A DNA stretch of 42,125 bases, taken from contig MCFE01000722.1 of NCBI GenBank assembly GCA_002104905.1, positions 1 through 42,125 of the forward strand, given 5' to 3'. Below are positions 1-42,125 of this stretch, piece after piece (positions within the stretch are counted from its first letter, which is position 1; every line of letters starts with the position of its first letter). The position numbers and the translations under genes were made by a program. Below the pieces are notes generated by a model. It was not told where the DNA came from, made no database searches, and worked only from the letters and a program-made list of their open reading frames with translations. This stretch comes from Basidiobolus meristosporus CBS 931.73 (taxonomy: Eukaryota > Fungi > Basidiobolomycota).

Positions 1-3000
1 ACCACAGAGAACCTGGTTGCTGCAACTATTGTAAAAAGCCAGGACACTGGGCAAGAGAATGCAAGAAGAAACAAGCAGACAAAAAACAGAAACTAGAGCA
101 GGCAAACCATATAACTAGTGATGAACAGTTATTTGTAACCATACAAGAGAGTGCAAGTAACCAAAGTAATGAATGGTATATTGACTCTGGATCATCACAG
201 CATATTTGTGGTATAAAGGAGTGATTCAGCAACGTCAAAACTATTCCCGTAAGAAAAGTTTATCTGGGAGATAACTCTGCTCTGGAAGCTACTGCAAGTG
301 GGTCTATACAACTAAATATGAGCAATAGCTCAGGGGCAACTACAGCAAGACTCACTGACGTACTCTATGTACCTGGAATAGCTAAGAACTTACTCTCAGT
401 CAGTAAAGCAACTGCTCAGGGACTGAAATTTGCTTTTACTAAGATGAGCTGCTCAATATTGAGTGAGAATGGATAAAAATTAGCTTTGGGAATCAGAGAT
501 CACAGTAAATACAAGTTACAATGCAAGATCATTGTATCTGAGTATGTCAACATTGCTGAAACTGATGAAACCAACTGGGAGACGTGGCATAGGAGGCTGG
601 GACACATTGGGGAACAGAAAATGAGCCAATTGGTGAAAAATCAGCTTGTTTTGGGCCTAAAATACTCAATTCCAATCAAATTGAATATTTGTAAGGGATG
701 TTCATATGGCAAACAAGCTAGGCAACGTTTCAAGAGCCCAGAAGGCATCAATACCACCAAAATATTGGCTATTGTACACTCAGACATATGTGGCCCCATG
801 AGAACACTGACCTTTGGAGCCAAGAGATACTTTATGACGTTTATTAATGACAAAACAAGATATATATGGGTGTACTTCCTCAAAACAAAGGTTGAAGCTT
901 TAGAGATGTTTAAGCAATTCAAGAACATGGCTGAAACACAAACTGGGTGTAAATTGAAGGTACTACAAAGTGACAATGGAGGAGAATACTGCTCAAAAGA
1001 GTTTGCAAAGTACTGCTTGTCTATGGGTATACTTCAACAGACCACAGTTCCTCATACTCCACAGCAAAATGGAGTAGCAGAACGTGCAAATAGAACAATA
1101 GTCAAGATGGGAAGATCTATGCTATATGCTAAGGGAATGGACTGCAAGTCCTGGGCTGAATTTGTTGCTACCACAGTATACATCAAGAACAGATGTCCTA
1201 CAACAGCACTGCGTGATTCTACACCCTTTGAAGCATATACAGGCAAAAAACCAGATCTCCAGCACCTCAAGATCTTTGGCAGTGATGTTTTTTATCACAT
1301 CCCTGACAAAAAACGCCCAAAGTTGGAACCAAAGAGTAGGAAAGGGATCTTTCTTGGGTATTGTGAAGATACTAAAGGGTATAGAGTGTATGATGGCAAA
1401 ATTCAGAAGCTGATCAAGAGCAGGGATGTTGTATTTGAGGAGAATTCAGATCAGAAAGCCACAGAAATCATTGGCCAGCTGCCTGATGATGCAATCAACA
1501 CTAATGAAGAAGATACATACCAAATCCAGCCAGATACAGAAGATACTTCTACCAGTTCCAGATCAGAACAGATTATCCCAGTTAGGGGATCTACCAGAAT
1601 AAGAAATGCCCCTGGATCCTGGTGGCAGACATCCAATGATCATGACAAAGCTTATCTTGCCTTATGTGCCAAACCTCAGAATCTGGAACAGGCAATGCAA
1701 AGTCCAGTTGCTACTAAGTGGCAACAAGCCATGCAGGAGGAGTACCAATCACTGATCAAGGCAAAAATGTGGGAACTGGTAGATTTACCAAATGGGAGAA
1801 AGCCAATAGGATGTAGATGGTTCTGCAAGATCAAGATAACCTCAAATGGTGCTGTTGATAAGTACAAGGCTAGATTGGTGGCTAAAGGCTTTTCCCAGAT
1901 ACAGGGACTAGACTTTAAGGAAACATTTGCTCCGGTTGCCAGGTTTAACTCCATTAGGACAGTTCTAGTCCTGGCTGCTGAACACAGTCTAGATCTACAC
2001 CAAATGGATGTCAAAACAGCCTTTCTAAATGGGGATTTGCAAGAAACTATATATATGGAGCAACCAGAGGGCTTTACCAATCCAAAAGTGCCCCATAAGG
2101 TGTGCAACCTTAGAAAATTGCTGTATGGGCTTAAGCAGGCACCTAGAGCATGGTATAACAAGGTTGACACATATCTAGAGGAAATTGGGTTCTCTTGTAG
2201 CACTGCAGATCACAGTATATATGTGAAATAGCTCAAAAAGGGTGTGATCATCCTAGTTCTTTATGTGGACAACCTAATCATAGCTACAAGTGACCAAGAG
2301 GCACTTAAACAGACAAAATCAAATCTTTTCAGCAAGTTTGAGTTGAAAGATCTTGGAAAATTGAGCTATTTTCTTGGAATTAAGGTCAAATTTGACATAC
2401 CTACGCAGGAAATTGTGCTGAATCAGTCTAAGTACATCAGGGACATTTGTAGATGCTTCAAAATGGAAAATTGCAAGCCTGCAGCTACTACTATGGACAA
2501 TAACCTGAAATTAAGCAAATCTCAGCCAGTTATAGATGAAAACGGCTCAAGTATGGACCAAAACTTTCCCTATCAGTCAATGGTTGGTAGCCTAATGTAC
2601 TTGATGGTGTCTACATGTCCAGATATTGCAGTGGTAGTTGAATAGTCAGTCAATTCATGCAGAATTATGGATCAGATCAAGTTGCAGCAGTTATGCGGAT
2701 TTTCAAATCTCTACAAGGTACCATAAATATGGTACTGGAATACTCTGGAGCAGCTAATAGGCTTAAATTTGATGGTTATAATGATCCAGATTGGGGTAGT
2801 GATCTGATTGACAGATGCTCTACCACAGGCTATGTATTTCTTTATGCTGGTGCAGCTATTACTTGGAATTGCAAGAAACAACTAGTTGTGGCCCTATCTA
2901 CAACTGAAGCCAAATATATGGCTGCATGTCAAGCAACTAAGGAGGCTATATGGCTACAAAAATTATTCAACAACTTAGGTTTTAATTCAGATGAACCAAC

Positions 3001-3616
3001 ATGTATTTACAAGGATAATCAAAGTTGTATTTCATTAGCTAGAAATCCTACTAATCATGCCAGAACTAAGCACATTGATATACAGCATCACTTTGTGAGG
3101 GAAGCTGTAGAAAATAACTTAGTAGAGTTAGTGTACTGCCCAACTAACAAAATGGTGGCAGATATATTGACAAAACCACTAGCTAGGCCACAATTTGAGA
3201 ATCTCCAAGAGGAATTAGGATTAAGAAATTATTTAGTTGAGGGGGAGTGTTGAAATATTGGACTATTTGGTATCATTCTGCAGCTAAAAATTTACTTAGC
3301 AGTTCTGGACTAGTCTTGGTCACTGTGGGACTAATTTGCAGCTCTATCTTTGCCACTTTCTTCAGATCTATGATGTTATGATTATTCCCATATAGTCAGG
3401 TTCAAATTAGCACAAATACTAGCTATTATGTACTAACCCTGAAACTGTTACAGAATGCTCCTGAATATTGAGAAACCCTCCTTACTTAGTGTTAGAGCTA
3501 TATTACTTCTACAAAGGTATAAATACTGAGCTTCTTTATTAATGTACAACAGTTCAACTATTATCACTATTTCTTGATAAGTTCCTTATATCCAAATCAC
3601 TTCTTAAATTGCAACA
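1..3616 (+). mobile_element. Ty1/copia LTR retrotransposon, decayed; 5' end lies outside the window
   Basis: Hand translation near base 17 gives a CCHC knuckle (CNYCKKPGHWAREC), followed by the protease motif WYIDSGS. The ORF track shows integrase (HSDICGPM, SDNGGEY, QQNGVAERANRTI), RT (MDVKTAFLNG, LYVDN in place of YVDD) and RNase H (LSTTEAKY, DNQSC, KHIDI). The order PR-IN-RT-RH is copia-type. Several in-frame stops and frame breaks are present. Confidence 0.96.
3248..3616 (+). repeat. 3' LTR of the copia element (369 bp)
   Basis: Starts TGTTG directly after the polypurine tract GAGGGGGAG (3239-3247) and ends CAACA. Contains an internal TATAAA near 3518. Confidence 0.85.
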
Positions 3617-5209
3617 ATTATTGGCAATGGCCTTTGAAAGTCAGAGCCATTGTTGCTCTTCATACTAGATCATTTCCAATCAGATTTTAGAAGGGCTTTA
3701 TTTGGCTGAAGTATTAAACTTGATTTGACTTCACAAACACCTAAAAAAGTGACACCATATCTCATAAACTGCTTCTGTAGCTACTATTGCATTAGTGTGG
3801 CATAACTCAGAGCATGCTTTTATACTCTGGTCCAGTATTATTAGTGGTATACAGTATGCTTGGTTATCAATTAAGACATCTTTTAGCCACACCACATCCT
3901 ACATCAAGTATGCTAAGCCTAGGGCTCTCCCCCAACTTCTGATTGCTGATGCACAGAAAAAAGCCTCCCCCTGCCTTCACTCCTGTATCTACAAATAGGA
4001 TATTATCCATAGGCTTGGCCTACGCACTCTCAGGTGGGCATTACCAACATAGTAAGCATAAGCTTTGTAAGGATTAGAGATCTTGATTGGCAGCTTGCCA
4101 CAGCTAAGAAAGCATACTTAGTATGTGGCCATTGTATCATCCAACCCACAGTCAGACTGTTAGGACAGTAATTTTTATTTTCTGGTAATCTTGGCATTCA
4201 TTTGTTGCTTGGAGCTATTGAGAGAGATCAGCAAAGCACCAATGCTGCTTTGCTCTGTATCATTCCTGCTCCAAAACTATAATAGCCAAAGTTATTACCT
4301 ATCTTTGAAGTGGCAGCAAAGACCAGCAGCAGCCTTTAGCCTGTTGTTACAAACATCTGTACACTGCATCCTTTGGCTTGCTACTGGCTACAAGATCCCA
4401 TAGGGGATTGAAGTGCTATTTGGGTTGGCCTGTATATTTGCTTTTGCAGTGGTTTCTGATATTCATGCATTTCCTACAACACATTAACCAATTGGAAATT
4501 TGACTTCCTATAGCTATATGCAGGGCTTGAAAAATCATGAGAGATTATGATGGTGCATACAACTAGTTGGTAGCCACTGTACCCACAGGTTCATTTTTGC
4601 TCACTTTGATACCTTTCTACTTGAGAGCGATACCATATGCTTGTCTTGCCCATTTAAGTATTCTCCCACTGTTTACATTTTCTAGGATATATGCTTGTTA
4701 TGCATACCAGCCACCGGTGACTTAAACTTTGATACTAATAGGGATGTATGAAGCCATCTATATTCACATCTCTTACCAGGTAGTGTGCGTAAGTAATATA
4801 AAAAGCAAGGAACTGTTACCTGAAAATGGGATCAAGGACGCCAAAAGTTTGTATGAAGTACACACCACTTGGTACAGTTTGCTTTGCAGGAGTCAAAAAA
4901 AGATTTGCTACGATATCAAGTTCAAGTGAATATTTGGCTAGATGCAATGCATATTTGTCCTGGATGCATGAAATTTAGGATGCTGTGGATCGATCTCTAT
5001 CTCCTAAGATGTTAGAGCATTCCTGCATCCTTTTAAGCTCAATATAGGTGGGCTACACTGTATTATTACTCAACCGCCAGACACGCAGTACTTCATGCAT
5101 CAAGATAATTATCCAAGATTATTTTATTAGCATAAAAATGGTTCAATGCTAAAAATATTGGGTATTGGGGAAATAAATAATCGATAGATGTGCTCGTGAA
5201 GGCTGATGA

Positions 5210-6760
5210 TTAGATTCGGATCTGGATGCGGGGGAGGCAGATGATTGCTCTGACTTGGATGCCGAGAGCATCGACACGGGCTCTGATACCGTTGCATGCT
5301 CTTGTGTTACTACCTGAGCCATCGGTGGGATTGGGTCTGGGGGATGATGAGTCGCTCAAGCAGACAAATGCATTGGCGCGAATTCCTCCAGCAACGAGCC
5401 TGGCGGTGATATCGGGGCACCCAGTGGCTGGGGAGTTGCCACCTCCGTTGTTTCCTCCGTTGTTACCTCCATTGTTACCTCCATTATTGCCACCGTTATT
5501 GCCACCATTTCCGCCGCTTAGACAGACACTGGCATTCACCTTGATACCCAATAGGTTAGCATCGGCAACGATATCTGGGCAGCTGTTTCCTCCGGAGAGT
5601 GGGGGAGCGTTGGGTCCATTGTTTCCGCCGCTCAAGCAAATGCTTGCATCAACATTGATACCAAGAAGCTTGACCTTAGCAACGATATCAGGGCAGGTGG
5701 CTCCGTTTCCTCCATTATTGCCGCCGTTGTTTCCACCATTGTTGCCTCCGCTACCACCACCCAAACAGACACTAGCATTAACCTTGATACCCAATAGATT
5801 GGCGTCGGCAACAATATCAGGGCAGCTACTTCCACCTGAGAGTGGTGGGGCGTTGGGTCCGTTGTTTCCTCCGCTCAAGCAAATGCTGGCATCAACATTG
5901 ATACCAAGAAGCTTGACTTTGGCAACGATATCGGGGCAGGTGGCTCCGTTTCCTCCATTATTACCACCATTGTTACCACCGTTGTTACCACCATTATTGC
6001 CGCCGTTTCCGCCACCGCCACCACCACCACCTAAGCAAACGTTGGCGTTCACCTTGATTCCTAGGATATTGGCGTCAGCAACAATATCAGGGCAGCTGCT
6101 GCCACCTGAGAGTGGTGGACTTCCTCCGCCTCCTCCACCACCTCCTCCTCCCAAGCACACGTTAGCATCCACCTTGATGCCGAGGACATTCAATTTGGCC
6201 ACGATGTCGGAGCATGGGTTGCCGCCATTGTTGCCACCATTATTACCTCCGTTATTGCCGCCATTATTTCCACCATTTCCTCCGCCACCACCACCACCTC
6301 CGCCACCGAGACAAACATTGGCGTTGACCTTGATTCCCAGAATATTTGCATCGGCAACGATATCAGGGCAGCTATTACCACCAGAAATGGGGGGATTTCC
6401 GCCGCCGCCGCCGCCACCACCACCAAGACACACATTAGCATCCACTGGAACTCCTAAGACATTCAGCTTCGCGACAATATCATTGCAAGGGCCACTACCA
6501 CCGCCTCCTCCGCCTCCACCATTTCCTCCACCGTTACCACCACCATTGCCTCCGCCGTTGCCTCCTCCATTACCTCCACCATTACCTCCACCGTTGCCAC
6601 CGCCGTTGCCACCACCATTGCCACCACCGTTACCACCCCCACCACCACCGCCGCCGTTTCCTCCGCCATTGTTACCACGATAATGAGGCGGAGCAGCTGA
6701 GGCTAATCCTAGGGAGGAAATAGCCGCAAAGAATATTAAAGCCTTGGACGAGAATTTCAT
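5210..6760 (-). CDS. Secreted Gly/Asn-rich protein with 10 Cys-bracketed 20-aa modules (paralog A, 516 aa)
   Basis: Intronless ORF with ATG and an N-terminal signal-peptide-like segment (MKFSSKALIFFAAISSLGLASA). It has 10 copies of C-x-D-I-V-A-x-x-N-x-L-G-I-x-V-x-A-x-V-C separated by GGN/GGNN linkers. TATAAA on the minus strand near 6880. Confidence 0.9.
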   Translation of the reverse strand: MKFSSKALIFFAAISSLGLASAAPPHYRGNNGGGNGGGGGGGGNGGGNGGGNGGGNGGGNGGGNGGGNGGGNGGGNGGGNGGGGGGGGSGPCNDIVAKLNVLGVPVDANVCLGGGGGGGGGNPPISGGNSCPDIVADANILGIKVNANVCLGGGGGGGGGGNGGNNGGNNGGNNGGNNGGNPCSDIVAKLNVLGIKVDANVCLGGGGGGGGGGSPPLSGGSSCPDIVADANILGIKVNANVCLGGGGGGGGNGGNNGGNNGGNNGGNNGGNGATCPDIVAKVKLLGINVDASICLSGGNNGPNAPPLSGGSSCPDIVADANLLGIKVNASVCLGGGSGGNNGGNNGGNNGGNGATCPDIVAKVKLLGINVDASICLSGGNNGPNAPPLSGGNSCPDIVADANLLGIKVNASVCLSGGNGGNNGGNNGGNNGGNNGGNNGGGNSPATGCPDITARLVAGGIRANAFVCLSDSSSPRPNPTDGSGSNTRACNGIRARVDALGIQVRAIICLPRIQIRI

Positions 6761-7260
6761 ATTATTGTAAGTACAAAGATGATATAAGGGCCTCTATGAT
6801 ATAGAATTAAGTAGAATAATGAAGGCACCAATTGAGATATGCTGGAATGATACTTTTGGGTCAGTTCTTCACGGCATTTATAGAGAGCCACGAACCCCTT
6901 AAGCTCCGGGATCATTCGATGTACACTCTAGGAACACTGCAGATATTAGGATAGACATACTTAAATTTGGCTCGAAATTGCCGCCGCCCCTTTCTTTCCC
7001 TCTGGAGCGCTTTTGATGCTCCTAAGAATGATCACCACGCATGGTCACGTTGGTTCCAATCCATCATGAACGGCACTTAACCTTAAGGAGCTAATGCAGA
7101 TTGGAAGCAATCCCTTGGATGATGCATCGCTCTCACTTCATTCGCATCTCGACAGATATAGGGAGCGGTCTTTTGATATGGTTAGGAGTAATGCAGTTTA
7201 TTCATGATTTTGTTCTTAGTGGCATCACCCAGAAATAATATCGAAGCAATGAAAGCCTAT

Positions 7261-10200
7261 CTAGATGCGAATTTCAATACGTGGGAGGCAGATGATTGCT
7301 CTGACTTGGATGCCGAGAGCATCGACACGGGCTCTGATACCGTTGCATGCTCTTGTGTTGCCACCTGAGCCATCGGTGGGATTGGGTCTGGGGGATGATG
7401 AGTCGCTCAAGCAGACAAATGCATTGGCGCGAATTCCTCCTGCAACGAGCCTGGCGGTGATATCGGGGCACCCAGTGGCTGGGGAGTTGTTACCTCCGTT
7501 GTTTCCTCCATTATTGCCACCGTTATTGCCACCATTTCCGCCGCTTAGACAGACACTGGCATTCACCTTGATACCCAATAGGTTAGCATCGGCAACGATA
7601 TCTGGGCAGCTGCTTCCTCCGGAGAGTGGTGGCGCATTGGGTCCATTGTTTCTTCCACTCAAGCAAATGCTTGCATCAACATTGATACCAAGAAGCTTGA
7701 CCTTAGCAACGATATCAGGGCAAGTGGTTCCGCTTCCTCCATTATTACCACCGTTATTACCCCCATTATTACCACCATTATTGCCACCTCTACCTCCGCC
7801 CAAGCAGATATTGGCATTAACCTTGATACCCAATAGATTGGCGTCGGCAACAACATCAGGGCAGCTACTTCCACCTGATAGTGGTGGAGCGTTAGGTCCA
7901 TTATTTCTTCCACTCAAGCAGACGTTGGCATCGACCTTGATACCAAGAAGATTGACCTTGGCAACAATATCAGGGCAGGTGGTTCCGCTTCCTCCATTAT
8001 TCCCACCATTGTTGCCTCCATTGTTACCGCCGTTATTTCCTCCATTTCCACCACCCAAACAGACGCTTGCATTGATCTTGATGCCTAGCAGATTAGCGTC
8101 GGCAACAATATCGGGGCAGCTACTTCCACCTGATAGTGGTGGAGCATTGGGTCCATTGTTTCTACCGCTCAAGCAGACATTGGCATCGACCTTGACACCA
8201 AGGAGGTTGACCTTGGCAACAATATCAGGGCAGGTGGCCCCATTTCCACCGTTGTTTCCGCCATTATTACCACCGTTATTACCCCCATTGTTTCCTCCAT
8301 TACCACCACCCAAACAGACGCTGGCATTGATCTTGATGCCTAGCAGATTGGCATCAGCAACTATATCTGGGCAACTACTTCCACCGGATAGTGGTGGAGC
8401 GTTGGGTCCATTGTTTCCGCCGCTCAAGCAGACATTGGCATCGACCTTGATACCAAGGAGGTTGACCTTAGCAACGATATCAGGGCAGGTGGCTCCGTTT
8501 CCTCCATTGTTACCGCCATTATTACCTCCGTTTCCGCCACCGCTTCCTCCGCCTAGGCAGACATTAGCGTTGACCTTGATACCCAATAGATTGGCATCAG
8601 CAACTATATCTGGGCAGCTACTTCCACCGGATAGTGGTGGAGCGTTGGGTCCATTGTTTCCGCCGCTCAAGCAGACATTGGCATCGACCTTGATACCAAG
8701 AAGATTGACCTTGGCAACGATATCAGGGCAGGTGGCCCCGTTTCCTCCATTATTACCTCCGTTGTTACCGCCATTATTACCTCCGTTTCCGCCACCGCTT
8801 CCTCCGCCTAGGCAGACATTAGCGTTCACCTTGATACCTAGGATGTTGGCATCAGCAACGATATCTGGGCAGCTACTTCCACCTGAGAGTGGTGGAGCGT
8901 TGGGTCCATTGTTTCCACCACTCAAGCAGACATTGGCATCGGCCTTGATACCAAGAAGATTGACCTTAGCAACAATATCAGGGCAGGTGGCTCCACTTCC
9001 CCCATTATTACCACCATTATTTCCATTGTTGTTGCCGCCATTGTTACCACCGTTACCTCCACCCAAGCAAACACTGGCATTGATCTTGATGCCTAGTAGG
9101 TTGGCATCCGCAATGATATCTGGGCAGCTACTTCCACCCGAGAGCGGTGGGGCGTTGGGTCCGTTGTTTCCTCCGCTCAAGCAAATGCTGGCATCAATAT
9201 TGATACCAAGAAGCTTGACCTTGGCAACGATATCGGGGCAGGTGGCTCCGTTTCCTCCATTATTACCACCATTGTTGCCGCCGTTATTGCCTCCATTGTT
9301 GCCGCCATCTCCGCCACCACTTCCTCCGCCTAAGCAGACATTAGCGTTCACCTTGATTCCTAGGATGTTGGCATCAGCAACAATGTCAGGGCAACTACTT
9401 CCCCCAGAGAGTGGTGGGTTTCCGTTGTTTCCTCCGTTTCCTCCGCCATTACTACCACCACCTCCTCCTCCTAAGCATACGTTAGCATCCACCTTGATGC
9501 CGAGGACATTCAATTTGGCCACGATGTCGGGGCATGGATTGCCACCATTATTACCACCATTATTTCCGCCGTTATTGCCGCCATTGTTGCCACCGTTGTT
9601 GCCGCCATTGTTGCCACCGTTGTTACCGCCATTGTTGCCACCGTTGTTACCGCCATTGTTGCCACCGTTGTTACCGCCACCGAGACAAACATTGGCGTTG
9701 ACCTTGATTCCCAAAATATTGGCGTCAGCCACAACATCAGGGCAGCTATTACCTCCCGAGGTCGGCGGTGTGACTCCACCAGGGTTGCCACCCCCGCCAC
9801 CACCAAGACAAACATTAGCATCGACTGGAACTCCCAGGACATTCAGCTTTGCGACAATGTCATTGCATGAACCTCCTCCGCCATTCCCCCCATTACCACC
9901 ACCATTTCCTCCGTTGCCACCACCGTTGCCTCCATTACCGCCGCCATTTCCTCCGTTGCCACCGCCGTTGCCACCATTACCGCCGCCATTTCCTCCGTTG
10001 CCACTGCCGTTGCCTCCATTGCCGCCGCCATTTCCTCCGTTGCCACCGCCGTTGCCTCCATTGCCGCCGCCGTTTCCGCCGGTACATATCTTGGCATCCA
10101 CCCGGATATCCAGGGTTTTGGCGGCGGCCACCAGGTCGGGGCAGCTCATGCCCCCGGGATTCTTCCCGTCGGAACCGCCCGGTTTGCCGGCGCAAACTTT

Positions 10201-10356
10201 CGCATCGATGTGGGCGCCGTATGTGTTGAGCTTGGCGACGATCCCACGACAGTGGTCATGGTCGGATTTCACCTTGTAGCGGGGCAAGGCGGTCGAAGTC
10301 CCGGCCAGGGAAGCGATCACGGAGAATAGAAGGATGGCTCTGGTGGGAAGTCTCAT
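7261..10356 (-). CDS. Secreted Gly/Asn-rich protein with 22 Cys-bracketed modules (paralog B, 1031 aa)
   Basis: Intronless ORF with a signal-peptide-like N-terminus (MRLPTRAILLFSVIASLAGTSTA) and 22 modules counted by hand. The 3' coding end is nearly identical to paralog A. Confidence 0.9.
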   Translation of the reverse strand: MRLPTRAILLFSVIASLAGTSTALPRYKVKSDHDHCRGIVAKLNTYGAHIDAKVCAGKPGGSDGKNPGGMSCPDLVAAAKTLDIRVDAKICTGGNGGGNGGNGGGNGGNGGGNGGNGSGNGGNGGGNGGNGGGNGGNGGGNGGNGGGNGGNGGGNGGNGGGGSCNDIVAKLNVLGVPVDANVCLGGGGGGNPGGVTPPTSGGNSCPDVVADANILGIKVNANVCLGGGNNGGNNGGNNGGNNGGNNGGNNGGNNGGNNGGNNGGNNGGNNGGNPCPDIVAKLNVLGIKVDANVCLGGGGGGSNGGGNGGNNGNPPLSGGSSCPDIVADANILGIKVNANVCLGGGSGGGDGGNNGGNNGGNNGGNNGGNGATCPDIVAKVKLLGINIDASICLSGGNNGPNAPPLSGGSSCPDIIADANLLGIKINASVCLGGGNGGNNGGNNNGNNGGNNGGSGATCPDIVAKVNLLGIKADANVCLSGGNNGPNAPPLSGGSSCPDIVADANILGIKVNANVCLGGGSGGGNGGNNGGNNGGNNGGNGATCPDIVAKVNLLGIKVDANVCLSGGNNGPNAPPLSGGSSCPDIVADANLLGIKVNANVCLGGGSGGGNGGNNGGNNGGNGATCPDIVAKVNLLGIKVDANVCLSGGNNGPNAPPLSGGSSCPDIVADANLLGIKINASVCLGGGNGGNNGGNNGGNNGGNNGGNGATCPDIVAKVNLLGVKVDANVCLSGRNNGPNAPPLSGGSSCPDIVADANLLGIKINASVCLGGGNGGNNGGNNGGNNGGNNGGSGTTCPDIVAKVNLLGIKVDANVCLSGRNNGPNAPPLSGGSSCPDVVADANLLGIKVNANICLGGGRGGNNGGNNGGNNGGNNGGSGTTCPDIVAKVKLLGINVDASICLSGRNNGPNAPPLSGGSSCPDIVADANLLGIKVNASVCLSGGNGGNNGGNNGGNNGGNNSPATGCPDITARLVAGGIRANAFVCLSDSSSPRPNPTDGSGGNTRACNGIRARVDALGIQVRAIICLPRIEIRI

Positions 10357-11165
10357 GGTTCAGCGGCCGAAAAATCTCGTTGTCTGGTTGGGAGGATGGG
10401 TGGATATTAGATGGAATAGAATAGGATTGGATTGGAGTGAATTGGATTGAATTGAATTGAATGATAGAATGAATGAATATGAGAACTTGAAATGGAGATC
10501 GGGAGGTCGCTCGAAACGAATCGAGTCGAGTTGTATGAACTGATTGATTGAGTTGATCTCGTTGGGTGGGAAGGTATTTATGGAGATGGGATGGCTCAGG
10601 GGATACCACCCGGTGGCTCCATACTGCCTTTGGCTAGTTCGTGGTGCTCATGCAGACTGCATGGTCATCCATATATGGCAATCCAGGGAATCTCCCTACC
10701 GCCACCAACCTTGTTTCCCCTTGGGATCGGGTTGCCATTACGATCGCTTGTGTCACTAATGAATGCACGTGTCCCCTGAATTTAGCGCATGGATTTAGCA
10801 ATGCCACACTTTATGCTGGATGCAAGCGATCCCTCGTAGAATTTAGGGATCCGCTCGATCGGCAGGGAAACTAATGCGGTCTCGTTGGCAACATTAGCGC
10901 TGGGAATACATTGGGTGGAAGGGGAGAGGAGAGGAAAGGAGAGGAAAGGAAAGGAAAAATTGGATCCCCTCCGTGGAGACGGTCGAAAGTAATCAGATGC
11001 GGGACGGTAATTGGTCTCAATGGGAATTAATCGTTCCCAGATTTGGATTTATTGAAATGGCAGTTGGGTAGAAATTGTATACGTGAGTGAATGGATTGCT
11101 GCTAACTTATGTAAAAGGTTCATTTGATCATGATGGGAGGAGGGGGGAGTGGATAGTCTTGGGGA

Positions 11166-12488
11166 TTAGAGTCGGATCTCGATACGCGGAAGGCATACCA
11201 CTGCTCGAACTCGAATGCCTAGGGCGTTCACGCGGGCGCGGATCCCGTTGCACATACGAGAGTCGACTTGGTTGTTGGTGATAGGACGGGACGCCTCGTT
11301 TCCACTGAGACAGACGAAAGCATTGGCACGAATCCCAGATGCCACCAAACGGGCAGTGACGTCGGGACAGGTGGATGAGGACCCATTGCCAAGCCCATTG
11401 CCGAATCGATTCCCGGGTTGATTGTTGCCCCCGCTTAGGCACACGTCGGCGTTGATTTGGATGCCCAGGACGTTCGCGTCGGCAACGATGTCGGGGCACC
11501 GGTTGCCGCCTCGCAACCTTGGAATGAACTGACGCTCATTTCCTCCGTTGAGGCAGATGTCGAGATCCGCCCTGATGCCAAGAAGGTTCAGTCTGGCCAC
11601 GATGCCACGACAGGCATCGTCCCTGGGACCACGGCTGGATTGGTTGCGGCCACGGTTGTTTCCACTCAGGCAAACATCAGCATTGACTTGGATGCCCAGG
11701 ATATTTGCGTCGGCGACAATGTCTGGGCAGCTGGTTCCACCTGAGAGCGGACGGTCTCTACCACGACGGGCTCCGCCACCGAGACAGACATTTGCGTTCA
11801 CTTGAATACCGAGAAGGTTCAATCTGGCGACCACATCGGAGCAGGAACGATCCCTGTTACCGCCACGATTACGAACACTGCCATTCCCATTGCCGTTGCC
11901 GTTGCCGTTGCCATTTCTATTCCCATTCCCACCCAGGCAGATACTCGCGTCCAACTGAATCCCAAGCAGGTTGGCCTCGGCCACGATATCCGGACAGGTC
12001 TGACCCGCGTTGCGTCCCCTGCCTCTACCTAGGATCTCATCGACCTCGTTACCGATCCCTCTTCTACCGCCACCATTCAAGCATATGTTGGCATCGACCT
12101 TGATCCCCAATGCATTCAGCCTAGCCACTATATCATTGCAAGCGCCATTTCCGCGGCCTCTCCCTCTTCCGCCGCCACGACCGCCACCGTCACGGGGATT
12201 GCCACCAAGGCAAAGGTTGGCGTTCACGTTGATCCCTAGAAGGTTGGCATCGACGACCACGTCAGGGCACTCCATGTCCCTAGGACTGCGACCCCTACGG
12301 CCATTCCCCTCTTTTCCGATGCATACCGCGGCGTCGATGCTGGCCCCGAAAACGTTGAGCCGGGCCACGATCCCTTGGCAGTACTCACTGCCATAGCCGG
12401 ATTTAAAGTGGGAAGGGGCGGCAATGGTGCCGGACAAGAATGACAGCCCGGATATGAGAAGTAGGGTGTGTGTGGAAAACTGCACCAT
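11166..12488 (-). CDS. Secreted protein with 10 Cys-bracketed modules and Arg/Gly/Asn-rich linkers (paralog C, 440 aa)
   Basis: Signal-peptide-like N-terminus (MVQFSTHTLLLISGLSFLSGTIA), the same module consensus and the same C-terminal LPRI(E/Q)IR(L/I) tail. TATAAA on the minus strand near 12555. Confidence 0.9.
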   Translation of the reverse strand: MVQFSTHTLLLISGLSFLSGTIAAPSHFKSGYGSEYCQGIVARLNVFGASIDAAVCIGKEGNGRRGRSPRDMECPDVVVDANLLGINVNANLCLGGNPRDGGGRGGGRGRGRGNGACNDIVARLNALGIKVDANICLNGGGRRGIGNEVDEILGRGRGRNAGQTCPDIVAEANLLGIQLDASICLGGNGNRNGNGNGNGNGNGSVRNRGGNRDRSCSDVVARLNLLGIQVNANVCLGGGARRGRDRPLSGGTSCPDIVADANILGIQVNADVCLSGNNRGRNQSSRGPRDDACRGIVARLNLLGIRADLDICLNGGNERQFIPRLRGGNRCPDIVADANVLGIQINADVCLSGGNNQPGNRFGNGLGNGSSSTCPDVTARLVASGIRANAFVCLSGNEASRPITNNQVDSRMCNGIRARVNALGIRVRAVVCLPRIEIRL

Positions 12489-13438
12489 ATTGTAAGAGCT
12501 TGCTTTTGTGTAAGCTTGAGTATACTGAGGATGGGGTTGAGCCGGAGCCTATTTATACACCGCCAGCATGGTATGGTGAGCAAGGCGGGTGTGGGCGTGG
12601 GCGTGGGCGTGAGTATACCTGGGATGGAGATGGAGACGGTCGACCAGAAGCTAGCTAATGCAACGTAGCCAATATGATCGCTGTGCAGGGCAACAGCAAC
12701 CCGAGGATGTCCACGATCTTGTGGTTTTCACCCCATCCGATGCATCCGCCAAAGAGGCAGGCGAATCGATTTGGCCTCAGAGTGGAATGGATATCTCGTC
12801 AGATCACGCTACATCTGTTTGGCCAACGAGGTGCAACACGTTGTATGTCTGCGCACGGCATCGGCGGCGGTGGTGGTGTGTGGTGGTGGTGTGCCAACGT
12901 GAATGCAGTCTCAAGAGAGCAATGCGCTCACCTCACAGCCAATTCATGGCATTTGTCGGGAGTGGAGTGAGTTAGATCAGCATCCTAGCTAGCATGGCTC
13001 AGGTAGGGGAGTGCATAATTATACAGGGTTCAATGGCGCGTTACTACCAATTTCCCATCCCTTATCTCCGAGACAGCTGACCAAGCTGGTGAAACTGATC
13101 GAAAATTTTTCACCATCGGTGTGCGTGTCCCGCCCAGCATCGATTTGTCGTGGGAAAAAATGGTGTCGTCGCGGATGGCCCATGGCTCATGGCAACCCTA
13201 CCCCACTTCCGATTCCCTTATGTTGCGGAGTGGAGATCCCGTGACATCCCAATTGGATGCTGTCGAACCTTTCGAGCCAACCCTAACCTCCAGCCTGCAC
13301 GACCACTGCGTGTATTCACCTTTCCCTACCCCACACCTGCGCTGGTGGGACCCTCGATACCTGCACCGTTCCAAGACCTAACTTCACCTTAGCACGCGCC
13401 CTTCATTGTACATTTCCCCTCACCAAGCATCACACAGT

Positions 13439-14677
13439 ATGGTTTACCTCAGCGCCCCCGTCCCACAAGTGAGCCCAAGCCAATTCCCTTCACCACAACT
13501 CCTTTCCAACCCCCTAGCCAGCCCAACCAAACCCGCCACCGGCAGGCGGGAGAAGAAGAGCCTCGATTACGTGGTGCGAACGTTCCTGGCCGGGGGGATC
13601 GCCGGTTGCGCTGGTACGTAGCGCTGGGACGACACTGCACCCACCGAGATTTACTCAACCCGGTTTATTTTAGCAAAGACGGTGGTGGCCCCGATGGACC
13701 GAGTGAAGATCCTGTTCCAGTCCAGTAACCCACACTTCGTAAAATACACTGGTATTCGCGTTTCCCCAACCTACTGGCGCTCCTTGTTGCTAACGTTTCG
13801 TCGGGAACCTTAGGCACGTTTTGGGGGGTCCTGTTCGCCGGCAGAGAGATCTACCAGAGCACCGGCGTGCGCGGACTGTTTCAAGGGCATATGGCCACCC
13901 TGCTAAGGATCTTTCCTTACGCGGCCATCAAATTCGTCGCTTACGAGCAGTTCAAAAATGTAGGCCCTCGTACCCGGGACCATCGACTATCCCGTGAATG
14001 CTCACCCTCCATTGAATCTATAGATACTCGTCCACTCGAAGGCAGCCGACACCCCAGGGAAGAATTTCGTCGCCGGATCCCTGGCCGGCCTGTCGTCCGT
14101 ATTCTGCACATACCCACTCGAGTTGATCCGGGTCCGCATGGCTTACGAGGTCACCCATAGCGGAAAAGGGCCTGGGGTTTACGACACCTTTCGCGGCATT
14201 CTTCGGGAAGGATCGACTGGCGATGCGCCCCGAATCCGGCTGGGAAATCTGTATCGTGGATTCGCCCTCACAGTCCTGGGGGTCATTCCTTACGCTGGGG
14301 TCTCCTTCTGGACTCATTCGTTTGTTCAGGACTGGATTCGGGCCCATTTTCCGCACCAGATTCTTCCCACCGACGATCCCCATAGCAAACCTCGTCTGAA
14401 GGCTATCCCCGAGCTGATCAGCGGTGGCATCGCAGGCGCGGTGGCCCAAACCGTCTCCTACCCAATCGAGGTCACGAGAAGAAGAGTGCAAGTCCGAGGG
14501 GCGATTAGCCCTGAGAACAACAAGATCAAAATGAAGGAGGTGGTCAAGCAGATCTATCGCAACAAAGGCATCACCGGGTTCTTTGTCGGGCTGAGCATCG
14601 GATACTTGAAAGTTGCCCCGTTGGGAGCCGTCTCCTTCTATACATATGAGAGAATGAAATGGGTTCTGGATGTTTGA
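13439..14677 (+). CDS. LEU5: Mitochondrial carrier, CoA transporter (Leu5/SLC25A16 type); 4 exons approx. 13439-13613, 13674-13751, 13814-13958, 14024-14677
   Basis: The spliced product has three carrier signatures (VAPMDRVKILFQ, TYPLELIRVRM, SYPIEVTRRRVQ), plus GLFQGHMATLLRIFPYAAIKFVAYEQ and FFVGLSIGYLKVAP, typical of Leu5-like carriers. The GT..AG introns restore the frame. Confidence 0.85.
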
Positions 14678-15028
14678 TGGTCTCTAGATTTGTAAGCCCC
14701 CCTCCCTATCTTCCTCCCCTCCTCACTCTGGTGATGTCGCATGTCCACCTCTCTTGTCGGAACTGTTTGCCTAAATAATGACAAGAGAAGGGGAGACTGC
14801 TCCTACCGGCGTGAACATCTTCTTGGAAGCATAAACATCAAGTTTTATGAAAGGCAATCTTATGGATTCGGCCCCTAGGGTAACTAACCAGAATAAACCA
14901 TTCCAATTCCGAGATCTCCCCTGAACCAGATCAGCATAAACGTAATATTAATGCATGCAGCTGCAGAAGGTTGTTTATTAGGAACTCAGTCTAACAATGC
15001 CCCGTCATCACCCATCTATCCTAAAGTT

Positions 15029-16315
15029 CTAGTAAGCACCACTCTTGTGGGTCCGGCTTCGGCGTCTGTTGTGATGGCTGCTACCAGCCCCGAGCTTTTC
15101 CAGTAAGGCTTCCAGGCCACTAAGCTTGCTGCCCAACAATCCCGAGACACGGCTCAGTCCGGCTAGGATTCTACGGTTTCGACGGATACTGGCGCCGGAT
15201 AGTCGGAGATTCCCTCCAACGCCGCTGAGGCGTCTATTCAGAAGGGCAATCACTCTGGCAATGCGACGGAATGATCGGCTGGTGATATTGGTAACGTTGG
15301 TAACCTGATCGCCTCGGCCTCTACCTCCGCCTCCACCACCTCCATTACCGCCATTTCCTCCATCACCTCCGTTGCCGCCATTTCCTCCGCTGCCTCCATT
15401 ACCTCCATTGCCACCGCTGCCTCCATTACCACCGCTACCTCCATTTCCACCACCGCCACCGTTACCTCCATCACCGCCATCGCCTCCATCTCCACCGTCA
15501 CCACCATCACCACCGCTTCCTCCATTGCCACCACCACCTCCTCCTCGGCCGCCACCTAAACCGCCTCTTCCTCTAAGGCCACCTAAGCCGACTGTCCCCA
15601 AGTCGTAGCCGTTAATGATGATGTTCGTCAAACCACCAGCACCAGCATGTCCATTACCAATACCACCAACACCACCACCGCCACCGCCACTGCCACTGCC
15701 ACCATTACCATTACCATTACCACCGCCATTTCCGTTGCCTCCAGAGCCGCCATTGCCACCGTTTCCGCCATTGCCACCGTTGCCGCCAGAGCCGGAACCG
15801 TTTCCGCCGCCTCCGTTACCACCGTTACCGCCGTTGCCACCATCACCGCCATCGCCGCCGTTACCGGAACCGCCGTTGCCACCAGATCCACCATTTCCGC
15901 CGCTGCCACCGTTTCCGCCGTTTCCATTACCATTGCCACCACCGCCTCCGCCATTTCCGCCGTTCCCTCCATTTCCTCCATTGCCTCCGTTTCCTCCACC
16001 ACCGCCGCTACCACCGTTCCCGCCGTTACCACCATCACCGCCATTTCCACCGCTACCACCGTTGCCCGAGCCAGAGCCGCCGCCGCCGCTGCTGCCGCCA
16101 CCCCAGAAATCGAAGTCGTCGTAACCACCATCGCCGCCGCCACCGCCACCACCGATACCGTCCAAGCCGTTCAGGATCTCCTCGATCTCCACATCGTTGA
16201 AGTTGGAGACAGAAGAACCTTTGTTACCATAACCGGGCTCGGCGGACACCAGGTGGCTCGAGAGAAGGGAGGTGCTTAGGAGAGCGAGCGAGAGGAGGGC
16301 GCGGGAGAGATGCAT
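15029..16315 (-). CDS. Secreted glycine-rich block protein (428 aa) with GGN/GGD repeats and a cationic C-terminal domain
   Basis: The ATG at 16315 opens a signal-peptide-like segment (MHLSRALLSLALLSTSLLSSHLVSA). TATAAA lies on the minus strand near 16507, so the upstream extension in the ORF track is probably not coding. Intronless. Confidence 0.8.
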   Translation of the reverse strand: MHLSRALLSLALLSTSLLSSHLVSAEPGYGNKGSSVSNFNDVEIEEILNGLDGIGGGGGGGDGGYDDFDFWGGGSSGGGGSGSGNGGSGGNGGDGGNGGNGGSGGGGGNGGNGGNGGNGGNGGGGGGNGNGNGGNGGSGGNGGSGGNGGSGNGGDGGDGGNGGNGGNGGGGNGSGSGGNGGNGGNGGNGGSGGNGNGGGNGNGNGGSGSGGGGGGVGGIGNGHAGAGGLTNIIINGYDLGTVGLGGLRGRGGLGGGRGGGGGGNGGSGGDGGDGGDGGDGGDGGNGGGGGNGGSGGNGGSGGNGGNGGSGGNGGNGGDGGNGGNGGGGGGGRGRGDQVTNVTNITSRSFRRIARVIALLNRRLSGVGGNLRLSGASIRRNRRILAGLSRVSGLLGSKLSGLEALLEKLGAGSSHHNRRRSRTHKSGAY

Positions 16316-17135
16316 GCTGTTGGAAGTGTGAGTGCGGATGCGGATGCGGATGCGGTTGAGAGATGAGTTGGCTCGATTGGTATTTCCCGAGGAGGATCGC
16401 GCGATTGGGAGTTTGCGTTGGTGAGTTGTGTGGACGTGGCACCGAGAGGGGAAGAGGTCGCCGGAGGTGGAAAGGGTAGTGGGCATTGGACGGGAGGGGA
16501 GGGTTTTATAGGTTGGGAGGGGGCGATCTTTGTGACGGGTTGTTTGAGAACTCACATCACCGGAGGGGGTGCGTGTGGGAGGTGGGTGGCTGGTTATGGC
16601 GAATGTGAATGTGAATGTGATTGCGAAGGCGGTAATGGTGGTAATCGTGGCAATGGTGGTAATGACGATTTGTTGATGCCGATGTCGATGCTGATACTCA
16701 TGCTGATCATCTGTAGATGCCAAGCGCTTGAATCAGCTGTTTGGAAGGCTGACAGCATGTCTGGATGTCGCCCATTGGCCATGACGGGTGGGTTTCGCTT
16801 ACCCTGATGATCACTTCAGGATTGTTTCAACCTGAGGGCGGTGAAACATCGGTTGGGTTGGAGTGTCAACATAGTAACCCATCGGAGCCAGACCCGCTTG
16901 CATCGGTTGTGCATGAGTGTTTCAACAGATGTTGCTATCCACATCACCAGACGGCCCAGCACATACCAGCCACGGCCTGCAGCACGCATACCACACCCAC
17001 CAAGAGAAAGAGAGCCCGTCGGCCAGGAATGCGAAGCATGTAATGGTGGTTGTTTACTTTAATAAGAATTTTCAAGGAAACACTGGGTGATGGGAAGATT
17101 GAGTGATGTAGGGTGGGGCAGAGTAGGGTAGGGAT

Positions 17136-18555
17136 TTACCAAGAGGTGTGGTACTCCTTGGCGTTGTCGCCAGGCTTGGAACCATCGGGTGGGATGACGT
17201 CGAAGAGGGATGGGTTTCTGTACACGCGTACGAAGGATAGGATGGTGTCTTCAAGGGTGCGAGGGATGATGCCAAGATCGTCGAATGTCTCCCCTTCGCC
17301 GGAGGGAAGGTTGTCGAGATGGGCCCGGACAACCTCATCGGGGGAAAGGTACAGGGGCCAGGGGGCGTAGTCCAGGACCTTGGCCAAGATGCTGGCGATG
17401 GGCTTGGGCACGTTGACGGTCTTGACGGATTCCTTCAACTGGTCGGACACCTGTTGAACGATCTCCGAGTACTTGTACTCCTTGGGTCCGTATAGCTCGT
17501 AGGTCTTGCCGATGGTGCTCTCGTCGTACTCCATCTGGTTCAACGCTTTGGCGACGTCGTTGACCAGCACGGGACGAAGACGCTTCTCTCCGTGGCGGTA
17601 GGTGGGCAGCATCTTTTTGAAGTAGCCGATATCGCTCAGCAGCTTGTCCTCGTGTCCGAACACCTGGGCGGGACGCACGATGGTGGCCTCGGGGAACTCT
17701 TGACGAACGACCTTTTCTCCCTCGGCTTTAGTACGAAGGAATCTGGAGGGGGAGTTCTCGCTGGCTCCCATGGCGGACACCTGGATGAATCTGGACACTC
17801 CGTGCTCGCGTGCGGTCTTGGCAAGTACGTAGGGGGTGGCGATGTTCAGATCCTCGTATTTGAAGTTCTTGGTCTCGTAGTCCTTGCCAATAAGGTTATA
17901 CACGACGTCGGAGTGACGGATGCACTCGGCGATCTTCTTTTCATCGCGCAAGTCGAACTCCAATGGAACGATGGCTCCCAGGTCGCCCATGGGCTTCAAG
18001 AAGCGCTTGGTATCTTCATCACGGTAGGGAACGATCACCTGGGTACCTCTCTGACCTGCACAACTGGGTTACACTCCAATCCACTCACTTCAACACGGGT
18101 TCGCCTGGGACTTACCTAGCTGGTTGACCAAGTACCGGCCCAAGAAACCGCTGCATCCGAAGACGGTGACAACGCGGCCAGAGGCGGAGCTTCTACCGCC
18201 AGGACCGGCTCTAACGTAGGAGTTGCCAGTGGACTCTCTGACAACCACATCCGAGGAGTATCTCTAGAATGGAGAGGAGTTGAATGAGAGCATGTTCTAG
18301 TAAGGTCGAGCGAAACTCGTCAGTCGTGGGTTCGTCGAGGGGAAGCCTAACTTACCTTCTGTCCGCAGAAGGCAGCGCTCCTCAAGCTGTGTTCCAATGT
18401 GGACTTGGCGAGGTCTAGACGGGGGGAAAGGTAAGTGGATGGCAGGAAACGGGGACAAGTGGTTTGGCAGAGGGTGGGGGTGCACCAGAACAGGAACAAA
18501 CGAAACAGGTATACGTACGTCCTCGCAAGGTATTGAAAGTGGAAATCGCGCTCAT
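17136..18555 (-). CDS. NDUFA9: NADH:ubiquinone oxidoreductase 39/40 kDa subunit (SDR-like complex I accessory subunit); 4 exons
   Basis: Spliced model [39 protein letters not shown]...[43 protein letters not shown]...[16 protein letters not shown]. The GGRSS..TVFG..GFLGRY motif is characteristic. Confidence 0.95.
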
Positions 18556-19116
18556 GGTTAGGCTCGACAAAATAGGTTGCGAAGAGGGGACAGTCTGAAC
18601 ACTTTACAAAGGCGATAATAATAGATGATTAGTGGGGCTCCAACTTTTGAGAATACAGTATGGCGATTCCCAAAAGATTCCCAAAAAATTGCCGGATCCA
18701 ACCCAATTTCTGTGCTAGTTGGGGAGTGCAAGGACAGGGGTAGCTCCACTCCGCACCGATTCCGCGTGCTGCTGCTATTAGTTGGAGATCTGTGGTGCTG
18801 ACCATCCAACCACCCCAGCATTTTCCGAACGGACCTGGTTTGCATTAGGCCTGGAATAAACCAGCATGCTCCCAATGTTGTTTAACATGTGGTGATGCGA
18901 TGATGTCGCTCGTGAAAGGAAAATTCCTCTGTTGCGTTCGAGGTTTGTAGAGTGCGTATTATGCTGGTTTCGGTAGTTTTGAGGTGTAGAAATGGTTCCA
19001 GACTGATTCTTTTGCTATCCCTGCCCCAACTTTTCCTGTAGGCCGTCTATTTCTTGACTTCCCGGGCCGCTCCTTTCTTAGTAGTAGTCTCTTCTATTCT
19101 CCTGAACTTTCGAAAC

Positions 19117-20228
19117 ATGTATGCCCTACGTAGTTTTGCTCTCTCCAAGAGCCCCCTCTATAGAAGTGTGGGCCAGGTGGCTAACAGGGCCTGGTTTTCC
19201 AGCGCCAGTCTGTTGCGTAATGCCAACCCTCCGACCCCAACTCCAACTCCCGCTCCTCAAGCCAGTGAGGAAAAGGGTGCCCAAACGCATTTTGGCTTCA
19301 AAGACGTCCCAGTCGCCGAGAAGGAATCCCTGGGTTAGTACAGAAACTTCGTAGTATTGTCCAGTTCAAGGACTCATTGTTTTACCGCGTTTAGTTGGAA
19401 AGGTGTTCGCTAACGTAGCCTCGAAGTACGATATCATGAACGACGCTATGAGCGCCGGTATTCATAGAGTATGGAAGGCCCACTTCATTGAGCAGATGGC
19501 CCCCGCCGCAGGCACGAAGCTACTCGACGTGGCCGGTGGAACAGGTAGGCTTGGCTAAGCTTCTATCCAGCCCTTTGCCCAAGATACCAACATCAGGCCC
19601 TGCTTTCCTATAGGGGACATTGCGCTCCGTTTTCTCGATTACTGCCGCGATCACCACAAGGACTATACCGCACATGTCACCGTGCTCGACATCAACCCGG
19701 AGATGTTGAAGTATGGACGCCAGCGATTTGGCATGACCAACTACTTCAATAGTACGTAGTGGTCCATCCTCCCGCTCATTCACTCACCTAACGTTCTTCT
19801 TAGCCCCACAAGTGAAGTTTGTCGAGAGCAACGCCGAGGACCTCTCCTCCATCCCAGATAACACCTACGATGTGTACACCATCGCTTTCGGTATTCGCAA
19901 CTGCACCCATGTCGACCAGGTCTTAAAGGAAGCCCACAGAGTGCTCAAGCCAGGCGGTCGTTTCATGTGCTTGGAGTTCGGTAAAGTGGAGAACCCACTG
20001 CTTGCTAAAGCATACGACCTATACTCATTCGAGGTGATCCCCCGCATGGGAGAGGTCATCGCGAATGACAAGGAGTCCTACCAATACTTGGTAGAGAGCA
20101 TTCGCAAATTCCCTGATCAAGACACCTTCGCCAAGATGATCAAGGATGCAGGGTTCGCTACGTTCGGCAAGGGCTACGAGAACCTTACCTTTGGTGTGGC
20201 TGCCATTCATACCGGAATCAAGTACTAG
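19117..20228 (+). CDS. COQ5: Ubiquinone-biosynthesis C-methyltransferase Coq5, multi-exon, with a mitochondrial presequence-like N-terminus
   Basis: [11 protein letters not shown], a spliced [59 protein letters not shown] and [14 protein letters not shown] are all present. Confidence 0.96.
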
Positions 20229-20366
20229 CCACGCCGGATAGATTTCCTCGCCAAATAAACACGCCATTTCTATCCTTGCGCGTATGAGTAGATGTAGTAT
20301 AGTGCGTCCGGTCACTCGGACGAGGTTGCGTGGTAGAAATGAACACTTTTATTTACAGAAATTGGA

Positions 20367-23157
20367 TTATTGGTTGACCAGATGTTTTTGAATAATCTCC
20401 CAAATCATGCGTTGTCGAATGTACTTCATATGCTTTTGGTGGAAGTCAAACGGTTCGTTGCGGCTGATGTACTCGGCAAACATGCATGTGAAGACCCCGC
20501 AGTCGAACCCATTCTGTTGACTAGGGATGTTCTTGGGCGCGTAGTCTGTCCATTCCGACAGATCCATCGGCTGGCTTAGCTTGTCCATGGATTCTTCTTC
20601 GAGGTAGTGGCGCAGAAGCTAGGGAAGAGTGTGAGTAGAAATGTATGCGCGCGTGATTGTGGGATGGAAATACCTGAAAGCACTGTGGGTTGTTGCCATG
20701 CATCGAGTCGTAATACTCGATCCGCTTTTGCTTGAAGTTGATGATCGCGCAAACCCAATGCATTCCCAGATGAACCGGAATAATAATGTAATCCTTCTTG
20801 AAGATGTTGAACTTGGGGGAAGGGTGAGCACACTGATCAAAAAATGGGCCAGTGTAGATGTGGGCGTTACCTTGCGGCTCCATCGTCGAACCTTCTGGTA
20901 GCCTTTGTCACGAAGTGTGGAGTAAAAGAATGTGTTGAAGACGTGGATTTCCGGATAGCTTGACTGGGACTTTTTAGCTCTCTCCATAATCAGGTTGCCA
21001 TAGAAATTCATAATCTTCGAACGGGGAGGTTAGTAAGCTGGGCAAGATGGGAGAAGTGAGGATCCAGCCTTACCTCGTCATTGAGCCATCTTCCATCTCT
21101 GAGCGTCTCGATGTCAGATCTGCACAGTGTGACATTAAAGCCCTCCACGATTTCCTCAGCGTCAGGACTGAGTGCCCATTCAATCTTGGTCAAAGAAAGA
21201 GTCAGCTACTGTTCTAACAAACACTACTTCAACACAACTCACTGTCTCGTACGCCTCTTCTGACAGTTCCGGAAAGTTGTTTCGCTTTGGCTACACCTTG
21301 GCATTAATAGGGCTGCTGAACCAATCTGAAGAAGTGGACTTACTTGAGCTTTCTTGCGTTGCTCGTCGATCTATGTGGAGTGGGTTAGTCCGGGCAACAA
21401 GAAGAGTACTACACTTAAAACTAACCAGCTGATCCATCAGCAAATCTTGCTGCTTCAATCTGTCGAAGGTCGGGGTGAATGGACGATCCTCCGGCGGTTT
21501 ACTATCATGCATGGAGGAATGAATAAACTTCCTGGGAATCAGCCATGTAGATGAATCTTACAACAAATGCGCCTTTTCAATGCGCTCCCGGAGGCTCTTC
21601 AGCCACTCCTCCTCTCCCCAAGAATCCAGCCTCGAAGGGAGGTTCTGTGTGAAGGTAATCAATGACTGGAACCCACAGTGGTCAGTAGAAATGGGCTGTG
21701 TACCTTCATGGGAGAACTTTGGATCGCATTGGATTTTTGCTTGGCTTTCGTCGAGTGATTAGAGGTGGAAATATAGAATGAGCAATCACGAAGGCCGCTC
21801 TTACCTGGTAGACTTTGAGGTTTTGCACCAATTGAGGCCTCATATACTTGCTTGGCATAATCAGTAAAGACTGAAGGAATCGGGTAAGTGACAATTCCAT
21901 TCATCATCTAGGGACTCTGAAATTACCGGCATACTCCCGCTCGTTTCCTAAATAGCCTATTTCACGCAACTGTCAGCGGGAATTCTAGGGAACGGATCGT
22001 CTCAAGGCTACTCACCTAATTCCTTGGCCTGAGAGAAAGGCACACAAGCCTGGAGCATCTCGCGAGTGATCGTCTTGACATGCTTCCGCCGCTATGCAAG
22101 GGTTAATTGTACGCTCATTGACATGGCATATCGATTTAGGCATTACCCTATCTTCAAACAAGGGTGATTTTCTAGACTTCCTGGCGCTATTTCTGGCGAG
22201 CGCTCGGCGAACACTGCCTGGCCTCCGGCGATATGTCGAACGCACGAAAGGGGACTGCAACGAACTCTCGGGTACATCGTCATCCGAGTCATCGATGAGA
22301 ATGGGCTGTGTAGGGTCATTGAGTGGTGACCGGCTGCGGGTCGGGCGGAGGTGTGAATTAATTAGGGGTTTGTTTTGGCTTGTAGTGCCTAGTGGCGCAA
22401 AAATATGAGCAGGGAATCGCCTCTCATATGAACATCACGACCCACCTATATCAGATCTACAGGGGAATCCGTCCTCCTCCAACACAGCATTCTTCAGCTC
22501 ATCAATCGAAATGGATCTCTCGGAAAATTCCTCGTCGGACTCGCTATAAATAAGGGTAGTTTCAAACTTGGGGGATAGGTCGGTATTGTATACCAGCCCA
22601 TTCGAGATAGGCTTCGACTCGCTCACGAGTATCGGAGACAGGTGATCAAAGAGGTCTTTTTGCCTTTTGCCATCTGCAATTTGTCCAATGCTAAGTATCA
22701 GGTCGACCATGCCTTATCCAACAAACGGTTGCTTTACCTTCGACAAAAAATATGTTCTCTTCCTCCATCGTCGGGGAGATATCTAATGCGTCTGGAACCT
22801 CTCCTGGTTTGGGGTCAACTTCAGTGAGACCTTTAACAGATCAGACTCGGAGTTACGGAAATGAACCTTACCATCAGTAGTTTCCGGGCTCGGATCTTGG
22901 GGAGCTGTTTTCTGGTCGTGGGCCAGGTTGGGGGAGGCATTTGACCCGCTGACCCAAGAAAAGAAGCGACTGGCCACGTCGACAAAAACCGAGAGCAGCC
23001 TTCTTTTGGGCGGGTGCTCGGTCTCGGGTGAGTATAGAGGATCCGGCGCGAAATCATCCTCTTCTTCGCGTCCTCGTTTCAGTCTGGAGTCGGATCCATT
23101 CATGTCCAACAAGTCGGCAGGGTTGCAAACACGTCTCGACGTGTGTAGAGCTTCCAT
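20367..23157 (-). CDS. ULP1: SUMO protease, Ulp1/SENP family (peptidase C48), multi-exon with a long low-complexity N-terminus
   Basis: The catalytic-domain exons read WLNDEV/INFY, IHVFNTFFY, IIIPVHLGMHWVCAIINFKQKRIEYYDSM and QQNGFDCGVFTC (His-Asp-Cys triad). The start codon and N-terminal exon structure are less certain. Confidence 0.9.
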
Positions 23158-23771
23158 ATTGCTATAGAACGGGGGTACCACGTGAACGGGATGGTGGTTA
23201 GGGAATCGGTATCAGGATGCTTAGGATAAAAAAGAGGGAGCGAAAGGTGGCTGAGAGTGAGAGCTATTTGCGTAGGGTAAGCAAACCAAGGAGAAATTAT
23301 TACAAACTAGCAAAACTCTAAAGGCGGGAATGGTGTTTAATCAAAGAGTTTACCTAAAAAACTTTATAACCTTGAATTGAGGATAAAGTAAATTCAGGGA
23401 GCGGCGACCTCGCCAATCATTGGTATACAATGGACCAACGGGATGATTCCTTCATTTCCTTTCATTTCCTTTCATACCCCTTAAATGGATGATTCGGTGA
23501 TTGAACACAATCAATTATATAAGGAATCTGCGCAGGTGAACGCTTGATCAAATGCTAATGATTGTTTTGATGCGAATTCGCCAGCAAAATATCCACATCT
23601 TCGCCAGTGCGCAGTGATTTGCAGAGAATGCATGGAGTTCATCTTTCCTAGTTTATTTGACCATCGCGGGTTGGTCGACTGATTTTACAACAATAATATC
23701 GCCAGAAAAGTAGGGAAATGGGAAATGGGAAGCGGGCAATAACGGGAAGTAACGGGGTAGTAACGGGCTGT

Positions 23772-26700
23772 CTAATAGAATTGACGGATGCGTCTTTGAA
23801 GTTCGTGGAATTTGTTTACCAGTGTGGAGTTCGTGGTGGCCAGACTGACCAGATATTTGCTGATCGACTCATCGATGAACTTGGCTGGGAGCGGCTCCTT
23901 GTCTTCCGAAAGGGCGGCTTGCTTGTCCGAATCGATCCACTCATTCATCAGCAGGTGGATCTCCTCCAGCAGGAACTCCATGGAGCTGGGTGTTTGCCAA
24001 GGAGGAAGCTTGGTCTCGAACATCGAGTGGAAAATCTCGAGCATGGAGCCGTATGGGACACCAATGCTGTGGAGTGTGCGGACCACCCAGCCGGGCTCGG
24101 CCTCGCTTTGATATTGGAGATTGTACTTCTCGAGGAGGTCGCAAATCTTCGTGAGCGGGAACACGTTGGATGATGGATAGTATCTTTTGCCAATTTCTTT
24201 GATCTTCTGGCTCATCGCTTGGTTGGGTTGGATCCGGCCTTCCGTCACTGCGTTCTCGTGTGTCTGGCGAATGATCTCTGCCCAGATTTGTGCGATGTAC
24301 TCTTGGTCGTAGTAGTTGGAGGTGTAGAAGATAAGAAGCATGGACTCGTAGAGTCTAAGAGGGAACGCGTATTGGTTGTATAGCTGGGTGACATCAAAGA
24401 GCTTGGTATCCAGCTCAGCAAGGGCCTCGGGGTGTGCCCCGCTACGCTGGATGGCATGATAAATGTCCATTTGCACTTGGGCCACCTCGAGCTTCTCCTC
24501 CAATTCATGCAAGAACTGGATTCCGTCCTCTCTGCTGATACCAGGGGCGAAGCTCTTTGCATTACCCACTGCACGTGAGAGGTACTCGATCCGGTCCGAA
24601 AGGGTCAGGGCAAACTCTGTCGAATCGGCCAATCTGCTTTGGACTCTGGCTGCTAGCCCGTAATGGCCAGCTCTAACATAGTATTGCCAGAGCAGGTCTA
24701 GCTTCTCCAGGGTAAGTGGCTCTCTTTGAAGATAATCCTCGAGGTAAGGTGTTTGCACTTCCAACAGCTGTTGAACAAGGCCTTGGGCAATGTACCAATC
24801 GTAAAGCTGGAAATGGAACAGAATGTCATCCGATGATAGCGCCTTTTGGAACACCTGGGCTCTGAATATCTCGTTGTCTTGGAGAGTTATCTCGGAGTCT
24901 TCGGCCGAGAGTTTTGTTTGCTGGTACAGGGAGTTGGCGGCGAGCAATGTGGAGAACACACACTCATAGCATCTGATGCGCTTCTTGTAGAACTCCATTC
25001 GGAAGTCGGATGAGGGGGCATTGTCCTGGAAGAAGGAGATTGCGTAGCCCGCTGGATCCTGCTCCTTGGCGCATGTTAGTCCAAGTTCGACGGCGCCCAT
25101 GTGGAATCTCAACAGCTTGAATTCTTCACAGATTTCCTGAAGCTTGATGAGCGGGAGATGCTTAGCTACTCTGTTGAAAAGTCGGAGAGATTCTCTCAAA
25201 AGGGATAGTCGCTCTTCGATCTCGTTGGTGGCCTTGGCGTGTCTCAAATGCTCGATGGCCTTGAAGAGAGTGACATCGTCGACGGTGCAGAAGGATCCGC
25301 AGCGCTTTTGCAGTAAATCGCTAACCGCCTCGACGCTAATGTGCTGGTTGGCTTGCTTGTCGATTACAGCGGCGACCAGGTCTCTACGGAGCTCACGGCC
25401 CTTGACGGAGATCAAGAAATTCTCAAAGGTAAGCTCCAAAAGCTGCTCTTGAGTAGAGCTGGGCACACCTTGCACAATGTCTGACAATCTGTAGTCCAAA
25501 AGCAGGGAAATGAATGAAATGGCCTCGAAGCACTGTGTCAACAGTTCCTGCATGGTGTGTAGGGATTGTTGCTCCATCTGCCAAGCCTCGGCCTCTCTGC
25601 GTCCGGCCTGAAGGTCTGAGAAGATGAATTGTGAGGAGTCAGGTCTCGAGGCAAACTGAGGGTTCGCTTCCAGGAAGTCTCTGAGTGAAGCAAGGTTCTG
25701 TTGGATTGAAGTCAACACTGAAATGGAAACTGCAGTATCATAATCGTGGCCAACTTTGACAATGAATGGCTTCTTCCAAATGGGGTTGACGAGTCGGGCC
25801 AAATAAAGCGCGAGACCGTCATGGCGACCGCTGTAGATAGGCTCAGGAGTGAACAATGGTCTGCCGACGTCGTTGCTAGTGATGATGCTCGACTGCATGT
25901 CCACGAGAATTGGCTTTCCGCCATATTCGAAGAACACTTTTTGCGCGCTGGAGACGCTGCTCTGGCTTCTGTTAAGCTGAGAGCTCATAAGGCTGTCGAA
26001 CCCAGCGACACTGACGGACGGGTGCCCGCAAATAATGGCCAAGCACATGGCGCAGACTTGAGATCTGCCGTAGTTTTCAATGAACGCCAAAATGTCGGCT
26101 TCTTGGGTGGATGGACTGGTCAGGAGTTGGTTCAGGATGTCGATCGGACGTTGCTTGACGAACATGTTAATCCCGGAGTTGGTCAAGACGAGGAACCGTC
26201 TGGGTGGATAGGCGAGCTGTGTCGCTAGTTCATTCAGCACGCGCTCGTCGTCGTTCCCAATTTGCTCGAATGGATTGTCGATTTCGGCGATCGCCCATGT
26301 CTTGCCCTCGATGGTGTTGGATCCGTGGAACTCGACCAGTGGTCCGCGCTGGCTTTGGATCCCTGCTTGGCTAATTTTCCCGGAATCAGGGGCCATGCCC
26401 ATAAGTGAGTCCATCTCATCACTGACCGAGTTGGCAGCTAGAAGCACGCCACTCGAGTAGGAGGTAACATGGATGTTGGAGACACTGAGGCTGCGATTGA
26501 ATTCGCCAATGGTCTTGGGAGTAGTCTCCAGGCTAGGGGGGAGTCGTACGTGTAGGAGCTCCAGGCCGGTGGGAGCCTTGAGGTCGTTGCGCAAAACAGC
26601 GCCAACCCCGCGGAAATCGCGCTTGTGGTGGGTGAAATAGAGACGGCAACCTTGAATGGGGTTTGGTTACCACGAGTGCATGTCAGGAGGAATCGGACCA

Positions 26701-28214
26701 GATGCTTACCAGTCGAAGTAATAGCTACAAGGTTGATCAGCTTCGACTCCGAGGGATAGACAGGATGTAGGGACACTATCTGGAAACTTCTGTAGTCCAG
26801 CAATGGAGAGGTGGAACACAATTGAGAGGCGTACTGGCAGATGTTGGTCACCTTGGCCACTCTCTCGAACTGAGCTCCATCTTGGCCAAGAAATATGATC
26901 TAGCGCGTGGTTCAGTGTGAGCTGCGAGATATGAGGCCCAGCTTAGTGATTAGAGTAAATACCTCGATGTTGGATCGCTTGGTCAGAGCATACAGGGTAT
27001 TCTTCGTTTCATCCATGGTGATGTACACAATGGGATCTAATTGGAGTGGGTGAGTCGCGATCAACGATGCATCGCATTAGCAAGAACAACAAACCCTCGG
27101 GCGACTTTAGGAAGGTTGGAATGAAGGTAGGTACAAGGGAGGAATAGGGGGAGGATGTGTGGTTGATCTTTCGGCACTTCTTCGTGAACCAGCCCTCTTC
27201 GCCCTGGCGGCATTATGGCTTAGTTTGTGCAGCAGAACACGCGCGGGATGTGAGAAACATACCTGGTAGACAAGCTCATAGATATGCCCATCGTTTCCGC
27301 ACATAAATATACGGGCATTCTTGGTGCTAACAATGGATGTCATGCTAACATTGTCCGAAGGAATAGCCATCAACGTTCTGTATAGCGTCAGATCGGTGGA
27401 GATGCGCTCGTGGCTAGAGATCTGTGTCGAGCCCTGAGAGATCGACAAGCCGAGCAGAATGATCTCCAGAGGAGTGGCTAGCACGAGAACATACTGGACC
27501 TCCTCCACAAATATTCCTAAGGTAATGGTTCGGTGTGAGCATATCGAGTTTTCCGAAGCACTTTGCTTACAAGGCAATTACCTGGCTTGGCTTTTGCCAA
27601 ACCAACGCTGACAATAATCTGATCCTGGTCCTCGAAAGTGTAGAAGTCGTTGCTTTGAATTTCCAAACAAGTCAATTAGCTGCACAGGTGCGCTGAGTAT
27701 TGGGGACCGAGTAGTTACCCATCCTGATAATTCCACAAAAATAATCTATGATCCACAGTAATCCAGGCTCGATTGATTTCAGGAAAGAGGCCCATGAAGC
27801 ATCTGCATTGCAGCACTATCAAGTAGATTAGAAAAGCAAACGCCAGAAAACATGGAAATATAGCCTTACAATCATACTGCTCAAACAAAGCATTCGGGAG
27901 AGTGATGATTCTTTTCCTCTGGAACAACTGCCAGCCAAGAGTTTGTGGTTGCGAATATTCGCCGGAAGAAGAGGCTAAAGGATGGAAATGGGTAAATATA
28001 AAGAGGAGCTCGAAGTGAATGGCAGTAGAAACATACAGCTAAGCAGATCTGCCAATTCAGGGAATTTGATGTCGCTGATCAACTGCGCATCCAAGGCCTT
28101 TGCTGCAGTGTTCAACATATTGTGATAGGCCTCAGCAGAGGTGGCGTTGATAGCTGGGTTAAGGGGCAATTCGGAAGCCTGTAGCTGATCCACATCGAAC
28201 ATTGACTGCACCAT
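23772..28214 (-). CDS. NUP170: Nucleoporin Nup170/Nup155, multi-exon
   Basis: N-terminal exons read CFMGLFPEINRAWITVDHRLFLWNY, VLVLATPLEIILLG and ARIFMCGNDGHIYEL. A large last exon carries YSGRHDGLALYLARL and LSDRIEYLSRAVGNAKS. The exact start is tentative. Confidence 0.92.
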
Positions 28215-28534
28215 AATGAGAAAGTAGTGGCAGGCGCAACCCTAGAGTCTAACAAACCACCAATATAGACGAAGTACACTTAAAGTTCGTAGTTTTTTGT
28301 TTACCTGGAATCATGTTTCGTAAGATTTTTCTTTTTTTCGTTGGATTCGCGCGTCGACACCACGAACAATGGATCCGACTAATCCCACAACAATTCCATC
28401 CTGCATTATTTTGGTCATACCCACTTACCCCTAGGATCATGATCAGTCGACAAAAAATTTTGAATTTTCTCCTAGTCAGTGGTTGAATCGCCGAACGGCT
28501 GTTGTTTGACCACCCACTGCTTCCTCGCCCCACA

Positions 28535-28980
28535 ATGAATCCTCTACAGCGCCAAGAATTCGTCTCTCTCTATAGAACCTTTCTCCGTCTTGCTGCCAAA
28601 TGGCCCGCTGACCCTATCCGACCCACCAGAAACTTCCGCACCTCGTTGCATTCGCGTCTCATGGAAGACTTCCGTAAGCCACTGAACGCCGCCACCGAGA
28701 GCGAAGTCGAAGCCACTCTCCAAGAAGCCAGAAGCCAGCTGGCCGCCTTGAAAAACGTTCTTGGAAATACGTACAAACAGGAGGTTGGGTTATTGCGTAG
28801 TTCACCGTGTAGAGACGTCTTGGCTAACTTTCCTCTATTCCACAGAATACACTTTCGGAAGCTATGCTAACCCCTGCTGGCAATCCCAAATACTACGAGC
28901 GGCTCTTGGCTAGCCTCGACGCCTTGAGCAAAGCAGAAAAGGATCCAAGGGGCTTTTTCGCTCGCCTCTTTGGTCGTTAA
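28535..28980 (+). CDS. CBP6: Complex III assembly factor Cbp6/UQCC2-like; 2 exons 28535-28783 and 28846-28980
   Basis: Spliced product MNPLQRQEFVSLYRTFLRLAAKWPADPIRP...LKNVLGNTYKQE/NTLSEAMLTPAGNPKYYERLLASL...FFARLFGR. The WP-x-D-P-x-RP and P-x-x-NP-x-YY motifs match fungal Cbp6 as I recall the family. Confidence 0.75.
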
Positions 28981-29212
28981 GTAGTCTAGATGCACTTACA
29001 AGCTCATATCATGCCTTGAAAATCTCTATTGCACATATGTACAATTCTACTTCATTCATCACCCAAGCACTAAACTCCTTTCGAGAGCATTTACTTTTTA
29101 ATCTCTGTATCATCTGAGATATCCTGTGTACTCCAAAGTTATGGGTTATACTGAGTTAATTTTATTATAAAACTTCGTATGCTACACAGGGGCAATATCA
29201 CCCACTTTAATG

Positions 29213-29630
29213 TTACTCGCTGTCGGGAAGGAAAACCTCGGACTTCTTTTCCTCCGTTTTCTCCAGGTTATCTTGAATGATGCGGCACTGCTTGAAGCTA
29301 GCAGTTGTAAACAAGTAGGCGCTTAATGCGGTCGTACCTGAGGTGGCCAAACGAGTTAGTATTGCTTCCAATACTCCGCAGGGGGATAAAGCTCATACCG
29401 AAAGTAGAGAGATACAGTGTGTTGCGAGGGAATTTGAAGACACTCTTGCCAAGTAAACCAGAGATGGTCAAGGCACATAGGCCGAAGAGCACCCCATCGA
29501 GCATGGCGCGTCTCTGGCACTCTCTAAGAGAAGCCAAATGCTAACGGACGAGTCAGAAACAAACCATACAAGAAAGCTAAAGTATGCTGACCGGATATTT
29601 CTCAGCTATTTCGCGGTTAATGCTGGACAT
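29213..29630 (-). CDS. Small two-TM protein, TMEM141-like (101 aa); 3 exons 29630-29592, 29540-29399, 29337-29213
   Basis: Clean GT..AG splicing gives MSSINREIAEKYPHLASLRECQRRAMLDGVLFGLCALTISGLLGKSVFKFPRNTLYLSTFGTTALSAYLFTTASFKQCRIIQDNLEKTEEKKSEVFLPDSE. It has two hydrophobic helices flanked by two Cys, resembling recalled animal TMEM141. Confidence 0.65.
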
Positions 29631-29925
29631 GGTGGCGATGACAAGTTTAAAGCTGAGACGGAGAGCTTTCAACTCGATTTAATGCCAGGTTGATTAAAAT
29701 CCGATAAATATTGTTTTGACCCCAGGGAACGAAACATGGGGCAATTATTGATGTTTGATTAGAATGTGCTCCTTGCTGATCGTACCAGTTTAGCCTTGAT
29801 GCCACCGGATGAATCGATATGAAACGTTGCTACTTCGCCACAGTCACTTGAAGTATAAAATTCCAAAAGTGAGTGGGAACGCCTACCCCCTCCCACTGTC
29901 CCGTTTAGCCATTTGCTCTGGTCTC

Positions 29926-30591
29926 ATGTTTCGGGCGCTCGCTTATCTTTGCTTGTTCTTTGGGTGCCTTCTTACTTTCACCGATGCCTTCTACAACCAG
30001 AATATTGCATGTGGCTGGCCAGATATCACAAGATATGAGTGCATGAGGCGAACTGGGTGTCAATGGTCGCCAGTGTATGGTACTGGGTACTCGGGGTATT
30101 CTTGCTTCTATCCCCCGCTGGAGGTAAGTGTAAGGGCTCGCTGCGGCCCCGAGTCAATCACTCTGTACGAGTGCACCCATGATAGAAGCTGCTTGTATGA
30201 GGAATCCAAAACGGGAAATCCATCTTGCTTTCACAAGAAACCACCTGCTGGTTCTAGCGCTACTGATCAGAGCATTGATTGTGGTTTCCCTGAGATGCAA
30301 GCCACAGAATGCCCAATCGACTCGGGTTGTCAGTGGTCACCCGGCAATGGATTGAATTGGTGCTATTTCCCGAGAGATAAGCTTATCAATCAAAGGACAA
30401 CCCCATGCGGAAACCAAGCTTCAAGAGTGGAATGCACGAAGGTAAACAAGTGTCTCTTTGATACTCTAGCTACGGGAAGCGCTACCACATGCTTCTACAA
30501 CCCCGGTGGAAAGCCCAAGCCGGATATACCAGAGGGGTTCGAGGCTGTTGAGACCTCAACGCAGTCCGTGTCAGAGACCGTAAATGTTTAG
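29926..30591 (+). CDS. Secreted Cys-rich protein with four trefoil (P-domain)-like repeats (221 aa)
   Basis: Signal-peptide-like MFRALAYLCLFFGCLLTFTDA is followed by four repeats of C-G-x-P-x-I-T-x-x-E-C-x5-C-x-(W/F/Y)-x8-12-C-(F/Y)-(Y/F/H). Intronless. Confidence 0.75.
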   Translation: MFRALAYLCLFFGCLLTFTDAFYNQNIACGWPDITRYECMRRTGCQWSPVYGTGYSGYSCFYPPLEVSVRARCGPESITLYECTHDRSCLYEESKTGNPSCFHKKPPAGSSATDQSIDCGFPEMQATECPIDSGCQWSPGNGLNWCYFPRDKLINQRTTPCGNQASRVECTKVNKCLFDTLATGSATTCFYNPGGKPKPDIPEGFEAVETSTQSVSETVNV

Positions 30592-30783
30592 GCTGCTTCA
30601 CGTTGGCTTTTAAGATAATTCTTAAGTAAACCCTCTGGCTGGTTGTATTCTGCTTTAATGCTTGCTTGTTCTGGTTTTTAATACAAATGAGTGTAGGCAC
30701 TCAGGGAAGGTGCCCAGAGATTGATTTAAAGGTTACATATAAACTACATGCGCTAGAATTACGAAATGCTTCTCCACATGTTA

Positions 30784-31342
30784 TTAGTTTGCACCGATTA
30801 CTAGCACCAACACAAAAAGACTGATCAGTAGGGCAATAATACCTACAGTACCGCCTATGACTATTCCTCTACTAGCGGGAAACTTGCCTTGCGTCATAAG
30901 AGATTGAGCATGGAAATAACGAATAAGGGCAAAGAAGGTAAAGCATATCCCAAACACTATGAAGGAGGCGCCGATTGGAATACCGGCATTATGATGGGAT
31001 TTACTGTTGGAATCCTTGGTTGGCAAACGGAAAAGTTGAGCGATGGCAACACCAACAGTAATCAGAGAAAGCGAAGTACGAATCCAAGCGAGAAAAGTAC
31101 GTTCATTTGCTAAACAAGGGTGCTTTAGGGGATGTGCTACAATGGATAGCTCACAAGAAGATTAGAACCATACCTAAATGGTCGCGAGCAACGCTGCCTT
31201 TATTTTCAAGCAACAAGCTTGGGTTTAGACGTGACCAAAGACTCCTTTTATCATTGTTAGAAGAGTTAGACGGATTCGGAGAGGCCTGTTGGTTAGACTC
31301 TCTCAAGGCAGTATTTCTCTTCCGTACGTCTGATTCAGTCAT
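30784..31342 (-). CDS. DUF202 / YidH-like three-TM membrane protein (164 aa); 2 exons 31342-31174 and 31109-30784
   Basis: Splicing joins GSVARDHL to ANERTFLAWIRTSLSLITVGVAIAQLF, the DUF202 signature, followed by two more hydrophobic helices. Confidence 0.88.
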
Positions 31343-31652
31343 GAGTAAGATGGTCGGAAGCAGAGGCGTAAGGGGTTTTTAAAGAAGGCCATGAGGAATT
31401 TTTATGATGTGACTTTGTTTAATTATGGTAATTCACCGGAAGGTTTTATCCAATTGGCCAGAACTTTATTCCTTGATTGACTAATAGATCAGATATTTTC
31501 ATTCCAATGTGACTCAAACAGGGAGCTGTGTTCACCAGGGGATCCAAAGTTGCTACGAAATACATGTGCTCAGAATTGAGTTTGGTGGTGAAATAGCGTG
31601 ATACGGAACTGAGCACCCACGCGATGAATGTTCGACGGATTTTGCTTGATTC

Positions 31653-33122
31653 CTACAATTTCAAGCCCTTTGCCACCCGCTCTCCGAACTCAGCATTCGC
31701 CTTGCGGAAGATCTCTAGTTGACGCTTCTGAATAGCTGGTTTCGCATTCTTCAAGTGGCCAACAATGTTGCTGACCAATCGGGCCTTCCCATCGTCGGAC
31801 TGCACTTGGTACAACCCGCCCGCCTGCACGTAGTCGTCATCTACGGCTGGTACTACAAATCGATCAACGGCTCCGTGGACTTTGTCCTTGTTGTTGGTCA
31901 CTGGATATGATTTCCCATGAATATGAAGCTGCTTTGGAGTTCCTTCGAAGATACTGTTTGGCTCGTAGTTGGGTGCGTCGCCAAAGTTGCCGTTGACAGT
32001 CATGAAGCCATCACGTTGGTGATGGAAGACGGGGCATCGGGGTTGATTGATGGGGATCTGAGTGAAATTAGAACCTAAGCGATACCGATGGGCGTCCGGA
32101 TAGGCGAAGAGACGCCCCTGCAACATTTTGTCGACGGATGGCTCGATCCCAGGGACCATGTTGGAGGGCGAGAATGCCGCTTGTTCGGTATCGGCAAAAT
32201 AGTTGTCCGGGTTCTTGTTCAACACCATCTTACCCACCTCTTGAAGTGGGAAGTCTTTATGGGGCCACACTTTGGTCACATCGAATGGGTCCCAGCGATA
32301 GCTGGCTGCTTGTTCCGGCTCCATCACCTGCAGGTGAACTGTCCACGACGGGAAGTCGCCTTTCTCAATTGCTTGGAACAAGTCCTCCGTTCCGTAATCG
32401 GGGTTCTCCCCTGACATTTTGACCGCCTCCTCATCAGTAAAGTTTTGAATGCCCTGATCGGTTTTGAAGTGCCATTTGACATACTTGAATTCCCCTTGGC
32501 CATTGACTAGCTTCAGAGTATGCCCGTAGTAGCCGTTCATGTGACGGAAGCCTTTCGGAGTACCGCGGTCGGAAAACAGGATCATCACTTGGTGGATCGA
32601 CTCGGGCGTTAAGCTCAAGAAGTCCCAAAACGCGTCGGGATCCTTCAGATGGGTTTTAGGGTTGCGCTTTTGTGTATGAATGAAGTCGGGGAATTTGATG
32701 GGGTCGCGAATGAAAAAGATTGGAGTGTTGTTGCCAACCATATCCCAGTTGCCCTCTTCTGTATAGAATTTGACCGCAAAGCCGCGTGGGTCGCGTGCCG
32801 AGTCTGAGGATCCACTCTCTCCGCCAACTGTCGAGAACCGAGTAAATACAGGTGTGCGCTTCCCAACCTTGGAAAGGAACTTGGCTTTGGTAAGGTGCGA
32901 AACATCCTTTGTCACCTCGAAGTAACCGTGGGCCCCCGCGCCTTTTGCATGGACAACACGCTCGGGGATCCGCTCACGATTGAAATGAGCCAGCTTGTCG
33001 ATGTAATGGAAATCCTGGATGACCACTGGTCCTTTCTCACCAGCAGTCATCGTGTGCTGATTATCATCAACGGGGTTACCGTTGGAGGTGGTCATGTTTG
33101 GCTCTGGGTTGTACTGGGTCAT
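31653..33122 (-). CDS. CAT: Monofunctional heme catalase, small-subunit type, intronless
   Basis: [17 protein letters not shown] (distal His), [23 protein letters not shown] and [18 protein letters not shown] (proximal Tyr). The start is taken at MTQYN (33122). Confidence 0.97.
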
Positions 33123-33310
33123 TTTGAATGAGTAGCTACGGTATACCAAGCCCCACCTTATATCAATGTGTAAAGTGGTACGTCACCCATTCTGCCAGAG
33201 TTTTGCTAGGGCACTAAGCCTTACGCTAGTTAAACCCAACCTATCAGTCAACAAGCCACCGTCAGTTATTCCCAGTCACAAGGTATGTAAGCGTCCATTG
33301 GCCATGCGTA

Positions 33311-33468
33311 TTAGTAAGCTCCCAAATAGCCATAGCTTTGCCCCTAATTAGCCGGGGAAAACAAACCTAGTCTTGGTCATCTACCACCTGCTTGATTAAT
33401 AGCCGTCCTGATCGTAATTAACTGCTGCCTACTTGATTAATGGCCGATACAGTCGTGATTAACTATTG
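33311..33468. promoter_or_regulatory. Catalase upstream region: TTAGTAA (AP-1/Yap1-type element) and a 2 x 41-bp tandem duplication rich in TGATTAA/TAATTAA
   Basis: TTAGTAA at 33311-33317 is the reverse complement of TTACTAA. Imperfect direct repeat units lie at 33387-33427 and 33428-33468. Function is inferred only. Confidence 0.3.
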
Positions 33469-34301
33469 TAGTCCGCTCCAATCAAAGCTCACTAAGCTTG
33501 AGTCGCTTAAATCCTCAGCACGCTGATCTCACCAACAGTTGGGTTAATTGTCAAGCCATCTAAACCACAATGCTTGTCTTGGCATCGGAAGGGATAGGGA
33601 TACTCGGCAGTTCTTGATCAACACTGTTGTGAAGATGACTCGGGGCCTTTCGGGATCGATTGCCAGAATGATCGTCTCATGCTAGTTTTTGTATAATAGA
33701 CAAGGCATGCCATTTTGTTTACACCAATGGCCAAGCCTTCCTTGGATAAGGGTGTGAAGTATTTAGCAATATATTGCAGATGCTTTCTCATTGGCTGCCT
33801 ACAGACGCTGTTGGATAATAATTTCTTCCACATCAAATTTGCTCAAGGCGATTGGAGGGAGGGATACTAACCATTATCAAGAGCATTTCAACAGAAGAAG
33901 ATCAGTTACAGCTCCTCTTTAGATCCAATCTATCACTTGTATTCAGCTATGGAGTAAATGTTAATTAAGATATACAAATTCAATCTTTTTTGGATTGAGG
34001 TTTAGTGTCAGTAACAAACAATTGGATGGTCTACTCCCATACAAACAGTACTGCTAGCACAGTGATTTTGAATTAATTGGCCATTGATGTATGCAGTGGC
34101 TCCTCTGTTAGCCACAGTAGCTCCATCTATAACTGGGGCCTAACAATTGTCTCAGCAATAGTAATGGTGGGTAGTGTATCAGATTCAAAGTCTGTGACCT
34201 TTCACCTCAATGGTTCCTAAGTTGCCATTGATTGATTCTCTAGCTTTTCTCTCACTTCTTGATCCTAGACACTCAATTTTCTCCTATGCTTGTGTACATT
34301 G

Positions 34302-34556
34302 TGTTGAAAAAATTTGTAATTGCACCTAAACACACTCCTAACTTGGTCACTTGGATCATTACCTACAAATTTTAGAGAATTCTGTGTAAATTCCTTGTTG
34401 GGATTTACTTGAAATGCTTTCACCCAAGCATGAGGTAGACAGAGCACAAAATTTTGTGAAGTTGTCCAAACAGCCCCAAAATCTGCAAATATGCTCTTGG
34501 GACCTTTCTTAACATAATACATTTATTTGCTTTGCCAAGATCACTTAAAGTATAAA
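34302..34556 (+). repeat. Truncated older LTR of the same family as the copia-2 LTR
   Basis: Begins TGTTG and aligns by eye with the first ~250 bp of the LTR at 36897 and with the reverse complement of 34557-34905. It is cut off just after TATAAA. Confidence 0.7.
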
Positions 34557-34905
34557 TGTTGCAAGAGTCTTGGAGATATTGCAAGTGATTGGGAGAACAA
34601 GTAGATTATGTGGTTTTCACTTAATGATTTACTGAATGTAAAAGTAGTGTTTATGCTTTTACATGGTCTTTACATAACAAACATGCAAAGTAATTTTAGG
34701 AAGATCCCAAGAACATGTGTGCAAAGCTTAGAGCTGTTTGGACAACTTATCTAATTCTCATTTTCTGGGAACCTGATATTTTGGTGAAAATATTCCAAGT
34801 AAATCCCAACAAGGATTTTGGTAAGTATTCTCAAGGATTTGAAGGTAATGATCTAAGTGACTAAGTTAGGTGAATATTTAGGCGGAATTCCAGATTTTTA
34901 CACCA
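34557..34905 (-). repeat. 3' LTR of copia-2 (349 bp)
   Basis: On the minus strand it follows the PPT immediately, starts TGGTG (one change from TGTTG) and ends CAACA. It is homologous to 36897-37244. Confidence 0.8.
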
Positions 34906-36896
34906 CCCCCACTCAGCTAAAGGTTCATACTGACTAGTCCTAATTTTGACCTAAGATATTCAAACTTGTCTCCAGCTAATAGTTTGGTGAATATGTCTGC
35001 AATCATTTCATCTGTAAGACTGTAAGCTAAGTTCACCAAGTCTATCTCTATAGCTTCACATATGAAATGGTGTCTAATATCTATGTGCTTAGTTCTAGCA
35101 TGAAAAGTTGCATTTCTACCTAATTGTATACATCCTTAATTATCTTGAAACAAAGTAATAGGCATTTTTTGACATTAGCCTAAATCTGTAAAAAGCTTTA
35201 TTAACACATTACTTTGTTTGTAGCTTCACATGCTGCCATATTCTCTGCCTCTGTGGCTGAAAGTGCTACAGTTGGTTGCTATCTTGGATTCCATGAAATT
35301 TCTCCTTGACAATAAAGAAAGCTATATCCTGAAGTGGATCTTCTGTCTTCCAAGTTTTGTCCCCAATCAGCATCAGAGTATCCCACAAGATCCTGTTCTG
35401 ATACCTTATAAGTGTATCTTAAGCAGACATCAGCAGTTCCTTTCAGATATCCAAAATCCACTTAACTGTTGCAATATGATCAGATCCACAGCTCTGATTA
35501 TGCCAGCTGACAACTCCCACTGAATAGGAGATATCTGGATGTGTTCCAAGCATGATATACATCAGACTGCCAACCATAGATTGATAAGGAAAGTCAGGGC
35601 TTTCAGATGGCACCAAGCTCTCTTGATTTGGTTGAGTATTGACCAATTTAAGGTTTGTCTCTATTGGGTTAGCTGCTGGTTTACAGTCTTCCATTTGACA
35701 CTTCTTTAGTATATCTTGAATATACTTGGATTGGCTTAGGGTGATAGTCTGGGTACTTCAGTCTATGGAGAACTTTATCCCTAAGTAGTAACTGAGTTCT
35801 CCTAGATTGGACATCTTGAACTCTTTAGATAGGCTGGATTTAGTCTCTTCCAATGCTGCCAGATTATTGGTAGCTATAATAATATCATCCATATATAGAG
35901 CTAATAGAACTGAATTTGCTCTATCAGGCTTATAGTATTTACTATAGTCAGCATTACTCCTTTTCAAACTCAAGGGCTCCAAATAAGAATCTATCTTGCA
36001 ATCCAGGCTTTTGGTGTTTATTTGAGACCATATAGAGATTTTTTGCAGCTTGCAGACCAAATGGGGGCTATCTTGATCAACAAACTCATCAAAACTGGTG
36101 CATATACATGGCCACCTCAAGTTCTTCATTCAAAAATGCAGTTTTTACATCCATTTGATGTATAAAAAGCTTATATATAGCTGTAATAGCCAATACCAAT
36201 CTGATGGAATTAAACTTGGCTACCAGTGCAAAGATTGCAGTATAGTCAAGTCCATTTGTTTGAGAATATCCTTTGGCCACAAGTCTTTCTTTGAGTCTTT
36301 CAATCTTACTATCAGCCTTATACTTTGTCTTAAAGACCCATTTGCATCCAATTGATTTTTGGCCAATTAGTAATTTGACCAAGTCCTAAGTTTGATTTTC
36401 CATCCGGGCCTGATATTCCTCAGTCATTGAAGATCTCCAAAACTTTGTCTGGGGGCTATTTAGGGCCACTTTTACAGTCTGGGGCTCATCAATATGGACT
36501 GAATAGGTGTAGGCTTAGTTTATATCCTCTTTGATATAGTGATTTGGGCTATTTCTGGTCTGGTTGGGTCTCCAGGCTTTTGATACTGGAATAATCACTT
36601 CTGGAATATTCCTGGGCACTGATACATGCTGAGCCATTGGTGTAGAGTCCTCTGGAGCAAAAATGTCTTCATTGTTTTGTTCTGATTCAATCCTGACAAT
36701 AGGTGGACTTGAGATCAGATTTTTGTCATCATCAAATGTCATTTTTTATAAAAATTTTACTTTTCATCAAACAACACATCCCTGGACTTGATTAGCTTCT
36801 TTGGTTTGGTATTGTAGAGTCTGTATGCTTTACTCTCATTGCAGTAGCCCAAGAATATGCATTTTACACTTTTTGGCTCAAATTTTGACTGATTTT

Positions 36897-37244
36897 TGTT
36901 GTAAAAACTTAAAATTCCACCTAAATAATCACCTAACTTAGTCACTTAGATCATTATCTTCAAATTTTAGAGAATATTGAGCAAACTCCTTGTTAGGATT
37001 TACTTAGAATATTTTCTCCAAAATACCAGGTACCAAGAACATGAAAATTCTCAAAATTGTCCAAACAGCCCCAAACTTTGCACACATGTTCTCAGGACCT
37101 TGCTTAGCCTATTCTATGTGTTTGTAATGCCAAGATCATGTAAAAGTATAAATACTACTTTTACATTTAACAAATCATTAAGTGAAAACCACATAATCTA
37201 CTTCTCCTCCCATCACTTCCAATATCTCCAAGACTCTTACAACA
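36897..37244 (+). mobile_element. Solo LTR nested in the copia-2 integrase, opposite orientation
   Basis: TGTTG...CAACA termini with a 4/5-matching target-site duplication (ATTTT / ATTTC). Copia integrase homology resumes on both sides. Confidence 0.8.
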
Positions 37245-37479
37245 ATTTCCAGGCAGTTTCTTGGATTTTGCTGTACACCCAGATATTCTGTAGATGTCCT
37301 GCACTAGGTCTGTATCCATATCATGCTTCAAGTGGAGCAGAATCACAAATTATTAGAGTTGTTCCATTGGATAGTGCCACATTGAGCCATGAGTGCCAAA
37401 TGATGCCACAGTGTGCCAGGGAGGCCAAATGAGCTTACACTTGGCCACAGAGTGTGAAACAAAGCTCTGCATTTTGATG

Positions 37480-37960
37480 CAAAGCTGCTCCTGTGTTTCA
37501 CTCATTGTGTTGGAGAAAATCCATTTTTTGACCTTTTTTTTAGGTCAATGTTGTGCAGGATGTGTAAGAGCACAAAAAGATTAAAGACATGCATCAGGTA
37601 CTCAATACCCATGGCACTCTAAATCTAGCTCCTGTGGCTTGTAGCATGTCACAAAAATGCATGGTACTATCTTGGTCCACTGGTACTATCTGGCACTGAA
37701 TTTAATTATTAGCCCTAAAGTAAGATCTATACAAAGCAATTTTAGTGCCAGATAGTACCAGTGGACCAAGTTAGTACCATGCATTTTTGTGACATGCTAC
37801 AAGCCACAGGAGCTAGATTCAGAGTGCCATGGGTATTGTATACCTGATGCATGTCTTCAGTTCTTCTGTGCTCCTACACATATGGCACAACATTGATCCA
37901 CAAAAAAACATCAAAAAATGATTTCTCCGACATCATAGGTGGAACACAGGGGCTGCTTAG
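37480..37960. mobile_element. Foldback/MITE-like element with ~220-bp inverted arms and a ~40-bp spacer
   Basis: 37584-37700 is almost the exact reverse complement of 37741-37857. The outer arms (CAAAGCTGCTCCTGTG / CACAGGGGCTGCTTAG) match more loosely. No coding capacity. No clear TSD. Confidence 0.75.
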
Positions 37961-38055
37961 GGGGGGGGGATGATAATCACCACATGGTGAAATCTTTATT
38001 TAAATCTTAAATAAAGAAGCCAAGTTTATATATGAATATTTGAGATGCAGTAAGC

Positions 38056-38856
38056 CTACAAGATAAACTTGGACTTTGCTGTATCCCAAATATCATGAAT
38101 ATCAAAGTCTAGAGGAGAATGTAGCAAAACTGCTTGTTCACTGTAGTATTTCTTGAGGAAGTTTATGACTTGAAGGGAAGGAGAGTTTTTCAACAAGCTG
38201 GTAAACCTTTTGAGGAGTTCTTTTTCCAGAGAGAATGGTACAAAGAGTGGAATGTCTAAATGATGTCTGAATATATGCTCTGAGGGCTCCCAGTCCAGCA
38301 TATTCTTGACTTCCTCTGCAAAATCTTCAACAATATCCTTGTCAAGAATAACTTCCAGGAGATCCCTGGCAATGTACTGAATGTTAATAATCTTAGGCAT
38401 ATGAATACCTAGGTCCTTGAGGTAGCTTCTTTGTTCTGAAATTGGGAGATAGCCAGCATTTCTGAAATAGCAAACAGCCCAATTGGCAGTGGGAGGAGTT
38501 TCAGGGCTGACAGGGAATCTTCTTCTGGCTTTAGGGTGCACTGGCTTAGTTGGCTGTCTTGTTCAAAGGGCTGCTGGCTTTGGATGAGCTTGAAGTGCTT
38601 GGGAGTATGCCTGAGTATGAATGGCAGGAGTAGCTGGTTGCTGACAGTGTTCAGATTGACTGGAAGAAGGGCTGGTTGAGGGGTTGCAAGGTAAGGAAGA
38701 AGCTGAAAGAGAAGTAGAGAGTGCTGGGTGAAGTTCAGAGAGAGTTTTCAAAAGAACCTGGATCTGAGATTTCCACATTGAGTTTTCAGCTTCAAGAAGA
38801 GAAACTCTTTGTTCAAGGTAAGAAGTCTGTAAAGAGTGAAAGTTGGGTAAAGATAT
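38056..38856 (-). pseudogene. Retroelement ORF1/gag-like gene relic: coiled coil, Ser/Pro linker and alpha/beta domain
   Basis: One frame from ATA at 38856 (possible ATG mutation): ISLPNFHSLQTSYLEQRVSLLEAENSMWKSQIQVLLKTLSEL, then a S/P/T linker, an in-frame TGA at 38565-38563, then AVCYFRNAGYLPISEQRSYLKDLGIHMPKIINIQYIARDLLEVIL to a stop at 38056. CpG-free like the adjacent RT. Confidence 0.55.
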
Positions 38857-39042
38857 GGAAGAAGTAGATAATAAGAAGAAAGGAGTAGTTGGGGTGGGAG
38901 GGTGGGAAAATAGTTAAGAAGAAAAGAGAGGAAAGATCTGAAATTGAAAATCTCAGAATTTATAGATGGATTTAGGGTAGGAGGGGGGAGACAGTCACCA
39001 ATAGATGAAATCTTTATTTCAGTTGTAACAAAGAAGCCAGTG

Positions 39043-41914
39043 CTACTGTTGTAGCTTTGATACAAGAGTGTGTAGCTCAGGGGAATTTGTAGGTAAGTTA
39101 ATAAGAAGTGATGATAGTTCCTCAGTGCTCAGGACACTGTTCAGTGGGAAGGGGGGTAGCAAGAGAGGTAAGAATGACTTGTGAACAACATTAATGAGGG
39201 GAATGTGATAAGGATTGATATTCATCATAAAGGGAGTGTGCTGCTGCAGATATTGCTGCCAAAGGTCTGTCAAGTACTTCAGGTAGGCCAGCTTGGGTTT
39301 TCTGACTGCAGAATATAGTGAGCAAACTTCTTGACTTCAGGATCTCCAAGTATAGTTCTCCAGCAGGAGCCAGGTGTTGTGTGGTGTGTTCTCTTCCAGG
39401 CCTTAATCAGTGGGTTGTTGCAGTTGTGAAGTCTGAGGTATAATCTGGTTCTAAGGTAGAGAAGTCTGATCTTATAGGGCATAAACCCAAAAGCACCAAG
39501 AATAGCATGTCTGTAGGGGCATTCAGGCAAATGAGGCACCAAGGAGGTAATGCACCATACTGCAAACTTGTCAAGCTTAGTGCAGTCTCTAGAAGTAAGA
39601 GAGAGAAGTGGTAAGCCAAATTCCAGGACAGGGAAGACAAACTGCTTGAGTAGAAGAAGGCAGCTGGGAGCTGAAGTTGTAGGAGGAGTAACAGCCAGTA
39701 GCTTGTGGAGTGCCTGTCTTGCCAGGATAATTCTCTTCTTCAGGTGTGCTCCAGAGTCTAGTCCAGTAGGAAGGAAAGGAAAGCCAAGATATGTAGCAGA
39801 AACCTGAGCAGGTAGAGTGGAGTTCTCCAAGTTGATGGGAGAGCCCAAAGGTGCTGTCTTTGTAATGGAAAGCTGGAGATTATTCTTGTGCAGATACTGG
39901 TGGATGGTCTGGGAGTCTTGATGCACATTGGAGGAGGATATTCTGATGCCATCAGCAAAGAGAGTAACCAGGCAGTCAGCTGAGAGTCTTGGGAAATCAT
40001 TCAGGAAGATGGCAAACAGTATAGGACCAAGCACAGAGCCTTGAACCACTCCATTAGGAATTGAGAACACTGGTGATTGCTCACTTGGGTGAAGAATTCT
40101 TGCTTGTGGATCCAGAAACAGAGACCTGACAAGGAGGGTGAGAGAGGTACTGGAGAAGCATTGCAACTTGGACCAAAGCAGATTTCTGTCAACTGAATCA
40201 AAGGCCTTAGTAATATCAAACAGAACTGAGGGATACTTGCACTGGAGAGAGTGATCTTGGCTAAGTATGACTGCATATTCCAAGGAGAGGCCAGGAATAA
40301 AGCCAAACTGTGCAGGATGAGATTTGAGGGAGTCAGAGTAGAGCTCCTGAGCAAGCAGAAGCTCAAACACCTTTCTGCAGGTGGGCAGCAGAGATATTGG
40401 CCTGTAGGAGCTAGGATCCAGGTGCTTTCCTTTACCCTTGTACAGTGGCAGAACATTTGCAAAGGATCATTCCTCAGGAGTAGAAAGCTGGGCTGAGCAT
40501 TGCTGAGACAGTGGAAGCAGAAGTGCAGACATGGCCTTGGTACTAGTCTTCAGAAGCTCATAGGAGATTGTGTCCACACCTGGAGCAGTAGAGTTGGGAA
40601 GCCTCTTGAGCACATTATGGATTCTCCCTTGATCAAGTGCAAGTGGGATGGGCAGAGTCTTGAAGTCAGGATGAAAGCCAGGAGTTGAGTACTGCTTTGT
40701 AGAGAAGAAGATGTTAGCCAGCTGTTCTGTTGAAGGTAACTTCCTGGAAGAGGGCCTCATTGCCCTGTAGAGTCTTGATACTGTTCTTGTTATAGAGTTG
40801 GAAGATTGCAGAGGCAAGGAACTCATAATATGATCCCAGAGCTGAGTATGCAGAGTGTGGTGAATTGCCTTGGAGTGGTGTATTGCTGTCAGGAGGAGTT
40901 TCTCTGTTTTTGGGTTAGGGAAACTCAGGTAGCTTTGTTGCAGGGCTGAAACAATGGATTCCCATTTTCTTGAGGTAACAGCAGTAGTCTTGCATGGCAG
41001 TGAGAGGGAGGCAGACACCAAAATCAGATGCTTCACAAAGAGCCAGGCATAGTTGAGATCATCAGGCAGAGAAAGTAGCAAACTGGCAAGCTTCAAGTAG
41101 TTCCCAAAGTCTTTCTTCTGATTCTTGGTAGCTTTGTGGGTGAGCACAGTAAGTTTTGGCAGCTTCTTCTTCACAACTGGTTGCATAGAAAGGGACCAGG
41201 CTGGGTGGTCAGAGGCTCTCAAGGATCCTAGCTCAGCTCCAGAGAATTGCTTAACTTCATTCACAAAGTAGAGGCCAGCAGCAGAAGGGCAGATCCAGTC
41301 AACACATCTTTTCTCAGATTGAGCACCTAGTGCTAGCAGATGGCTTTCTCTAAGGAAGTTCAGTAGGAATGTAGACCTTGGCTTCATTCTTGCAGTCAGA
41401 GTAGTCTTGTTCTCAGGATGGGGAATGTTGAGATCTCCAAGCAAGATAACAGGTGTTGATATAGATTGCTGGTATTGCTGAACTTTCTGGCATATAACTT
41501 GCACTTCCTGAAGGGCAAGACTTGGAGGCAGATAGCAGAGCACCAGACTGATAGTTGGCAACTGGAGAGCAGCACAGTAAGGGGAGTAAAGAGGAACACA
41601 GAGCTGAGGAGTATTGATGGTACAAGAGATAGAGCAGATAGAGGAGGTATTCTTTGTTCTAGGAGTAGAAAAGCAATATAGATTAGTCAAAAGTATAGAG
41701 GGTAGCTGGACATCAATCAAACACAGGAGGGAAAATCTTGAAAGAAGTCTCTCTAGAGTTGGTCTTGATGGCTGTATGCTGTTGCAGTTAAGCAACAGAA
41801 CTTCAGGTAGTCAGGCAGAGGTTGTAGCTTCTTCAGAGGCAGCATTGACAATGTGACCTGCAGAGTCCCAGAGCTCTTCAAATGGTGCATCACTTAAGTC
41901 AGCAAGGAGGGAAA
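39043..41914 (-). mobile_element. Non-LTR (LINE-type) retrotransposon APE-endonuclease + RT ORF, inactivated, 5'-truncated at the telomere
   Basis: APE motifs: VLLLNCNSI, LLCLIDVQ, LLGDLN, VDWI, SDH. An in-frame TGA at 40467-40469 is followed by YRPISLL, AQFGF, DITKAFDSV, GVVQGSVLGPILF, LFADG (FADD variant) and YLGFPF. A frameshift near 39290 leads into the C-terminal tail. Confidence 0.93.
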
Positions 41915-41915
41915 T

Positions 41916-42125
41916 TTAGGGTTAGGGTTAGGGTTCTAGTGCTTTAGGGTTAGGGCTAGGGTTAGGGCTAGGGTTAGGTAGGTTAGGGTTAGGGTTAGGG
42001 TTAGGGTTAGGGTTAGGGTTAGGGTTAGGGTTAGGGTTAGGGTTAGGGTTAGGGTTAGGGTTAGGGTTAGGGTTAGGGTTAGGGTTAGGGTTAGGGTTAG
42101 GGTTAGGGTTAGGGTTAGGGTTAGG
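41916..42125 (+). repeat. Telomere (TTAGGG)n with degenerate proximal repeats
   Basis: The array is directly visible to the end of the window. The G-rich strand runs 5'->3' toward the end, as expected for a right chromosome end. Variants (TTCTAGTGCT, CTAGGG, TTAGGTAGG) occur in the first ~65 bp. Confidence 0.98.

Follow-up and report, generated by a model that had tools for sequence, protein, structure and literature searches.

Three adjacent genes of Basidiobolus meristosporus CBS 931.73 encode proteins built from an undescribed secreted domain that is strongly constrained, restricted to the genus, and, outside the family itself, unmatched in sequence or fold across 1.84 billion proteins, the PDB, and the AlphaFold DB. 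The window analyzed here is the 42,125-nt contig MCFE01000722.1, in which TTAGGG repeats at 41.9–42.1 kb place a telomere ~30 kb from the gene cluster. The novelty concerns the protein family and its fold only. As to function, the best explanation, which we advance tentatively from composition and architectural analogy, is that the three proteins are extracellular amphiphiles of the cell surface or wall matrix.

The cluster comprises three minus-strand open reading frames that begin with ATG, exactly as the initial annotation had placed them: gene A (5210–6760; 516 aa), gene B (7261–10356; 1,031 aa), and gene C (11166–12488; 440 aa). The public annotation of the assembly (GCA_002104905.1) has identical models for A and B, both with a single exon, and to that extent bears out the proposed absence of introns. 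Its model of gene C, however, is a 447-aa protein spanning 11166–12569, with an upstream ATG and an intron of ~60 nt. TATAAAT boxes precede gene C (12551–12557, minus strand, 63–69 nt upstream of the intronless-ORF ATG at 12488) and gene A (6876–6882, minus strand, 116–122 nt upstream of its ATG). The open reading frames, the cysteine pattern, the TATA boxes, and the public annotation of A and B establish that all three are real genes. The signal peptide assigned to each is borne out by a hydropathy heuristic, under which every protein has a signal-like hydrophobic N-terminus with 10-residue Kyte–Doolittle (KD) maxima of 2.4–2.8; neither a GPI signal nor a known wall-anchoring motif was found in the three proteins. 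Sequencing runs containing the sequence amount to two DNA runs, probably the assembly's own source, with no RNA run listed. LINE and copia elements surround the cluster. The family illustrates how orphan repeat genes can be mis-modeled or fragmented in short-read assemblies.

Cysteine counts of 20, 44, and 20 in A, B, and C are fully explained by modules of the form C-x18-C, which confirms the proposed total of 42 modules (10 + 22 + 10) with 18 residues between the cysteines; a naive C-x18-C regular expression also catches 11 linker segments of chance 18-residue length. CC doublets are absent from all three proteins. The single 20-residue module is, however, not the repeating unit that it had been taken for. 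Evolutionarily and structurally the unit is larger, an asymmetric a–b pair with four cysteines and ~60 residues, in which module a carries Lys/Arg-Leu and module b Asp/Ala-Ala at positions 7–8, an asymmetry retained in family members outside the window. The linker between a and b is a conserved stretch of ~18 residues in A and B, and ranges from 16 to 28 residues in the window genes and from 14 to 42 across the members examined. Pairs are joined by disordered spacers of 23–72 residues. As originally described, the linkers are of low complexity, with Gly and Asn making up 73–75% of those in A and B, and their hydrophobic fraction of 0.05 compares with 0.61–0.62 in the modules. The sequences are net neutral and have neither a cationic nor a lectin-like signature.

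The gene A product combines its signal-like N-terminus with a Gly/Asn tract at the N-terminal end and five pairs (10 modules); its last pair is divergent, a cap that ends in CLPRIQIRI. Gene B is an expanded paralogue of gene A with 11 pairs (22 modules), and it contains a tandem array (7490–9417, minus strand) of 7.6 copies of a 255-bp (85-codon) repeat with 82% DNA identity, each copy encoding modules a and b, separated by an 18-aa linker and followed by a Gly/Asn spacer. The same a–linker–b–spacer unit underlies a 243-bp repeat of 2.2 copies in gene A (5462–5986, minus strand). Gene C has five pairs (10 modules) on Arg/Gly/Asn linkers and is collinear with two other 10-module proteins, P0001 from B. 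ranarum and P0002, a B. meristosporus paralogue whose surroundings have no synteny with the window cluster. A capping pair of distinct sequence closes each of the three proteins (minus strand; 5228–5425 in A, 7279–7476 in B, and 11184–11375 in C) and is conserved in P0001 and P0002. It is followed by a strand-like terminal motif, CLP-x-I-x-I-x-[ILA], with related C-terminal motifs in P0020, P0022, P0029, and P0031–33.

Genes A, B, and C are under strong purifying selection. Among nine 189-nt repeat units the mean dS is 0.73 and the mean dN 0.047 (dN/dS 0.064), so that silent sites are near saturation while the protein is almost identical between copies; the DNA flanking the three paralogues cannot be aligned. 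The ratio does not tell the coding strand from its complement, since a long mirror ORF on the plus strand has wobble positions in common with the true frame and its value is likewise low (0.12 vs. 0.064). The coding strand is fixed by the signal peptides, the TATA boxes, the homologues, and the fact that the mirror ORF is lost in gene C.

Among 1.84 billion proteins, searched exhaustively with a profile, 32 representatives scored at E ≤ 1e-3, and all 31 relatives that were traced belong to Basidiobolus. On the evidence of these sequences the family is multigene and confined to this genus, rather than a general fungal family as first proposed. Its members share a signal-like N-terminus and at least one a–b pair (C-x18/19-C, linker, C-x18/19-C) with Gly at module position 12. 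Many are small secreted proteins of ~110 aa with a single pair (P0010, P0013, P0017–19, and P0025), and such single-domain paralogues often lie in tandem arrays (ORY01642–47 and others). A profile, about 30 sequence clusters, the pair unit, the capping pair, and the C-terminal motif now define the domain. Basidiobolus is known for horizontal gene transfer, and a bacterial origin was considered for that reason; it was rejected, as the profile search contained no bacterial protein.

Searches of curated families and solved structures agree with the initial view that the family is unnamed. When the window proteins and seven of their relatives were searched against Pfam and NCBIfam, all that emerged was repeat-summed noise below threshold (DUF2583, GPHH, SpxO, and others), and a profile search of PDB sequences gave two chance matches (E ~1) in which the module aligned to a helix–Gly–strand segment. 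UniRef machine-names three members "Hydrophobin," a name that Pfam does not back: the hydrophobin families PF01185 and PF06766 had no match at E ≤ 1 in 10 members, two of which bear that name. The exclusion of class I and II hydrophobins on the basis of the missing eight-cysteine pattern therefore stands. Nearest neighbors among named families in a protein language model are mostly hydrophobins, at similarities of 0.55–0.61 that fall below the tool's own reliability threshold.

AlphaFold modeled one isolated pair, from a 78-row alignment, with a pLDDT of 75.5 and a pTM of 0.59. Each module is predicted to form a 10-residue helix (residues 3–12 and 41–50), a loop, and a short helix, with the first half of both modules helical at a pLDDT of ~80. 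A paralogue's model in the AlphaFold DB, obtained independently, matches this fold with a TM score of 0.79, whereas full-length gene C with a four-sequence alignment was unusable (pLDDT 30). Fold searches of the PDB (Foldseek and VIA-align wide), AFDB clusters, Swiss-Prot, and the ESM Atlas retrieved only a family member; the best VIA-align wide Z score against the PDB was 3.0, and no hydrophobin structure was among the Foldseek or VIA-align matches.

The initial annotation had read each 20-residue module as a beta-hairpin, stapled by a disulfide and hydrophobic on one face, that stacks into fibers or films as a beta-solenoid or functional amyloid, as curli and FapC do; chaplins would be a further parallel. 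There is some basis for this in the second half of the module (positions 13–21), where hydrophobic residues alternate strictly as described (moment 2.36 at 180 degrees vs. 0.57 at 100 degrees). Geometric reasoning adds that a four-residue N-L-L-G turn would set C1 opposite C20 and bring I4, A6, and L8 onto one face with I13, V15, A17, and V19. The sequence is also rich in Asn and Gly, and chaplin clusters appear among the weak language-model neighbors (0.53–0.56). The alternation does not extend strictly to the first half, however, where positions 4, 5, 6, 8, 10, and 11 are hydrophobic and the moment does not separate helix from strand. The conserved hydrophobic residues at 5, 10, and 11 fit a helix face (4, 5, 8, and 11) and not a hairpin turn, and Pro/Ser/Asn-Asp at positions 2–3 together with Gly in 93% of modules at position 12 fit a capped helix. 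Since AlphaFold gives a helix–loop–short helix and no hairpin, the amyloid and solenoid readings are unsupported, and the module is probably helical. A continuous solenoid could not accommodate the long flexible Gly/Asn spacers between pairs, which argue for beads on a string, and neither Curlin_rpt nor ChpA-C (PF03777) was matched in Pfam at E ≤ 1. AlphaFold does not model amyloid states, and an amyloid is for this reason still compatible with the helical prediction, but overall we regard a stacked hairpin as quite improbable.

Release of small products is more improbable still. Under this explanation the chains would be polyproteins cleaved in the spacers, in the manner of Kex2 substrates and Rep1, to yield pairs of ~60 aa or cyclic modules of 20 aa. 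Tandem repeats behind a signal peptide suit such a precursor, as do three RR sites in gene C; B. meristosporus moreover has 43 predicted Kex2-processed repeat proteins, the largest number for any fungus (PMC7329392), and processing of polyhydrophobins has been suggested, though it was untested in the source paper (PMC12375992). Yet A and B have no dibasic KR or RR site, for which reason we reject Kex2 processing for these two, and the RR sites of gene C lie inside pairs, irregularly and not at repeat borders. Conservation of the capping pair and C-terminal motif argues that the chain functions intact.

A different possibility is that the proteins are secreted effectors or defense proteins directed at gut bacteria, insects, amoebae, or a herptile host, with the Cys-stapled modules as binding units made multivalent by the spacers. 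Lineage restriction, cysteine stabilization, secretion, tandem duplication, and subtelomeric position are typical hallmarks of fungal effector families, and this family has all of them, the telomeric repeats, the neighboring LINE and copia elements, and the arrays of single-domain paralogues included. Diversifying selection is usual in effector families, however, and a dN/dS of 0.06 among the internal repeats instead marks very strong purifying selection. The proteins are also net neutral, with modules that are 61% hydrophobic; they have no cationic or lectin-like signature and no known similarity to another domain. The habitat of Basidiobolus in animal guts (PMC9391592) counts in favor of an effector role, which we judge unlikely on balance; if correct, it would add a new family to a gut-dwelling opportunistic pathogen of humans and animals.

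We return, then, to extracellular amphiphiles. The building block is the ~60-residue a–linker–b unit, used singly in the ~110-aa secreted proteins and in 5 or 11 copies in A, B, and C, where the units are strung on Gly/Asn or Arg/Gly spacers and closed by the capping pair and a short C-terminus of alternating hydrophobic residues. According to a structural model of moderate confidence, each module would begin with a capped amphipathic helix and continue as an extended or short-helical stretch. Its two cysteines presumably staple it, disulfide connectivity being assumed, and modules a and b are predicted to pack into one small domain without a known fold relative. The mature proteins would be multiblock amphiphiles, both because modules that are 61–62% hydrophobic alternate with spacers that are 5% hydrophobic and because an ordered core of ~40 residues buries far less than the hydrophobic residues that the modules contain. 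They would most likely form a surface-active, adhesive, or water-repellent coat on hyphae or spores, in which hydrophobic patches may lie exposed on the Cys-stapled domains, with the Gly/Asn spacers as flexible, hydrated, and possibly self-associating tethers. If the proteins are surface-active or self-assembling, they would be a new protein material and would exemplify convergent evolution.

Hydrophobins are seen as the means by which fungi cope with the air–water interface and, to our knowledge, have been described only from Dikarya. Basidiobolus lies outside the Dikarya and has aerial conidiophores and ballistic as well as adhesive spores. A bolder and rather unlikely extension is that the genus evolved de novo its own class of surface-active, self-assembling coat proteins with a fold unseen elsewhere, the four-cysteine, two-module domain being used both as monomers of ~70 residues and in Gly/Asn-spaced polyproteins. 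Such a coat would have arisen convergently with hydrophobins and polyhydrophobins and would stand as a third solution beside hydrophobins and the bacterial chaplins and BslA.

Among known systems, the short, hydrophobic, Gly/Asn-containing repeats recall secreted surface proteins of bacteria, namely Streptomyces chaplins, curli CsgA, and Pseudomonas FapC, and short chaplins also carry one pair of cysteines at similar spacing. The Basidiobolus proteins differ in having no Pfam match, no bacterial relative among 1.84e9 proteins, and a helical prediction. With Ustilago Rep1 repellents and fungal Kex2-processed repeat proteins they share the architecture of a secreted tandem-repeat precursor, but A and B lack dibasic sites and the repeats are Cys-stapled domains rather than short linear peptides. 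Class I and II hydrophobins are likewise small, secreted, Cys-stapled, and rich in Leu/Ile/Val/Ala and Gly/Asn; the C-CC-C-C-CC-C pattern is absent here, as is any similarity of sequence, Pfam profile, or fold.

The closest parallel is with the multipartite class II hydrophobins, Claviceps CFTH1 and CPPH1 and Cordyceps CmQHYD, of which A, B, and C may, on this analogy, be functional counterparts without being relatives. Both are secreted chains of several small hydrophobic Cys domains. In the multidomain hydrophobins CFTH1 and CmQHYD a hydrophilic, GN-rich stretch precedes each Cys domain (PMC7827705, PMC12375992), and in the Basidiobolus proteins a Gly/Asn-rich spacer likewise precedes each of several Cys domains per chain, though the domains are not homologous. 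The four cysteines per unit form two C-x18-C staples here, as against eight cysteines with two CC doublets; a helical prediction without a PF06766 or PF01185 match stands against the hydrophobin beta-barrel, and a zoopagomycotan host against the Hypocreales. The role of the multipartite hydrophobins is itself uncertain, because a knock-out of CPPH1 had no phenotype (PMC7827705). CFTH1 covers aerial hyphae and gives rise to an extracellular matrix (PMC13621225). Multipartite hydrophobins originated by internal tandem duplication and coexist with single-domain paralogues in the same genomes (PMC7827705, PMC12375992), and the same holds for the family to which A, B, and C belong.

Genes A, B and C are ATG-initiated open reading frames (ORFs) on the minus strand, at 5210–6760 (516 aa), 7261–10356 (1031 aa) and 11166–12488 (440 aa), and an ORF listing of the window matched the coordinates of the initial annotation exactly. 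Its count of 10, 22 and 10 modules (42 in total) also held in a scripted count, which placed every cysteine (20, 44 and 20, respectively) in consecutive pairs with a spacing of exactly 18 residues and found no adjacent cysteines in the three proteins. Eleven extra C-x18-C matches are linkers of 18 residues by chance. All three proteins have a hydrophobic, signal-like N-terminal segment by a heuristic, in agreement with the proposed signal peptides. The further claim that the genes lack introns stands for A and B, whose single-exon models in GCA_002104905.1 are identical to the ORFs found here. The public model of C is, however, spliced (447 aa, 11166–12569, minus strand), with an upstream ATG and an intron of ~60 nt spanning the TATAAAT box at 12551–12557 (minus strand), 63–69 nt upstream of the ATG at 12488; we consider the intronless 440-aa ORF more plausible. 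Gene A has a TATAAAT box 116–122 nt upstream of its ATG on the same strand.

Telomere repeats (TTAGGG) close the window at 41918–42125 (plus strand), with LINE-like RVT_1 and endonuclease ORFs (39279–41795, minus strand) immediately before them, and the A-B-C cluster is thus subtelomeric, 30–37 kb from the chromosome end. An AT-rich block (36–43% GC) flanking the cluster contains a copia/Ty1-type retrotransposon pol fragment (486–2231, plus strand; gag_pre-integrs, rve, RVT_2). The neighboring gene at 15029–16315 (minus strand) encodes another secreted protein, Cys-free and without a Pfam match, in which a signal-like N-terminus is followed by ~300 residues of Gly/Asn/Ser/Asp low complexity closely resembling the A and B spacers, and by an Arg/Leu-rich, helical-looking C-terminus. 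Its open frame has 428 codons from the ATG; in the 315-aa public model, some of the low-complexity tract is removed as an intron. A 260-aa ORF at 29809–30591 (plus strand) contains repeated Trefoil (P-type) domains (Pfam E 1.5e-17), unusual for a fungus.

The repeat unit is not the single 20-mer originally described but an asymmetric pair of modules in strict a/b alternation, type a having Lys/Arg-Leu and type b Asp/Ala-Ala at positions 7–8, an asymmetry also kept in relatives outside the window. The a-to-b linker of A and B is ~18 residues long, conserved and non-repetitive, and contains Pro-Pro-Leu-Ser-Gly-Gly; its length and sequence vary more in gene C and other paralogues. In A and B, the Gly/Asn low complexity ascribed to the linkers is that of the b-to-a spacers (23–72 residues). 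At the DNA level each a-linker-b-spacer block is one repeat, 243 bp long in A and 255 bp long in B, where there are 7.6 copies. A, B, C and two collinear 10-module relatives of C, P0001 (B. ranarum) and P0002 (a B. meristosporus paralogue), all finish in a distinct capping pair plus the C-terminal motif CLP-x-I-x-I-x-[ILA], and alternating hydrophobic C-termini of related type close many other family members.

A word-seeded search with C returned only two matches, collinear Basidiobolus proteins with 40–41% identity. An exhaustive search of 1.84 billion representative proteins with a profile built from 31 module pairs (alignment A2) yielded 32 at E ≤ 1e-3, with no bacterial match and none from other fungi; P0001, P0002 and all 30 matches whose origin was looked up belong to B. 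ranarum or B. meristosporus. The family's range is thus one genus, Basidiobolus. Many members are small, ~110 aa, with a single pair (4 Cys) after the signal peptide, and several lie in tandem arrays; Cys spacing within modules is 18 or 19 residues throughout. In B. ranarum, A and B are represented only by fragments (P0009, P0010 and P0021) on contigs of ~1–12 kb, cut short or running into nonsense tails after frame shifts; the Gly/Asn-spaced polyproteins appear to defeat both gene calling and short-read assembly. On B. meristosporus contig MCFE01000720.1, two ribosomal L36e copies (8823–9535 and 12345–13057) flank P0002 together with a methyltransferase gene, a layout suggestive of local duplication.

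Nine A/B units of equal length (189 nt) have a mean dS of 0.73 and a mean dN of 0.047 (ratio 0.064), and the non-coding flanks of the three paralogues could not be aligned with one another, indicating that the repeats are old and the protein, including the a-to-b linker, strongly constrained. This selection is an indirect argument for expression; the public runs listed as containing the sequence are DNA runs only, probably the assembly's own source. Antisense to A and B lie Pro/Leu-rich mirror ORFs (5226–6683, 485 aa; 7265–10279, 1004 aa; plus strand) whose third-codon positions are common to the true frame. As a control, their dN/dS was also low (0.12), an artefact that makes the ratio no guide to the coding strand and calls for caution in strand assignments based on it. 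The minus strand is instead identified by the signal peptides, the promoters, the homologues and gene C, which has lost the mirror ORF.

The modules had been proposed to be beta-hairpins stacking into an amyloid or solenoid. AlphaFold, which modelled the third pair of gene C from 78 aligned rows of pairs (A3), instead placed helices in the first half of each module (3–12 and 41–50), with short helices at 19–22 and 57–60 (mean pLDDT 75.5, pTM 0.59). Across 125 unique modules, positions 2–3 are Pro/Asp/Asn then Asp/Gly, Gly occupies position 12 in 93%, and the hydrophobic alternation reported for both halves is strict only at 13–21, the first half being hydrophobic at 4, 5, 6, 8, 10 and 11. To us this profile suggests an amphipathic helix, N-capped and closed by a Gly C-cap, that leads into an extended segment. 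A hairpin with a four-residue N-L-L-G turn is geometrically possible, but accounts less well for conserved positions 5, 10 and 11 and the caps, and we regard the amyloid or solenoid model as improbable. The pair model had no match above noise in the PDB (Foldseek; VIA-align wide, best Z 3.0), Swiss-Prot models or ESM Atlas, and searching PDB sequences with a profile likewise gave nothing above noise. In AFDB (2.3 million fold clusters), A0A1Y1Y8H1 alone matched meaningfully (TM 0.79, rmsd 2.2 Å, 39% identity), and it is evidently another family member by similarity and accession series. The module, unrecognized at the outset, belongs to an undescribed family of secreted, presumably Cys-stapled repeat proteins with an orphan domain and predicted fold.

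Modules are 61–62% hydrophobic (mean Kyte-Doolittle ~ +1.0), whereas A and B spacers are 5% hydrophobic and 73–75% Gly+Asn. Burying all of the ~22 hydrophobic side chains within ~40 ordered residues is not possible, so each pair is expected to expose hydrophobic surface, and with hydrophilic spacers between such patches the whole chain would behave as a multiblock amphiphile. Proteolytic release of peptides is very unlikely, as A and B lack any KR or RR site, and an effector or defence role for these secreted proteins also seems unlikely. We tentatively favor an extracellular surface or matrix role, by analogy with polyhydrophobins. UniRef names three members ‘Hydrophobin’; Pfam does not detect such a domain in them, and we treat the labels as machine-generated. 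For three family members, the protein-language-model neighbors are for the most part fungal clusters without a name; hydrophobins dominate the named ones, but at scores (0.55–0.61) that the tool rates as leads only. The orphan domain raises convergence on hydrophobins as a hypothesis open to testing. The nearest described architecture is that of the multipartite class II hydrophobins (CFTH1, CPPH1 and CmQHYD), in which a hydrophilic Gly/Asn-rich stretch precedes each Cys domain (PMC7827705; PMC12375992). One of these, CFTH1, forms a coat on aerial hyphae as well as an extracellular matrix (PMC13621225).
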